Both the position numbers and the translations under genes were made by a program. Below are positions 1 through 64,000 of a stretch of 64,000 bases of DNA, in pieces. Numbering within the stretch: the stretch's first letter is position 1; each line of letters starts with the position of its first letter. The DNA is taken from contig CAZDJZ010000007.1 of assembly GCA_964505785.1 (NCBI GenBank), positions 35,629 to 99,628 on the forward strand, read 5' to 3'. The notes beneath the pieces are model-generated. The model saw only the letters and a list, made by a program, of their open reading frames with translations. It was not told the origin of the DNA and did no database searches. This stretch comes from an uncultured Eubacteriales bacterium. Its GTDB lineage: Bacteria; Acidobacteriota; Aminicenantia; Aminicenantales; Aminicenantaceae.

Positions 1-11
1 CGCTGAGCAAT

Positions 12-632
12 ATGTACTTTTATCTTCCTGACGTTTTGCCGTCTTTTTTAAAAATCAACAACCTGGGCTGGTGGCCCAATTATATCTGGCTAACAGGAAT
101 TCTGGCCTTGGCTGCTGCCTATGCGGTCAAAAAGGATATCAGGCTTAATATTGGCTTCCCGGCCGTCACCGGAGGCGTTTTAACCCTGACTTTCCTGGCT
201 TCTTTTTGGCTGAGCTTTTACCCCCGCCAGGTGCTGCTGTCGCCGGCGCGCGCGGATTTCGGCGGGGCATACCGGGCCGGCATTTACGGTATCAGCCGCG
301 ACGCTAAGATGAAAAACCCGGGAGAAATCCGTTTAAGCCGCGCCCCGTATACATACCGCTTTTTTATCACCTCTTGGCGGCCTTTCACACATATCCGGTT
401 CCGTTTCGGTTCGGAAGAGGGATATTACCGGGTCAAGATAAAATACTTTGACGAAATCTTATTCTCCGGCGAAGTCCGTCATGAAGTGAAGGACCTGATC
501 TTCACCCCGGAGGAGGCATACCGGTTAAAAAACACCAATATGTATCAGATCACGGTTGAGCTCGATCACCTGGGCGGCAAAACTCCGCCGGAAGCCCCGT
601 TTGTTTTCAATTTTCATCCGGAACAAGATTAG
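12..632 (+). CDS. hypothetical membrane protein (N-terminal TM helices plus soluble C-terminal domain); possibly 5'-truncated by the window edge
   Basis: Long ORF with hydrophobic stretches WWPNYIWLTGILALAAAYAV and VTGGVLTLTFLASFWLSF. There is no in-frame stop between nt 3 and the ATG at 12. No family motif recognised. Confidence 0.5.
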   Translation: MYFYLPDVLPSFLKINNLGWWPNYIWLTGILALAAAYAVKKDIRLNIGFPAVTGGVLTLTFLASFWLSFYPRQVLLSPARADFGGAYRAGIYGISRDAKMKNPGEIRLSRAPYTYRFFITSWRPFTHIRFRFGSEEGYYRVKIKYFDEILFSGEVRHEVKDLIFTPEEAYRLKNTNMYQITVELDHLGGKTPPEAPFVFNFHPEQD

Positions 633-882
633 CCTGCCATATTCATAAAAAAATTGCGGTGTTTTTATAATTTTTCCTTTCTAGCGATATTCATGGTTTC
701 TATTAATATTCACCACAAACGTTTATTCTTTTCCCAACTTTCATTTTAACCGCAATTTTTTTACCCTTCGGGCGGGCCGAATCTCACCACATCTGCTTCG
801 TTACTCCTCCTCGGCATGAAGGACCACGCCTTCGTCGGAGTGCCTCGCATCTGCGGCAATATCGGCCCGTGAATAAGGCAGG
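633..882. repeat. A-type interspersed element (MITE-like, non-coding), full copy
   Basis: Terminal inverted repeats cctgccatattca (633-645) and tgaataaggcagg (870-882). Internal stem aaaaaaattgcgg (647-659) pairs with ccgcaattttttt (750-762) around an AT-rich loop. Colinear with the copies at 2133, 14079 and 33445. Starts immediately after the TAG stop at 630-632. Confidence 0.75.
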
Positions 883-891
883 CTCTTACAT

Positions 892-1120
892 GTGTCATCC
901 CGGGTGCCCGCTCGGCCTCCATATGGGATGGCGGAGACATAATCCGTATCCATTGCAACTGTTCACTTTAAGACTTTCATCGGACAAGGTTTCAAATAAA
1001 TAGGACTGAACAGACCGAATAGACCGAATAGACATAGATGGACTTAGATGGACTAGATAAACGCGAGCGAGCTTGCCGAAGCCGTCTAAGATTCCCGTCG
1101 CTTCGCTCCGGGGATGACAC
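892..1120. repeat. B-type interspersed mosaic element
   Basis: Bounded by gtgtcatcccgg (892-903) and its inverse ccggggatgacac (1108-1120). The interior carries the word modules gaacagaccgaatagaccgaatagac, agatggacttagatggactagat and aacgcgagcgagc, then ccgtctaagattcccgtcgcttcgctcc. These are shared with the elements at 39936, 51992 and 53753. Confidence 0.65.
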
Positions 1121-1127
1121 TTGGATC

Positions 1128-2129
1128 TCAGCTTCTGGCATAGGCGTTCAAGCGCAGATCCAATTCTCCGGTTTCGCCCTGGCGGATTTTTTGCAGGGCC
1201 AGGCCGGCCGCCATGGCGGCGTTATCCGTGCAGAAAGCGGGAGATGGCAGGAATGCCTGTATGCCTGAACGTTTGCCCAGTTCTTTGAATTGACGGCGCA
1301 GGCGCGAATTGCGCGCCACTCCTCCGGAAAGAATCAGGGAGCGAGCCTCCGTATCAGCCAGGGCCCGTTCGATATTATTGAGCAGCGACGTGACCACTGC
1401 CTGCTCGAATGAAGCCAAAAAATCCCTTAGCTGCGGATGGTCCGCATACAGCTTGTGCCGGCGGATGTGACGTAAGGCTGCGGTTTTGAATCCGCTGAAG
1501 CTGTAATCTAAACTGCCGTCCGACATTTTCGGCTGACTAAAAGCAAAGCTTTCCGGATCACCGTCTTTGGCCAGACGCTCAATCACCGGGCCTCCGGGAT
1601 ATCCCAGGTCTAAAAATTTTGAAATTTTATCCAGAGCCTCACCGGCGGCATCGTCCCGAGTGCGGCCCAAAATCTGATACCGCAGCTTTTTCTCCAAGAC
1701 CATAAGCGAGGTGTGGCCGCCTGAGACGAGCAAAGCCAGGGCTGGAAAGGGAACGTCCGGCTCTTCCAGGAACACGGAATGGACATGTGCTTCCAGGTGG
1801 TCGATGGGAATAAGCGGCTTTTTTTGTGCATAAGCCAGGCCCTTAGCGAATGACAGGCCAACCAGCAGCGATCCGATCAGTCCCGGCCCCTGGGTGACGG
1901 CAAATACGTCTATATCCCCCAGGGTCAGCCCGGCGCGGTGCAGGCTTTCATCCACGATATAGGTGATGGATAAAATATGCTGGCGTGAGGCCAGCTCCGG
2001 GACAATGCCGCCATAAGGCGTGTGGATTTCGTCCTGGGACAGCACAATATTGCTGAGAACCTCTCCATCTCCGGTCACAACCGCCGCCGCGGTTTCGTCA
2101 CATGATGTCTCAATCCCTAAAATATTCAT
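1128..2129 (-). CDS. tsaD: tRNA N6-adenosine threonylcarbamoyltransferase TsaD (Kae1/Gcp family)
   Basis: N-terminus MNILGIETSCDETAAAVV, HLEAHV and SGGHTSL motifs, SGGVARN near the C-terminus; length 333 aa is typical. Confidence 0.95.
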   Translation of the reverse strand: MNILGIETSCDETAAAVVTGDGEVLSNIVLSQDEIHTPYGGIVPELASRQHILSITYIVDESLHRAGLTLGDIDVFAVTQGPGLIGSLLVGLSFAKGLAYAQKKPLIPIDHLEAHVHSVFLEEPDVPFPALALLVSGGHTSLMVLEKKLRYQILGRTRDDAAGEALDKISKFLDLGYPGGPVIERLAKDGDPESFAFSQPKMSDGSLDYSFSGFKTAALRHIRRHKLYADHPQLRDFLASFEQAVVTSLLNNIERALADTEARSLILSGGVARNSRLRRQFKELGKRSGIQAFLPSPAFCTDNAAMAAGLALQKIRQGETGELDLRLNAYARS

Positions 2130-2132
2130 TTT

Positions 2133-2387
2133 CCTGAATCATTCATGAAAAAATTGGCGCTGCCATTTTTTCTTTTCCTTGTGACTATATTCATTGTTAA
2201 TTTAAAAACATAAATCACTACGTTCACGTTTCCTTTTTTGATCTAATTTTAATCGCCAATTTTTTCACCCTTCGGGCGGGCCGAATATCACCGCATCTTC
2301 CGGCTTGCGGCTCGTCGCAGTGAAGGGCCACGGCTTCCTCACCGCAATCCAAAATCTGCGTCAATCTCGGCCCGTGAATGATCCAGG
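2133..2387. repeat. A-type interspersed element, full copy
   Basis: Termini cctgaatcattca (2133-2145) and tgaatgatccagg (2375-2387). Internal stem gaaaaaattggcg (2147-2159) pairs with cgccaattttttc (2254-2266). Shares the cacccttcgggcgggccgaat core with the other copies. Begins 4 nt from the tsaD start codon. Confidence 0.75.
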
Positions 2388-2998
2388 ATGAGTATTCACA
2401 AAATTGGCGATGCCGTACCTTATTATACCTGACTTGAGGAATATATGAATTATTCACGCGCCATCATCCGCAAAGCGTTAATCGCAAAACGCCTAAGAAG
2501 TGAATCGTAAACCGTTAATCGTGAATGGACTGGGAATGCGTATACAATTGTTGGATACTCTGTAAAATCAACATTTTTAATTAGATAACTTTTTACTTTT
2601 CACTTTTTACTTTTCACTAGACGATGCATCATAAGATCCTTACGTCGCTTCGCTCCTCAGGACGACAATAAATAAAAAATTGTCGTCGTCTCGGCCCGTG
2701 AATGATCCAGGATGAGTATTCACAAAATTGGCGATGCCGTACCTTATTATACCTGACTTGAGGAATATATGAATTATTCACGCGCCATCATCCGCAAAGC
2801 GTTAATCGCAAAACGCCTAAGAAGTGAATCGTAAACCGTTAATCGTGAATGGACTGGGAATGCGTATACAATTGCTGGATACTCTGTAAAATCAACATTT
2901 TTAATTAGATAACTTTTCACTTTTCACTTTTCACTTTTTACTTTTCACTAGACGAGGCACCATAAGATCCTTACGTCGCTTCGCTCCTCAGGATGACA
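2365..2998. repeat. tandem duplication, two units with about 324-bp period
   Basis: The unit tctcggcccgtgaatgatccagg...cttacgtcgcttcgctcctcaggacgaca at 2365-2667 recurs at 2689-2998. The two units are near-identical. They differ by a few substitutions and by one extra cttttca unit in the second copy. Confidence 0.85.
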
Positions 2999-3101
2999 GC
3001 TCCGCTGTCACTTTTTACTAATTTACTCTTCACTCTTTACTCTTTTCTTAAAAATCATTAAAATAAAGAATAATGTTTATTTACAAAAAAGGATTTTTCT
3101 T

Positions 3102-4892
3102 ATGAAAAAAGATACATTCTCCCGCCGAAATTTTATTAAAAACATCACCGCCGGAGGGGCGGCTTTATCTCTTGCCGGACCTTTCCGTTTGTTGGGACAA
3201 AAGTCCGGGGCGGATGCCATTGAGAAAAGCAACCTCTTTCATATAGACACTATTCCTGCCCAGCCGTTTTTTTCCTCTGAAAACCCGCATTATCATGCCG
3301 GCGTGGAATCGCTGATTCACCTAATGGGGACCAAGGAATTGAAACTATACCGCTCTCCGGATGAATCCCTGCTCTGCGGTCCGGATGGTATGATTGAGCC
3401 CCATGACGTTGTTTTAATCAAAGTCAATGCCCAGTGGAAATACCGCGGTGCCACCAACAGCGACCTTATCCGCGGATTGATCCAAAGAATCCTGGACCAT
3501 CCGGATGGATTCAGCGGAGAGGTGGTGATCGTGGAAAACGGCCAGGGGCGAGGCAGCCTGGCCTGTGATACGTCCACCTATAAAAATTATCCGGATGCCA
3601 AAACCCATGCCAATGCGGTCAATGAAAAACACAGTTTTCTCTATCTTGTAAACTCCATTTTTCAAGACCCTCGAGTGTCAGCTTTTCTCCTGGACCCGGT
3701 ACGGGAAACCTTTATCAGCGATCAGGACCACGTAACCAACGGCTACCGCAGCTTTGAACGGGTTTCCTACCCTTGTTTTACAACCGCCGGCGGCAACCGG
3801 GTGGAACTCAAAGAAGGCCTGTGGACCGGCAGCGGTTATACACAGAATCTCAAGCTGATCAATGTGCCCGTCCTCAAGCATCATGACCAGGGCGGGTCGG
3901 AAATAACCGGCGCTCTTAAGCATTTTTACGGCCTGGTCAGCATGCGCGACGGCCGCGTCCGCTTCCGCCATTATCTGGGGCTGGGATATACCACCGGCAC
4001 CATGATCGCTAAAGTCAGAACCCCGGTCCTGAATATTATGGACGCCATCTGGGTCTCGCATCGAACCCTGGCAGGATATCCAGAGCATACCACCTTTAAC
4101 ACCAATCAGATCACCGCGTCCCAGGACCCGGTGGCCCTGGATTACTGGACAGCCAAACACGTGCTCTATCCCATCGATCACAATGAACGCCACCACCCGG
4201 ATTTCCCTCTCATTGACCGCTGGCTGACAGACGCCCAAACCACCATCAACCAGGCAGGCGGATTGTTCCATCCGGAACACGGCATTATGGTTAAGAATGT
4301 GACGAAGAATGAAGCCCGGATGCAGGTTCACCGGGAGAACACAGAATCTCTTTCCATGTCAGGACAAGTTGTCTTAGGCGAAGACAGCGATATCCCAGGT
4401 CTGGGAGCCGTGGTTCTGTCCGGATTGCCAGGAAACCCTGAAACCAATGCCCAGGGGCATTATTCCGCAGACCTGTCTCCTGGATGGAGCGGGACGGTTA
4501 CCCCCAGAAAACCGGGGTTTTTGTTCAAACCCCAGAACCGCACTTACGACAAACTGCAGTCCGGTCTTTCCGGGCAGAATTACACCGCTTTACGGCGCAT
4601 TTACGCTCCCGCCAATTTTCAAGGTGAAAAAATCATCAACCGGGGACTGTTCCTGCAGGAAACCTTCCATAAACTAACCTGGGAAACCAATCCGGACAAC
4701 AGTCCAGCCCGTATCCGGCACTACCGGATCTACCGGCGAACCGGCGGGGTTTGGCAATTACTGCAGGAAGTGAATGCCGCGGTCACTGAATATATCCACA
4801 AACCGCAAAGCCAGGACATTTCCATGGAATATTCTCTTGCCGCCGTTAATGATTACGGCCGGGAAGGGAAAGCCGCGGTCATCACTCTGTAA
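3102..4892 (+). CDS. Tat-signal exported DUF362-like protein with C-terminal beta-sandwich (CarboxypepD_reg/Fn3-like) extension
   Basis: Twin-arginine leader FSRRNFIKNITAGGAALSLAG. DUF362-like blocks VVLIKVNAQW...VVIVENGQG and VPVLKHHDQGGSEITGALKHFYG. Ends in a roughly 180-aa extra domain. RBS-like aaaggat lies upstream. Confidence 0.6.
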   Translation: MKKDTFSRRNFIKNITAGGAALSLAGPFRLLGQKSGADAIEKSNLFHIDTIPAQPFFSSENPHYHAGVESLIHLMGTKELKLYRSPDESLLCGPDGMIEPHDVVLIKVNAQWKYRGATNSDLIRGLIQRILDHPDGFSGEVVIVENGQGRGSLACDTSTYKNYPDAKTHANAVNEKHSFLYLVNSIFQDPRVSAFLLDPVRETFISDQDHVTNGYRSFERVSYPCFTTAGGNRVELKEGLWTGSGYTQNLKLINVPVLKHHDQGGSEITGALKHFYGLVSMRDGRVRFRHYLGLGYTTGTMIAKVRTPVLNIMDAIWVSHRTLAGYPEHTTFNTNQITASQDPVALDYWTAKHVLYPIDHNERHHPDFPLIDRWLTDAQTTINQAGGLFHPEHGIMVKNVTKNEARMQVHRENTESLSMSGQVVLGEDSDIPGLGAVVLSGLPGNPETNAQGHYSADLSPGWSGTVTPRKPGFLFKPQNRTYDKLQSGLSGQNYTALRRIYAPANFQGEKIINRGLFLQETFHKLTWETNPDNSPARIRHYRIYRRTGGVWQLLQEVNAAVTEYIHKPQSQDISMEYSLAAVNDYGREGKAAVITL

Positions 4893-5562
4893 TATATTTT
4901 TCAATCACGGATTTCCAGATCAAATAGCCGGGGCCGGTCAGGTGCAAGCCGTCATTGGTGTATTCCGGCTTCAGTTTCCCATCATCATCACTAAAAAATG
5001 AGTATAGGTCAATATTCACCAGCCCATAGGTTTGCGCCATTTTTTCCAAGCGGGCATTGACTTTGAGCACATCATCCGCCCGCGAGGTGTGGTCCGGAAA
5101 GTAAGGATAATCTCCGTTTACCGGCAGCAGACTTTGGAGATAAAGCTCTGTCTTTGGAGAGGCGTTTTTCACTTTCTTAACAATGGTTTGGATATTGTCC
5201 ACGATTTCCGTGACGGATTTGCCGCGGGCCAGGTCGTTGATACCGATCATCAGAAATATTTTATCCGGATTGGAACGAGTCACCTCTTCCAGCCGGAAAA
5301 TCACACCGGCAGTCACATCCCCACTGATACCGCGGTTGATTATCCTTGAATTTCCGAACAGCTCCGCCCAGGCCCCGCCGTCGGTTATGCTGTCGCCTAA
5401 AAAAACAATTTCATGGGACGAATCCGGCAGCTTCTCGAACAGGCTTTTTTTCTGATGGTAATAAAGGGAAAAATCATCCTCTCCGGCACATACCGAAAAA
5501 CTAAATCCGAGCATTATAAGAACGAGTGCAGCCAAGACTGCTTTTGTTGGATTATATCTCAT
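4882..5562 (-). CDS. SGNH/GDSL-family hydrolase (secreted or lipoprotein)
   Basis: All four SGNH blocks are present: [22 protein letters not shown] and [11 protein letters not shown]-terminal signal with Cys (FSFSVCAG). ATGA overlap with the mtnA stop. Confidence 0.85.
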
Positions 5563-6596
5563 GCCTTCCCCTCCTTGCGCAAATGCGCCAGACTGTCCCG
5601 GTACGGCGGACGCACAATGCCGAATTCGGTGATAATGCCTGTAATGTATTCTGCCGGCGTGACATCAAAAGCCGGATTTCGGACAGAAATACCCGGAGGT
5701 GCAATAAGCTGCCCACCGGCGGTCAGGACTTCTTGAGGATCTCTTTCTTCGATCGGAATGTCACGGCCGTCGTCCAAATTGAAATCAATCGTGCTTAAGG
5801 GGGCAGCTATATAAAACGGCAGGCCGTTCTCACGCGCCAGTACCGACAGGGAATATGTGCCGATTTTATTGGCGGTATCTCCATTGGCCGCTATCCGGTC
5901 GGCTCCGGTCACAATCACATCCACCTCTCCTTTATGCATGAGATAACCCGCCATATTATCGGTGATCAAATAAACCGGAATGTTATCCTGCTTCAGCTCC
6001 CAGCAGGTGAGCCGGGCGCCTTGCAGAAAAGGACGGGTTTCATCCGCATAGACTTTGATATTTCCTAAGGCTTCATGCGCAGCCCGAATAACTCCCAAAG
6101 CAGTGCCGTAACCGGCGGTAGCCAAAGCTCCGGCATTGCAGTGAGTCAGGATTGTCTGACCGGATGTGATCACTTCCCGGCCGTGCTCTCCGATACGCCG
6201 GCAGGTTGCCTCATCTTCCCGGTCCAGCTTTTCCGCTTCTTGTAAAAATATATCCCGGATCCGGCCCGGGTCCTCTTGCTTATGCTTATCGTAAAGCGCC
6301 CGCATCCACTCGAGAGCCCAAAAGAGATTGCGGGCTGTAGGCCGGGTCCTCTCCAGCCGCCGGTAAGCGGCATTGAATTCATCCAGAGAAGCCTTGTCCT
6401 TCATATTGCGCACAGCCAAAGCCATCCCGTAAGCGGCGGCGACGCCAATGGCAGGCGCTCCGCGTATGACCATGGTTTCAATCGCCTCAGCCACCTCTTC
6501 ATAATGGCGGCACTTGACATAAACTTCCTCCAATGGCAGGCGCCGCTGGTCAATCATGATCACTTGTTCGTCTTTCCATTCGATTGTCGGCTTCAT
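5559..6596 (-). CDS. mtnA: S-methyl-5-thioribose-1-phosphate isomerase
   Basis: [41 protein letters not shown] and [18 protein letters not shown] are typical MtnA/eIF-2B-family motifs. Confidence 0.9.
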
Positions 6597-6600
6597 ACGT

Positions 6601-7464
6601 TCACCTCATTGTCCAGTCCGGCTTTTCCGGCCCGGGCCATCCCCATTTTTGTATCCATAGCGTATACATTTCCTGAAAACGGATCCATGCGTCCGGCTCC
6701 AAACTCCGTTTTAATTCACGGTAGCAGAAAATGATCTGATTGTCATTATCCCTAAGAATTTTCATCCCCGGCAGCCCCAGCTCCCGCGCCATCACCGCCT
6801 CTTCCAGGCTGTCCCGGAAGAAACCAAGATGGCCCAGCACCTGGGATTTCACATAATGATAATATCCGCAGGCCAGATCGGTTTCAGTCAACCGGTCGAT
6901 TTTTTTTAACAAGTTTTCAAGTTGCCGGCGGCGTTCTTTTTCCGGTAAAGTCCGGGCATCCCGCAGGACATGGTCTGCATATTTCTGTGCGGCCAACCTG
7001 CGGATTTCATCGATCCGGGAACGGTCCAGCAAATAAGTATAGATTCGAAAGGCTGACTGTTCCAAACCCAGGTTTTGAAAGGAAGAAGCCAGGCCGAATA
7101 AGGCCAGCTCCCGGGCCCATTTTTCCCCATCTTCAAATCCCATAACAAAAGCGGCTGCGAAACTCTCCTGGGCTTCCTGCCAGAGCCGCAGTTTCATTTG
7201 AGACATCCCCTTGACCATATAGGCCTGGGCCGAGGGGCGGGCACCGGCTTCTTTTTCGGCGGCTTGCAGGGACCGTTTGTAGGCAGCCGCTGCCTGGTGC
7301 GTCCGGTAATCCGCAGCCAGCCGCTCAGCCTCCAGGTAGAACGATTTGGCGGTCTTGAGGTGAGACACACAGCCTGCAGCCGTCAAAACAGCAAGGCACA
7401 AAGCCGCGGGCTGCATCCAGCCGCAAAAGGAATTATTGATTTTGTTTCTTGACATGATTTTCAA
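6601..7464 (-). CDS. hypothetical TPR-like lipoprotein
   Basis: Lipobox LTAAGC near the N-terminus, helical repeat-like sequence. The start may be the internal Met at 7455 or 7416, either of which reduces or removes the overlap with the upstream gene. Confidence 0.6.
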
Positions 7465-8023
7465 TGATTTGCACTATACTTTTCTGGACTTCTGTTTCCG
7501 TCAAAACCTCTGACCCTAAAGATGCGGCATGCCGGTAAAGGCCTTCCATTGCCTGAAGCAGGCCGGGATGTCCTTGCAGAGCCCGTATCTCCTCCAAAGC
7601 GGATCGCGTCCGGTCTTTATATCCCGCCAGCAATCCGCGGTAATTGCTTGACTCCAGTTCATCTTCAAATAAAGCCTTGAGAAAAGGGTCTTCCAGGCCT
7701 ATGACCGGATATAATTTATCAAAATATTCTCTCAACCGGGGCAGGTTGCCTGCCTCCAGCTCCGGTTTAAACTCCGACGCCAGCTTCGGCCGGCAGCGAA
7801 AAAAATCGAGGATAAATTCATCCGGCTTTTCCCAAATAACAGCAGGAACCGGCCAAATCTCATATTCGAATATGCGTTCTTTCCAATCCCGGACCCGGTT
7901 GATTCCCCAGAAAAAAACAGCTGATACCAAGGGGAGATAAAGATGTGTTTTTTCAGGAATCAAATCATCCAAAAGCTTAATGACTTGATTCACCTCTTTT
8001 TTTAAGTCATTCCAGTCAGTCAT
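7433..8023 (-). CDS. hypothetical protein
   Basis: 196-aa ORF, first gene of a same-strand run ending at the SGNH hydrolase. No recognisable motif. Confidence 0.5.
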   Translation of the reverse strand: MTDWNDLKKEVNQVIKLLDDLIPEKTHLYLPLVSAVFFWGINRVRDWKERIFEYEIWPVPAVIWEKPDEFILDFFRCRPKLASEFKPELEAGNLPRLREYFDKLYPVIGLEDPFLKALFEDELESSNYRGLLAGYKDRTRSALEEIRALQGHPGLLQAMEGLYRHAASLGSEVLTETEVQKSIVQIIENHVKKQNQ

Positions 8024-8162
8024 TTAAGTCCGGCCTATTCATAATAAGGATTGTGCTCAATTAAAAAATATACAAAATTTGTCCAAAAAAATCACAAAAT
8101 ATTCACATTTATGTAACATTTTATAGTATATTTTTTATTATGCTGACGATAAGGGAGACGCT

Positions 8163-9104
8163 ATGAAGAAAACCATGAAGATAATCTATCCTTGGACCGG
8201 GCTGATTTTAGTGGTGGCTGCGTTAGTATCCTTGAACTCCGGCTGCGCCAGTTTCGCGGGACATCAGCTGCCTGAGGTGACCTCATCCCAATACCCTGAA
8301 GTCCGCACGAAACCTTCCGTTTATCTGGACATCATGTTTATAACTGATATCAATCAGCCGGTGGAAAATACGGAAAGCACCGTCCAGCTTAAGGAGCTTG
8401 TCAATCAACTGACAGCTGAATCCGGATTATTCAGCGATTACACGACAGATGAATCCCATGCGGATGAAATGGAATATCACATTCAGCTGGATGTGGTTAA
8501 TTTCGGCAATCAAACGGCCGCTATGCTGGCTGGAATCATTTCGGGTGTGACCTTAGGCCTCATTCCCACCTGGATCAAGGATCACTACCGCCTGGAAACA
8601 GCAGTCGTGGATGAGCGGGGCAACGAACTGAGGCTGTATACCTATGAAGACCATGTCACGACCTGGTTCCATCTTATATTTATTCCCATGACAAAATCAG
8701 CCGGAAAGGTCCCCTGGAACGTTATTGCCAACATGATCAGAAATTTTTATTTCGACCTGGCTGGAGAACCGTTTTTCACCGAACCCTCCCGCACCGGCTC
8801 CTTCAGCGCTGCGCAAACTCAATTAGAACCAACCGAACCCAGGAAAATTCCCTTAAGCGGTGATATTGAGATTGAGGTTACAGCTGATAACGCGGTCCTG
8901 CACTTGGATCCGGATGAACAGAGCGCTGAAATCACAACTGTTTCAGCCGGGACTGTCCTGAAGGGGATAGAAATCGCCGGGAATTGGTACCGGGTGGCCT
9001 TGCCCCCGGATGAGGACGGTTATATAGTCGAAGGATATATACACAGGAGCCGGGCAAAAAAGAAAATCCCTAGGCCCTCCTCAGCGAATGTCCAGCAGGG
9101 CTAA
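8163..9104 (+). CDS. hypothetical lipoprotein with C-terminal SH3b-like segment
   Basis: Signal plus lipobox LNSGC. C-terminal [22 protein letters not shown] resembles a bacterial SH3 domain. RBS gggagacgctATG. Confidence 0.6.
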
Positions 9105-10871
9105 AAAGGCTTCCTGGGGAATATCAATCCGGCCGACCCGTTTCATCCGTTTTTTCCCAGATTTCTGCTTTTCCAGCAGCTTCATTTTGCGGGTATAGTC
9201 ACCGCCGTAAAGCTTGGCCAGCACATCCTTGCGGTAAGCCTTGATAGTCTCGCGGGCGATAACCCTTTTTCCCAAAGCCGCCTGCAGCGCAACGTCATAC
9301 TGCTGCCGGGGAATAAGCTCCTTCATCTTGGTGATCAGCATCCTTCCCATTTGATAGGCTTTTTCACGGTGCACGATCATGGACAGGGCATCCACCGGTT
9401 CCTGATTGACCAGTATATCCAGCCTCACCAGGTCCGCCTCCCTGTAACCGGACAATTCATAATCCATGGACGCATATCCCCGGGAGACTGATTTAAGCCG
9501 GTTATAAAAATCGTAGACCACTTCATTCAGGGGCAGAAGATAAGTCAGGAAAATTTTCTGCGCACTGATAAATTCCATTTTCTTTTGTTCGCCGCGCCGG
9601 CCTTCCAGAAGCTTGAGCACACCGCCTAAATATTCCTCCGGCGTCAAGACCAAGGCTTCAATCACCGGCTCTTCAATGGTTTGAACTTCATGCGGTTCCG
9701 GAAGCTGTGAGGGTGTCTGGACTTGAAACACTTCGCCGTCCGAACCGGTCACCCGGAAATCCACACTTGGTGCGGTTGTGATCAAATTCAAATCGAATTC
9801 CCGCTCCAGCCGTTCCTGAATGATCTCACGGTGAAGCAAACCCAAGAACCCGCAGCGGAATCCCAGGCCTAAAGCAGGAGAATTTTCCGGTTCGTAAAAA
9901 AAAGAAAAATCATTAAGCTGCAGCTTTTCCAGTGCCTTTCTCAGTTCCGCCACATTGCTTTCTCCGGTTGGGTACATGCCGCAAAAAACCATAGGCTTGG
10001 CCTCTTTAAATCCAGGGAGGGGTGCAGCGGTTTTCCGCCCGGATTCGGTTATTGTATCTCCCACCCGGGCTTTGCGTATATCCTTAATGCCGGCGATAAT
10101 ATAACCCACCTCTCCTGCCCGGAGGGTACCGGTCCTGACCATTTTCGGAGTGAGATAACCCACTTCCTCCACTGTATACAGGGAGCCGTTGGACATCAGT
10201 TCAACCGGCGTCCCGGTTTTGACTTCCCCGTCATAAACCCTGACCAGCACGATAACGCCCCTGTAAACATCAAACCAGGAATCATACAGCAGTGCTTTTA
10301 AAGGAGCATCCGGTTCTCCCGCCGGCGGAGGAATGTCCTTAATCATCCTTTCCAGAACGTCTTTAATGCCGGTCCCGTTTTTGGCGCTGGTCAGGATGGC
10401 CTCTTCCGGCTTCAATCCGATAATACTGTCCAACTGTCCCAGCACCAAATCGGGCACAGCCTGAGGAAGATCGATCTTGTTGACCACCGGAATCAGGTTA
10501 AGGTCATGCTGAAGCGCCAGGTAGGTGTTGGCCATGGTCTGGGCTTCAATCCCCTGGGATGCATCCACCACCAGCAGGGCGCCTTCGCATGCGGCCAGGC
10601 TGCGGGAAACTTCATAGGAAAAATCCACGTGTCCCGGCGTGTCGATCAAATTGAGGATGTATTCCTGTCCGTCTTCAGCTTTATACATGAGCCTGGCGGA
10701 ATGAGCCTTGATGGTAATGCCCCGTTCCCGTTCCAGGTCCATGGTATCAAGCACTTGTTCCTTTAATTCCCGTACCGTCAGAGCTCCGGTCTTTTCCAAG
10801 AGGCGGTCGGCCAGCGTAGACTTGCCATGGTCAATATGCGCGATGATGGAGAAGTTACGTATATTTTTCAT
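9081..10871 (-). CDS. lepA: translation elongation factor 4 (LepA)
   Basis: [38 protein letters not shown] and the LepA C-terminal domain; 596 aa. Confidence 0.97.
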
Positions 10872-11090
10872 GTGTTAATATTGGGATTTCAGTGAATTAT
10901 TTAAAATGAAAGCCGTTATCTATTCACTATCCAGATCACTATTATACTGGAAATCATTGGTATCCGTCTACTTGTCAGTCATGTGTTTTTCACGCTTCAC
11001 TCGCCTTTATTTTATTCATCGCCCTCTCAATCCCGATCCGCCATGGCATTGAATAAGGGCCATATCTTGCCCCCATGGGGGTCTCAAATA

Positions 11091-11190
11091 TTTGACAGCA
11101 GGGTTTGTCAGCAGCGATTGGATTCTCTCCGAAGCCAATGGTGGTGGGTGGAAAGGAAGGAACTTGGCGAGGAGAGAATCCAATCGCTGC
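11091..11190. repeat. C-type palindromic element (20-bp perfect arms, 40-nt loop)
   Basis: gcagcgattggattctctcc (11111-11130) is the exact reverse complement of ggagagaatccaatcgctgc (11171-11190). A single-arm homolog lies at 17206-17249. Confidence 0.7.
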
Positions 11191-11269
11191 TTCACAGCCG
11201 TCGTGTGACGGTAAAACCTAAGCGAAGCAGATGAGGTGAGATCGCCCCCCTCTGATATGCCGCATTTTT

Positions 11270-12187
11270 TTATGCTTCATCCAACCTTGAGCGGGCATAG
11301 GCGGCGCAGCCAATAAATCCGGCCTGATTGCCAAGCCGGGCTTCCCGGATTTTAGTGCATTTAAAGGAAGCAGTGAATGCCCGCTTCTCCGCTTCCTCAA
11401 GGGCAGGATCGAGCAGAAACCGGCCGGCTTTCATCACCCCTCCGCCCAAAACAATGGCTTCCGGATTCAGTATATTGATTAAAATAGAGAGGGCCAAGCC
11501 CAGGTAGCGTCCAGCTTTCTCAAATGCTTTGACAGCGTCGCTGTCGCCTGCTTCCGCTTGTTCAAACACTTCACGCGAAGTCCGGACCCGCGTATCCGGT
11601 TTCAGTTCCCGGTAATTTCGCACAATTTTTTCTCCGGACACCTCCCGCTCCAGACATCCCCAGCTGCCGCAGCTGCATTTGTCGCCTTCAGGATTGACCA
11701 CTATATGCCCCACTTCCCCGGCAAAACCGCATTCTCCCCGCCAAAGCCGGTTGCTGAGGATCACCCCGCCGCCGACTCCGGTCCCTATAGTGAGCAGGAC
11801 CATACTCTCACAATCTTCCCCGCCTCCAGCCGCAAATTCACCATATGCTGCCAGATTGGCATCATTATTCATAAAAAAAGGAACCGGAATAAACGATGAG
11901 AGGGCCGAGGACAAGTCATAGTTGTTAAGCGCAGGGTAATTGGGGGATTCAAGGATCTGTTTTTTCTTCAGGCTGAAAATTCCGGGAAAACCGAATCCGG
12001 CTGCCCGTATGGGTTTGGACGTCTCCCGCGGCAATTTTCCCCAAAGCTGACGCAGTAACCTCATTAAATCATCAATATCTTCCGGAGTATCCACCTTGTC
12101 GTGTAATATGACACTATTAGTCTGATCGATAATCCCATATTTCAACTGGGTTCCGCCTAAATCAAATCCGGCATATAAGGTCATCAT
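11270..12187 (-). CDS. ROK-family sugar kinase (glucokinase-like)
   Basis: FDLGGTQLKYG ATP-binding N-terminus, GTGVGGG and the ROK zinc motif CSCGSWGCLE. Start set at MMTLYAGFDLGG (12187) rather than the longest ORF (12244). Confidence 0.85.
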   Translation of the reverse strand: MMTLYAGFDLGGTQLKYGIIDQTNSVILHDKVDTPEDIDDLMRLLRQLWGKLPRETSKPIRAAGFGFPGIFSLKKKQILESPNYPALNNYDLSSALSSFIPVPFFMNNDANLAAYGEFAAGGGEDCESMVLLTIGTGVGGGVILSNRLWRGECGFAGEVGHIVVNPEGDKCSCGSWGCLEREVSGEKIVRNYRELKPDTRVRTSREVFEQAEAGDSDAVKAFEKAGRYLGLALSILINILNPEAIVLGGGVMKAGRFLLDPALEEAEKRAFTASFKCTKIREARLGNQAGFIGCAAYARSRLDEA

Positions 12188-12265
12188 AACTCCTTGAAAT
12201 GGGTCTCTTGAATTTATAATAAAATAATCCCTGCTGCATGGCAATTCAGATGTCGAGTAAAGCTT

Positions 12266-13510
12266 TCAGGATTTCACTGCGATTGCAGCGTAATTGGAGG
12301 GTGCAAACAGCAGCCTGTTGAGCTTGTCGATATTCTCATTGATCGCAAGGTCCCGGTCCGTATTCCCGGGCAAAGGCCGCAAACGTTCTTCTTCCAGAGG
12401 AATACTGTATTCGATTTTAACCTCTTTGAATCCGCTGCTTTCCAGCAGAAACCGGAGAGTTTGAGGGTGGACGGGATTTTTATGAGATAAATCCAGAAAA
12501 TATATTTCCACCAGGGAAAACACCGAAGCCGGGTTTATGGTTTCCAAAATAATGCACCCGGACGGGGCAAGCTTGAAATAACTGAGCTCCACCAGCCGCT
12601 TGAGATAAGACGGGCTCAGGTGTTCAATCACCTGGGAAGAAAATATCCCTCCCAGGGAATTATCCTCATGCGCATAAAGAGTTTCAATAATATCCGCTTT
12701 GCGGCAGTCCAGCCCTTTGTCCCGGCAGATATCCACCATCTGTTCATTGACATCAATTCCGCCGGCCGGAATGCCGTTATCGCGGAGCATCTGAACAAAT
12801 TCCCCCCGCCCGCAGCCCAAGTCCAGCACGGGAAGGCGGGTATTGAAATACGGCAGATAATCCCGCTGCTGCTGTTTAACCTTTTCTTCCCAGCCCCTAA
12901 ACCGGTTTTCAAAACCGGCGTATTTAAAATCTTCAAGCGGTCCGGCCAAAGCGCGCACTTGTTCCGGCGAAGGCGATTCTTTCTTCTCTAAAACCGCCAG
13001 CAGGCAATCCAGGTCTTCTTTGACACGGAGGAACTTTTTCATCAGCAGATTGGCGTCTTCATAGCTGTCGGAGAGCTTCTCCACTTTCCATTCCAGGCTT
13101 TTGAAAATCATGCCCACATGATTGCTGCTTAAGGCATCCCACTCTTTGTCTTTCACATCCATAAGCTGGGCTGCGGTTTCCACCAGATGAACACAATCGG
13201 CACACCACTGTCGGGTATCCTGGTTCTGGCGGGCAAGCGCCCGGGAGATCTGCTTTAGAGCAAAGATAATGTTTTTATCAAAAGTGTCTTTTTGGGACAG
13301 CCGGGTCCTGGATTTATTAAACAGGCCCTTCCCGGCCGAAGCCTCTTTTCCCCGGAATAGTTGTTCTTCAAGAGAAACAAGAGATGCCTGAATTTGGTCA
13401 AAATCCCCGCGACTGCATTCAATCCTTTTTTTTATATCTTGCAACTGCCGGGAAAGACGTTTTTCCTTTTCCTGCCGGTCACGGTTGAGCTTTTCCAGGG
13501 TTCGTTTCAT
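12266..13510 (-). CDS. class I SAM-dependent methyltransferase with N-terminal coiled-coil region
   Basis: SAM motif I VLDLGCGRGEF, followed by DVNEQM and IFSSQVIEHL. About 200 aa of a charged helical N-terminal region. Confidence 0.8.
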   Translation of the reverse strand: MKRTLEKLNRDRQEKEKRLSRQLQDIKKRIECSRGDFDQIQASLVSLEEQLFRGKEASAGKGLFNKSRTRLSQKDTFDKNIIFALKQISRALARQNQDTRQWCADCVHLVETAAQLMDVKDKEWDALSSNHVGMIFKSLEWKVEKLSDSYEDANLLMKKFLRVKEDLDCLLAVLEKKESPSPEQVRALAGPLEDFKYAGFENRFRGWEEKVKQQQRDYLPYFNTRLPVLDLGCGRGEFVQMLRDNGIPAGGIDVNEQMVDICRDKGLDCRKADIIETLYAHEDNSLGGIFSSQVIEHLSPSYLKRLVELSYFKLAPSGCIILETINPASVFSLVEIYFLDLSHKNPVHPQTLRFLLESSGFKEVKIEYSIPLEEERLRPLPGNTDRDLAINENIDKLNRLLFAPSNYAAIAVKS

Positions 13511-13541
13511 GATCTCTTAGCCTGGCCTAAATGACTCGAGA

Positions 13542-13667
13542 GTGTCATTCCGAGAAGCGCAGTGACGAAAGATTTCAGGCTGCCTCGTGTAATGAGCCGG
13601 TCCTGTCTCACCTGCCGAAGCAGCATAAAATCCTTACGGCCTGCTGCCGCAGGCCCCAGGATGACAT
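13542..13667. repeat. B-type element, short copy
   Basis: gtgtcattccgagaagcgcagtgacgaaagat...gctgcctcg on the left and ccccaggatgacat on the right, in inverted orientation. Confidence 0.55.
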
Positions 13668-13727
13668 ATGGAGCCATTTTCTTCATTCACAGAGTGGCAT
13701 AGGTACATGATTCCTTCAAAAAAGCGA

Positions 13728-13925
13728 TTAAGTATCGGAATCATTTTTCTTTTCAGGTCCGGATTTCTCCTCTTCTTCAGGATTGCTGACAGATTTTTTA
13801 AAATTTTTGATTCCCTGTCCCAGGGATTTCCCCAGTTCCGGCAGTCGCCGGGCGCCGAAAATAATGACAATAATAAAAACGATAAGAAGCAGTTCCATCG
13901 GGCCGACCGGTCCAAATACAAACAT
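13728..13925 (-). CDS. tatA: twin-arginine translocase subunit TatA/E
   Basis: [36 protein letters not shown] is the canonical TatA TM helix plus amphipathic helix. The other ORFs overlapping this locus are frame shadows. Confidence 0.85.
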
Positions 13926-14078
13926 TGAAACCTCCAGGAGGATTTATTTTCTTCCGTCTTTTGACCATTTCAAAATACCTTTTATCCCAATGAAAAGTCA
14001 AGACAAAGCAGCCGTTTGCTCCACCCGGCCGGCAGGTTGTTGCAAAAATATTTCAGATATTATATTTTTGTTGATTCC

Positions 14079-14397
14079 CCTGAATTATTCACGGGCCGAG
14101 ATTGCCGCAGACGTGAGGCGCAGGGCGTGAAGCTGTGGTCCTTCACCGCGAATGCCCTGCAGCAAAGTTTTATTGCAAGGCCTGCGAAGCAGGCCGTGGC
14201 AACCTTAGACGGACAGATTCTTAACAGCAAAGCCGTCTAAGGTCCTCACGTCGCTTCGCTCCTCCGGACCCCGCCTAAAAGGGTGAAAAATTGCGAAAAA
14301 ATAAAAATTTATTAATGAAAAACTTTCCCATGGATCTTTCTCTAAAAACCCCTCAAAAATATGCAAAAATACCGCAATTTTTTTTGAATAATCCAGG
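14079..14397. repeat. A-type element, full copy carrying a nested B-type fragment
   Basis: Termini cctgaattattca (14079-14091) and tgaataatccagg (14385-14397). Internal stem at 14284-14294 and 14373-14383. It has about 100 extra bp (14167-14268), including ccgtctaaggtcctcacgtcgcttcgctcctcc. Confidence 0.75.
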
Positions 14398-14412
14398 TTC
14401 ATTAAATTCAGG

Positions 14413-17082
14413 ATGATTATTATGTCAAAATCTATTGTCTGTCTTATCTTTTTGCTTTTGACCTCACTCGCCGGGCCGGTTTATGCCCCGGCTTCTCTTC
14501 CGCAAAATCATGACCGCACCGTTAAAGCAATCTCCCTGCATTCTCCGGTGCAAATCGATGGCCTCCTGCAAGAGCCGTGCTGGCAAAACCAAGGTTACTC
14601 AGGATTCATCCAAAGCGATCCGCTCGACGGAGAGCCAGCCACGGAAAAAACAGTAGTCTGGATTGCCTTTGACAGGGAAAATTTGTTTGTCGCCGCCCGC
14701 TTATATGACCGCTCCCCTGAAAACATCGTCAGCCGGTTGGGCCGCCGGGACGACCAGGTGGATTCGGACTGGTTTATTTTTGCCGTCGACCCATATTATG
14801 ACCGGAGAAGCGGATTTCAATTTGCGGTTAATCCAGCAGGTTCTATAATGGACAGCACTTTGTTTAATGACGAAGGCGTCGACCCAACTTGGGACGGTGT
14901 TTGGGAAAGCTCCGCCCGCAGAGATGACCAGGGATGGACAGTGGAAATGCGGATCCCTTACCATCAGCTGCGCTTTAAACCAAAAGCTGACTATATCTGG
15001 GGAGTCAATTTTTTTCGCACGATACAGCGCAAGAGTGAAAAGGATATGTATGCCTGGAAACCGAAAGAGGAAAGCGGATATGTCTCGCGGTTCGCCCCTC
15101 TGACCGGAATCCGCGATATCCATCCCGGACGCTTGATTGAACTGCAGCCGTTTTCCGTGGGTAAAGCCGGATTTCTCCGTCATGATGAAGGCGACCCCTT
15201 CAACAGCGGCCGGGAATTCACAGGAAACGCCGGCTTTGACTTTAAAGCCGGTCTACAGAGTAATCTCACTTTAAATATGACAGTCAATCCTGATTTCGGT
15301 CAGGTTGAAGTGGACCCCGCGGTTATCAATATTAGCGACCAGGAAACATACTATCAGGAGAAACGCCCGTTCTTTATTGAAGGCGCGGATATTTTCCGGT
15401 TCGGATACGGCGGGGCCAACCAGGTCCGGAATCTGGGATGGAGGAATCCCAGCTTCTTTTACAGCCGCCGCATCGGCCGGGCCCCGCAAGGATTCCCTTC
15501 GACCTCCGGTTACGTGGATGCGCCGGAGTGGTCCACTATTCTAGGTGCTGCAAAAATAACCGGAAAAATCGGAAACGGTTGGAACATCGGTTTTATGGAT
15601 GCCTTGACTCAGCGGGAATTCGCGGCCATAGATGAAAGCGGACAGCGCGCACAGCAGGAGATCGAGCCTTTTACCCATTACGGTGTTTTTCGCGCTCAAA
15701 AGGATTTCAAGGAGGGGCACCAGGGTTTGGGCCTTATTGCAACCTCAGTCATTCGGGATCTAAAGAACAGCCCTTTGGAACTCACTCTCACCAGCAGTGC
15801 GCATAGCCTGGCTCTTGATGGATGGACATTTTTGGACCAGGACCGTACCTGGGTCGTAACCGGCTGGCTGGGCGGCACGCGGGTGACCGGAACATCCGAT
15901 GCGATGACCCGCCTGCAGAAATCTTTCCTCCATTATTTTCAAAGACCCGATGCCGGCCATGTTTCAGTGGATGAAAATGCCGCTTCCCTTAACGGCTGGG
16001 CCGGCCGGATTTTTATCAATAAGCAAAAGGGCCGCCTGGTCTTCAACACCGCACTGGGTGCCATCTCTCCCGGTTTTAATGCTATGGATATGGGATATCA
16101 TTCCCGGGGAGACCTGATCAACGGACATGCTGAAGCCGGATATCAATCCTTTCATCCCGGCAGCCTGTTCCGCGACTGGAAAATCACCATGTCCACACAC
16201 CGGGGATATGATTTCACGGGGCATAAAACCGACGAATACTATAATTTCAATGCTTTCGCAAGATTTTTAAATTATTGGAGCGTAAATTTCTATTTAAGCT
16301 ACGACCCGAACCGGTACAACCACAATTTAACCCGCGGGGGACCGATGAGTCTTTATCCATGGGGATTCAGCCGGAGTCTGAGCGTCAGCAGCGACAACCG
16401 GAAACACGTGGTCTTTTCCCTGTCCGCTTTCTACCGAACCCATCCCTACGGCGCCTATAATTATTCATTCCGCGGAGGAATTTTGTGGAAAGCCCGTTCA
16501 AATTTGAGCTTATCCGTCGGCCCCAGCTATACCTGGCGCCATTCCTGCGGACAATGGGTCACGCGAATTCAAGATCCTCTTAAAACAGAAACGTACGGAA
16601 CCCGCTATATTTTCTCAGATATCATCCAGGAAACTCTCCCCGTGGAAATCCGGATTAACTGGACTTTTACTCCCAAACTCAGCTTACAGGCCTATCTGCA
16701 GCCCTTTTTAGGGGCAGGAGACTTTTTCAGATTCAAAGAATTAAAGGCCCCGCGGACATTTGATTTTCTGTTTTTCGGTGAGGACAATGTGTCAACGATC
16801 GATAAAGAGGGAGGCTTGTACACGGTCGATCCTGACGGCCCGGGTCCGGCACAGGCTTTTTCCTTCCGGGATCCGGACTTTAACCTCAAATCCATGCGCG
16901 GGACCGTGGTTCTGCGCTGGGAATACAGCCCCGGGTCCACCATTTATGCGGTATGGACCCAAAACCGCTGGGACGCATCCAACCCCGGAGACTTCGACCT
17001 GGGCCGCGATTTGGCCGACCTGCTTCAGGCCGGCGGCGATCATGTCTTTTTGTTCAAGATGAACTACCGCTTCACTTTTTAG
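14413..17082 (+). CDS. outer-membrane protein, CBM9/DOMON-like N-terminal domain plus DUF5916-like beta-barrel
   Basis: Signal peptide. VWIAFDRENLFVAARLYD...WDGVWESSARRDDQGWTVEMRIPY is CBM9-like. Long beta-rich C-terminal region ending NYRFTF (OMP-type terminal Phe). The ATG at 14422 has better RBS spacing and may be the true start. Confidence 0.75.
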   Translation: MIIMSKSIVCLIFLLLTSLAGPVYAPASLPQNHDRTVKAISLHSPVQIDGLLQEPCWQNQGYSGFIQSDPLDGEPATEKTVVWIAFDRENLFVAARLYDRSPENIVSRLGRRDDQVDSDWFIFAVDPYYDRRSGFQFAVNPAGSIMDSTLFNDEGVDPTWDGVWESSARRDDQGWTVEMRIPYHQLRFKPKADYIWGVNFFRTIQRKSEKDMYAWKPKEESGYVSRFAPLTGIRDIHPGRLIELQPFSVGKAGFLRHDEGDPFNSGREFTGNAGFDFKAGLQSNLTLNMTVNPDFGQVEVDPAVINISDQETYYQEKRPFFIEGADIFRFGYGGANQVRNLGWRNPSFFYSRRIGRAPQGFPSTSGYVDAPEWSTILGAAKITGKIGNGWNIGFMDALTQREFAAIDESGQRAQQEIEPFTHYGVFRAQKDFKEGHQGLGLIATSVIRDLKNSPLELTLTSSAHSLALDGWTFLDQDRTWVVTGWLGGTRVTGTSDAMTRLQKSFLHYFQRPDAGHVSVDENAASLNGWAGRIFINKQKGRLVFNTALGAISPGFNAMDMGYHSRGDLINGHAEAGYQSFHPGSLFRDWKITMSTHRGYDFTGHKTDEYYNFNAFARFLNYWSVNFYLSYDPNRYNHNLTRGGPMSLYPWGFSRSLSVSSDNRKHVVFSLSAFYRTHPYGAYNYSFRGGILWKARSNLSLSVGPSYTWRHSCGQWVTRIQDPLKTETYGTRYIFSDIIQETLPVEIRINWTFTPKLSLQAYLQPFLGAGDFFRFKELKAPRTFDFLFFGEDNVSTIDKEGGLYTVDPDGPGPAQAFSFRDPDFNLKSMRGTVVLRWEYSPGSTIYAVWTQNRWDASNPGDFDLGRDLADLLQAGGDHVFLFKMNYRFTF

Positions 17083-17361
17083 CTTTAATTTAGTTCGAAA
17101 TGAGTAAAAAGTAAAAAGAGAAAAGTTATCTCAAATCTGAAATTTGAAATCTGAAAAACATATCGATGCAGATTGCAAAAATCGTGTTTTTTTTAAATTT
17201 CTCCGGGCGAGGAGAGAATTCAATCGCCGCTGATAAAACCTGCTGTCAATAACCCTGAAACATTCAGGTAACTATAGTTTCTCTTGAAAATATCTGTTAA
17301 TTTAATACAATACTTAAATAATTCCTACTTGGAAGCGGGATGAAACGATTCGACAAAATAC

Positions 17362-17373
17362 AGGTATAATAAG
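17362..17373 (+). promoter_or_regulatory. recurrent AGGTATAATAAG motif (candidate extended -10 box)
   Basis: The same 12-mer occurs at 24481-24492 (+) and at 2419-2430 and 2743-2754 (-), each time upstream of and pointing toward a gene. It contains a consensus TATAAT. Confidence 0.3.
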
Positions 17374-18374
17374 TGAAAATACGATTTATCATATACAGCT
17401 TTTTTTTGACTCTGGCCCTTGCGGGGATTTTGGAGACCGCAAGCCGGATCGGGTTTATCCAGAATCTCCTTCCTATGTCCAGCCGCGGGATCAATCACCA
17501 TTTTTTAGATATGAACTTTGCCCTTTCTCAGCGGCTTGCCCATGAGCAGGGCGGCATTGATGCTGTCATGATCGGAACATCCCAGGTTATGGTATCTTTT
17601 GACCCCGAGGTCTTCAGCCGGCGTTACAATGAAATAACCGAGCGAAAAATGACCGCCTATAATTTCGGGGTGGCCGGACTGACTCTTCCTGCGAAAATCG
17701 CTCTGATAAATATTCTTTGGGATGAGTATCATCCGGAATGGCTGCTTATTGGATTATCGGTCCCGATGCTGAGCGAAAAAATCCGCCCTTCTCAGGAACG
17801 CATTTTATCCAGCCCCTGGATCCGTTACCGGAACCAGGATTTTAATTTTCCAGGCTGGCTGACCGAACATTCCCGTTTTTTCCAGTATTTCCTGCGTTTC
17901 CGCCAGTGGCTTCAGTATCCGGACTTTTCCGCCCGCATTTCGCGAAAAGAATCACGTGTATCGCCATATGGATTCAGCAATTTTAAAAATCCGTCCTCAA
18001 CCCGGAGTTTGGTTTTGGATCCGAAACGAATCCAGCGATTTCGTGATAATCTTAAAGACTATTCCATTTCGAGAGAGCGGGTGAAAGATTTGGACCGCTT
18101 GCTCTCCTTTCGAGATAAAACCAATCTGATCGTGATTGAGATGCCGGTGCATCCATATTTTAATACCTTATACAAAAACGGAGAACAGGACCACAAAAGG
18201 ACTGTTAAAATCATCCGGGACCGCTGCGCGCAGTATCGGGTTCCCTTTGTCCCCGCAGACAACCCTGCATTTGAATGCGACAGGTTATGGATTCAGACCA
18301 ATCATATGAATGCTCTGGGGGCGGAAATGTTCAGTTCCTGGCTGTCAGAAAAGTTTGCGGAGACAGTCCAATGA
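17373..18374 (+). CDS. membrane-anchored DltD/SGNH-like accessory protein (putative) of the MBOAT acylation operon
   Basis: GTG start, N-terminal TM helix IIYSFFLTLALAGIL, MIGTSQV (GDS-like block) and a C-terminal TNHMNALG block. ATGA-coupled to the MBOAT gene. The fold assignment is tentative. Confidence 0.45.
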   Translation: MKIRFIIYSFFLTLALAGILETASRIGFIQNLLPMSSRGINHHFLDMNFALSQRLAHEQGGIDAVMIGTSQVMVSFDPEVFSRRYNEITERKMTAYNFGVAGLTLPAKIALINILWDEYHPEWLLIGLSVPMLSEKIRPSQERILSSPWIRYRNQDFNFPGWLTEHSRFFQYFLRFRQWLQYPDFSARISRKESRVSPYGFSNFKNPSSTRSLVLDPKRIQRFRDNLKDYSISRERVKDLDRLLSFRDKTNLIVIEMPVHPYFNTLYKNGEQDHKRTVKIIRDRCAQYRVPFVPADNPAFECDRLWIQTNHMNALGAEMFSSWLSEKFAETVQ

Positions 18375-19789
18375 ATATTTACACAGCTTCATTTTTCTTA
18401 TTCTGCGCCGGGGTTTATATTCTGTATTACCTAACTCCACGCAAACATCAAAATTTGATTCTGCTGCTGGCGTCTTATACTTTCTACTGCCTGCTTTCCT
18501 GGCATTTTGCATTCATCCTCTTGGTCATGACCGCAGTGAACTTTATTCTGGGACAAGTTATTCACCAATCCAGCCGGCCTGGACGCTGGCTGACCGCGGG
18601 CATTCTTTTTAATATTCTGTTTCTTTTGGCATTTAAGACTGCCGGTTTTTTTATTCCCGAGCTCAGCCGTTTGATCTCAAGGATTGGCATTTCCACCCAG
18701 ACGGAAGGCTTGAGTATCATTCTGCCGGTGGGAATGTCCTTTTATATCCTGCAGGCTGTATCCTACCTGGTGGATATCCGCCGCCGGCAAATATCTCCTG
18801 CAGCCGACCCGGTCAAATTCGGACTCTTTCTGGCTTATTTTCCCAAACTGACCGCCGGTCCGATTGAAAATGCCCGAAAATTTCTCCCCCAATTGAAAAA
18901 ACCGCGCCAAATTGAAAAAGATAATATCACCCAGGGCATAACCCTTATTATTCTCGGGCTGATCCGAAAACTGGTGATTGCGGATACCATTATAACATCG
19001 GCTCCCCCTCAGCTTTTCTCCTCCCTTTTGCAGCATCCCGCCGGACATATTTTCTTTTGGGTCTTGCTGTATGGAATCGGCATTTATTTTGATTTCAGCG
19101 GTTACACCAATATCGCCCGAGGCGTCAGCCGTTTTTTCGGAATCACGCTGAGCAGAAATTTCCTGTATCCTTTATATTCGCAAAACTTTTCCGACTTCTG
19201 GAGCCGCTGGCATATCTCCCTCTCCCAATGGCTGCGTGAGTATATTTTCTTTCCCGTGACCCGAACGCTGATGCGAAAAAAACAAAATCCCGCACATTAT
19301 CTGGTGATATTGATGCCCCCGGTTTTAACCATGCTGGCGAGCGGACTTTGGCACGGGGTACGCTGGAATTTCATTGCCTGGGGATTCCTCATGGGACTCA
19401 TGCTGGCGGGCGAACGGTTATGGAGTATAAACAAGCCGGTTCAAATCCCCAGTAAAAAATCGGGCGTTTTCCGGATTCTTTCTTCACTGGGAATTCTATT
19501 TCTGTTGACAGCTGGATTCATCGTCTTTGTCATGGATTTTCCTTTGGGGCGAGCGCTGTCGACAGGACTGATCCCCGGCTTTTCCTGGTCTCCTCCCAAC
19601 TATCGGCTCGCGCTGATCATCATCCCGGGATTCATGATTGATTTTTTTCAATACCGAAAGAACAGTGAAACATTCTTTTCCAGCTGGTCCCTTTGGTCAA
19701 AAAGTTTTATGCTGGCGGCGGCCCTGGTTTTAATTGTGCTCTTTTCACAATCCCGGTTGGCCACGCCGTTTATTTATCAGGGATTTTAA
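18371..19789 (+). CDS. MBOAT-family membrane O-acyltransferase (DltB/AlgI-like)
   Basis: FWSRWHISLSQWLREYIFFP and ASGLWHG are signature MBOAT histidine motifs; multi-pass membrane protein. Start taken at MNIYTASFF (ATGA overlap with the upstream stop), not the 18275 ORF start. Confidence 0.9.
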   Translation: MNIYTASFFLFCAGVYILYYLTPRKHQNLILLLASYTFYCLLSWHFAFILLVMTAVNFILGQVIHQSSRPGRWLTAGILFNILFLLAFKTAGFFIPELSRLISRIGISTQTEGLSIILPVGMSFYILQAVSYLVDIRRRQISPAADPVKFGLFLAYFPKLTAGPIENARKFLPQLKKPRQIEKDNITQGITLIILGLIRKLVIADTIITSAPPQLFSSLLQHPAGHIFFWVLLYGIGIYFDFSGYTNIARGVSRFFGITLSRNFLYPLYSQNFSDFWSRWHISLSQWLREYIFFPVTRTLMRKKQNPAHYLVILMPPVLTMLASGLWHGVRWNFIAWGFLMGLMLAGERLWSINKPVQIPSKKSGVFRILSSLGILFLLTAGFIVFVMDFPLGRALSTGLIPGFSWSPPNYRLALIIIPGFMIDFFQYRKNSETFFSSWSLWSKSFMLAAALVLIVLFSQSRLATPFIYQGF

Positions 19790-19840
19790 CCTGATGTAGA
19801 ATCAAGGTCCTGTGACTATATGAAGAATGGGAAATTAAGA

Positions 19841-20098
19841 ATGGAAAGAAATGAATTGAAAAACAGGCTTCGGTCTTATATCCGCAAAGAAATTATTAAA
19901 AATGAAAATTACCCCCTTAAAGATGATGAACCCATGATCACCGCGGGTTTAATAAATTCCTTCTCTCTGGTTCAAATTGCAGTTTTTATTGAAGATGAAT
20001 TTAAGGTCAAGATTCCAGATACCGACTTAACCGTGGAGAACATGGATACCTTAAATGATATGGCCGCCAGGATTGAGCAGGAAATGGAATCAAAATGA
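19841..20098 (+). CDS. acyl/peptidyl carrier protein (DltC-like)
   Basis: About 85 aa and acidic, with the phosphopantetheine-site context GLINSFSLVQIAVFIEDEF. The ATG at 19841 has a GGGA RBS; the longest ORF starts at 19820. Confidence 0.75.
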   Translation: MERNELKNRLRSYIRKEIIKNENYPLKDDEPMITAGLINSFSLVQIAVFIEDEFKVKIPDTDLTVENMDTLNDMAARIEQEMESK

Positions 20099-21807
20099 CA
20101 TCACCGCGCCTGAATGTTTCTCTGACAGCGGCGCTGTTTCAGCAATTACAGACCTCCCTGGAAAAAACTGCCGTTGTATTCCGGGACACCCGCGGAGAAG
20201 AAATTTTTATTTCCCGCAGGTCTCTTCTCCAAAAAACGAAAAGATATGCTTCCGCTCTCAAAAAGCAGGGTGTCTTACCGGGACAGATGGTGATTATCGC
20301 CCTCCGCCATACACCGGAACTGATTTTTACCCTGCTCGGAACCTGGTTCGCAGGGGCCGTCCCTTCACTGTTTCCATACAAGGATTTTTTATTCAGCGGA
20401 GACGCGTATCATACCCAACTGTCCCAACGGTTAATAAAATCCAAGGCACCCTGGCTTATCACTTTGGATGAATCAGCCGAAACGATACGGAAAATGACCG
20501 GAAAAATTCAATCCTGCATCATCCCGGAAAGCGCATTAAATAAAGAGGATTTCATTCCCGGTTTTTTTAATCCTGAAACAAACCATACCGGAGAAGAAAC
20601 CGCATATGTCCAATATACAAGCGGAACCACCGGTCATAATAAGGGTGTTTTACTTAGCCATCGCGCCGTGACCGGCATGCTGGATATCTTAAAAATAAAA
20701 GTTCACCATTGCAAAAATGATGTGATCGTCAACTGGCTGCCGCTTTATCATGATTTCGGACTATTCGCCGGCTTTTTACTTCCGCTTTACGCAGGTTTGA
20801 CCCTGGTTCTCATTTCTCCTTTTGCCTGGCTTAGGAATCCGGAAATATGGCTTGATGCGATTCACCGTTATAAGGGAACGATCACATATACTCCTAATTC
20901 AGGGCTGGAACATACATTGAAATATTTCCGGCCGGAAATATATCAAGGAATAAAACTCGATTCGATCAAGATACTGGGCATCGGATCCGAACCAATCCTG
21001 CCCGGAAGCGTGGATAAATTTTGTCAATTTTTTAAGCGGCTGGGGCTGGATCCATCCACGCTGCGTCCAGGATACGGTTTGGCGGAAAATACTTTGGGTG
21101 TCTCCCTTGACACCGATCCCGGAGGGCCCCATGTCGATTCGGTAAGAATGATCTGCGCCGGCGGAAAGGAACGGGCCGAGCCGGCTCCCCAGAATGATAG
21201 TAAAGCTCATAAATATGTAAGCTCCGGGTATCCCTTGGAGAACGTCAACCTGAAAATCCTGGACCAAAAAGGGGACGCCCTTCCGGAACGCTGCATAGGC
21301 GAAATCGTCTTTAACAGCCCTTACATGTTCAAAGGTTATCTTGATGGGAAATTATCCTGTTCTTCGCCTCAAGCCGGCGCCAACGGATATTTCAGAACCG
21401 GAGACATGGGTTATATTGCAAATGGAAAATTATATGTCTGCGGCCGCAGCAAGGATTTGATCATCATGGGGGGGGGAAATTTTTTCGCGGAGGATCTTGA
21501 AGCAGCCCTGGATTCCATCTCCGGTGTTTCGCCCCGCAGCAGTGTCATCCTCGGCATTTCCGATCCAAAAAGCGGCACGGAAAACGTGATTGTCCTGGCT
21601 GGAATATATCCGGGCTTAAATAATGATACCCGGCACGAAATCGACAGGTCTATCCGCCGGATTCTCTTCCAATCTTTTGGAATTACCGCTCAAGAAGTTC
21701 ACCTGGTTAAACCCAATTGGATCACAAAAACCCATAACGGCAAGGTATCCCGCGCCGCCGCCCGTTTTAAATACGCACAGTGGAAAAAAGAGGGCCGCTT
21801 AAAATGA
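20095..21807 (+). CDS. fatty acyl-AMP ligase (FAAL-type adenylating enzyme)
   Basis: AMP-binding motifs YTSGTTGHNKG and FRTGDMGY, plus the FAAL-like GRSKDLIIMGGGNFFAEDLE. ATGA overlaps at both ends. Confidence 0.85.
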   Translation: MTSPRLNVSLTAALFQQLQTSLEKTAVVFRDTRGEEIFISRRSLLQKTKRYASALKKQGVLPGQMVIIALRHTPELIFTLLGTWFAGAVPSLFPYKDFLFSGDAYHTQLSQRLIKSKAPWLITLDESAETIRKMTGKIQSCIIPESALNKEDFIPGFFNPETNHTGEETAYVQYTSGTTGHNKGVLLSHRAVTGMLDILKIKVHHCKNDVIVNWLPLYHDFGLFAGFLLPLYAGLTLVLISPFAWLRNPEIWLDAIHRYKGTITYTPNSGLEHTLKYFRPEIYQGIKLDSIKILGIGSEPILPGSVDKFCQFFKRLGLDPSTLRPGYGLAENTLGVSLDTDPGGPHVDSVRMICAGGKERAEPAPQNDSKAHKYVSSGYPLENVNLKILDQKGDALPERCIGEIVFNSPYMFKGYLDGKLSCSSPQAGANGYFRTGDMGYIANGKLYVCGRSKDLIIMGGGNFFAEDLEAALDSISGVSPRSSVILGISDPKSGTENVIVLAGIYPGLNNDTRHEIDRSIRRILFQSFGITAQEVHLVKPNWITKTHNGKVSRAAARFKYAQWKKEGRLK

Positions 21808-23102
21808 AAATTGCGCTGATTCAACCCAAATTTACTTTCCCCGGATTATGCTGCAGCCCCATAATCACCTCCGCTCTGTCGGATATCCATACGTATTTCC
21901 TGCGCTGGAATACCCCTAACCTCGGATTATTAACGATAGCCGCATATATTCCGGAAGACTGGGATATAAGCTATATTCATAAAGAGGCCAAGGAAATTGA
22001 CTGCTTCGAAGATTTTGACCTGGTCGCCCTCAGCTGCATGACCCGCGAAGCGGAAACTGTATATGAAATTTCCAGCCGTTTCCGCAAAAAGGGAATATAT
22101 ACTGTCGTCGGGGGCATCCACGCTTCTGTTTTCCCCGAGGAAGCCCACCGCTATGCAGATACGGTTTTCGTCGGCGAAGCTGAAGAAACATTCCCGCGTT
22201 TCCTGCAGGACTTCCGGGCCGGACAGGCCGCTGAAATCTATCAATCCCCGGACCCGGTTGACCTGACCTTGTCTCCCAAGCCCCGTTTCAGCATCCTGCC
22301 TCACCGGTATCCCGGCTACCCTATTCAAACAACACGCGGATGTCCGCATGGATGTGAATTCTGCGCCGCCAGTCTTTACGGCCGAAAATACAGGTATAAA
22401 GAAATTGATCAAATCATCGATGAAATTTCTTATTTAAAATCATTGGTGTCCAATCCTTTTATTGTATTTTCCGATGACAACTTATTTGTAAATAAACCCC
22501 GTTCCCTAAAGCTCCTTGAAAAATTAATTCCATTAAAGGTCGAATGGCAGGCTATTACAGATGTCTCCACAGCGGATGATCCAGAATTGCTCCGCCTGCT
22601 TTACAGGGCGGGCTGCCGGGAAATCTTTTTAGGCCTTGAGAGCCTGAATCCTGATCACATCCGCAATATAGATCCCAATGGTTGGAAGTCGAGGAGGGTT
22701 AAGCATTACCAGGCCTGCATTCAAAAAATAAAACACGAGGGCATCCGGGTATTGGGGGCCTTCATCCTCGGTTTTGATGATCAAACTCCGGAAGATTTCC
22801 AGGCCGTCAAGCAGTTTGTTCTGGATAATCACATCATGCCTCAATATTCAATTCTAACACCAGTCCCCGGATCAAAACTTTATTCCAAGTATAAAAAAGC
22901 GGGACGCCTTCTGAAAGACAAATCCTGGAGGTATTATAATTTCCTGGATTGCGTCTTTAAGCATCCTATTATGACGGCCGAGGAATTGGAAACAGCGATA
23001 GCGGACCTTTATAAATCCACCTTTACAAGAGAGCATATGTCTCTGATTATAAAAGACATGATCCAGGCGAAAAAACGCAACCGCATGCGGAAATTATCAT
23101 GA
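21804..23102 (+). CDS. B12-binding-domain radical SAM protein
   Basis: The N-terminal MKIALIQPKF...DLVALSCMT...VVGGIHAS region is a cobalamin-binding-like Rossmann segment. Radical SAM cluster motif TTRGCPHGCEFCAAS. Start at 21804 gives an ATGA overlap with the FAAL stop. Confidence 0.85.
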   Translation: MKIALIQPKFTFPGLCCSPIITSALSDIHTYFLRWNTPNLGLLTIAAYIPEDWDISYIHKEAKEIDCFEDFDLVALSCMTREAETVYEISSRFRKKGIYTVVGGIHASVFPEEAHRYADTVFVGEAEETFPRFLQDFRAGQAAEIYQSPDPVDLTLSPKPRFSILPHRYPGYPIQTTRGCPHGCEFCAASLYGRKYRYKEIDQIIDEISYLKSLVSNPFIVFSDDNLFVNKPRSLKLLEKLIPLKVEWQAITDVSTADDPELLRLLYRAGCREIFLGLESLNPDHIRNIDPNGWKSRRVKHYQACIQKIKHEGIRVLGAFILGFDDQTPEDFQAVKQFVLDNHIMPQYSILTPVPGSKLYSKYKKAGRLLKDKSWRYYNFLDCVFKHPIMTAEELETAIADLYKSTFTREHMSLIIKDMIQAKKRNRMRKLS

Positions 23103-24362
23103 ATGAACCGGATCTCCCGTATAATGCGGAACCACGGAAATGCCATAGGGCATAACCCAAACCAAGGCGCCGGGGCCCTTAATTTCCATTGCCTGGTCCA
23201 GGGCGGACTGGACTGAGCAGAACTGGGGGAAGAAAAGCTTATTGCGAATTTGATTCGGCAATTCTGAAACAAGATAAATGGGCGTCCGCAAGTGAATAGC
23301 GGCCATACGGGAAGCAATATGGCGGCCCTGCACAAAATGAGACTCTAATTCAGCCGCCAGGTCTTCCGGACGAGGATTGTCCTCAAACACACCGGCAAAA
23401 ACCGGCACCCCAAGCCCTTCCTTACATTCTCCTGCCGCAATCATAATGCCGTCTTTTTTAAGGGCGGGCAAAGCATGTTCCATGGCTTTATGGGTTTGAT
23501 AAAGATCACAGTCTTTGGGGTCGCCTCCCGGGGTAACGACCACAATATCCGCCCGGTGGTCTATCTTGAGTCGCGCAGTCCGGTCTAGAAACCGGGCCCC
23601 TTCCCGGTGAGCAGCCCGGACATCGCCGGCCACAATCCGCAAGAGTTCTTTCTTTCCGTTTAATACCGCATTAACGATAAAATCCACACCAGCCATGTCC
23701 GCGATTTCCTCCAGCTCGCTGCGCAAGGGATTTCCTTCCAGATTTCCCGGCCTGCACCCGGAGCTGGTGAAGCGGCTGTGATTGGCCGATGCCGTCTCAC
23801 GGCTGCATAACCCCGGAGCCACAGCCTTGGCTCCGCCGCTGTACCCGGCAAAATAATGAAATTCAATATTCCCGGTGGCAATGATAAAATCCGCCTTCAT
23901 GGCTTCCCGGAATATCTCCGCCCGGGTGCCGAGAGAGGTGGTGCCGGCATAAATACAATCCCCGGGATTGTGTTCGATGCAGCGGTAATTCCTGTAAATT
24001 TCTTCGCCGATCAAATGGATTTTCTCCTCTTCCGTCTGCGGCCGGTGGATACCCAGAGCAAACACAATAGTTATATCGCCGGATGATACGCCTCCTATAT
24101 GCAGCTCCTCCAGAATCGGGGGAAGCAGAACGTGACTTGGAGACGGCCGGGTAATATCGCTGACAACAATTAAAATTGTCTTATTCGGCCTGACGCGGTC
24201 CCGCAAACAGGAGCTGGAAATGGGATCCGCCAGCGCTCGGCGGACTTCGGCTTCCGGATCCGGGATCGGGGGAACTTTTTCCGGCTGCAGCAAACCTAAA
24301 TAATTTTTATCCGGAAGCCTGAGCGTTATCGTTTTTTTTCCGTAAGGCAATTTAATTTTCAT
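23097..24362 (-). CDS. LarA-like (DUF2088) nickel-pincer-dependent 2-hydroxyacid racemase/epimerase family protein
   Basis: N-terminus MKIKLPYGKKTITLRLPDKNYLGLLQP and overall 421-aa architecture typical of the lactate racemase N-terminal domain family. Substrate unknown. Confidence 0.65.
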   Translation of the reverse strand: MKIKLPYGKKTITLRLPDKNYLGLLQPEKVPPIPDPEAEVRRALADPISSSCLRDRVRPNKTILIVVSDITRPSPSHVLLPPILEELHIGGVSSGDITIVFALGIHRPQTEEEKIHLIGEEIYRNYRCIEHNPGDCIYAGTTSLGTRAEIFREAMKADFIIATGNIEFHYFAGYSGGAKAVAPGLCSRETASANHSRFTSSGCRPGNLEGNPLRSELEEIADMAGVDFIVNAVLNGKKELLRIVAGDVRAAHREGARFLDRTARLKIDHRADIVVVTPGGDPKDCDLYQTHKAMEHALPALKKDGIMIAAGECKEGLGVPVFAGVFEDNPRPEDLAAELESHFVQGRHIASRMAAIHLRTPIYLVSELPNQIRNKLFFPQFCSVQSALDQAMEIKGPGALVWVMPYGISVVPHYTGDPVHS

Positions 24363-24370
24363 TTTTTTGA

Positions 24371-24480
24371 CCTGGATTATCCAGCCTGGCTTATTTCATA
24401 GCCTTAACTATTCATCAAAAAATTGTGATATTTTTGCAATCTTTTTGTTATCATCGATAAACATGCTTTTAGAAAAGGAT
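24371..24480. repeat. A-type element, degenerate half copy (AT-rich arm)
   Basis: cctggattatcc...ttcatcaaaaaattgtgatatttttgcaatctttttgttatcatcgataaacatgcttttagaaaagga is colinear with 47451-47530. Confidence 0.5.
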
Positions 24481-24492
24481 AGGTATAATAAG
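24481..24492 (+). promoter_or_regulatory. AGGTATAATAAG motif (candidate -10) upstream of the alkaline phosphatase gene
   Basis: Exact copy of the 17362 motif, located about 90 nt upstream of the 24584 start in the same orientation. Confidence 0.3.
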
Positions 24493-24583
24493 CTCGATAA
24501 ATAAAATAACATCATGAACAGTAAAAATTAATTTAGTCTTAACATATTTTCATTATACAATACATACTTATTTAAAATTCCAA

Positions 24584-26131
24584 ATGGAGTTATTCATGGA
24601 AACACACGCAAGCAAACTTATATGGGCAAAGATCATCATTCTTTCTGTTATTTTGGCGTTATTCCTTTCAGGATGCGGACCGCTGCAGGAGGACCGGCCG
24701 GCAGCGCCAAAATATATTTTCTTATTCATCGGGGATGGTATGGGCCGGTCCCAAATCACGGCGGCCGAAATTTACACTTACGCCTTGAAACACCGGGATA
24801 CCGGATTTGAAAGTCTAAGCTTCAGTGATTTCCCCAGTCTCGGTGAGATAACCACATTTTCTTCTAATTCCTACTTCACGGATTCTGCCGCATCCGGCAC
24901 CGCCTTGGCATCCGGTTATAAAACCAAAAATGGAAAAATCAATATCAATGAAGACGGAACACTTTCCTTTGTCACTCTGGCTGAATCCGCACAAGCAGCG
25001 GGACGAAAGATCGGTATTCTTTCCAGTGTTCCCTTGGATCACGCCACTCCCGCCGGTTTTTACGCCCGGGTTCCTTACCGCTGGCACTACTATGATATAT
25101 CTATTCAAATGGCGGAATGCGGATTTGATTTTTTCGGCGGCGGCGGGCTGAATTATCCCACTGGAAGGCTGGGGCAGCAAAAAGATGCCCGGGAATATGC
25201 CCGGGAGCGAGGATATACCATCACGAATACCAACGAGGATTTCGAAAACTTGAAACCCGGAGCCGGAAAAACCTGGGCCATCAGCCAAATCCTAACCCGG
25301 AAAAACGCCCTGCCTTATGAAATCGACCGCCCTTTAGAATGTCTCACCCTCGCAGATTTCACCAGGAAAGCGATTTCCCTCCTCGAAAATGAAAACGGGT
25401 TTTTTATAATGGCTGAAGGGGGAAAAATCGATTGGGCCTGTCACGATAATGACGCAGCTTCAACCATTCATGAAGTGCTGGCCTTTGCTGACGCCGTGCA
25501 GGAAGCAGTTGATTTTTATCACCGGCACCCAGACGAGACTTTGATTGTGGTCACGGCCGATCATGAAACGGGGGGAATGATGCTCGGATCGGAAAAAGCA
25601 GGGGGAAATTTACATCTGAATATCCTGTCCCATCAAAACATGTCCCTGGATCAATTCAACAAACAGGTCATCAAGCCCTATCTGGCTCTGACCGATGAGG
25701 AAAACCGCAACCTGGAAGATCTCTATCCTGAAATCCAAGAAAAATTTGGATTGATAAAACTCGATAATGCAGCCCGCAAAGCCTTAAAGAAGAAGGCCCT
25801 CGATGGAAACCGGAGGGCAGAGGAAAAAATACGGCTGGCTTTATCCCCAATGGAATGGAAAGAAATGGAAGAAGCCCTGGCGGATCCGCGCACATCCACA
25901 CTGGGGTTTTCTATTGTCAGAATATTGAATGAAAAGGCCGGCATTTCCTGGGGGTCCTATAACCATTCCGGATCCCGGGTGCCGGTTTTTGCGCTTGGAG
26001 CCGGAGCGGATCAATTTGAAGGATCCTATGATAATACCGGCATTGCCAAAAAATTATTCCATATATTAGATCTGCCATGGCCGCAGCCGGTTGAAACACC
26101 CCAGGATTCGGCGGCAATCAATCCCCATTAA
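24584..26131 (+). CDS. alkaline phosphatase (PhoA family), lipoprotein
   Basis: FIGDGMG metal-site motif, nucleophile motif TDSAASGTALASGYKT, ADHETGG, and lipobox LSGC. Confidence 0.85.
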   Translation: MELFMETHASKLIWAKIIILSVILALFLSGCGPLQEDRPAAPKYIFLFIGDGMGRSQITAAEIYTYALKHRDTGFESLSFSDFPSLGEITTFSSNSYFTDSAASGTALASGYKTKNGKININEDGTLSFVTLAESAQAAGRKIGILSSVPLDHATPAGFYARVPYRWHYYDISIQMAECGFDFFGGGGLNYPTGRLGQQKDAREYARERGYTITNTNEDFENLKPGAGKTWAISQILTRKNALPYEIDRPLECLTLADFTRKAISLLENENGFFIMAEGGKIDWACHDNDAASTIHEVLAFADAVQEAVDFYHRHPDETLIVVTADHETGGMMLGSEKAGGNLHLNILSHQNMSLDQFNKQVIKPYLALTDEENRNLEDLYPEIQEKFGLIKLDNAARKALKKKALDGNRRAEEKIRLALSPMEWKEMEEALADPRTSTLGFSIVRILNEKAGISWGSYNHSGSRVPVFALGAGADQFEGSYDNTGIAKKLFHILDLPWPQPVETPQDSAAINPH

Positions 26132-26213
26132 CATATCCACATAGACAAGAACCGCATTTATGAGTATACTCTGAAACTAATTCAAAAATCCTGTTTGCCG
26201 CATGGAGTGAAAC

Positions 26214-26366
26214 ATGGATGCTGTTCTGGGAATAATTTTTCTTTTTGTGTCTCTGGCCCTGCTTATATCCATCACTGTCTGGAGCCGAAGAATTATTAAA
26301 TTCATCCATGAAAACGATCTCAAATCTGCAAGGGAAATTTTAAAGGCCTGGTATGAAAGAAAATAG
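26214..26366 (+). CDS. candidate 50-aa single-pass membrane peptide overlapping the permease start
   Basis: My own translation gives MDAVLGIIFLFVSLALLISITVWSRRIIKFIHENDLKSAREILKAWYERK. That is one TM helix plus a basic tail. It ends 14 nt into the downstream permease ORF. It falls below the ORF-track length cutoff. Confidence 0.35.
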   Translation: MDAVLGIIFLFVSLALLISITVWSRRIIKFIHENDLKSAREILKAWYERK

Positions 26367-28623
26367 CAGCCATTCAATTATCTCAACAGAACTGTCCCGA
26401 GACTTGAAGCTCTTCCATATCACGATGATGGGGCTGGGAATGATGATCGGTGCCGGCGTTTTCCTGGGAATAGGCAACGCTGTCGGCGTAGCCGGCCCCG
26501 GCGGAGTCCTCCTTACTTTTGCATTCAACGGGGTTATTGCGATTTTCACAGCCCTTTCTTATGCAGAGCTGAGTTCAGCTGTTCCTAATGCCGGCGGCGC
26601 TTATAATTTTGCCAGACTGGCATTTGGGCGTGCCACAAGTTTTTCCGGCGGCTGGATGGAATGGTTTGCTTCCAGTGTCGCCGGCAGTCTCTACGCCGTC
26701 ACCTTTGCGATTTATACCGTTCGCTACCTTGAAGGTTTGGGTTTTATCGATTGGGTCCCTTTTTCGATCTATGCGACAGAAAAAATCATGGCGTTTTTAA
26801 TCGCTGTTTTTTTCCTCTTCATCAATTACAGAGGAGCCGCGGAAACCGGTAAGATCGGGGCTCTTTTCACTTTGGGACAGACACTTTTTCTGTTATTTAT
26901 CGGCGTTATCGGAATCGTCGTCGTAGCCGCCGACCCTTCCCGCCTGGAAAATTTCACTCCCTTTCTCCCCTTAGGGTGGGACAAACTGCTGGTAACTATG
27001 GGATTTACTTATGTAGCGTTCGAAGGATATGAAGTTATCGCCCAAGCCGGGGATGAGACTATCAATCCTAAAAGGAATCTTCCCAAAGCCATGATATATT
27101 CCGTCACTCTGGTGACAATTACTTATGTAGCCGTAGCTTTTGCTTCCATCATAGCTGTCAAGGCCGGCTCCCCGGGAGTGGAAGGTGCCCCCTGGCAATG
27201 GATCGGGAGTTTTCAAGAAAGGGGCTTCGGAGAAGCTGTTTCCCGGCTGCTGCCCATGGGTAATTTTTTGCTAACCCTGGCGGTCATATTTGCTTCCGTT
27301 TCCGCCCTCAATGCCACTATTTTTTCCGCCACCCGTGCCTCTTATGCACTCGGCCGGGACCGGATGCTGCCTGCATTTTTCGCCCGCATTTCAAAAAAAC
27401 AAAAAACACCTTGGGTTGCATTGGTATTCACCGGCTGCATTGTGATTTGTGTGGCGGTCCTCCTGCCCACCAAAGACGTCGCCTCAAGTGCGAGCATCAT
27501 GTTTCTCTTTCTCTTTTTTCTGGTTAACCTCAGTGTTATCCGTATTCGGCTGAATATGGGGGATGAACTCAATTACGGCTTCATTATGCCCTTTTTTCCC
27601 TGGCCGCCCATTATCGCCGTCATTTTACAGGGTATTCTCGCCGTTTGGCTGGTCCATATGAGCATGATCGCCTGGATCATTGCTCCTCTGTGGATTTTAA
27701 GCGGAATGGCTATCTATGCTTTATATTCCCGTTCACATGCGGTTTCCACCCCGGATGAGATTCGGGTGATTGAAGAAGAAAAGGCACCGCCTTCAGACCA
27801 GTATCAAATCATGGTCTCTGTCGCCAATCCGGACAATGCGCTTTCCATGGTGAAAACCACCTATGTGCTGGGGGAAGCCAAAAACGCCCAAATCAATTTA
27901 CTGCATATGGTTCCGGTTCCTGAGGAAGTACCGCTCTCCGACGCTGAAAAATTTATGATGGAGGGCAAGGAAGCCATTGTCGAAGCCATGTTGTCTCTCA
28001 TTCTGAAATTTCCCATCACCACTACCATCCGGTATTGCCGGAACATCGCCCGCGGAATATTAAGTGCGCTCAAAGAAAAGAAGGTCAATCTGCTGATTAT
28101 GGGATGGCATGGAAAACCCCGCAGTTCCGCCTTCAGGCTGGGCCGCACAATCGATTATATTATGGAACGTGCTCATTCCAATGTCCTGATTCTCAAGGGC
28201 TGCAGCTATAAGGCATATAAAAGGATTTTAGTACCTGTCGCCGGAGGTCCCAACAGCGCTTTTGCTCTGGAAGTCGCAAGTATTCTAGCCGAAAGAGACA
28301 ACAGCTCCGTTACCGCTCTAATGGTTAATGCCGATAAAAAAGATGGTGGCCTTCATAATCTTCCCGAACTGCATAAAAATCATCGTCAGATCAATTTCAA
28401 CCAGATAAAATCCAAGCACATAGAAGCACCGGAAGTCAGCCAGGCCATCCTTAATGAATCCGAAGATTATGATCTAGTTGTAATCGGGGCCACTCAAGAT
28501 CCGCTGCTTCGTCAGGTCACCAAAGAGTCTATTTCGCATACCATCGCAAAAAAATGCCGTAAACCTTTGATTATGGCTAAAGCTCCGACAAGAATTCGTT
28601 CCTGGATCAGCCGCTGGATTTAA
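26353..28623 (+). CDS. APC-superfamily amino-acid permease fused to tandem C-terminal universal stress protein (USP) domains
   Basis: About 12 TM segments with GAGVFLGIGNAVG and FEGYEVIAQAGDE. The C-terminal roughly 270 aa contains two USP-like repeats (ILVPVAGGPNS...DLVVIGA). Confidence 0.85.
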   Translation: MKENSSHSIISTELSRDLKLFHITMMGLGMMIGAGVFLGIGNAVGVAGPGGVLLTFAFNGVIAIFTALSYAELSSAVPNAGGAYNFARLAFGRATSFSGGWMEWFASSVAGSLYAVTFAIYTVRYLEGLGFIDWVPFSIYATEKIMAFLIAVFFLFINYRGAAETGKIGALFTLGQTLFLLFIGVIGIVVVAADPSRLENFTPFLPLGWDKLLVTMGFTYVAFEGYEVIAQAGDETINPKRNLPKAMIYSVTLVTITYVAVAFASIIAVKAGSPGVEGAPWQWIGSFQERGFGEAVSRLLPMGNFLLTLAVIFASVSALNATIFSATRASYALGRDRMLPAFFARISKKQKTPWVALVFTGCIVICVAVLLPTKDVASSASIMFLFLFFLVNLSVIRIRLNMGDELNYGFIMPFFPWPPIIAVILQGILAVWLVHMSMIAWIIAPLWILSGMAIYALYSRSHAVSTPDEIRVIEEEKAPPSDQYQIMVSVANPDNALSMVKTTYVLGEAKNAQINLLHMVPVPEEVPLSDAEKFMMEGKEAIVEAMLSLILKFPITTTIRYCRNIARGILSALKEKKVNLLIMGWHGKPRSSAFRLGRTIDYIMERAHSNVLILKGCSYKAYKRILVPVAGGPNSAFALEVASILAERDNSSVTALMVNADKKDGGLHNLPELHKNHRQINFNQIKSKHIEAPEVSQAILNESEDYDLVVIGATQDPLLRQVTKESISHTIAKKCRKPLIMAKAPTRIRSWISRWI

Positions 28624-28642
28624 ACGAGCTGGATAAATCAAC

Positions 28643-29368
28643 ATGCCGGTATATGGAAAAGATTTCGCGTTCATATACAACCGGGAATGGAATGATTTTA
28701 CCGAAAGAACATGGCCGTTTCTGATAAGGATGGTCCGCCTGCATTCCCCCAAGGCGCTGACCTGGCTTGATATCTGCTGCGGAACCGGAGCCTTGCTTAA
28801 ACGGGCTGAAGCCGCCGGGTACTCCATGACCGGCCTTGATTCATCTATTCATCAGCTTCGCTTCGCACAGAAAAATGCACTGCAGGCACAGCTTATCTGT
28901 GAAGATGTCCGCTCCCTGGCTTTCCGCCGCCGTTTTGACGTCATCACCTGCATGTACGACAGCCTGAATTATCTGCTTGAAGAGAAAGAGCTGAAGCAGG
29001 CTTTTTCCCGGATCAGACAGACCGCACATGACCGCAGTCTGTTTATTTTCGACATGAATACCTATGAGGGCCTGGAAGATCACTGGAACCGGACATTTTC
29101 CATCAAGCTTAACCGGGGCGTAGTATTAGTCGATTCATATTTTAATACGGAAACGGCCCTGGGGACCTGCCGCATAAGCGGAGTTCTTCAAAAAGGGCGG
29201 AGGCTGCACCGCTTCCGTGAAAAACACCTTGAACGCGGTTATTCCGCAGAGGAAATACAAAAAGTTCTGGACAAAGCCGGCTTCACTTATATCGCTTATG
29301 ACGGAGACCGGCTCTCACAGCCCGGCATGCGGCCTTCACGACTGCTTTATATCTGCCGGCCCGTATGA
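28643..29368 (+). CDS. class I SAM-dependent methyltransferase
   Basis: Motif I WLDICCGTGAL and post-I GLDSS. Confidence 0.8.
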   Translation: MPVYGKDFAFIYNREWNDFTERTWPFLIRMVRLHSPKALTWLDICCGTGALLKRAEAAGYSMTGLDSSIHQLRFAQKNALQAQLICEDVRSLAFRRRFDVITCMYDSLNYLLEEKELKQAFSRIRQTAHDRSLFIFDMNTYEGLEDHWNRTFSIKLNRGVVLVDSYFNTETALGTCRISGVLQKGRRLHRFREKHLERGYSAEEIQKVLDKAGFTYIAYDGDRLSQPGMRPSRLLYICRPV

Positions 29369-29416
29369 ATTAAACAGGCTCCGGGTTCCGGGTTCCAGGT
29401 TGTGGGTTGTGAGATT

Positions 29417-29440
29417 TGACAGCTCCGCTGTCACTTTTCA
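29417..29440 (+). terminator. hairpin plus T-rich tail (candidate intrinsic terminator; also a repeat module)
   Basis: tgacagc-tcc-gctgtca (7-bp stem) followed by cttttcacttaatttt, about 50 nt after the 29368 stop. An identical hairpin lies at 2994-3010. Confidence 0.45.
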
Positions 29441-29479
29441 CTTAATTTTGACACATACATAGGTCTGTGTTATTTATAT

Positions 29480-30652
29480 TTGCCTATGACTTCCATAATC
29501 TCAGACCGGATTCCTTATTCCCAAATCCGGGTGATGTTCGATGCCGCCCGGGAATTGGAAAAGTCCGGCCGCACCATCATTCATTTGGAAATCGGCCGGC
29601 CGGATTATGATACTCCTGATCATATCGTATCATCCGCCATAGCGGCACTCAAATCCGGCCAGCACCATTACGCTCCCAACGCGGGGATTATTGAATTGAG
29701 GCAGGCCATTGCGGAAAAATATCGGCAGGAATACAATCTGACTTATCACCCTGAATCAGAAATTCTGGTTACAAACGGGGTGACTGAAGGCATTTTTTTG
29801 GCCGTAAACGCATTGCTTAATCCAGGAGACCAGGTCCTGATACCCGATCCCCGCTGGGTCAGCTATGAGCCGGCCGCATTGGCCAATCTGGTCGAGCCGG
29901 TCAGTTACCGGCTGTTTCCAGGCGAAAACTTCCAGCCGGATCCTGATGAAATCAAAGACATCATCACCCACCGGACCCGGATGCTTATTCTTTCCAGCCC
30001 GTCCAACCCTACGGGAGGAATGATCAGTAAAGAACGATTAAAAAAAATTTGCGACCTGGCCCTGCAGCATCAAATCATCATTTTGAGCGACGAAGTGTAT
30101 GAAAAAATCATCTATCCGCCGGCCCGGCATTTCTCACCTGCCTCCATTACCGCGATGAAAGACTCAACCGTTATTCTCAACGGATTCTCTAAATTTTATT
30201 CTATGACCGGATGGCGGTTGGGTTACGCTCTTGGCCCAGAAAAGCTGATAAACGCCATGCTGCGCTATCATCAATATATGATCACATCCACCAATACATT
30301 CGCTCAATGGGGCGCTGTCAAAGCTCTCACCGGGGAACAAGGCCCTTCCCTGGCGATGCGGGATGAATTTGAAAAAAGAAGGGATTTTATCTATAAGGCT
30401 GCTTGCTCTTGGCCGGGTTTTTCCTGCCATAAACCTGACGGAGCTTTTTTTCTTTTCCCTTCCATCGCAGATACCGGATTAAGCGGTTTCCAAATGGCGC
30501 GGCTGCTGCTGGAAAAAGCCGGCGTTGCCACTGTCGCCGGCGAATGTTTCGGCCGGAGCGGGGCGGGCCATATCCGGATTTCATATGCCAATTCTATGGA
30601 TAATTTAAAAAAAGCCGCTGAACAAATCAAACACACGGTTCAAAAGCTTTAA
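29480..30652 (+). CDS. pyridoxal-phosphate-dependent aminotransferase, class I (aspartate/aromatic type)
   Basis: NGFSKFYSMTGWRLGY (PLP-lysine motif), SNPTGG and HIRISYA. TTG at 29480 or ATG at 29486 as start. Confidence 0.9.
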   Translation: MPMTSIISDRIPYSQIRVMFDAARELEKSGRTIIHLEIGRPDYDTPDHIVSSAIAALKSGQHHYAPNAGIIELRQAIAEKYRQEYNLTYHPESEILVTNGVTEGIFLAVNALLNPGDQVLIPDPRWVSYEPAALANLVEPVSYRLFPGENFQPDPDEIKDIITHRTRMLILSSPSNPTGGMISKERLKKICDLALQHQIIILSDEVYEKIIYPPARHFSPASITAMKDSTVILNGFSKFYSMTGWRLGYALGPEKLINAMLRYHQYMITSTNTFAQWGAVKALTGEQGPSLAMRDEFEKRRDFIYKAACSWPGFSCHKPDGAFFLFPSIADTGLSGFQMARLLLEKAGVATVAGECFGRSGAGHIRISYANSMDNLKKAAEQIKHTVQKL

Positions 30653-30669
30653 TAACGGAGGAAACAACA

Positions 30670-33444
30670 TTGAACAGAAATCACCGCATTATCGCCAGCA
30701 CTTATGTCATTATCTTTTTTCTTTTATTAGGTACGATCTTGCCCCTTTCCGGGCAGACCATTACCGCGCCTAAGCATCATTTCGGCCATGATATTGGAGA
30801 TGATTATTGGCTGGCTACTTATTCCCAATTAATGGAGTACTGGGAAATTTTAGCCCGGGAATCGGACCGTATGATCCTGGAAGAAATCGGAACCACTGAG
30901 GAAGGCCGTCCCATGCTGATGGCGGTCATCACCTCTCCCGAAAATCACGCCCGGCTGGCCGACTACAAAACCATCGCCCGCCGCCTGGCTCTGGCTGAAG
31001 ACTTGGAAGAGGAAGAAGCTCGGAAACTGGTCCAAACCGGCAAGGCCGTAGTTTGGATAGACGGCGGCCTTCACGCAACCGAAGTGGTGGGCGCCCAGCA
31101 GGAACTGGAGCTTGTTTATCAAATGGTCAGCCGCAGCGACCGGGAAACTCTCCGCATTCTGGATAATGTAATTCTGCTGACACTTATCACTAATCCGGAT
31201 GGAATGGATCTTGTCGGCGAATGGTACATGCGGACGCCCCAGCCGGAAGAACGGTCGACCAGTAATCTCCCCCGGCTTTACCAGAAATATATCGGGCATG
31301 ACAATAACCGCGATTTTTATATGGTAACCCAAAAAGAAACCGAAGCCATCAACCGGATCTTATACCGGGAATGGTTTCCACAAATCGTATACAATCATCA
31401 TCAAACCGGCCCGGCGGGCTGTGTTTTGTTTGCTCCGCCGTTCCGTGATCCGCACAGTTATAATTATGATCCGCTGCTGGTCACCGGCATCACCACCGTC
31501 GGCAATGCCATGCACACCCGGTTTGCAGCGGAAGGAAAGCCGGGGGCCACTATGCGCGAAGGAGCCTGGTATCAAACCTGGTGGAACGGCTGCCTTCGAT
31601 GCACTCCCTATTTTCATAATATGATCGGAATTCTGACCGAAATAATCGGCAACCCCACGCCGATCGAGATTCCATTTATTCCGGAAAAACTGCTCCCGGA
31701 CAGCGATTATCCCTTTCCCATTGCCCCGCAAAAATGGCATATGCGGCAGTCTATCGATTATTCGATTACCGCTGACCGGGCTATTTTAGACCTGGCCGCC
31801 AAGCGCAAGGAAGATTTTCTCTACAATATTTTCCGCATGGCAAAAAATTCCATTGAACGGGGGAGCCGGGATCACTGGACTCTCAACCCCCGCCGGATTG
31901 AAGCGGTACAGAAGGCTATTAAAACGGATGAGGCCGAAATGGAAGGCTCAGGACGTTCCAGGGGATATCCACCCGAGTATTATGAGAAGGTCCTTCATGA
32001 CCCTGCTCATCGCGACCCCAGAGGATTTATCCTTTCCGCCGACCAGCCGGATTTTCTCACCGCGGTTAAATTCGTCAACACTCTCATTAAAAACGGAGTC
32101 AAGGTGCACCGGGCGATTGAGGATTTTGAAGCTGCCGGGAAAACTTATCCGGCCGGTTCGCTGGTGGTTAAATGCAATCAGGCTTTCCGGCCCCATATAA
32201 TGGATATGTTTGAACCTCAGTTTTATCCCGACGATATCCAATACCCGGGCGGGCCTCCCCGGCCTCCTTATGACAGCGCAGGATACACTCTGGCTTATCA
32301 GATGGGTGTGGAATTCGACAGGATTTTAGATGGCTTTGGCGGGCCCTTCGAAGAAATAGCCGGAGTCATGGCTCCGCCTGCGGGGAAAATCATCCAGCCC
32401 GATGCGGAAGGATTTTTGCTCAATCCAAGGCTGAATGACACTGTCATCGCAATTAACCGGCTGCTGAAAAACGGCACCCCGGTTTTCCGGACCGTCCGGG
32501 ACATTGAGCATAATGGAATTTCCTATCCTCCGGGAACGATATATATTCCAACAACCGGAGCCACCCTGGATATCATCCGTTCTGCGGCCGAAGAAAAAGG
32601 GCTGGTCTTCGAAGGAGTCGATTTTAATACTCCTCCGGCCATGATGAATATTCATGCCGTCCGGGTGGGATTATGGGACCAATACGGAGGATCTATGGCT
32701 TCCGGCTGGGTTCGGTGGCTTTTAGAACAGTACGAATTTGATTTTGATGTGGTTTATCCCCCGCAGCTCGATGCCGGCGGATTGAAAGAGGATTTCGACG
32801 TTTTGATTTTTGTGGACCGGGCCATTCCAGGCACGGATGAAGATGAATCCCGCTATCGCCGCTATGCGCCCATTGAGCCGGAGGGAATTCCGGAGAAGTA
32901 CCGGGGGCGGCTCGGCCGCATCACAACAGAGACCACCATTCCCCAATTGCAGCGCTTTATGGAAGCCGGAGGAACCATTCTCACCATCGGCAGTTCAACC
33001 GGTCTGGCTTATCACCTCGGCCTTCCGGTAGAAAATGCACTGGGTGAAAAAACTGAAGAAGGCGAAGTTGAACCCTATCCTATGACGAAATTTTTCATAC
33101 CCGGTTCCGTTCTTAAAATCAAAGTGGATAACACACATCCGCTCGCGTTCGGCATGCCTGAACACATCGATGTGTATTTCAACCGCAGTCCGGTCTTCCG
33201 GCTGCTGCCGGAATCACACAACCGGGTGAATGCCGTGGCCTGGTTTGACAGTCCGGATCCGCTCCGCAGCGGATGGGCCATGGGCCGGCAATTTCTGGAG
33301 GGAGGAGCCGGAGTATGCGCAGCCGAAGTCGGAAAAGGCCGCCTGGTGATGTTCGGCCCGGAAATCACGTTCCGCGCCCAGCCGCATGGAACCTTTAAAT
33401 TCCTCTTTAACGGAATATATTTAGGCGGAATCAAGAATAACTAA
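30670..33444 (+). CDS. M14-family zinc carboxypeptidase-like protein, large secreted form
   Basis: TTG start with GGAGG RBS, signal peptide, Zn-binding IDGGLHATEVVG (HxxE) and NPDG, plus about 600 aa of additional C-terminal domains. Confidence 0.8.
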   Translation: MNRNHRIIASTYVIIFFLLLGTILPLSGQTITAPKHHFGHDIGDDYWLATYSQLMEYWEILARESDRMILEEIGTTEEGRPMLMAVITSPENHARLADYKTIARRLALAEDLEEEEARKLVQTGKAVVWIDGGLHATEVVGAQQELELVYQMVSRSDRETLRILDNVILLTLITNPDGMDLVGEWYMRTPQPEERSTSNLPRLYQKYIGHDNNRDFYMVTQKETEAINRILYREWFPQIVYNHHQTGPAGCVLFAPPFRDPHSYNYDPLLVTGITTVGNAMHTRFAAEGKPGATMREGAWYQTWWNGCLRCTPYFHNMIGILTEIIGNPTPIEIPFIPEKLLPDSDYPFPIAPQKWHMRQSIDYSITADRAILDLAAKRKEDFLYNIFRMAKNSIERGSRDHWTLNPRRIEAVQKAIKTDEAEMEGSGRSRGYPPEYYEKVLHDPAHRDPRGFILSADQPDFLTAVKFVNTLIKNGVKVHRAIEDFEAAGKTYPAGSLVVKCNQAFRPHIMDMFEPQFYPDDIQYPGGPPRPPYDSAGYTLAYQMGVEFDRILDGFGGPFEEIAGVMAPPAGKIIQPDAEGFLLNPRLNDTVIAINRLLKNGTPVFRTVRDIEHNGISYPPGTIYIPTTGATLDIIRSAAEEKGLVFEGVDFNTPPAMMNIHAVRVGLWDQYGGSMASGWVRWLLEQYEFDFDVVYPPQLDAGGLKEDFDVLIFVDRAIPGTDEDESRYRRYAPIEPEGIPEKYRGRLGRITTETTIPQLQRFMEAGGTILTIGSSTGLAYHLGLPVENALGEKTEEGEVEPYPMTKFFIPGSVLKIKVDNTHPLAFGMPEHIDVYFNRSPVFRLLPESHNRVNAVAWFDSPDPLRSGWAMGRQFLEGGAGVCAAEVGKGRLVMFGPEITFRAQPHGTFKFLFNGIYLGGIKNN

Positions 33445-33697
33445 CCTGAATTATTCACGGGTCGAGATTGCCGCAGATGCGAGGCGCAGGGTATGAAGCT
33501 GTGGCACTTCACCGCGAATGCCCTGCAACAAAGCAGATGCGGTGAGATTCGGCCCGCCCAAAAGGGTGAAAAATTGCGATTATAATATAAATATGAAAAT
33601 GAAAAACTTTCAATTTGAACTTTCAATAAAAACCATATTAATTGTTGATAAAAAAGGAATTACAAAAATATCGCAATTTTTTTATGAATAATTCAGG
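33445..33697. repeat. A-type element, best-preserved full copy
   Basis: Termini cctgaattattca (33445-33457) and tgaataattcagg (33685-33697). Internal stem aaaaattgcgat (33569-33580) pairs with atcgcaattttt (33670-33681). It fills nearly the whole spacer between the TAA at 33442-33444 and the ATG at 33705. Confidence 0.8.
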
Positions 33698-33704
33698 CTA
33701 AGCA

Positions 33705-35252
33705 ATGAAAAAACCAGGGGAAATAAACAGGCGGGAATTCGTCCGTAATGCCGCTGTTATGCTCGCAGCCGCTGAAGTCGGCCTCAGCGGAGCCGGCAGG
33801 CTGTGGGGGGAAAAAAGTAAACCGCCGCAGAACAAATCAGCGGGGACTGACCTCCCGCTGATCGGTATTCAAATGGGCCCGCATACCATGCTGGAGGAAG
33901 GGATCGAGCATGTCCTCGATCTGATTAAAAATACGGCCGCTGTCAATACGGTTTTAGTATACAGCCACACCTATCATTCTTATTTGGACAAACCGCTTTC
34001 CTGGCTGGTTCCGGATCACGGCACTCCTCTCAAAAAGCTAAAAGGACGGCGTTTCCCTTCGGTTTGGGTAAAGCATCACGATAAATATTTCAAGGACACA
34101 ATATTGCGGCATCAGGCAGTGGACCAAAGTCATGAATACGCCGGCCGTGATCTCCTGCACGAAATAACGGTGCCTGCCCGCGACCGGGACATGAAAGTCT
34201 ATGCCCGTATCCTGGAAGGCGCCGGCCCCCTGCCGGCGGAAAGAATCGAAAATTACTTAAAAACGGTCACCATTGATGTATATGGCCGCCCGACCCGGGT
34301 GTCTTGCTGGAATAACCCCGATTATATCAGCTTTTGGACCGCCACAATGGAAGATCTTTTTCGTAACTATGACCTGGATGGTATCCAATGGGGTGCCGAA
34401 CGGATGGGCCCGCTTATGAACGTTATTATGCCCTGGAATGATACGCCTCCCGCATGTTTTTGTGAGCACTGCCGCGCCCGCGGAAGAGAAAAAGGTATTG
34501 ATGTGGAAAAAGCCAGGGAAGGATTTGCAAAGCTCTATGAATATGTCCGCAGACTAATGGGGGGCAAACCCAAACCTCCAGAAGGCGTCTTCACTGTTTT
34601 CCTGCGCCACCTCCTGCAGTATCCGGAGATTCTGGCCTGGGAATACCAATACCGTCTCTCACGGGAAGAAATCATGCAAGCCATGTACGGAACGATAAAG
34701 GCCATCAAACCGGATGCTGAAGTAGGCTGGCATGTGGACCACCAGCCTTCAAGCTGGGACATTGTGTACCGCGCCGAACTCAGCTATGCGGACATGGCTC
34801 CCTATTCCGATTTTATCAAATTTATTGCTTATCATGACGTTCTTGGGCCACGCATAAGATGGTGGTATCTGGAGCGATTAAAAAACACCGTCCTCAGCGA
34901 GTTATCCCTGAAACAGTCACTGGACCTCTATTACGATTTATTCGGGTATGACAAAAAAAATGAGCCCGGTGTGGACGAACTTGAAGAAAAAGGATTTTCT
35001 CCGGATTATGTTTTCCGCGAAACTAAACGGAGTGTGGCTTCCGCCGCCGGAAAAACAAAAATTTACCCCGGTATCGGTTTTGATGTGCCCTGGGCTGCAG
35101 AACATATTCCAGCTGACCCCGATGAAGTGTATTCAGCTGTGATTAAAGCCTTTGAGGCCGGAGCGGACGGGATTGTCATATCCAGAGAATATGAGGAAAT
35201 GCGGATTCCGAACCTCAAGGCCGTGGGCCGGGCCGTACGGGATAAATTTTAG
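33705..35252 (+). CDS. Tat-signal exported hypothetical protein (possibly TIM-barrel glycoside-hydrolase-like)
   Basis: Twin-arginine leader INRREFVRNAAVMLAAA. Contains a CFCEHC cysteine motif. The fold call is a guess. Confidence 0.55.
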   Translation: MKKPGEINRREFVRNAAVMLAAAEVGLSGAGRLWGEKSKPPQNKSAGTDLPLIGIQMGPHTMLEEGIEHVLDLIKNTAAVNTVLVYSHTYHSYLDKPLSWLVPDHGTPLKKLKGRRFPSVWVKHHDKYFKDTILRHQAVDQSHEYAGRDLLHEITVPARDRDMKVYARILEGAGPLPAERIENYLKTVTIDVYGRPTRVSCWNNPDYISFWTATMEDLFRNYDLDGIQWGAERMGPLMNVIMPWNDTPPACFCEHCRARGREKGIDVEKAREGFAKLYEYVRRLMGGKPKPPEGVFTVFLRHLLQYPEILAWEYQYRLSREEIMQAMYGTIKAIKPDAEVGWHVDHQPSSWDIVYRAELSYADMAPYSDFIKFIAYHDVLGPRIRWWYLERLKNTVLSELSLKQSLDLYYDLFGYDKKNEPGVDELEEKGFSPDYVFRETKRSVASAAGKTKIYPGIGFDVPWAAEHIPADPDEVYSAVIKAFEAGADGIVISREYEEMRIPNLKAVGRAVRDKF

Positions 35253-35456
35253 TATTTCAATTCCAGATCCAATGCTTTATTTGCGTTGAGACTGACGTTG
35301 CGCGTTTCGCCGGGGTTACAAACTCCACCTGCTGACCTATCGCTGAAGTCACTGCTGCCTGAATAACTCTGTTTTCCCAATGCAGATATTCAATTTCAAT
35401 CTGCCTCCGGCAAAGAACGCCCTCGATCGTTCCGGAAGGACAGAGAGTTTTGCCTT

Positions 35457-36488
35457 CTAATAATATTCAGCCAGGCCCTCCGGAATATATTCGAACCGTT
35501 TGAGTTCATCCGGAATAACAGCCGGAAAATTTGATTCAATTGGCTTTTCCTGCAATACCGGAATTTTTTCAATATACACTGGCTCATGACCTTTTAAATG
35601 CATTTTCCGAAAGGGATAGCGGTAAGATAAGTGCGGCCGAACTGATGTTCCAAAGTAGCTGACAAATTTTGGATATTCCAAAATCGCTGCCCCCGTCATT
35701 TTTGAGGGATGAATATACAACCGGCCCAAATTTGTATCTAAGTCTCCAAATTTTTGCATTTTTTCCCAGTTTCCCGGCCTTACTTTTAAAAAATGACTTC
35801 GGATTAAACCGCTTTCGGTTAGGGTTTCACGTGGAGTCATTATAAGCGGCGCCACTCTTTTCCGGTTTCCAACTGTCTGGAAACGGTTTTTATATACAAA
35901 AGAGCAATAATTTATCGGCAAGTCAATCTCATGTGCCACTGCTTCTCGAATGACGGCCAGAGCCGTCAGTTCCGATTCCATAACCGTGACTTTGGGGCCA
36001 TGGAGATAAGTATAATGGAGACGCTGTTCATCCTCAGGAACAGCAGGGATCTCCACAGTCACTCTGTCGATTATTTCAGCTGCCGTTTTGACACCGAGAA
36101 GACGATAATCATCGGCTGCAATATTAAACCTTATTTCATTCAGGCCGGCTTCCTTCAGCAGAATCAGCTTCTCCCTGGATACTAGACGGCCGTTGGTATA
36201 AAGCCAAAAATAGACCTTGTCACGAAAATGGCTCTTAATTTCCTGCAAAAACACCAGGCTTCTCTCTAGAGAGGCCAAGGGTTCGCCGCCGCTTAGGCTG
36301 ACTCCCTGAATATTGAATTTTTCAATATAGTCTGTATGAATTGAATCGCCGCATTGACGGATTAATTCCTCTCGTTTTTCCGCTGCTGCAGCACCCTGTT
36401 CCGGTTCAACCCATTTTAACTGGGGATAGTACTTTCCGTATTCCTGCTCGTTCTTGGTTATATAATAATTTTTTTCATTCATGTCCAT
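35457..36488 (-). CDS. radical-SAM-like protein lacking the CX3CX2C cluster motif
   Basis: Core radical-SAM blocks VSLSGGEPL, WLYTNG and LKEAGLNEIRFNI are present. Only one Cys occurs in the first 70 aa. The upstream sequence has stops in frame (taa taa). Confidence 0.6.
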   Translation of the reverse strand: MDMNEKNYYITKNEQEYGKYYPQLKWVEPEQGAAAAEKREELIRQCGDSIHTDYIEKFNIQGVSLSGGEPLASLERSLVFLQEIKSHFRDKVYFWLYTNGRLVSREKLILLKEAGLNEIRFNIAADDYRLLGVKTAAEIIDRVTVEIPAVPEDEQRLHYTYLHGPKVTVMESELTALAVIREAVAHEIDLPINYCSFVYKNRFQTVGNRKRVAPLIMTPRETLTESGLIRSHFLKVRPGNWEKMQKFGDLDTNLGRLYIHPSKMTGAAILEYPKFVSYFGTSVRPHLSYRYPFRKMHLKGHEPVYIEKIPVLQEKPIESNFPAVIPDELKRFEYIPEGLAEYY

Positions 36489-36602
36489 TTTTTTCGATTA
36501 TTAATCAGAAAGAGTAAAGAGGGAAGAGGGAAAAAACCGAATTGCCATTTGCGAACTCAAGTGATAGAATTTCCCCAATTCAGGACAAAAAGGAGCAGGG
36601 GC

Positions 36603-37529
36603 ATGCTCGAGATTTCTCACTTATCTAAATCTTTCGGAGATATTCATGCCGTCAATGACATCTCACTCGAAGTGGGAGAAGGTCAAATTTTCGGCCTCCT
36701 CGGACCTAATGGAGCAGGCAAAACCACCATCATTTCTATGATTGCGGGCCTGCTGACTCCAGATTCGGGTAAAATCCTGATCAATTCCATGGACATTCGC
36801 CGGTCCCCACGGCAGATCCGCAGGATAATGGGCGTGGTTCCTCAGGATATGGCTTTTTATGAAGAGTTGACAGCCCGGGAAAACCTTCATTTCTGGGGCC
36901 GTCTCCAGGGTATATCCGGACCGGAACTGGATAGTCGTCTTCAGTATTACTTGGACAAAGCCGGTTTGACCGGCCGGGAAGATGATGCTTTGAAGAAATA
37001 TTCCGGCGGAATGAAAAGGCGGATCAACCTCATCCTTGGGCTGATTCATAAGCCCCGTCTTCTTTTACTGGATGAACCCACCATCGGTATAGACGTGCAG
37101 ACAAAAATGAATATTTTAAATCTCATCCGGGAAGCGGCGCAGGAAGGGACCACTGTTATATATACCACGCATAACTTAAACGAAGCCGAAGATCTGTGCG
37201 ACCGGATCGCCATAATCGATAAGGGGAAAATACTGGCAGAGGGGACTTTGCCGGATCTAATCAAAATCGTTGGAGAAAAAGATATTGCCGTCATCCAGGG
37301 CCGATTTTCTCTGGAAGCAGGCCAGAAAATCATCTCCGAAGAGAAAGGCATCGATGTTATCACCCTCAAACAGGATTACCTGGCGGTCTCATTGGAGGCT
37401 TCACAAAAAATTCCAGGATTGATGGAGCGTTTTTTTAATTCAGGCTTGAAAGTTGATGATATTTCACTTAAACAGCCTAATCTTGAAAGCGTTTTTCTCA
37501 AATTGACCGGAAAGGAACTGCGGGAATGA
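36603..37529 (+). CDS. ABC transporter ATP-binding protein (ABC-2 exporter type)
   Basis: Walker A GPNGAGKTT, signature YSGGMKRR and Walker B LLLLDEPT. Start at the ATG at 36603 with an aaaggag RBS rather than the 36549 ORF start. Confidence 0.9.
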   Translation: MLEISHLSKSFGDIHAVNDISLEVGEGQIFGLLGPNGAGKTTIISMIAGLLTPDSGKILINSMDIRRSPRQIRRIMGVVPQDMAFYEELTARENLHFWGRLQGISGPELDSRLQYYLDKAGLTGREDDALKKYSGGMKRRINLILGLIHKPRLLLLDEPTIGIDVQTKMNILNLIREAAQEGTTVIYTTHNLNEAEDLCDRIAIIDKGKILAEGTLPDLIKIVGEKDIAVIQGRFSLEAGQKIISEEKGIDVITLKQDYLAVSLEASQKIPGLMERFFNSGLKVDDISLKQPNLESVFLKLTGKELRE

Positions 37530-38785
37530 GACGCATCTGGCTTCTAACCTTGAAGGATTTTAAGCGCAAATGGAAGAATCCGGTGGTTATCGTTGGATTC
37601 CTGATGATTCCGCTGCTTTTCACTTTTCTATTTGGATTTATCTTCGGCTCCTCCGGAGAGGAGACTCTGCCCTCCATCAAGGTCCTGGCTGTGGATAATG
37701 ACGACAGCCTATTGTCCCGGCTTTATCTGGGTGCATTTACGCAGGGTGAATTAAAAGAGATGCTCAATCTCGAGACAGCGGCTTCTGAAGAAAAAGCCAG
37801 GCATAGCCTCGATCAAGGAAAGGCATCCGCTTTGATCATCATTCCGGATGGATTCGGCGATGCTGTTTGGAAAGGAGAAGAAACAGAAATCACATTGATT
37901 AAAAATCCATCTGAGGAATTCCTGCCCCAAGTGGCGGAGGAAATCAGCAGCACAACCGCTTTGATTTTTTCCGGCCTATTGCAGGTTTTTTCCGATGAAT
38001 TGGATCAAATCCGGCAATTCACCGAGATGAACGAGAATATTCCCGACCGGGTCATTTCCTCCATTTCTATACAAATGAAAGAACGCATGGAAGGGATTGA
38101 AAAATATATTTTCCCTCCCGTTATCTCTATAAAGCAAACAGCGAGAGGTGACACTGACGAAAACCAATCTTCCGGATTTTCCATTCACAGTTATATCCTT
38201 CCGGCTATATCCATTATGTTTGTTTTATTCATCTGCAATATCGTATTCGAGGATTTGCTGCGGGAGAAAGAAAAGGGGACTCTCCTGAGGATGTCCATTT
38301 CCCCCATGCAGATCAGTGAATTTGTATGGAGTAAAATACTAACCTCCTTGGGAATCGGCATCATCTGTACTCTCCTTTTAGTGGGATTAGGGAGCTTGAT
38401 CTTTTCCATTTATTGGGGCAACCTGGGTTTTCTCATTTCAATCATATTAAGCCTGAATATTCTTATTGCCGGATTCATTGCTTTTCTATACATCTTTATC
38501 CGGACAGAACGTCAGGCCGGCGCTCTAATGTCCTCCGTCATAGTGGTCATGGCGCTTTTAGGGGGCAGTATGACGCCGGTGCAAAATTTTCCTCCTTTCG
38601 TTCAAAAAATATCCCAGTTCACGATCAATTACTGGGGCCTGGAAGCTTTTCATAGAAATATCCTGGGCGAATCGCCGGGAGAAATCTGGACAATCATCAT
38701 AGGTATGCTAACCATCGGAATCGTTCTCGCTGTATTAAGCTCAACCATATTGAAGACAAGATTGAAGAAGGGGTTATATCGATGA
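37526..38785 (+). CDS. ABC-2 type transporter permease
   Basis: N-terminal TM helix, large extracytoplasmic loop, then five or six C-terminal TM helices. ATGA overlap with the ATPase gene. Confidence 0.8.
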   Translation: MRRIWLLTLKDFKRKWKNPVVIVGFLMIPLLFTFLFGFIFGSSGEETLPSIKVLAVDNDDSLLSRLYLGAFTQGELKEMLNLETAASEEKARHSLDQGKASALIIIPDGFGDAVWKGEETEITLIKNPSEEFLPQVAEEISSTTALIFSGLLQVFSDELDQIRQFTEMNENIPDRVISSISIQMKERMEGIEKYIFPPVISIKQTARGDTDENQSSGFSIHSYILPAISIMFVLFICNIVFEDLLREKEKGTLLRMSISPMQISEFVWSKILTSLGIGIICTLLLVGLGSLIFSIYWGNLGFLISIILSLNILIAGFIAFLYIFIRTERQAGALMSSVIVVMALLGGSMTPVQNFPPFVQKISQFTINYWGLEAFHRNILGESPGEIWTIIIGMLTIGIVLAVLSSTILKTRLKKGLYR

Positions 38786-39906
38786 CATTCTGGACGATTG
38801 TCTGGACGGATTTAAAAATCGCATTCAAAGACAAGATGTTTTTCTTCTGGCTTCTTTTATTTCCTCTGCTGTTCGCCTTCCTTTTCGGTATGGCCTTCCG
38901 CACCGGCTCTCCCGCTGACGTAAAGGCGGAAATCAATATTCTGAATAAGGATCAAGGCATTCTTTCAGAAGCCCTTCTTGCTGAGCTGGAAGAGGACAAA
39001 TACACCGTAAATCTATTAGAAAACAAGCAAGAAGTCGAAACTCGTATCCTGATCATACCGGAAAAATTCACGGAAAAAATCATGCAGGGCGAAAGAGTGG
39101 AATTGATATTAGAAAAAATCCCCGAAAGCAGCATGGAAGCAGGTCAGGCAGCCTATGCTCATATTCTGCGGGCGGTCATAAAAATTCTTGCGCGTTTAGT
39201 CAGTTTATCGCCCGAAAGTATGAACATTTTGGAAGACCGGTTTTCGGAAACGGAGCTGAGGGAAATCATATCACTTAAAGTCGAACAAGCTGGACGGCTC
39301 AGAATCATTCCCGCGGGATTTAATCATTCCGTTCCTGCCATCACCATTATGTTTCTCCTGTTCACCGTATTGATGTATGGCGGGATTAACCTTCTCGAAG
39401 AGCGCCGGCATGGACAGCTGGAAAGGATTATTCTGACTCCGGCCACGTACACCTCCCTCATCGGGGGAAAATGGCTGACCCGCGTTATAATCGGCATGCT
39501 GCAGATTATCCTGATGTTCGCTGCCGGCAAGCTGTTGTTCGGCATATATTTAGGCGAATCTATCCCGGCTTTGATTTTCATTTCCTTCTTTTTCGCAGCA
39601 ACCATTGCGGGCCTCAGCATACTTTACGGCAGCTTGATCCGCAAAGAAGAAGTCCTGGTTCTTCTGAATATCCTGACAGCCAACCTCATGGCCGCTTTAG
39701 GCGGATGCTGGTGGCCTTTGGAACTCGTCCCAAGAGGCCTTCGTATCACCGCTTTTATCTTTCCCACGGGATGGACCATGGATGCCATGCATAAGCTGAT
39801 TTTTTTCGGATACGGCTTTCGGGAAGTGCTCCCTCATATCGGCGCTTTGGCGTTATTCAGCCTGGTTTTTCTTTTTTTGGCGGTAAAATTCTTCAAAATC
39901 CGCTAG
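38782..39906 (+). CDS. ABC-2 type transporter permease (paralog)
   Basis: Same architecture as the upstream permease, with an ATGA overlap. Confidence 0.8.
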   Translation: MTFWTIVWTDLKIAFKDKMFFFWLLLFPLLFAFLFGMAFRTGSPADVKAEINILNKDQGILSEALLAELEEDKYTVNLLENKQEVETRILIIPEKFTEKIMQGERVELILEKIPESSMEAGQAAYAHILRAVIKILARLVSLSPESMNILEDRFSETELREIISLKVEQAGRLRIIPAGFNHSVPAITIMFLLFTVLMYGGINLLEERRHGQLERIILTPATYTSLIGGKWLTRVIIGMLQIILMFAAGKLLFGIYLGESIPALIFISFFFAATIAGLSILYGSLIRKEEVLVLLNILTANLMAALGGCWWPLELVPRGLRITAFIFPTGWTMDAMHKLIFFGYGFREVLPHIGALALFSLVFLFLAVKFFKIR

Positions 39907-39935
39907 CCTGGCTATTCATAAAACGACCTGTCAAG

Positions 39936-40199
39936 GTCGTCCTGAGCGAAGCGACGGATCTCATGCTGCCTCGTTTTGAAAGAGCAAAGAGTGAAGAGTA
40001 AGAAGTTATCTTATTAAATCAAAAATCAAATATCAAAAATCAAAAATAAACCAAAGCCGAATAGGAAATCGGGGAATTTATTTAAATTGAATGCACCGAA
40101 CAGACTGAATAGACCGAATAGACTAAAAGAACGCGATGAACGCGCGCGCAGCTAACGCAGCCGTCTAAGATTCCCGTCGCTCTGCTCCGGGAATGACAT
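39936..40199. repeat. B-type interspersed mosaic element, full copy
   Basis: Left end gtcgtcctgagcgaagcgacggatctcatgctgcctcg; right end ccgtctaagattcccgtcgctctgctccgggaatgacat (inverted). Block-by-block colinear with 53753-54022. Preceded by an isolated A-type terminus cctggctattcat (39907-39919) directly after the TAG stop. Confidence 0.75.
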
Positions 40200-40299
40200 G
40201 GGGAGACGAGCGAAGCGAGCATGACCTGGACAGACGCAGATGGACTAGATGCAAACAGCACTTTAAAAGCCGTCAAATTTCCTATAAAATGAACGGCAT

Positions 40300-41544
40300 A
40301 TGAAAAAATCATCGCCCTTTAAGTGGTGGGCCGGACTTCCCCTTTACACTCAAATCTTTGCCGGAATCGCGGTTGGAATTCTGTTGGGCCTTTTACTCGG
40401 CGAAAATGCCGCGGTTTTAAAACCTATCGGGGATATTTTCATCCGCCTGCTGATGATGCTTATCGTGCCCCTGACTTTTTTTACCCTTGTCAGCGGATTG
40501 ACCAAGCTGGAAGATCTCCGCTCCTTCCGCTCCCTGGGCGGCATGATTGTCCTTTATTATGCCGTTTCGTCCTTTATCGCCGGAGGCATCGGAGCGGCCT
40601 CCGCATTGATTTTCAATCCCGGCAAAGAAGCCGTCGGCCTTCTCGATGCCGGAGCTGAAGTGAATATAACTCGGTTCGATCCGGTTGAAAATTTGGTATC
40701 TTGGGTTCCTAAAAATCCTATAGAAGCTCTGGCTGAAGGCAATATGCTGCAGGTTATTGTTTTTTCCATTATTGTAGGGACAGGACTTTTAGCTTTAGGA
40801 AAAAAAGGTGACCGACTGACCCGTTTAATCAATGACGGCGCCGATTTAATGATTGTCATCACCGGTTTCGTCATGAAAACAGCCCCTTATGGAATCCTGG
40901 CACTGGTTGCGAATATGGTGGCAACTCTTGGAACCGCAATGCTGGCTGAAGTCGGGCGCTTTATTCTCGCTGATTACAGTGCCCTGCTGTTCTTGCTGGT
41001 GATTTTCTATCCACTCGTTCTGCGTTGGCTGGGCCGGCAACCGGTATGGCGTTTTTACCGGGCCATAGCCCCGGCAATGCTGGTTGCAGGCAGCACAACC
41101 TCTTCCGGAGCCACTCTGCCGGTTTCGATGCGCGTTGCCGAAGAAAACCTCGGCGTATCCGAAAAGGTTTGGGGATTCACTCTTCCTCTGGGAGCAACCG
41201 TTAACATGAACGGCATGGCTGCGGCCATCGGAGCCATTGCCGTCTTTGCCGCTAATCTTTATGACATAACGATCACAGCCGGGCTGCTGGCACAGTTCCT
41301 GTTTCTCGGATTAGCCCTCTCAATCGGGACAGCCGGAGTTAAAGGGGCTGGGATTGTGATGTCCACGATTCTGCTGCAGACCCTTAATCTTCCCCTCACC
41401 CTGATTCCAATTCTTGCTTCCCTCTGGCCTCTGCTGGATATCGGACATACAACATGCAATGTCACAGGGGATTTGGTCGGAACCGCAGTGGTGGCCGCAC
41501 GGATGAAAATGATTGACAAAGAAAATCATATTAGAAAAAATTAA
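40300..41544 (+). CDS. dicarboxylate/amino acid:cation symporter (DAACS family, GltP/SstT-like)
   Basis: LIRLLMMLIVPLTFFTLVSG, GSTTSSGATLP and CNVTGD are hallmark DAACS motifs. Confidence 0.9.
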   Translation: MKKSSPFKWWAGLPLYTQIFAGIAVGILLGLLLGENAAVLKPIGDIFIRLLMMLIVPLTFFTLVSGLTKLEDLRSFRSLGGMIVLYYAVSSFIAGGIGAASALIFNPGKEAVGLLDAGAEVNITRFDPVENLVSWVPKNPIEALAEGNMLQVIVFSIIVGTGLLALGKKGDRLTRLINDGADLMIVITGFVMKTAPYGILALVANMVATLGTAMLAEVGRFILADYSALLFLLVIFYPLVLRWLGRQPVWRFYRAIAPAMLVAGSTTSSGATLPVSMRVAEENLGVSEKVWGFTLPLGATVNMNGMAAAIGAIAVFAANLYDITITAGLLAQFLFLGLALSIGTAGVKGAGIVMSTILLQTLNLPLTLIPILASLWPLLDIGHTTCNVTGDLVGTAVVAARMKMIDKENHIRKN

Positions 41545-41571
41545 TAAAATCTCATCAAAAGGAGAAATCGC

Positions 41572-44118
41572 ATGCATTCGGTCCATACTTTAAGAAAATC
41601 GTTAGTCGCCGCTTTATTTTTATTTGTCTTTATATCCAACCTGCCTGCGGCACAAGACAACCAAACCGACATATATAAGGAATCTTACCTGGAGCCGGAT
41701 AAATTTATTCAAAACATTCTTACGCGGAACCGGCATTATGATACTCTGGATAATCTCAGCCCGGACGGCATCCATTTCTTAATTCCCGTTGACCGTTATT
41801 TTTCAAATCTGGAACTTATGTCCCAAAAAACTTACCGGTTGGGAATGCTGGAACTCTGTCCTGGAGTCAACCGGGAATGGAACCTTTCCACGCATGGGAC
41901 AAAGGGATTGAAAATCTATTCCCTGGCACGGAAAAAAAGCAGGATGATCGACCTCCCGGATGACATATTCGTCAGTGATATGACCTGGTCTCCCAACGGA
42001 ACTAAAATTGCATTTTTAGCTCATTTTTCCGACGGCACTCAGGTTTGGACAGCTGATGTCGAAACAGGTCAATCACGTTCCTTGAGCCGGGCTCCTGTGA
42101 TGGCAACACTCAGCGGAGTGCGCAGCCGGAGGGGGAGAGGCGGCAGCGCCTCCAGAATGCTTCAGTGGACGCAAAACGGCTCAGTGGTCACCTTGCTGGT
42201 TCCCCCCGGACGCGGGGCGGAGCCGGAAAAAGCCGCCATTCCGGAGACTCCCATTATCCGGCATACCCGTGAAAAGGCCTCCCAGACCCCGACCTATCCG
42301 TTCTTATTGAGAACCCCCCACGAAAAAGACTTGTTTGAGTACTACACCACCTCCCAGCTGTCCATTCTGGCTCCCGGACAAGAGATCAAAATGATCGGAG
42401 AACCGGCCATGTACGAAAGCATTTCCATCAGTCCAGACGGACTCTATATCCTGGCTGAACGAGTGACCAGGCCGTTTTCCTGCATAGTCAGCTACCGCAG
42501 TTTTCCACGCGAGCTCGTGGTTATGGATATGGAAGGCAATCTGTTGTCCACGATTCGAAAAATCCCGCTTCAAGAAGGAATGAGCCGGAATGGAGGGCCG
42601 GAACGGGATCTCCCGCGGGATGTGGCCTGGCGTCCGGATGGAAAAGGCTTGTATTTTCTCTGGCGGGAGAAGGGAGAAAAAGGCGAGGACACGGCTGAAG
42701 AGGAAGAAGATGCGGAAAAAAACAAACGCAAAGACCGGTTAATGACACTAGCGTCTCCCTTTAACCTGGAGGATGCCGAAATCTTAGTGGAAAGCGAAGG
42801 AACCTTGAGCGATGTCTCCTTTTCCGCCAATGGCCGATATGCCTTCGCCGGCCGCAGTAAAGAGGGCAAACGGGAAATCCTTGCCTTTGATTTGAGTGGA
42901 GAAAAAATCAAAACCCATACATTGCTGAAAGACATCGACCCGGACAATCCATTGGACCTGCCGGGAGATATTATCACACAAACAACCGGAAACGGCACTC
43001 CATTCACCCTCCTTTCCAGGAACGGAAAATCCGTTTATTTCCAGGGACCGGGATACAATAAAGATTTTAAACCACGGCCCTTTATCGACCGGATGGTGAT
43101 TGAAACCGGCATAAAAGAAAGAATTTTCGAAAGCAGCCATGATATGTACGAGCGGCCCCTGGCTTTTTTGGACAGCGACATGAACCGGATAGTGGTCAGC
43201 CGGGAATCTTTATCCATGTTTCCTGATTCGTTTTTACGGAAAACGGATGGAACATATACACAATTGACCGGGAACACCGATCCTTTCCCTGAATTTGCTG
43301 AGGCGCAAAGGATCTTTTTCGAATTCGAACGCCGGGATGGCCTCACCGCCTATGGACGGCTGATGCTTCCCGCCGGCACAGATCCAGGCGCCGAACTTCC
43401 CGCCGTTTTCTGGACCTATCCCCGCGAATACAAATCCTTTAAAGACTATAAAAAAAGTGCCTGGCAAAGCTATAATACAAATTCATTCCAACATCTAAAT
43501 TACCGTAATGCTTCTGAAATCTGGCTGGCTCAGGGCTACGCCGTTGTGGTGCCGGATATCCCTATCATAGGAAAAGGCAGCACGTACAACAATAATTATA
43601 TCGCGCATCTGGTCGATTCTATGTATGCGGCCATTCGAAAAGTCGATCAAATGAATTACATCGATGTTGACCGGCTGGGGCACGGAGGACATAGCTACGG
43701 CGCCTTTGCCACAGCTAATATTTTGGCCCATACACCCTTTTTTAAAGCCGGGATTGCAGGCGACGGCGCCTATAACCGGACCCTGACACCCCAGACTTTC
43801 CAGCGGGAACGACGGCTGCTTTGGGAAGCCCAGGATATTTATATCGAAATGTCGCCTTTCTTTGAAGCGGATCATTTGGAAACACCGCTTCTGATGTATC
43901 ATGGTGCTCAGGACAACAACACCGGAACGTTCCTGATCCAGTCTGAACGCATGATGCACGCCCTGACCGGATTGGGAAAAAATGCGGTATTGTATATTTA
44001 CCCTTTTGAATCGCACGGACCCCGATGCATTGAAACATATTTGGACTTGTGGAAACGCTGGACCGATTGGTTTGCAAAATATGTAAAAAGCCCTGAGATA
44101 AACAAAAACAAAGAATAA
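41572..44118 (+). CDS. S9-family serine peptidase (prolyl oligopeptidase/dipeptidyl peptidase-like) with N-terminal beta-propeller
   Basis: Signal peptide, TolB/WD40-like repeats (SPNGTKIAFLA, SPDGLYIL). Catalytic GGHSYGAF (GxSxG), then HGAQDNN and FESHG. Confidence 0.85.
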   Translation: MHSVHTLRKSLVAALFLFVFISNLPAAQDNQTDIYKESYLEPDKFIQNILTRNRHYDTLDNLSPDGIHFLIPVDRYFSNLELMSQKTYRLGMLELCPGVNREWNLSTHGTKGLKIYSLARKKSRMIDLPDDIFVSDMTWSPNGTKIAFLAHFSDGTQVWTADVETGQSRSLSRAPVMATLSGVRSRRGRGGSASRMLQWTQNGSVVTLLVPPGRGAEPEKAAIPETPIIRHTREKASQTPTYPFLLRTPHEKDLFEYYTTSQLSILAPGQEIKMIGEPAMYESISISPDGLYILAERVTRPFSCIVSYRSFPRELVVMDMEGNLLSTIRKIPLQEGMSRNGGPERDLPRDVAWRPDGKGLYFLWREKGEKGEDTAEEEEDAEKNKRKDRLMTLASPFNLEDAEILVESEGTLSDVSFSANGRYAFAGRSKEGKREILAFDLSGEKIKTHTLLKDIDPDNPLDLPGDIITQTTGNGTPFTLLSRNGKSVYFQGPGYNKDFKPRPFIDRMVIETGIKERIFESSHDMYERPLAFLDSDMNRIVVSRESLSMFPDSFLRKTDGTYTQLTGNTDPFPEFAEAQRIFFEFERRDGLTAYGRLMLPAGTDPGAELPAVFWTYPREYKSFKDYKKSAWQSYNTNSFQHLNYRNASEIWLAQGYAVVVPDIPIIGKGSTYNNNYIAHLVDSMYAAIRKVDQMNYIDVDRLGHGGHSYGAFATANILAHTPFFKAGIAGDGAYNRTLTPQTFQRERRLLWEAQDIYIEMSPFFEADHLETPLLMYHGAQDNNTGTFLIQSERMMHALTGLGKNAVLYIYPFESHGPRCIETYLDLWKRWTDWFAKYVKSPEINKNKE

Positions 44119-44292
44119 AGCCGGGTGAAGGTCTCAAGCTCATTGGGATCCGCAGGCCTGTTATCGCAGGCCTCGGAATGAAATGTGTTTTTTCGCTGTC
44201 AAGCAACGTTTATCAGCTATGCAGCGTTTGTATTAATCCGGGCAGTTGATTTATTACGGCTTACCCAATAAACTATGTAAAGATTTGCCCGG

Positions 44293-44398
44293 CCTGAATT
44301 ATTCACAGGCCGGGATTGCCGCCAAATGTGAGGCGCAGGGCAGGATGCATTCGTTCTTCAGGACAAATGCCCGGCAAAAAAGCAGATGCGGCGAGAGA
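44293..44398. repeat. A-type element, GC-rich half copy
   Basis: cctgaattattcacaggccgggattgccgc...agcagatgcggcgagagata is colinear with 33445-33550. The second terminus is missing. Confidence 0.6.
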
Positions 44399-44411
44399 TA
44401 AGGAGTTCACA

Positions 44412-47400
44412 TTGAAAAAGAATGCAACGCATGTTTTTTCTGCAGTGCTGTTATTTATATGCTTATCCGGATTGTCATTTCCGCAGCCTTCGCTGAACGG
44501 GTCTTTGTCCGGAAAAGTTTTGGATTCAGACGGGAATCCGTTGTCTGATGCCACAATCATGATAAAAGGTCCGGCCATGCAGGGACTTCAGATTTATGTA
44601 ACCGATGATTCCGGTGCTTTTTATTTTTCTTCACTACCTCCCGGAATTGATTACACCATCCGGATTGAAAAACCGGAATATACAACCATGATATATCCCG
44701 GTATTTCCCTGGATATGGGACACCGCCTTCATTTGAAGGTCACCCTGAAAGCTTCAAGTATGGAACAGGAAGCAGTTGTTCATGATCCCCCTGTCTGGAC
44801 GGATACCCAAAGCAGCAAAACTTCTTTTTCCATAGCCCGGAGCTTTCTTGAGCATATTCCCCTTTCCCGTGATCTTCAGGACATGCGGAAGACCGCTCCC
44901 GGATCGGTTCCCTCCGGTCCTGTATACCGGGGGCACACTTTGTTCGCCGGATCATCTGTTCATAATATCATCTATTCGGTTGACGGGATTGTCCTTAACG
45001 ACCCTTTGGATATGCATCCGATGACTCCGGTCAATCCGGATGTTTTTGAAGAAATCGAATTCGGTTCGGCCGGACTTCCTCCTTCCATGAATGCTGCCGG
45101 CGGCGGCTATATAAACGTCCGGTCCCGCAGCGGAGATAATACAGTCACAGGAAACCTCCACGCAGAATATATGGATAAACAACTCCAGCAGGTTTTGCTT
45201 GATACCAAAGAACTAAAGGCCGCAGGTTTGGAACGTCCGTCTGATTTGATACGAAGGATGGATCTTTCTTTCACTTTCGGAGCACCGATTCTGCAGGACT
45301 TTGCCTGGCTTTTCGTTAATACCCGGTATTTAACATGGAAACAAAATTTTAATCACGTCGATTGGGAGTCTACCCAGTCGACCGGAAAAAATGTTTTCAC
45401 AGGAGACTCCGCACCTCACAAACAGTTTACTGTTTTCGGGAAACTAACCATGCGTCCGGTTTCTTACGGCCGCGGCAGCATTACCTATAATCTGGCATCC
45501 ATAACCGAAGATTTTTATATCCCTGCAATTCAGCATAATTCAGATCTGTCCGCACTGAGCCGCTGGAACGGAGAGATCGATCAAACGTTCGGAGTCAACG
45601 GAGAATGGATTCAGTCACAAAACTTTTCTCTCAGTGGGCAAGTGTCGTATTCGTACCGCAATTTTCCATTATCCTACAGTGATTCTTCGCTGCCCAATGA
45701 ACCTCGCATATATGACCGCTATTATCAAATATACACCAATAACGCTGAATTTGAACAAATTTTCAGGCGGCAGCGGCTTAATCCTTCTGTCTTTCTTTCT
45801 TTGTTCGTGGACCGATTTATGGGCGGCCGCCACCAAATTATTTTGGGAGCGGACTATGAATGGGCCGCCAATAATTGGAATTATTGGCGGACAAACCCTT
45901 TCATGATCCATTACTATCAAGGCAGTCTCTACGCTTACCCCACGGATAACGAACCCTTCCGGACCAAGCTGTTCGCATACACATCCGGGCAATTCAGTAA
46001 AAGTACAATTCAGAAAAATGAAAAAAACGCTGTCGGCGCTTTTATTCAAGACAGCATTACATTCGCCGGCCGAATAACATTTAATTTAGGATTGAGGTTA
46101 AACTTCAGCAGCGGGTTTCATCCCGATCAATTCCATGGCCAGGCTTATGATCAGTACGAAATTTTTGAAGTTCTTCCCGGGCTGGAGTCCCAATATGATT
46201 ATTACAAAGTCAACAGCCGCAATGTTTTGACCTGGTTTAATTTATCTCCCCGGCTGGGATTCGCTTTTGATATCTTCGGTAACGGCCGAACCGTTCTTAA
46301 AGGAAACTATGCCCGTTACCATGATTATATGCACCTCGGCTACCTCAGCAATGTCAATCCATTTGCTCCTCAGCTTAGTTCCTGGTACTGGGTCGATGAT
46401 AACGAAAACAAAGTCCCTGATAAAGAAGACCGCTTCGACCTTATTGACGCCGCCGACGATCCGGAAACTTTATCCCTGGAGGATAACCTTGATACGGAAG
46501 CCTATTCTCCGCATACAGAAGAATTTTCAGCAGGAATAGAACACGAGCTTTTCAGGGATTTTAACTTGGGCCTGTCCTTCATTTATAAGCATCAAAAAAA
46601 CCTTCTGGAAGACGTTAATGATTACGGATTGGGACAAGAGGAAGCCTGGAAAGGATACCGTTCAGACAGTCCCTTCTGGGAAGAATTCGCTTTCACCGAC
46701 CCGGGTGAAGATGGTGAGTTCGGAACCTCCGACGATTCCACAGCAGTGTGCTTTGCGGAGACCGCCGCCTCACCCGGAGGCAGGCATTGGTATTTTATGA
46801 ATATTGAGGATGCCTACCGTAAATATACGGCTGTCGAGCTGGTCTTGAATAAACGCATGTCTCATAATTGGCAGCTGCTGGCCTCATTTGTATGGAGCCG
46901 GGCTTGGGGTAACGTGGATGGAGGCTCCTACGCTTCATCCGGTTTTTCAAATGCGTTCAACACGCCTAATCAAACTCTTTTCTCAGGAGGCCGGCTGGAT
47001 TATGACCGCCCGATAAATATTAAAATAATGGGATCGGTCATTCTTCCGTATGATTTTATCGCCAGTGCTTTTTACCAATACTATTCCGGTATTCCTTGGA
47101 ACCGGACAATCACGGTCACTATTCCTGAAGATGACAAATATTTCGATCCCGGAGCCGTTTACACCGTGGCAACGGAAGAAAAAGGTTCCCGGAGAACATC
47201 GCCCTTTTCCATGCTCGATTTCCGGCTGGAAAAATCATTTCAGGTTTCCGGAGATCTGGCGATCGGAGGATATGTAGACGTGCTGAATGTATTAGGGCAG
47301 AGCCGCCTGCATGTAGAATCAAGTGCCGGAGGGTTTCTGGATTACAGCGATCCCGGCAACCCGGTCTTTCAGCCTTATGGAAATTCCGGAGACATCTTTG

Positions 47401-47450
47401 ACGCCACCGGCGTTCGGACGGTTCGGTTCAGTCTCCGCCTCTCTTTCTAA
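44412..47450 (+). CDS. TonB-dependent-receptor-like outer-membrane beta-barrel with N-terminal CarboxypepD_reg domain
   Basis: TTG start 6 nt after the AAGGAG at 44400-44405. Signal peptide LLFICLSGLSFPQ, then GKVLDSDGNPLSDATIMIKG (CarboxypepD_reg). About 900 aa of beta-rich sequence ending FSLRLSF. The longest ORF (from 44316) would read through the repeat. Confidence 0.75.
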   Translation: MKKNATHVFSAVLLFICLSGLSFPQPSLNGSLSGKVLDSDGNPLSDATIMIKGPAMQGLQIYVTDDSGAFYFSSLPPGIDYTIRIEKPEYTTMIYPGISLDMGHRLHLKVTLKASSMEQEAVVHDPPVWTDTQSSKTSFSIARSFLEHIPLSRDLQDMRKTAPGSVPSGPVYRGHTLFAGSSVHNIIYSVDGIVLNDPLDMHPMTPVNPDVFEEIEFGSAGLPPSMNAAGGGYINVRSRSGDNTVTGNLHAEYMDKQLQQVLLDTKELKAAGLERPSDLIRRMDLSFTFGAPILQDFAWLFVNTRYLTWKQNFNHVDWESTQSTGKNVFTGDSAPHKQFTVFGKLTMRPVSYGRGSITYNLASITEDFYIPAIQHNSDLSALSRWNGEIDQTFGVNGEWIQSQNFSLSGQVSYSYRNFPLSYSDSSLPNEPRIYDRYYQIYTNNAEFEQIFRRQRLNPSVFLSLFVDRFMGGRHQIILGADYEWAANNWNYWRTNPFMIHYYQGSLYAYPTDNEPFRTKLFAYTSGQFSKSTIQKNEKNAVGAFIQDSITFAGRITFNLGLRLNFSSGFHPDQFHGQAYDQYEIFEVLPGLESQYDYYKVNSRNVLTWFNLSPRLGFAFDIFGNGRTVLKGNYARYHDYMHLGYLSNVNPFAPQLSSWYWVDDNENKVPDKEDRFDLIDAADDPETLSLEDNLDTEAYSPHTEEFSAGIEHELFRDFNLGLSFIYKHQKNLLEDVNDYGLGQEEAWKGYRSDSPFWEEFAFTDPGEDGEFGTSDDSTAVCFAETAASPGGRHWYFMNIEDAYRKYTAVELVLNKRMSHNWQLLASFVWSRAWGNVDGGSYASSGFSNAFNTPNQTLFSGGRLDYDRPINIKIMGSVILPYDFIASAFYQYYSGIPWNRTITVTIPEDDKYFDPGAVYTVATEEKGSRRTSPFSMLDFRLEKSFQVSGDLAIGGYVDVLNVLGQSRLHVESSAGGFLDYSDPGNPVFQPYGNSGDIFDATGVRTVRFSLRLSF

Positions 47451-47596
47451 CCTGAATTATTCATAAAAAAATTGCGATATTTGCAATTTCTTTTTTATCA
47501 GCGATTAACATGTTTTTTAGAGAAGGACCCATGGGACAGTTTTTCATTAATAACTTTTTATTTTTTCGCAACTTTCCACCCCTCCGGGCGGGGGGC
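47451..47596. repeat. A-type element, AT-rich half copy
   Basis: cctgaattattcataaaaaaattgcgat...ttcgcaactttccacccctccgggcgggggg. Starts directly after the TAA stop at 47448-47450. Confidence 0.6.
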
Positions 47597-47625
47597 CTGA
47601 GAAGCGAATCGAGTTCCCCGAAGTG

Positions 47626-48606
47626 TTATTTAATCAGCTCACGAAGCTGCGGGATCAGGTTCTCGATAATTGGGACCTGAGGATCATCATCCGGAGCCAC
47701 TTCCAGATACTTTTCAAAGCTCTCGATAGCAACGGCATAATCTCCTAAGTTAAGCAGCGCATATCCTTTCTGGCGGTAAGGAGGCTCCCACTCAGGTTTA
47801 ATTTCTATAGCGATGTTATAATATTGCACTGCCTCTGCGGGTTTACCTTGTTTGAAATAGATTTCACCGACATTAAACGCCATAGTCTCATCTTTGGGAA
47901 AAACATCTACAGCTTCCCGCAAGTAATCTCCGGCTTTGTCCAATTGATCCATGGAGATATATGCTTCTCCTATCCCGGCTAAAGCGCGGGCAGCCGCTTC
48001 CTCGCCCTCCAAAGATCCTTTTTCTTCCCGGACTTTTTCCAAGACTGTCTCGTAGGCGGCAATAGCCTCCTCATATTCACCCGCTTCCTTTAACGCGTTT
48101 CCGATATTGATATTAACCTGGTAAATGGTCGGCTGTTTTTCCAAGAACTCCCGATACTTCGCAACAGCCTCTTGAAATTTTCCTTCTTCGAACAACTGGT
48201 TGCCTTCTTCGAACAAGGCAAGCGTTTCCTGGTTTCCCAGATCGGAGATGCCGGTGTCTTGAATTTTCTGAAGGGTCATATCTACAGGAGGGTTATTGCT
48301 TGAAAACTGGCTGACATTCATCCGGTCCTTCACCGGGATATAGCCTTCTTTTGTTGCCGTAATAATAAATACGCCGGTTCCCAGGCCGGCAATGGCCCAG
48401 TTCCCTTTACTATCTGACTTCGCGGAAAACGTAGTCCCGAATTCAGCGTGCTCCGCTGTAATTTCTACTCCTTTAACGGGTTTTCCTTCGCTGTCAAAAA
48501 CAGTGCCGTGAATACGGCCCCGGCCTCTTCCCTGCTGCGCTATAAGAAAATTGGAGCCTAAAAAAAGGACTAGAGCTATTATGATACCAATTTTATTTTT
48601 ATTCAT
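47626..48606 (-). CDS. secreted CarboxypepD_reg-domain plus TPR-repeat protein
   Basis: Start at MNKNKIGIIIALVLFLG (48606). GTVFDSEGKPVKGVEITA is a CarboxypepD_reg motif. This is followed by five or more TPR-like repeats (AIAAYETVLE, AVQYYNIAIEIKP). Confidence 0.75.
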   Translation of the reverse strand: MNKNKIGIIIALVLFLGSNFLIAQQGRGRGRIHGTVFDSEGKPVKGVEITAEHAEFGTTFSAKSDSKGNWAIAGLGTGVFIITATKEGYIPVKDRMNVSQFSSNNPPVDMTLQKIQDTGISDLGNQETLALFEEGNQLFEEGKFQEAVAKYREFLEKQPTIYQVNINIGNALKEAGEYEEAIAAYETVLEKVREEKGSLEGEEAAARALAGIGEAYISMDQLDKAGDYLREAVDVFPKDETMAFNVGEIYFKQGKPAEAVQYYNIAIEIKPEWEPPYRQKGYALLNLGDYAVAIESFEKYLEVAPDDDPQVPIIENLIPQLRELIK

Positions 48607-48715
48607 CACTTCCTCCTCGCCCGGGCCGCATACGCCGGCTGAAAGACCCAAGCGCGTAACATATTTCTTTATTCAGTCTCATTTTAATTTAATCAAAGCG
48701 AAAATTCAACTTTTC

Positions 48716-49720
48716 CTACTTATTAAAGGAAAACCGGATAACCTTTCTTAATCTGGTTTCGCCGGTTTGGTTTATCAAAGTTGCGAAAAAGCTGTTTTTC
48801 CCCTGTTTTAGTTTCCGGATGGACTCCGCATCATCTATGACAAACGGAATTTCCATTTTGTAGCTTTCCTTCTTGTTTTTTTTCAATTGTTCTTCCGGAA
48901 TCCGGACTTCAAATGATTCTTTATAGTCCCAGATCAGATCCCCTTTAACATCATTGAGTTCAAGCTGAAGAGACAAGGTCGTCGCTAAATCTTCGCCTTC
49001 TTCGGTGAACCACATATTGGCATAGGGAATTCCAAAATCCAATGTTCCGCTGAGCCGCTCGTCATTTCCTTCAATGTCCTGAATCGACCAATTAAAACTA
49101 AAAAAACCTTCCCTGCCGGTAATGGTCTGCTGGGCATCCGCCTGGGCACGGCTGAGGTGGTGCATATACATTAAATTGATTTCTCTTAGCCCGGTCAGAT
49201 CATATGTGACCAGATTATATGAACCAGTACAAGTCCGGTCAACAAAGACAACCGGGAAATTGCCGTAATACCAGGTTTCCTGGCACCTGCCTGAATAGCT
49301 TTGAGGATAGGTGATTCTATCCATAGGCGGCCCGAATAGAATATAAATCCGGCCCCGGTCTGTCAGCCAGCCCGGACGCCCTTCGCTGATAAATATGTCA
49401 TTAGCCCGTTCAATCCGGTTATAATATTCCATTCGAAATTCATTTTCCTCGGTTGTTGGGTCCGGATCCCGTTTTTCCCAGAATTCACGGATAAATTCAT
49501 CTTTGTCTTCGTCCGGAAGCTCCAGGAAAAGACGTTTTTCTTTATTTGAAATGATATACCGGACCTTGTTGATAAAGTCTTCATGATCGGGAGACAACTG
49601 CTTTTCCAGATTATAATAATGACAGGATACCGTCATCCAAACCGCTGCGGCGATTCCCAAGAATAAAACCCAGCGGAGAACCCGATGCCTTGCTAATTTA
49701 TTTTTTATATGCTGATTCAT
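48716..49720 (-). CDS. GWxTD-domain protein
   Basis: FIREFWEKRDP...YYNRIERANDIF...GRPGWLTDRGRIYILFGPP matches the GWxTD domain signature. ATGA-coupled to the upstream paralog. Confidence 0.8.
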   Translation of the reverse strand: MNQHIKNKLARHRVLRWVLFLGIAAAVWMTVSCHYYNLEKQLSPDHEDFINKVRYIISNKEKRLFLELPDEDKDEFIREFWEKRDPDPTTEENEFRMEYYNRIERANDIFISEGRPGWLTDRGRIYILFGPPMDRITYPQSYSGRCQETWYYGNFPVVFVDRTCTGSYNLVTYDLTGLREINLMYMHHLSRAQADAQQTITGREGFFSFNWSIQDIEGNDERLSGTLDFGIPYANMWFTEEGEDLATTLSLQLELNDVKGDLIWDYKESFEVRIPEEQLKKNKKESYKMEIPFVIDDAESIRKLKQGKNSFFATLINQTGETRLRKVIRFSFNK

Positions 49721-51789
49721 CTTTTTTTCTCCTTCAGGATTTCCAGGTTCTTTTTGATTTCAGGTTGATTGGTGTTGATCTCCAATGATTTCTCCCAGGC
49801 GGCCTGGGCTTCCACTAAATTTCCCGCCTGAAAATAACATTCCCCGATAACATTGAGAAGCGCGGCATTCAATCCATGCTCAGATATCGCCTCATTAAAA
49901 ACCTTGATTGCTTTGTTCATTTCTCCCCGGTATTGATAGGATTTACCCAGAATGAAATAAACTTCATAAGCAGGATTTTCTTCTCTTTCCATGACAGGTG
50001 TAAGCAGCGGTTCTACTTCAGCATATTCCTTGCGATTCATATATACCCGCGCCAAGCTAAGTGATATGGTATTCGAGTCCGGCTCTTTTTGGTAAGCAGC
50101 CTGCATGTATTGCATCGCTTTATCCATATCACCTTTATTAAAATACTGGGTGCCTAAGACATAATCGTACATCGGATCTTCCGTCCCAGCCAGAAGCTGG
50201 TTGTAAATCCAGGGACGGGGAATATTTTCAACATGAGTGAGATCAAACTCATCCCTTCCTGAAAAAACTTTTTGGTCATTTAATTGGAAATCCACTTCCA
50301 CGACATAATGGGCCGGGGTGAAATCCTGAAGAGAAAGCTGTTCGATTATAAGGGGAAGATTTTCATATCCACTGACATTCCGGGTAAAAGACTGAAATTC
50401 TTCGTCGTTCTTCAATAAGGTATATTTGAGTATTCCTTGCTCCTTTTGTAACGGAGACAGCCCATGAAGCTGAAAAATTATGACCAATTTATCCGTCCTT
50501 AGAAAAATGCGATTGGCCTGAAAGTGAATCTGATATTCACCGGCTTGAAAGGGACGTATCCGGTTTTCCCGGGTCGGTTTGTCCGCAAGATCATAACCCA
50601 GCAGCAGAGAGGTCATCTGCAGCTTATCGTCTTCATCAGGAATAATCAATTTCCTTTCCAAGGTCGTAAATTCCTTGGAAATCTCATTCTTCAGCATAAT
50701 CGTCAGATCATATTTCCCGGGAATCAGAGGAAACATGTCCCGGATGCTAATGGGACGGTGACTGACCTGTTTGATCTGTTCTTCAGAAAATTCAAGAGGA
50801 ATCGTTCTGTCAAATTGATAAATAATCGTATCTTCCTCATCTTTAACCGTTCCATTCAGCTGAAGGGTCGTATAATATTTATTTTCGTACATATTAACGG
50901 AAAGTCTTTCCGGTTCCAGAGCATAATTCACTAAGTATAGATTTTCGGATTCTTTTGATATGGAAACAAAACCGTCGCTGTCCATATAATTGGCTGTGTA
51001 TTCAACCTCCACGCTATCCTTGTATTCAAGAAACTTTTCGGCATAACGGTCCTTAATTTCCCGGACCGGAGTGGATTCTACACGGTTGACCAGCATATCC
51101 GAGGACATGCTGGGCCGGCCCATTGACAAATTCCGCTCGCCCGGAATTAAGGTCAAAGACACTTCCGCAAGGGCAGGATCCACATTCATGAGCTGCTCAT
51201 AGGCGGCCATATAATTGGATTGGTCCCCGTCGTAAGATGTCAATAAACCCTGAGGTCCATCCGTAAGCGGACTGTAGAGCTTGTATTCCCCGACTCCGCC
51301 GTCCTGAAAAAAAACCAAATTGAACCCCGGAGGGAGACCCTTATCGGTCATTCCCTGATAAAACCAGACTTCGGTAGGGTATACCTGATTTTTTCCCTCA
51401 AACCTTTGTATATCATTGGGTTCACCCAAGATGATATACATTCGGCCCCTATCTGTCCGCCATCCCTCTTTAGGAGCACTTCGTCCAAAAAAATGGTTTA
51501 CGTAGTTTATCCGGCGGAAATGTTCTTCACGGAATTCATTCTTTTCGGTATTCATCGTCGGATCTCTTTGTTTCCAAAAAGCTTCGATGAACAAATCCCG
51601 TTCCCTGTCGCTGCTCAGTTTTAAAAACACTTCCTTTTCCAAGGGAGAAATAATATAAACGACTTCTTTTTCCAGCCACTCCCGGTGGCGTTGGGAAAGT
51701 TCTTTTACCGAATCTGAATAAACAGATAAACATAAAGCAGATGCAAGCAATAGCAATGCAATGCTTTTTTTTATTATTCGAACAGCCAT
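49717..51789 (-). CDS. GWxTD-domain protein with C-terminal TPR repeats
   Basis: FIEAFWKQRDP...HFRRINYVNHFF...PKEGWRTDRGRMYIILGEPN, with C-terminal TPR-like repeats and a signal peptide. Confidence 0.8.
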   Translation of the reverse strand: MAVRIIKKSIALLLLASALCLSVYSDSVKELSQRHREWLEKEVVYIISPLEKEVFLKLSSDRERDLFIEAFWKQRDPTMNTEKNEFREEHFRRINYVNHFFGRSAPKEGWRTDRGRMYIILGEPNDIQRFEGKNQVYPTEVWFYQGMTDKGLPPGFNLVFFQDGGVGEYKLYSPLTDGPQGLLTSYDGDQSNYMAAYEQLMNVDPALAEVSLTLIPGERNLSMGRPSMSSDMLVNRVESTPVREIKDRYAEKFLEYKDSVEVEYTANYMDSDGFVSISKESENLYLVNYALEPERLSVNMYENKYYTTLQLNGTVKDEEDTIIYQFDRTIPLEFSEEQIKQVSHRPISIRDMFPLIPGKYDLTIMLKNEISKEFTTLERKLIIPDEDDKLQMTSLLLGYDLADKPTRENRIRPFQAGEYQIHFQANRIFLRTDKLVIIFQLHGLSPLQKEQGILKYTLLKNDEEFQSFTRNVSGYENLPLIIEQLSLQDFTPAHYVVEVDFQLNDQKVFSGRDEFDLTHVENIPRPWIYNQLLAGTEDPMYDYVLGTQYFNKGDMDKAMQYMQAAYQKEPDSNTISLSLARVYMNRKEYAEVEPLLTPVMEREENPAYEVYFILGKSYQYRGEMNKAIKVFNEAISEHGLNAALLNVIGECYFQAGNLVEAQAAWEKSLEINTNQPEIKKNLEILKEKKR

Positions 51790-51991
51790 ATTTAATTGCT
51801 CCCTGTTTATTAAAATTTCACATACCCAGGCTGATTAAACCAGGTTAGTGAATTAATTGTTATTATACCAAACCTTCCTCAGGGCAGTAAGGAAGGTTCA
51901 CATATATAAACAATTATTTATTCACTTTCGTTACATAAAGCCGCATGTTGGGCGGTTTCCGGTCACCGCGAGCGAGAAAAATGATCCCATA

Positions 51992-52228
51992 TGTCATTCC
52001 CCGGGCAGAACGACGCAGAAATCTTAGACTGCATTGTTATGCTCGCTGCGCTCACGTTCATCGCGTTCTTCGCGTTCCTTAAGTCTATTCGGTCTGTTCC
52101 GTCGGCTCGCTTCGTTCGCATGTTCATTGCAGTCTGCCTTGATATGATTTGCAGATTTGAGCTTTAAGATTTGAGATATTCAGAGCAGAATGAGATCTTT
52201 CTGGTGATTACACGCTCCTCCGGATGAC
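51992..52228. repeat. B-type interspersed mosaic element (opposite orientation)
   Basis: tgtcattccccgggcagaacgacgcagaaatcttagac...cgttcatcgcgttcttcgcgttcc...gtctattcggtctgttc...gatttgagctttaagatttgag...ctcctccggatgac. This is the reverse-complement order of the modules seen at 39936 and 53753. Confidence 0.65.
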
Positions 52229-52263
52229 CCTGGCGGGTTATTTTTGAACAAATGGTTCAGGTG

Positions 52264-52352
52264 TGGTGCGGAAGGTGGGACTCGAACCCACACGGCCTTT
52301 TGGGCCATAAACTCCTGAGGCTTACGCGTCTACCAGATTCCGCCACTTCCGC
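52264..52352 (-). tRNA. tRNA-Leu (anticodon CAG), CCA encoded
   Basis: The reverse complement reads GCGGAAGTGGCGGAATCTGGTAGACGCGTAAGCCTCAGGAGTTTATGGCCCAAAAGGCCGTGTGGGTTCGAGTCCCACCTTCCGCACCA. It has a 7-bp acceptor stem, an anticodon loop CTCAGGA, a long variable arm and a GTTCGAGTC T-loop. It is very similar to the E. coli tRNA-Leu(CAG) layout. Confidence 0.9.
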
Positions 52353-52585
52353 ACAAAAGCTTCGCGATTTGACATTATAGCGATATATGCAGATGCTGTA
52401 AAGTGAAAAGATACTTGACAAATATTACATCCGGCGTATCTTTAAAATGCGTGAGCAATTCCCCAAAATTATTCCCAGTAATGAACATCTGTCTTTTTTC
52501 CGGACAATACAATTCTCTGCTTTTATTTTTCCACTCGGCGGGCAACCTAAGTCTAATAAGGTCCCAGCCTTTTTTAGGAGGACAT

Positions 52586-53737
52586 ATGAAATTATTAAAC
52601 CAGGGACAACTCGAATCTCTCTCAAGATTCCGCAGCCGGAAACTTCCCATGATTTCCTTATTTCTCGATACCAGCCGCAACCGTCTTTCCAAGAAAGAGA
52701 TTCAAATTTCCCTCAAAAATTTGCTTCAGCATGGAAGGTCGAGGCTGAATCAAATGGATTTTTCCAAATCAGAAAAGGAATTCTTATCAAAGGAACTTGA
52801 TAAAATCGGCGCATACTGTTCACGCCGTCTTCCCGGTTATAAGTATGTTGGGATGGCGGTTTTCAGCTCTACAAAAGATGATTTCTGGCAAGATTTCGAA
52901 TTGGTAAAATCCCCGCGGAATATGATTATTTTTGACCAATCTCCATATGTGCGTCCCCTTTCTGCTGTTCTGGATGAATACCACCGGATTTGTGTTGTTA
53001 CATCCGATAAAAAATCCGCAGCTTGGTATGGCGTGTACATGGGAGAAATCACCCGGCTTGAAACTCTTTCCGGGAAAGATGAGCCCCAGCCGCGGGAATC
53101 AGGCCGGGAAGAATATAGTTCCAAGCGGATTGAACGCCATATAAATTCGATTCAGCACAGTCATTTTAAAAAAGCGGCGAAAACCACCTTTGATTTATGG
53201 AAACAGCATAAATTCGAGTGGCTTTTCATGGGAATTCCTGATAAATATGTCCCTGAATTTGAATCCCTTCTGCATCCATATATTAAAAAGAGCATTAAGG
53301 CCCGCATTAAAATAAAGCCCCAAGACTCTATGTCAAAAATCCTATCCAAAACTTTAGAGTTGAAACAAAAATTAAAAGAAGATGAGAGGAATGAAATTGT
53401 TAAGCGTTTTATAAAGGAATCCCATAAAGACGGTCTGGCGGTTGCCGGATTGGAACCAACCCTGAATAAACTGAACCGGGGTGAAATACAAACAATGCTT
53501 GTTACCCGATTTTTTTCTCAGCCGGGGATGCAATGCCCGGAATGCGGTTTTCTTTATCTTACCCGGAAAACCTGTTCCGTCTGCCATAAACCGACAGAAA
53601 AAGTTATGGACATCGTTGACCATGCGGTGGAAAACGCTTTGAACTCAAGCTGCCGGGTCAAGCACATCAGTCCGCCCTCTGATCTGGATGCTTACGGGAA
53701 AATCGGCGGTTTTCTCCGCTATAAAACGACGACCTGA
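52586..53737 (+). CDS. bacterial archaeo-eukaryotic release-factor-like protein (aeRF1/Pelota/Vms1-like, baeRF family) with C-terminal zinc ribbon insert
   Basis: Start at the ATG at 52586 after a taggagg RBS. ISLFLDT, SPYVRPL and VVTSDKKSAAWYGVY blocks. DGLAVAGLEPTLNKLNRGEIQTMLV resembles eRF1 domain 3. CPECG...CSVCH is a Zn ribbon. The C-terminal end is GKIGGFLRY. Confidence 0.55.
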   Translation: MKLLNQGQLESLSRFRSRKLPMISLFLDTSRNRLSKKEIQISLKNLLQHGRSRLNQMDFSKSEKEFLSKELDKIGAYCSRRLPGYKYVGMAVFSSTKDDFWQDFELVKSPRNMIIFDQSPYVRPLSAVLDEYHRICVVTSDKKSAAWYGVYMGEITRLETLSGKDEPQPRESGREEYSSKRIERHINSIQHSHFKKAAKTTFDLWKQHKFEWLFMGIPDKYVPEFESLLHPYIKKSIKARIKIKPQDSMSKILSKTLELKQKLKEDERNEIVKRFIKESHKDGLAVAGLEPTLNKLNRGEIQTMLVTRFFSQPGMQCPECGFLYLTRKTCSVCHKPTEKVMDIVDHAVENALNSSCRVKHISPPSDLDAYGKIGGFLRYKTTT

Positions 53738-53752
53738 ACTATTGACACACTG

Positions 53753-54022
53753 TGTCATCCTGAGGGCTGCGAAGCAGACCGCAAGGATCTTGTGCTGCCT
53801 CGCCTTAAAGAAGTGAAGAGTAAATCAAAGATCAAAAAAAATCCAAAGCCGAATAGGAGATCGGGGTCTTTATTTAAATTGAATGGACCGAACAGACTGA
53901 ATAGACAAAGACAAACCTGGAAAGACCCAGATGGACTAATATAAGCTAAAAGAACGCGAAGAACGCGAGCGAAGCGAGCAAGACCGCCTAAGATTCCCGT
54001 CGCTGCGCTCCGGGAATGACAT
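53753..54022. repeat. B-type interspersed mosaic element, full copy
   Basis: gtgtcatcctgagggctgcgaagcagaccgcaaggatcttgtgctgcctcg...ccaaagccgaataggagatcgggg...tttatttaaattgaatggaccgaacagactgaatagac...aaaagaacgcgaagaacgcgagcgaagcgagc...cgcctaagattcccgtcgctgcgctccgggaatgacat. Confidence 0.75.
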
Positions 54023-54072
54023 GGGGTCAACCGCAAGCGCGCAGCCAGCCGGGTGAACAGATCGAATTGCGG

Positions 54073-57000
54073 TTATTCCTCTTTAAATGAAACTCTATCA
54101 AACAAACTGTAGAGAATCGGGATAACAAACAGCGTCAGCAGGGTTGTTGCGACAAGGCCGCCGATAACCGCCACAGCCATGGGAGACCGCATCTCCGATC
54201 CGGCCGAAGTGGATATGGCCATGGGAACCATTCCCATGATGGTTGTCAATGCCGTAATCAGAACCGGACGCAATCGAACGGTACAGCCTTCAAGAATAGC
54301 TTCTTTCTTGTCCAATCCCCGGTTTTTCAGCTGATTGATATAATCGATCATAACAATACCGTTATTGACCGCGATTCCAGCCAGGATAATAAAACCTATA
54401 AGCGAAATTAAACTCAGAGTATTTCCGCTAATCAACAAAGCCAGCATCACTCCGACAAGGGCCAAGGGAATAGTAAACATGATGACAAACGGATGCAGAA
54501 ATGATTCAAATTGAGACGCCATTATCATATAAACCAGCAGCGTCGCCATCAAGAAAACCAAGATCATCGTCCTGAATGCCTCCTGCATATCTTCATATTG
54601 GCCACCGTATTCAATAAAATATCCTGTAGGGAGACCGGCATCAATCTCCGTTGTCCGGCTGATGACATCCTCCATAATGCTGCCGAGATCCCGTCCGGCG
54701 ATATTAGCCGAAACAGTCACAACTCTGGCTTGATTTTCCCGGTCGATCTGAACCGGACCTTCGCCTTCGGACACCTCGGCTATCTGATCAAGGCGCACCA
54801 TGGTGTTCATGGGCGTGACGACCGGAATATTTTTTATATCCCTTAATTCATCCCGGAATTCCTCCTGCAGCCGCACGCGCACATCGAATTCATCATTACC
54901 TTCACGGTAATGAGTGGCTACCGTTCCGAGAGAAGCCGTTTGAACCGTATTAGCCACCTGCGCAAGTGACAGCCCCATCCGCGAAGCTTTATCCCGGTCA
55001 ATATTGATTTGATATTCCGGCCTGCCTTCCGCCAGGGAATGCGTTACATCACGCAGGCCTTCAACGTCCTGAATCCGCGCGACCACATTATCCGCAATGG
55101 ACCTCAATCGTTCAATTTCATCGCCAAATATCTTCAATTCAACCGGGGCCATGGCACCGCCCATCATCATTTGGCTCATATCAATGGCTTCAAATTTCAC
55201 ATTTTGCAATCGGGGAAGTTTGAATCTGATTTTTTCCAAAATTTGCAAATCCGACAATTCACGCTCAGACTGATTAACCAAGCCCACCCAAAGCAGCGCC
55301 TCATGCGGGCCGGATGGAGAAAATCCGCTTCCCGTATCTGCCGGGTCATCCTCTGCTTGGGAGCCGATTTGCGCGGATACGATATCCACTCCAGGCTCTT
55401 CCAGCATCAATTTTTCAACCATGCCAGTAACACGGTTGGTCTCTTCCAAAGCGGTTCCGACCGGCATCTTCACTTGAAGCAGAATCATATCCCGGTCGGA
55501 TGCAGGCATAAATTCCGTCCCGACAAACGGAATGATGACAAAAGAGATTAAAAATATTCCCAGTGCTCCGGCTAAAACCCAACCCCGGTGCTTAAGTGCC
55601 GTGTGCAGGAGGCTGCGGTACCGTCCCCTGAATCGTTCAAATTGAACCTTTTTTTTCTTGTGGTTATTTGGACCGTTTTTGTTATTGGCCTTGAAAATCA
55701 ATGACGCAACCAAGGGAATAATCGTCAGGGCGACAAACAGCGAGGCAATCAGGGAAAAAGCAATGGCCAATGCTAACCCCCGGGTTAATTTCCCGGTGAT
55801 CCCGGACGCAAACATCATGGGGAAAAAGACGGCGATTGTGGTCAGTGTGGAAGCAGTGATAGCCATACCCACTTCGGAAGCACCTTTTTTTGCGGCATTA
55901 TCCCGCTTTTGGCCTTCCTCCAAATGGCGGAATATATTCTCGATCACAACAACCGCGTTATCCACCAGCATGCCGATCCCCAAGGCTAATCCGCCCAGTG
56001 TCAGTAAATTAATCGTATATCCAGCGGCATAAAACGCAATAAATGTCGTGATAATCGACAGGGGAATCGCCAATGCAATGGTGATTGTGGGACGCCAGTT
56101 GCGCAGAAAAAGCAGGATAAAAAAAACGGCCAGAATTCCACCGACCAAGGCATTATTTCCGGTCTGCCTGATCACTTGCTGAATCATATCCGATTGGTCC
56201 ATGGCCACATAAAAATTGATATCTTCAGGAAGATTCTTTTTGATTCTCTTCAGCTCTTCCTTGGCGGCTTCCGCGGTAATAACCGTGTTGGCTCCAGACC
56301 GCTTACTAACCATAAGATAAACTCCGCTTTCCTGCTGAATACGAGCCAAATACCGGGTTTCCTTCAGCGTATCTTCAACAACCGCCACATCGCTTAAATA
56401 AATCGGCTGATTGGATTCCGTGGAACCCACAACAATACCGCGAATATCATTCAGGGAATCGTACTCACCTTTAGTGCGGATTAAAAATTCCTTATGCCTC
56501 TCGACCAAATGGCCTGCAGGAAGATTCAAATTCTCCATCCGGAGTACTTGTATCACCTGCTGCAGGGACAATTTACGTGACTCCAAAGCCGGCATATCTA
56601 TATTAACCTGAATTTCACGGGTTTCGGGAGCAAAAACCTGGGACGATGCCACACCCTCGATTCTTTCAATCCGCATGGCGACTTCTTCTTCGATGATTTC
56701 CTTTAGTTCATCGACTGGCCGGTCACCGGTCACACCCCAAAAAACGATCGGCATCTGCGAGATATCAAATTTAACCACCATGGGATCGGACGCATCTTCA
56801 GGGAGATAACCGGCATAAATTCCGATCTGGTCCCGTATATCCTGCGCGGCAAAATCCAGATTGGTCCCCCATTCCAATTCAACCATGATAACTGAAACAC
56901 CTTCAGACGAAGTCGAATTAACATTTTTTACACCCGACACTGTATTGACTACCTGTTCCAGAGGCCGGGTTATGGTGTTTTCAATATCTTCCGGGGACAC

Positions 57001-57159
57001 CCCTTGATAGCTCGTGATAACTGAAACAGTCGGGAATTCCAGTTCAGGGAAAAAATCCAAGCCCAGCTGGGTATAGGCCAAAATTCCCAGCACAACCACG
57101 ATCATAACCAGCATGGAAGTCGTAACTTTACGGTTAACGGAAAATTCAGGCAGTTTCAT
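54073..57159 (-). CDS. RND efflux transporter permease (AcrB/HAE1-like)
   Basis: 1028 aa with a 12-TM, two-large-loop architecture. MKLPEFSVNRKVTTSMLVMIVVVLG, GMLVDNAVVVIENI and GIAVNNGIVMIDY. Confidence 0.95.
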   Translation of the reverse strand: MKLPEFSVNRKVTTSMLVMIVVVLGILAYTQLGLDFFPELEFPTVSVITSYQGVSPEDIENTITRPLEQVVNTVSGVKNVNSTSSEGVSVIMVELEWGTNLDFAAQDIRDQIGIYAGYLPEDASDPMVVKFDISQMPIVFWGVTGDRPVDELKEIIEEEVAMRIERIEGVASSQVFAPETREIQVNIDMPALESRKLSLQQVIQVLRMENLNLPAGHLVERHKEFLIRTKGEYDSLNDIRGIVVGSTESNQPIYLSDVAVVEDTLKETRYLARIQQESGVYLMVSKRSGANTVITAEAAKEELKRIKKNLPEDINFYVAMDQSDMIQQVIRQTGNNALVGGILAVFFILLFLRNWRPTITIALAIPLSIITTFIAFYAAGYTINLLTLGGLALGIGMLVDNAVVVIENIFRHLEEGQKRDNAAKKGASEVGMAITASTLTTIAVFFPMMFASGITGKLTRGLALAIAFSLIASLFVALTIIPLVASLIFKANNKNGPNNHKKKKVQFERFRGRYRSLLHTALKHRGWVLAGALGIFLISFVIIPFVGTEFMPASDRDMILLQVKMPVGTALEETNRVTGMVEKLMLEEPGVDIVSAQIGSQAEDDPADTGSGFSPSGPHEALLWVGLVNQSERELSDLQILEKIRFKLPRLQNVKFEAIDMSQMMMGGAMAPVELKIFGDEIERLRSIADNVVARIQDVEGLRDVTHSLAEGRPEYQINIDRDKASRMGLSLAQVANTVQTASLGTVATHYREGNDEFDVRVRLQEEFRDELRDIKNIPVVTPMNTMVRLDQIAEVSEGEGPVQIDRENQARVVTVSANIAGRDLGSIMEDVISRTTEIDAGLPTGYFIEYGGQYEDMQEAFRTMILVFLMATLLVYMIMASQFESFLHPFVIMFTIPLALVGVMLALLISGNTLSLISLIGFIILAGIAVNNGIVMIDYINQLKNRGLDKKEAILEGCTVRLRPVLITALTTIMGMVPMAISTSAGSEMRSPMAVAVIGGLVATTLLTLFVIPILYSLFDRVSFKEE

Positions 57160-58295
57160 TGGACCACCTCTGTCACATCCACGGGTGCACCTGCTTCTAA
57201 TCCATAATTACCTTCTATGACTACCAGCTCGCCTTCCAACAATCCTGAAAGAATTTCCACCATGGTCTCGTTTTGCAAACCGATCTCAACATTCCGCCGT
57301 TCAACTTTGTTTTCTTTGATCACAAAAACATAGCTGTTGTCCAGAATCGCCTTTTGAGGGACAGCTATAACATCTTTCCGTGAACTGATTTCCAGCCTGA
57401 TTTTGCCGAATGTATTCGGACGCAGAAGGTATTCGGGATTATCCGCCTGGATTTCCACCTTAAATTTCTTGCTGACCGGGTCAGCCGCAAGATTCACAAC
57501 CGATACCCGTCCTTCAAACATGCGGCCGGGGTAAGCGGAGACAGACAACGCAGCCGTTTGGCCTTTTTGGATAAGCACGACATCTTCATGGGCTGCTTCA
57601 ACTTCAATTTTGACTTTGCTGTAATCCATCAGGGTTAGAACACCGCTGTCAGGAGAAAATCCCCCCATCATGGGATTAATCACATCGCCTTCTTCTGCAT
57701 TTTTTGATGCCACAATCCCGGAAAAAGGTGCCCGCATGATGGAAACCTCCAGATTATATCGGGCAAGATTAACAGCCGCCCTGGCTTGCTTCAATTGCGC
57801 TTGAGCGGATTCATAGGCCAGGGACACCTTTTCCAGCTGCTGTTGAGAAACGGCGTTTTCTTCCCGCAGCCTTTCCATTCTTTTTAAATTTTTCTCCGTA
57901 TCTTCGGCATTGGCTTCAGCGGCTGACAGGGAGGCTTGGGCCTGCTCCAGTTGAAGCTTAATCGAACGGGTATCCAGTTCCGCCAGTAATTGTCCTTGAC
58001 TGACCTGGACACCTTCCTCTACATGGATTTTTGCGATTTTTCCTCCGACTTCCGGAGTAATGATCATTTTGCGCCTCGGTTCTATGGTTCCGGTATAAGT
58101 AAGCTGATCCGATATTCTGTCCCGGCTGACTTTATAGGCTTTGACCGGAGCCGCGCCGAAACTTTCCTGTGGTTGTGCCTCTTCCGGCTGATCCGGGGGA
58201 GACTGGCAGACCGTCATGGCAGCGGCAGCGGCAATGACAAGAATGATTTGACCCAACCATTTTGAATTTGTTTTCACTTTTTTTAATTGACTCAT
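57156..58295 (-). CDS. RND efflux periplasmic adaptor (membrane fusion protein, HlyD/AcrA family)
   Basis: Signal anchor, coiled-coil hairpin (LEQAQASLSAAEANAED...LKQARAAVNLARYNLE), and beta-barrel and MP domains. 4-nt overlap with the RND gene. Confidence 0.9.
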   Translation of the reverse strand: MSQLKKVKTNSKWLGQIILVIAAAAAMTVCQSPPDQPEEAQPQESFGAAPVKAYKVSRDRISDQLTYTGTIEPRRKMIITPEVGGKIAKIHVEEGVQVSQGQLLAELDTRSIKLQLEQAQASLSAAEANAEDTEKNLKRMERLREENAVSQQQLEKVSLAYESAQAQLKQARAAVNLARYNLEVSIMRAPFSGIVASKNAEEGDVINPMMGGFSPDSGVLTLMDYSKVKIEVEAAHEDVVLIQKGQTAALSVSAYPGRMFEGRVSVVNLAADPVSKKFKVEIQADNPEYLLRPNTFGKIRLEISSRKDVIAVPQKAILDNSYVFVIKENKVERRNVEIGLQNETMVEILSGLLEGELVVIEGNYGLEAGAPVDVTEVVQ

Positions 58296-58305
58296 TGTTC
58301 CTTCC

Positions 58306-59625
58306 TTACTCTATTCCCATCGCTCTATTCAACTCCGCCTGCGCGACAACATAATCGTACAAGGCCTGTGAATAATTGGTTTTTGCCTGGGCGAGTGCTG
58401 TTTGAGCCTGCTGCACATCCAGTACTGTCACCATTCCCTCTTTGAAATTCAATTCAGCAATCCTCAAGCTTTCACGGGCTTGATCAACATTTTTTTCCTG
58501 GGATATCATCGTTTGCCTGGCTCCCTCCAAATTTAGGACCGCTTGCCTGACTTCAAGCCTGATTTGATCCATCAATCCTTTTTGATTTAATTCCAGTTCC
58601 TTGACGGCGGTCTTTGCCTGTGCGACCTTGGCATGAGTCGCCAAACCGTTAAAAAGGGGGATATTGACTAATAAATTAAGGGAATAAAAATTCTGCCAGG
58701 TATCCGCCTTAAGATTGAACTGGTCCGACCAGTAATTATACTGCCCCGAAATTGAGACCGACGGCAACCCGGATGCCGCAGCCATATTAACGGCTTCTCC
58801 AGCCATTCTTTTTTGGAAACGGAACTGCTTAAGTTCCGGCCGTTTTTCCACAGCCGTATTTAAACATTCTTCCAAAACCGGCTCCACCGGCTCATACTTG
58901 AGCTCCCCTTTTACTTCAATAGGATGAGACTGGTCCATTCCGAGAATATTTTTCAGGCTTAGTTTTGCAACCTCAAGATTATTCCGGGCCCTGATCAGCT
59001 GCGGCTTCAAATTCGCGACTTGAACTTCAGATCGTAATAAATCGAACTTGGATGCCAAGCCGACTTCATATTGAATTTGAATATTATTATGCAGCTTTTC
59101 CGCAACATCTACGGCTTCCTGGGCCACATCAATAAATTCCCTGGCCAACAGAATGCCGTAAAATGCTCTTTTTGTATTGAAAATTATATTCTGCTGTGAT
59201 TGACGCAAACCTTCCCGTGATGATTTCACTTGATAATTCGCTTGTTTATAACCGGAAATCAACTGCCCTCCCGTAAATACCGGAATATTCAGGGCAAGCG
59301 TCAATTGATAATCACGAGTGAAGTCCACTTCCACTCTTTGCGGCGGATCCCCCGGAACCATGGAAGGAAATTCCAATTCCATGACTTTTTCAGATAAATT
59401 TTTAGTTCCCTGGGCATTGAGCGAGGGGAAAAACGCAGCGGCGGCTTGCCTAACCTGGCTTTGAGCTGAAGCCACCTTTTTTTCCGCGGCCAAATGAAAG
59501 GGATTTTGCTCCAGAGCCAGCCTTAGGCTGTCCTCAAGAGTCAATGTTATCTTTTCTTGAGACTGGAGCGGGATTCCTGTGCAAGTATAGCCGCACATCA
59601 ACAAAATCAGCATCATTTTCTTCAT
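58306..59625 (-). CDS. TolC-family outer membrane efflux protein
   Basis: Two TolC repeats with characteristic coiled-coil segments (LTLEDSLRLALEQNP..., YDYVVAQAELNRAMG). Confidence 0.9.
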   Translation of the reverse strand: MKKMMLILLMCGYTCTGIPLQSQEKITLTLEDSLRLALEQNPFHLAAEKKVASAQSQVRQAAAAFFPSLNAQGTKNLSEKVMELEFPSMVPGDPPQRVEVDFTRDYQLTLALNIPVFTGGQLISGYKQANYQVKSSREGLRQSQQNIIFNTKRAFYGILLAREFIDVAQEAVDVAEKLHNNIQIQYEVGLASKFDLLRSEVQVANLKPQLIRARNNLEVAKLSLKNILGMDQSHPIEVKGELKYEPVEPVLEECLNTAVEKRPELKQFRFQKRMAGEAVNMAAASGLPSVSISGQYNYWSDQFNLKADTWQNFYSLNLLVNIPLFNGLATHAKVAQAKTAVKELELNQKGLMDQIRLEVRQAVLNLEGARQTMISQEKNVDQARESLRIAELNFKEGMVTVLDVQQAQTALAQAKTNYSQALYDYVVAQAELNRAMGIE

Positions 59626-59628
59626 GAT

Positions 59629-60297
59629 TTACTCCTTTTTGCTCCTTATACCGTTGAGAAAATAATCATGCAGGAGATCCGCACTTTGCTCTACGGAATA
59701 ATTTTTTTCCCGCATGGGCCCTCTAAAATGGAACCCCCTCAGCATGGCGCCGAATATATAGGCGGCTTCTTCAACATCCACATTGCGAAATTCTCCGGCG
59801 GAAACACCCTCCCGGATAATTTCGCAGGAAGATTGAAACATATACTGCACCATCTGCCGGAAATCATCGGGAATATGCTCCTTCGCTTCACAAAGCATTA
59901 TGTGACTTTTCATATCCATCCCCATAATTTTTTTCATCACTTCCGGTTCGAAAAAAAATATCCTGGCTATATTCTGTTTCTGCTGGTAATAATGAAGAAT
60001 AAATAAAACCATATGTTTGATTTTAGATTCTGCAGAATCGGCAGCCTGCCGGATTTTTTCGATCTCATCCCGTGCTTCCCGGAAGGAATTCAAGACAATT
60101 TCTGAAAAAATCTCCAGCTTACTGTTAAAATACCGGTAAATCGTCGCCTTGGAAAACTGAGCTTCCTCCGCGATATCATCGACGGACGTCTGAGTAAAAC
60201 CATTTCGAGCGAAAATATCTTCCGCCGCCTCCAATATAAACTGCCGATTTTCCAGTCTGCGCTTTTCCTTTCTCTGATCTCTTAAGTTTTTTTTCAT
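59629..60297 (-). CDS. TetR/AcrR-family transcriptional regulator
   Basis: HTH region FTQTSVDDIAEEAQFSKATIYRYFNSK. Start at MKKNLRD (60297). First gene of the efflux operon. Confidence 0.9.
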   Translation of the reverse strand: MKKNLRDQRKEKRRLENRQFILEAAEDIFARNGFTQTSVDDIAEEAQFSKATIYRYFNSKLEIFSEIVLNSFREARDEIEKIRQAADSAESKIKHMVLFILHYYQQKQNIARIFFFEPEVMKKIMGMDMKSHIMLCEAKEHIPDDFRQMVQYMFQSSCEIIREGVSAGEFRNVDVEEAAYIFGAMLRGFHFRGPMREKNYSVEQSADLLHDYFLNGIRSKKE

Positions 60298-60320
60298 AAT
60301 AAACTCACCAGTTCTTAACA

Positions 60321-60336
60321 TAAACTTAACAGTTTA
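60321..60336. promoter_or_regulatory. candidate TetR operator (short inverted repeat)
   Basis: taaact-taac-agttta, with 6-bp arms, lies 24-39 nt upstream of the TetR start. The support is weak and positional only. Confidence 0.25.
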
Positions 60337-60681
60337 CTTCTAAAACTTTTTGGTTTAAAGTAGCAAAAATCCCCCTCCATTGTCAAGCGCCCGGAATAGA
60401 TTTATACGACTTTTTGCTCCTAAGGTTTAAGTCCATTGAGATTTGTCTTGACTAGCCCGCTGCGCTCGCGTTCATCGCGTTCAATATAAAATGAAGAGAA
60501 TCATATTTACAATCATTCTATTACAGCGTATTAATACAGCGAATAGTCTGATGCAATCCATTCACCATTTACCATTCACCGGTTTTCCGATTCACGATTC
60601 ACGCCTTCTAGGCGTTTCGCTTGGTGCGTTAACGATGCATAGATTGTTCACGGGCCAGACGACGAACATTCTTTAATTCAT

Positions 60682-60799
60682 TGTCGTCTCGAGGAGCGGA
60701 GCGACGAGGGATCTCATAGTGCCCCGTATGGACAAAATGGAGATACTGTCCTGCAGAAACGATGCAGCCTGAGATCCTGCGCTTCGCTCAGGATGACAT
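60682..60799. repeat. B-type element, short copy
   Basis: tgtcgtctcgaggagcggagcgacgagggatctcatagtgccccg on the left and gagatcctgcgcttcgctcaggatgacat on the right, in inverted orientation. Confidence 0.6.
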
Positions 60800-60910
60800 T
60801 AGATGCGGTAAGATCCACCCCGCCCAAAGGGTTAAAAATGGCGATTAAAATATGAATAAAAAAGGAAAAAGATTAATAAATCGGCATCGCCATTTTTTAT
60901 TATGAACAAT
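60800..60910. repeat. A-type element, partial copy with shortened loop
   Basis: agatgcggtaagatccaccccgcccaaagggtt core. Stem aaaaatggcgat (60834-60845) pairs with atcgccattttt (60886-60897). Terminus-like tatgaacaatc abuts the xerD stop codon. Confidence 0.55.
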
Positions 60911-61813
60911 CTATGCCCGGGGGTGGAACTTGTCATAGACCTGCCGCATACGGCGACGGGAAACATGGGTATAAATCTGAGTGGTGGTAATCTGACTGTG
61001 ACCCAGCATCATCTGGACAGAGCGTAAATCGGCACCCCGCTCTAAAAGATGGGTGGCAAAAGAATGGCGCAAAACATGCGGGCTTATACCTGGATCCAAT
61101 CCTGCCCGGTTCGCATACTTTTTCAGCATCTTCCAAAATCCCTGGCGTGTGAAATAACTTCCCCTGGATGTCAAAAAAAGAAAATCCGTCTCTTGCTTCA
61201 ACAGCACGGGCCTCGCTGATTCCAAATACGATCTGACTGCCTTGGATGCGGATTTACCCAAGGGAACCACCCTTTCTTTACTGCCTTTTCCCCGGCAGAT
61301 GAGAAATCCATCCTGAAAATTGATGTCCTTGGTCCTCAGTTTGATCAATTCGGACACCCGCAGGCCGGTGGCATACATCAATTCCAGCATGGCAACATCA
61401 CGGCATCCCCGGGTTTCCCGGCTATCCGGCTGGTTGAGCAGCTTTTCCACTTCTTCAAACTTCAAAAATTTCGGCAGATTGAGCCATAATTTGGGAGCGC
61501 CAAGGTTCTCCGCCGGATTTTTTTTCAGAGTTCCGTCCAGAATCAGAAAACGGTAAAAGGCCCGAATGGCGGAAACAGCGCGGGCAACAGAACGGGCGGA
61601 CAGGCCGGCTTTGCGCTGGTCATGGATAAATTTGACCAGATGAGACTCCTCCACTTTTTCCCAGGTAATCTTTTCCTTGCGCAGGAAATAAAACAGCTTC
61701 ATAAGGTCCAGAGAATAGGACTGCAGTGAATTGGAAGATAAACCCTTTTCAACGGATAAATAATCCAGAAATATCCTCAAGATTTCTTCATCCGGAGAAG
61801 AAAGCGCGTTCAT
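60911..61813 (-). CDS. xerD: tyrosine site-specific recombinase XerD
   Basis: N-terminal FLDYLSVEKGLSSNSLQSYSLDL. Catalytic region HVLRHSFATHLLERGADLRSVQMMLGHSQITTTQIYTHV; 300 aa. Confidence 0.8.
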   Translation of the reverse strand: MNALSSPDEEILRIFLDYLSVEKGLSSNSLQSYSLDLMKLFYFLRKEKITWEKVEESHLVKFIHDQRKAGLSARSVARAVSAIRAFYRFLILDGTLKKNPAENLGAPKLWLNLPKFLKFEEVEKLLNQPDSRETRGCRDVAMLELMYATGLRVSELIKLRTKDINFQDGFLICRGKGSKERVVPLGKSASKAVRSYLESARPVLLKQETDFLFLTSRGSYFTRQGFWKMLKKYANRAGLDPGISPHVLRHSFATHLLERGADLRSVQMMLGHSQITTTQIYTHVSRRRMRQVYDKFHPRA

Positions 61814-62433
61814 TGAATAAATGGATTGCTGTTTTTTTCCTGACCCACGGTTGTAGGCGGCCCATGCCCCGGAAAAACCCTCAAGTCCTCATCCAGGGTA
61901 AAAATTTTTGTTTTTATGGAGGCCATCAATTGGTCCCAACTCCCTCCGGGCAAATCGGTGCGCCCCACTCCCTGATTGAACAGAGTGTCCCCGGACAAGA
62001 TGAACCAATCTCCAACCAGGGTGATTCCGCCCGGCGAATGCCCGGGGGTGTGTATGACTTTTAATCCGGAAACCGCACCGATATCCACCATATCCCCATC
62101 TTCCAAAAATTTATCCGGTAAAGGAGACTTCTTGGCCCCCAGCATCAAGGCAAACGCGGATTGCAGGGCATTTGACAAAAGCTTCCCGTCCCCGGAATGG
62201 ATCAGCAAAGGAACGGAATACATTTCTATGATATCTTTATTAGCCCCGATATGATCAACATGTCCGTGGGTATTAATCAGCATCACCGGTTTAAGATCAA
62301 ATTGATCAATAGAGGCAATAATCTTTTTCGGTTCAGCTCCGGGGTCCACTACCGCCGCCTCCCTCGTCTTTTCATCATAGACAAGATAACAATTCGCCTC
62401 TAAAGCGCCGACGACAACCGTTTCTACTTTCAT
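61810..62433 (-). CDS. MBL-fold metallo-hydrolase (glyoxalase II-like)
   Basis: NTHGHVDHIG (HxHxDH), HTPGHSPG and GHGPPTT. 4-nt overlap with xerD. Confidence 0.85.
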   Translation of the reverse strand: MKVETVVVGALEANCYLVYDEKTREAAVVDPGAEPKKIIASIDQFDLKPVMLINTHGHVDHIGANKDIIEMYSVPLLIHSGDGKLLSNALQSAFALMLGAKKSPLPDKFLEDGDMVDIGAVSGLKVIHTPGHSPGGITLVGDWFILSGDTLFNQGVGRTDLPGGSWDQLMASIKTKIFTLDEDLRVFPGHGPPTTVGQEKNSNPFIQ

Positions 62434-62552
62434 TATGAATTCATAATAGTATTTTCCTCAGGGATGAGTCAAGCTCTGCCTGAAAGGTCCGTTACAAGTC
62501 AAAATCGAACAGGGCTTGACTCGTCCTGGCATATGAATATAATGCCTCCATA

Positions 62553-63350
62553 ATGCCCGGCACACATTGGCAGCTGCAAATTGCGGAAAAATCCTTAAAA
62601 AAAAGAGAAAAACTCAACCTGCTGAAAAAATATCTGCACACATCTACATCCGAGAAGATTCTCGACCTGGGCTGCGCCCAAGGAATCATCAGTTATTACC
62701 TTAGAAAAAACCCGGGGTACTGGATAAGCGCGGACCTGGATTTATCTAATCTCAGCTCCGCCCGGGAACTCATCTCCGGCGGAATGGTTCAGCTGGGGGA
62801 TACTTCGCTCCCTTTCATTTCAGGCAGCCTTGATCAGGTTATCAGCCTGGATTTTCTCGAACATCTTGATGACGACAATAAATGCCTTCAGGAAATCCAT
62901 AGGATCCTCAAGCCCGGAAGCCGGTTTCTGTTGGCTGTGCCCCGGACCGGAAATATATTTTTTCTGCACCGGATTAGACCCCGGCTTGGAATGCCGCTGG
63001 CAGTCTACGGCCATAAACGGGAAGGATATACTTTAAATAACATTAAGCAAAAATTGGAGAACTCCGGGTTTTCTTTCATCCGGCATAAGCGCTTTTCCGG
63101 CTTTTTGACCGAAGCCACAGAGCTTCTGCTTAACGTTATATACACCCGGTTTTTAGCTCCCAAAGAAAAAAAACAATTGCGTGACGGTCATATTCGCCCG
63201 GCCAATGCCGAAGAATTTCATAGCCGGAAAAACGCCATTAGGCTCTATGCCCTGATTCATCCACTAATCTGGCTGTTTACCCGCTTGGACCGGCTGTTTT
63301 TTTTCCAGCGCGGATACGCCCTTATGATCTGGGCCCAAAAAATCCCGTGA
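62553..63350 (+). CDS. class I SAM-dependent methyltransferase
   Basis: Motif I ILDLGCAQG, then DQVISLDFLEHL and LKPGSRFL. Confidence 0.75.
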   Translation: MPGTHWQLQIAEKSLKKREKLNLLKKYLHTSTSEKILDLGCAQGIISYYLRKNPGYWISADLDLSNLSSARELISGGMVQLGDTSLPFISGSLDQVISLDFLEHLDDDNKCLQEIHRILKPGSRFLLAVPRTGNIFFLHRIRPRLGMPLAVYGHKREGYTLNNIKQKLENSGFSFIRHKRFSGFLTEATELLLNVIYTRFLAPKEKKQLRDGHIRPANAEEFHSRKNAIRLYALIHPLIWLFTRLDRLFFFQRGYALMIWAQKIP

Positions 63351-63431
63351 ATAATTCACATCTCATCCGGCACCGTAATTGCATAGATTTTGAGATTTGA
63401 GATTTAAGTATTATCAAATTATAATTACATT

Positions 63432-63812
63432 ATGGATGTCTTTTTAACACGCACGGCGCTGCGTCAAATTGAGGGCCTCTTTTTAGGGAAGTCCCTATCC
63501 AGCGGATTGATGATGGGGCATAGACGCGGGAACCGTTTTGTGGTTGAATCCATTTTTCCTCTTCCTGACGTTCTGTCTTTTCCATTGGATAAACACATTC
63601 GGCTCACCCGGATTTTCGGCCCGGATTTTATCGGATATTTCACCACTGTTCCAGGGGATAAGCCGCCTGAACAGATCATGGCGCCCTTTGCATCAGGAAT
63701 GTTATTCAGCCGCTTGGGAAACCAAACATCGGAAATGAATTTTTTCCAAATTGAATATAATGGAAAATTCTGCCTTCAAAAATTGAATTATACCAGTCAG
63801 GAGCCATCATGA
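63432..63812 (+). CDS. hypothetical protein, translationally coupled to the AMMECR1 gene
   Basis: 126-aa ORF whose TGA overlaps the downstream ATG (ATGA at 63809-63812). No motif recognised. Confidence 0.45.
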   Translation: MDVFLTRTALRQIEGLFLGKSLSSGLMMGHRRGNRFVVESIFPLPDVLSFPLDKHIRLTRIFGPDFIGYFTTVPGDKPPEQIMAPFASGMLFSRLGNQTSEMNFFQIEYNGKFCLQKLNYTSQEPS

Positions 63813-64000
63813 GTGAATTACTCAATATTGATCAAAAAAGATTTTTATTAAAACTGGCCCGCGACTCCATTATCCATTATTTGGACACTGGAACCTATTT
63901 GAAAATCAATATATCCGACGGCATTCTGAAAGAAAAGCGGGGAGCGTTTGTAACCCTTAAACAAGACAGCAGGCTCAAGGGATGTATCGGTTTTCCAATA
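63809..64000 (+). CDS. AMMECR1-domain protein (AmmeMemoRadiSam system protein A-like), 3'-truncated by the window
   Basis: My own translation gives MSELLNIDQKRFLLKLARDSIIHYLDTG...KRGAFVTLKQDSRLKGCIGFP. This contains the AMMECR1 RGAFVTL...L(R/K)GCIG signature. It is absent from the ORF track because no stop lies within the window. Confidence 0.85.
   Translation, partial: MSELLNIDQKRFLLKLARDSIIHYLDTGTYLKINISDGILKEKRGAFVTLKQDSRLKGCIGFPI

Follow-up and report, generated by a model that had tools for sequence, protein, structure and literature searches.

The baeRF gene and its surroundings

The window, by which we mean the whole 64,000-nucleotide stretch of DNA that was analysed, comes from an Aminicenantes MAG of 3.13 Mb (50 contigs, ~90% complete). 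At 52586..53737 (+), stop codon included, it holds an open reading frame whose translation is a basic protein of 383 aa (predicted pI 9.6); the match to PF18854, the Foldseek results and orthology across 121 genomes identify the gene as that of a baeRF family 10 (Balon-type) homologue of aeRF1. The initial annotation had given this frame the same coordinates and length, and every motif string that it quoted is present in the protein. A Shine-Dalgarno sequence, AGGAGG, lies at 52576..52581 (+) with the ATG four bases on, an arrangement whose motif and spacing are kept in 30 orthologous loci, and all 30 loci examined combine AGGAGG with a start that reads ATG-AAA-(C/T)T(N), i.e. MKL. A longer frame of 444 aa, beginning at a GTG at 52403, is ruled out as an artefact because the ribosome-binding motif and the MKL start are common to these 30 loci.

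Upstream, on the opposite strand, the gene has a divergent neighbour in tRNA-Leu(CAG) (52264..52352, -; ARAGORN, and Rfam tRNA at 54.6 bits), 233 nt away. Two sigma-70-like hexamer pairs stand back to back in the interval (52374..52442 overall), one at 52402-52374 (-) for the tRNA and one at 52415-52442 (+) for the baeRF gene. In a consensus scan they match the sigma-70 consensus 11/12 and 10/12, although these promoters are only suggestive since the number of such sites is not above the shuffled expectation. The spacer between tRNA and gene varies from 175 to 624 nt across orthologous loci, and an Rfam search of leader and spacer returned no known RNA element besides the tRNA.

Downstream, a 335-nt spacer between convergent stop codons (53738..54072) contains a dispersed MITE-like repeat, the B-type repeat that had been noted as flanking the gene, with 268 BLASTN matches elsewhere in the genome; a repeat search confined to a 400-nt spacer found nothing, and the repeats were seen by whole-genome BLASTN. 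Beyond it lies a TetR-OEP-MFP-AcrB RND efflux operon recognised by Pfam (54073..60321, -), convergent with the baeRF gene and separate from it, while the other flank, divergent from the gene, is made up of a GWxTD/TPR operon and the tRNA-Leu(CAG). No HPF gene or recognisable stress gene adjoins the baeRF gene in the source genome.

Family and fold

The protein matches PF18854 (baeRF_family10) with 55.7 bits against a gathering cut-off of 27.1 (E=8.5e-15), over model positions 1-141 of 143 and protein residues 120-259; in the whole-genome scan the same match scored 58.5 bits. The NCBIfam Balon models NF052287, NF052288 and NF052289 gave 46.2, 42.3 and 38.7 bits, all far below their cut-offs of 330, 480 and 320, and the aRF1 model TIGR03676 gave 49.3 bits against a cut-off of 234.7. 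Among solved structures phmmer found Msmeg1130 (8v9j_z; E=4.6e-5, residues 57-366) and the Balon of P. urativorans (8rd8; E=7e-3), and a profile built from 29 orthologues reached eRF1, aRF1 and Msmeg1130 at ~2e-7.

An AlphaFold2 model built from the 29-orthologue alignment is of moderate quality (pLDDT 76.6, pTM 0.56), with the last 29 residues (355-383) poorly modelled at below 50. Its best Foldseek match is Msmeg1130 (8v9j_z; E=4e-21, TM 0.60-0.63, query-normalised 0.60-0.62), followed by aRF1 (4af1; E=2e-15) and then by P. urativorans Balon (E ~1e-14, TM 0.56-0.61, query-normalised 0.56-0.58); many eRF1 chains come at lower ranks, and after them Rv2629 (E=2.5e-10), all of these matches running the full length. 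On profile and model together, the protein is a three-domain bacterial member of the aeRF1 fold belonging to baeRF family 10. Its resemblance to eRF1 is not a matter of chance, given the 55.7 bits against 27.1 for PF18854 and the Foldseek E-value of 4e-21. The assignment to the aeRF1 fold and to a baeRF family that had been made from motifs is thus upheld and narrowed to family 10 by a profile match above the curated cut-off; the predicted structure contains the eRF1-like domains 1-3, with a zinc ribbon in the last, and not some other fold with a superficial likeness of motifs. A specific affinity to Vms1 or Pelota, suggested at the same time, is not supported: there is no VLRF1 family among the protein's Pfam matches at E<=1, and Foldseek matches to Pelota/Dom34 are weak and partial (E ~1e-4 to 1e-3, TM 0.23-0.34).

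Domains and zinc ribbon

The N-terminal domain (residues 1-117; 52586..52936, +), delimited by AF2 secondary structure, is equivalent to the decoding-centre domain of eRF1 and Balon, and the isolated eRF1 N-domain (2llx) is among the Foldseek matches, with a target-normalised TM-score of 0.56. The stop-codon motifs NIKS, GTS and YxCxxxF are absent from the protein sequence. A conserved basic loop, D28-E38 (DTSRNRLSKKE; 52667..52699, +), is placed by the phmmer alignment opposite KTHREHPANDQD of 8rd8_B, which is the HP-bearing loop in P. urativorans Balon. Among the 29 orthologues, residues D28, T29, K36, K37 and E38 show little or no variation. This loop has no His-Pro, and the single one that the protein does have lies outside the N-domain, at residue 230. 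The middle domain (residues 118-262; 52937..53371, +) has the RNase H fold, includes the PF18854 region and aligns by profile to eRF1 domain 2, with a Foldseek match to the eRF1 M-domain 2hst (TMt 0.67).

The C-terminal domain (residues 263-383; 53372..53734, +) is of the eRF1_3/Pelota type, as judged from its profile and from PF03465 (eRF1_3), whose match at E=1e-3 is below the cut-off. A single-sequence search of the PDB with these 121 residues gave weak matches to bL32 and chemokines only, and aRF1 was reached only by the profile. That profile aligns to aRF1 (4af1 and 3ir9) and sets the terminal YGKIGGFLRY opposite the FGGI[AG][AG]ILRY of aRF1/eRF1 (FGGIGGILRY in eRF1).

Within this domain lies a four-cysteine zinc ribbon, CPEC-x9-CSVC (C317-C333; 53534..53584, +), whose cysteines C317, C320, C330 and C333 are invariant in 29/29 orthologues. 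The spacing of x13 first assigned to it was wrong, the motif being CPECG-x8-CSVCH. In the C-terminal 121-residue profile both CxxC knuckles fall opposite the insert that bears cysteines in archaeal aRF1 (4af1, 3ir9), and so the ribbon, first described as inserted in the last domain, is a retained, ancestral feature and no new insertion. This agrees with the comparative study of Burroughs and Aravind (PMC6514570), in which a zinc ribbon inside the Pelota-type C-domain is a classical and ancestral aeRF1 trait and many baeRF families have a two-strand insert instead.

The loop equivalent to the GGQ region

The loop and helix equivalent to the GGQ region of eRF1 were located by profile alignment at R170-H185, RESGREEYSSKRIERH (53093..53140, +), and contain no Gln. 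In this alignment the family consensus VREGGWEGYESKRIERH lies opposite the loop of human eRF1, its GG paired with the GG of GGQ, and the residue after the GG is W, F or R in place of Q. The loop of the 383-aa protein reads PRESGREEYSSKRIERH, with the tip ESGR (RESGREEY) where most orthologues have EGGW (consensus REGGWEGY). Column by column, the 29 orthologues keep G172 in 24, G173 in 28 and W174 in 18 (R in 6), and S179, K180, R181, I182, E183, R184 and H185 are nearly invariant. Neither GGQ nor NIKS turned up when the protein was searched by regex, and the loop has no conserved Gln; the sole one nearby, Q168, is not conserved.

Family 10 has been described as retaining a conserved glutamine in its catalytic loop (PMC6514570). 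Relatives of the protein in 1.84 billion representative proteins number 2085, 163 of them at E<=1e-30, and alignment of 134 representative rows divides them into two main loop types. A shorter type, H[DK]QGGW[SA]QAR[FL]QRH, has retained a Gln, which presumably accounts for the published description. The longer type has three more residues and reads [RK]xGG[WFY]xG[YL]xE[KR]RIERH, without Gln; it forms a clade of 86 of the 134 rows (SH-like support 97), in which the 383-aa protein falls within an Aminicenantes sub-clade (support 100). The 78 Aminicenantes orthologues include a clade of 61 rows that keeps EGGWEGYESKRIER almost without change, whereas in the 17-row clade that holds the 383-aa protein the tip has drifted to GGR, GGL, SGR, TGR or KGR and SKRIERH is fixed. 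As judged from these alignments, the drift of the tip in front of a basic helix that stays fixed speaks for a loop that binds rRNA and does not catalyse, since drift is not what one would expect of a catalytic tip. Action on peptidyl-tRNA, one of the activities first predicted for the protein, is unlikely because its GGQ-equivalent loop lacks the glutamine.

The source genome has a second copy, whose loop VGGWSQQRYERR is of the Gln type. A YigZ/UPF0029 gene lies beside this copy, an adjacency not kept in its orthologues.

Distribution

An orthologue is encoded by 121 species genomes, almost all of them labelled Aminicenantes. Of 151 genomes sampled from the class, all 45 of the same order carry the gene, once each; so do 18/19 further genomes of the family, but only 11/86 genomes from other families. 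The gene is a core, single-copy gene, vertically inherited across the order. The source genome also encodes RF1, RF2, an ArfB-like protein of 146 aa and two S30AE/HPF genes. The presence of RF1 and RF2 means that the 383-aa protein is not the primary release factor, and the location of the HPF genes elsewhere in the genome means that the baeRF gene is not part of an HPF operon.

Discussion

The 383-aa protein has the fold and family of a bacterial aeRF1 homologue, has lost the catalytic and the decoding motifs, keeps basic elements that face rRNA and is found in a genome that has canonical release and rescue factors. We consider that it is probably a non-catalytic, Balon-type factor that hibernates or inactivates ribosomes from the A site. 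The conservation of the gene in single copy across the order and the two HPF genes of the source genome also count in favour of this reading. Balon itself is a bacterial homologue of aeRF1; Helena-Bueno et al. (2024, PMC10901736) showed that it sits with EF-Tu in the A site, both in vacant ribosomes and in translating ones. The mycobacterial proteins Msmeg1130 and Rv2629 also bind the A site and inhibit translation, in vitro in the case of Msmeg1130, which has been solved in the A site of the M. smegmatis 70S ribosome; the same study treats any bacterial aeRF1 homologue that reaches 300 aa as a homologue of Balon, a definition that takes in the 383-aa protein with its three domains, and finds such proteins in ~20% of bacteria (PMC10901736). 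A Pfam scan of residues 57-360 of Msmeg1130 (their sequence copied from the phmmer alignment) put them in baeRF_family10 with 126 bits; P. urativorans Balon, by contrast, belongs to family 3. Family 10 is therefore no longer without an experimentally characterised member, and the view that such proteins are uncharacterised in bacteria is outdated now that Balon and its family 10 relative have been solved on the ribosome.

We infer A-site binding, delivery by EF-Tu and a physiological trigger. When cells are stressed or stop growing, this basic protein would enter the A site, probably delivered by EF-Tu by way of the C-terminal domain. The basic loop of the N-domain, DTSRNRLSKKE, would contact the decoding centre and would not read mRNA, while the middle-domain loop with its Arg/Lys-rich helix would rest on 23S rRNA next to the peptidyl-transferase centre and would not hydrolyse peptidyl-tRNA. 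The outcome would be ribosomes that are parked and protected.

The comparison with the known factors is close in architecture and distant in sequence. Msmeg1130 (MSMEG_1130; PDB 8v9j/8v9l; NF052288) is of the same Pfam family and is the best structural match; both proteins have the motif D..P...PL...LDE in the linker from the N- to the M-domain, and neither has GGQ or NIKS. Identity between the two is only ~15-16%, which counts against a Balon-type assignment, and in the family tree Msmeg1130 sits on a long branch in no supported position. It has no cysteines at the site of the zinc ribbon, where the 383-aa protein keeps all four, and it belongs to a hypoxia/stress regulon whereas the 383-aa protein is encoded in a tRNA-Leu/RND efflux neighbourhood. 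P. urativorans Balon (8rd8, 8rdv, 8rdw; NF052287) likewise has the three-domain aeRF1 fold and no GGQ or NIKS, and it has an N-domain loop of equal length followed by a common LKN motif. Its HP motif is missing from the 383-aa protein, a second point against the assignment, and its middle domain carries a long lasso loop where that of the 383-aa protein is far shorter and of eRF1-like length; the loop of Msmeg1130 is also short, so the lasso may not define the wider family. The gene for P. urativorans Balon often lies beside RaiA, in contrast to the gene described here. A further point against a Balon-type role is distribution: baeRF genes have been described as patchy and horizontally spread, whereas this one is order-wide, core-like and divergent from a tRNA gene. 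The low scores on the three NCBIfam Balon models, the eRF1-like length of the middle-domain loop, the lack of HPF or recognisable stress genes beside the gene and the moderate quality of the AF2 model weigh on the same side.

The protein has features of the classical release factors aRF1 and eRF1 (TIGR03676; 4af1, 3ir9, 1dt9) as well: the order of domains, the GG pair with its basic helix, the C-terminal G-IGG-LRY motif and a zinc-ribbon insert at the site that it has in aRF1. It differs from them in lacking the catalytic Gln, NIKS, YxCxxxF and GTS, and in being bacterial and accompanied by RF1 and RF2.

A different, and in our judgement unlikely, role is that of a non-catalytic rescue factor like Pelota/Dom34, which would enter the empty A site when a ribosome has stalled on a damaged or truncated mRNA and would help the subunits to split or be recycled, in place of long-term hibernation. 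The two proteins are of one superfamily and both lack the catalytic Gln, and the constitutive-looking distribution of a core gene fits housekeeping quality control better than a stress island. The weak and partial fold matches to Pelota/Dom34, set against full-length matches to Balon and aRF1, speak against it, as does the N-domain, which is of the eRF1 type (the 2llx match) and not the Sm-like barrel of Pelota. To our knowledge, bacteria do not have the partner ABCE1, and an ArfB-like protein is already encoded in the genome. Although rescue is a role that has been proposed for baeRF proteins (PMC6514570), the sole bacterial members to have been tested are hibernation factors (PMC10901736).

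The surroundings of the gene prompt another reading, in which an A-site or peptidyl-transferase-centre factor is tied to the TetR-controlled RND efflux operon and shields ribosomes while the pump clears a compound that targets them; we regard this as rather improbable. Homologues do have conserved neighbours, one of the matters raised in the initial annotation: the divergent tRNA-Leu(CAG) recurs in 31/36 orthologous loci, and 67 of the 75 informative ones have an efflux gene no more than 1.5 kb away, across protein identities of 43-81%. Multidrug exporters are moreover listed among the neighbours of Balon (PMC10901736). The efflux-linked loci comprise 53 with a convergent AcrB gene, 7 with a convergent OEP gene and 7 in which the baeRF gene is co-directional with AcrB, ~110 nt downstream of it on the same strand, and could be co-transcribed. 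Against this, the 60 convergent loci allow no co-transcription, and the co-directional form is confined to one clade and so represents a single rearrangement; this gene order does not count as separate evidence that the two are functionally linked. Inherited synteny could thus account for the linkage, which is no proof of a functional tie, the tRNA-Leu being kept equally well on the other side. Members of the same loop type outside Aminicenantes have no efflux genes among their neighbours, which are unrelated.

A related proposal, to which we likewise give little credence, would make the ribbon-keeping sub-type of family 10 with a GG-aromatic loop a distinct factor that parks or shields ribosomes under drug or toxin stress, as opposed to a starvation hibernation factor. 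In such a sub-type the aromatic residue or Arg at the former Gln position would stack on a nucleotide of the peptidyl-transferase centre, and in Aminicenantales the gene would have settled as a vertically inherited core gene beside tRNA-Leu(CAG) and the TetR-controlled RND efflux operon.

The least probable reading is that the protein actively hydrolyses peptidyl-tRNA or serves as an alternative release factor, for although family 10 was singled out for its conserved Gln (PMC6514570), H[DK]QGGW[SA]QAR is found in many relatives and in the second copy in the genome, and the GG pair and loop length are eRF1-like, the whole clade of the longer loop type lacks the Gln and is three residues longer, the loop here reads ESGR with Q168 not conserved and a tip that drifts within the sub-clade, Msmeg1130 of family 10 has AGQ near the GGQ-equivalent position in the HMMER alignment and yet is a hibernation factor, and RF1 and RF2 are already encoded in the genome.

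The protein extends the Balon/baeRF family 10 group of hibernation factors to Aminicenantes, an uncultured sediment lineage, where the gene is a core gene and not a patchy member of a stress island. The family, the fold and the likely role have already been published, and the gene alone opens no new question. It does differ from the characterised members in keeping the ribbon, the GG pair and the C-terminal motif, in having neither HP nor lasso, in being a core gene and in its tRNA-Leu/efflux setting. With the zinc ribbon, the GG loop and a C-terminus like that of eRF1 all kept, the protein is close to the ancestral form, and this makes it useful for asking how a release factor from archaea came to silence ribosomes in bacteria. 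Linkage of baeRF genes with HPF has been reported twice (PMC6514570, PMC10901736). A matching case, which counts in favour of the Balon-type reading, comes from beyond Aminicenantes, where one gene for a protein of this loop type lies 22 nt downstream of that for an S30AE(HPF)-sigma4 chimera.

A second family 10 gene on contig C4

The genome that carries the window baeRF gene has a second family 10 gene on contig C4 (111580-112680, minus strand; positions 6081-7181 of locus L091). It encodes a protein of 366 amino acids that matches PF18854 with 76.8 bits and also exceeds the Pfam cut-offs of eRF1_2, acVLRF1 and baeRF_family2. No other genome in a 151-genome sample of the class had two family 10 genes. 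The CxxC..CxxC ribbon is present in the second copy, and its loop, the equivalent of the eRF1 GGQ loop, reads VRVGGWSQQRYERR and therefore retains the glutamine. Orthologues of the second copy in another family of the class, at 39-42% identity, have an invariant HVKxGGWSQQRYERRRDK loop. Of the two genes, the second is the stronger candidate for a bacterial eRF1-like hydrolase with catalytic activity.

The assignment of C4 to the same genome as the window is supported by dispersed short repeats that lie in both spacers flanking the window baeRF gene (51790-52585 and 53738-54072). These spacers gave 103 and 268 genome-wide BLASTN matches, respectively, and C4 is among the places matched. Upstream of the second copy (L091, 7410-8850, minus strand) lie a UPF0029/YigZ (IMPACT-family) gene, whose product includes an EFG_C-like domain, and an overlapping gene for a membrane protein of 267 amino acids; this UPF0029/YigZ adjacency was not found in four loci with orthologues of the second copy.

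Partners and neighbours of the Gln-less genes

In an unrelated genome (GCA_026004195.1, locus L095), a Gln-less family 10 gene begins 22 nt downstream of a gene (3987-4979, plus strand) whose 330-amino-acid product joins an S30AE/HPF domain (28.9 bits) to a sigma-70 region 4/PhyR-like domain. Here an HPF chimera and a Balon-type gene form a pair.

The divergent tRNA-Leu(CAG) gene upstream of the window baeRF gene (52264-52352, minus strand) is kept in 31 of 36 loci with orthologues of that gene (L003-L082), down to approximately 43% protein identity, and the genes beyond it differ among those loci. Two sigma-70-like promoter matches lie back to back at 52374-52442 in the window, separated by 13 nt; the one directed at the tRNA gene agrees with the consensus at 11 of 12 positions and the one directed at the baeRF gene at 10 of 12, and both are matches to the consensus only.

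On its other side the window gene adjoins a TetR-OEP-MFP-AcrB efflux operon (54073-60321, minus strand), and an operon of this type is next to the baeRF gene in 67 of the 75 informative loci. It is co-directional with the baeRF gene in a single clade (L015, L022, L027, L032, L040, L043 and L044; n = 7), where the baeRF gene follows AcrB by approximately 110 nt, an arrangement that may represent an operon fusion. This clade is the only one from which tRNA-Leu(CAG) is absent, and the most degenerate loop, GE[TK]GREGFGSQSLEK, also belongs to it. Immediately past the efflux operon in the window sits a gene for a XerC/D-type tyrosine recombinase (60911-61813, minus strand), with a Phage_integrase domain and an N-terminal SAM-like domain.
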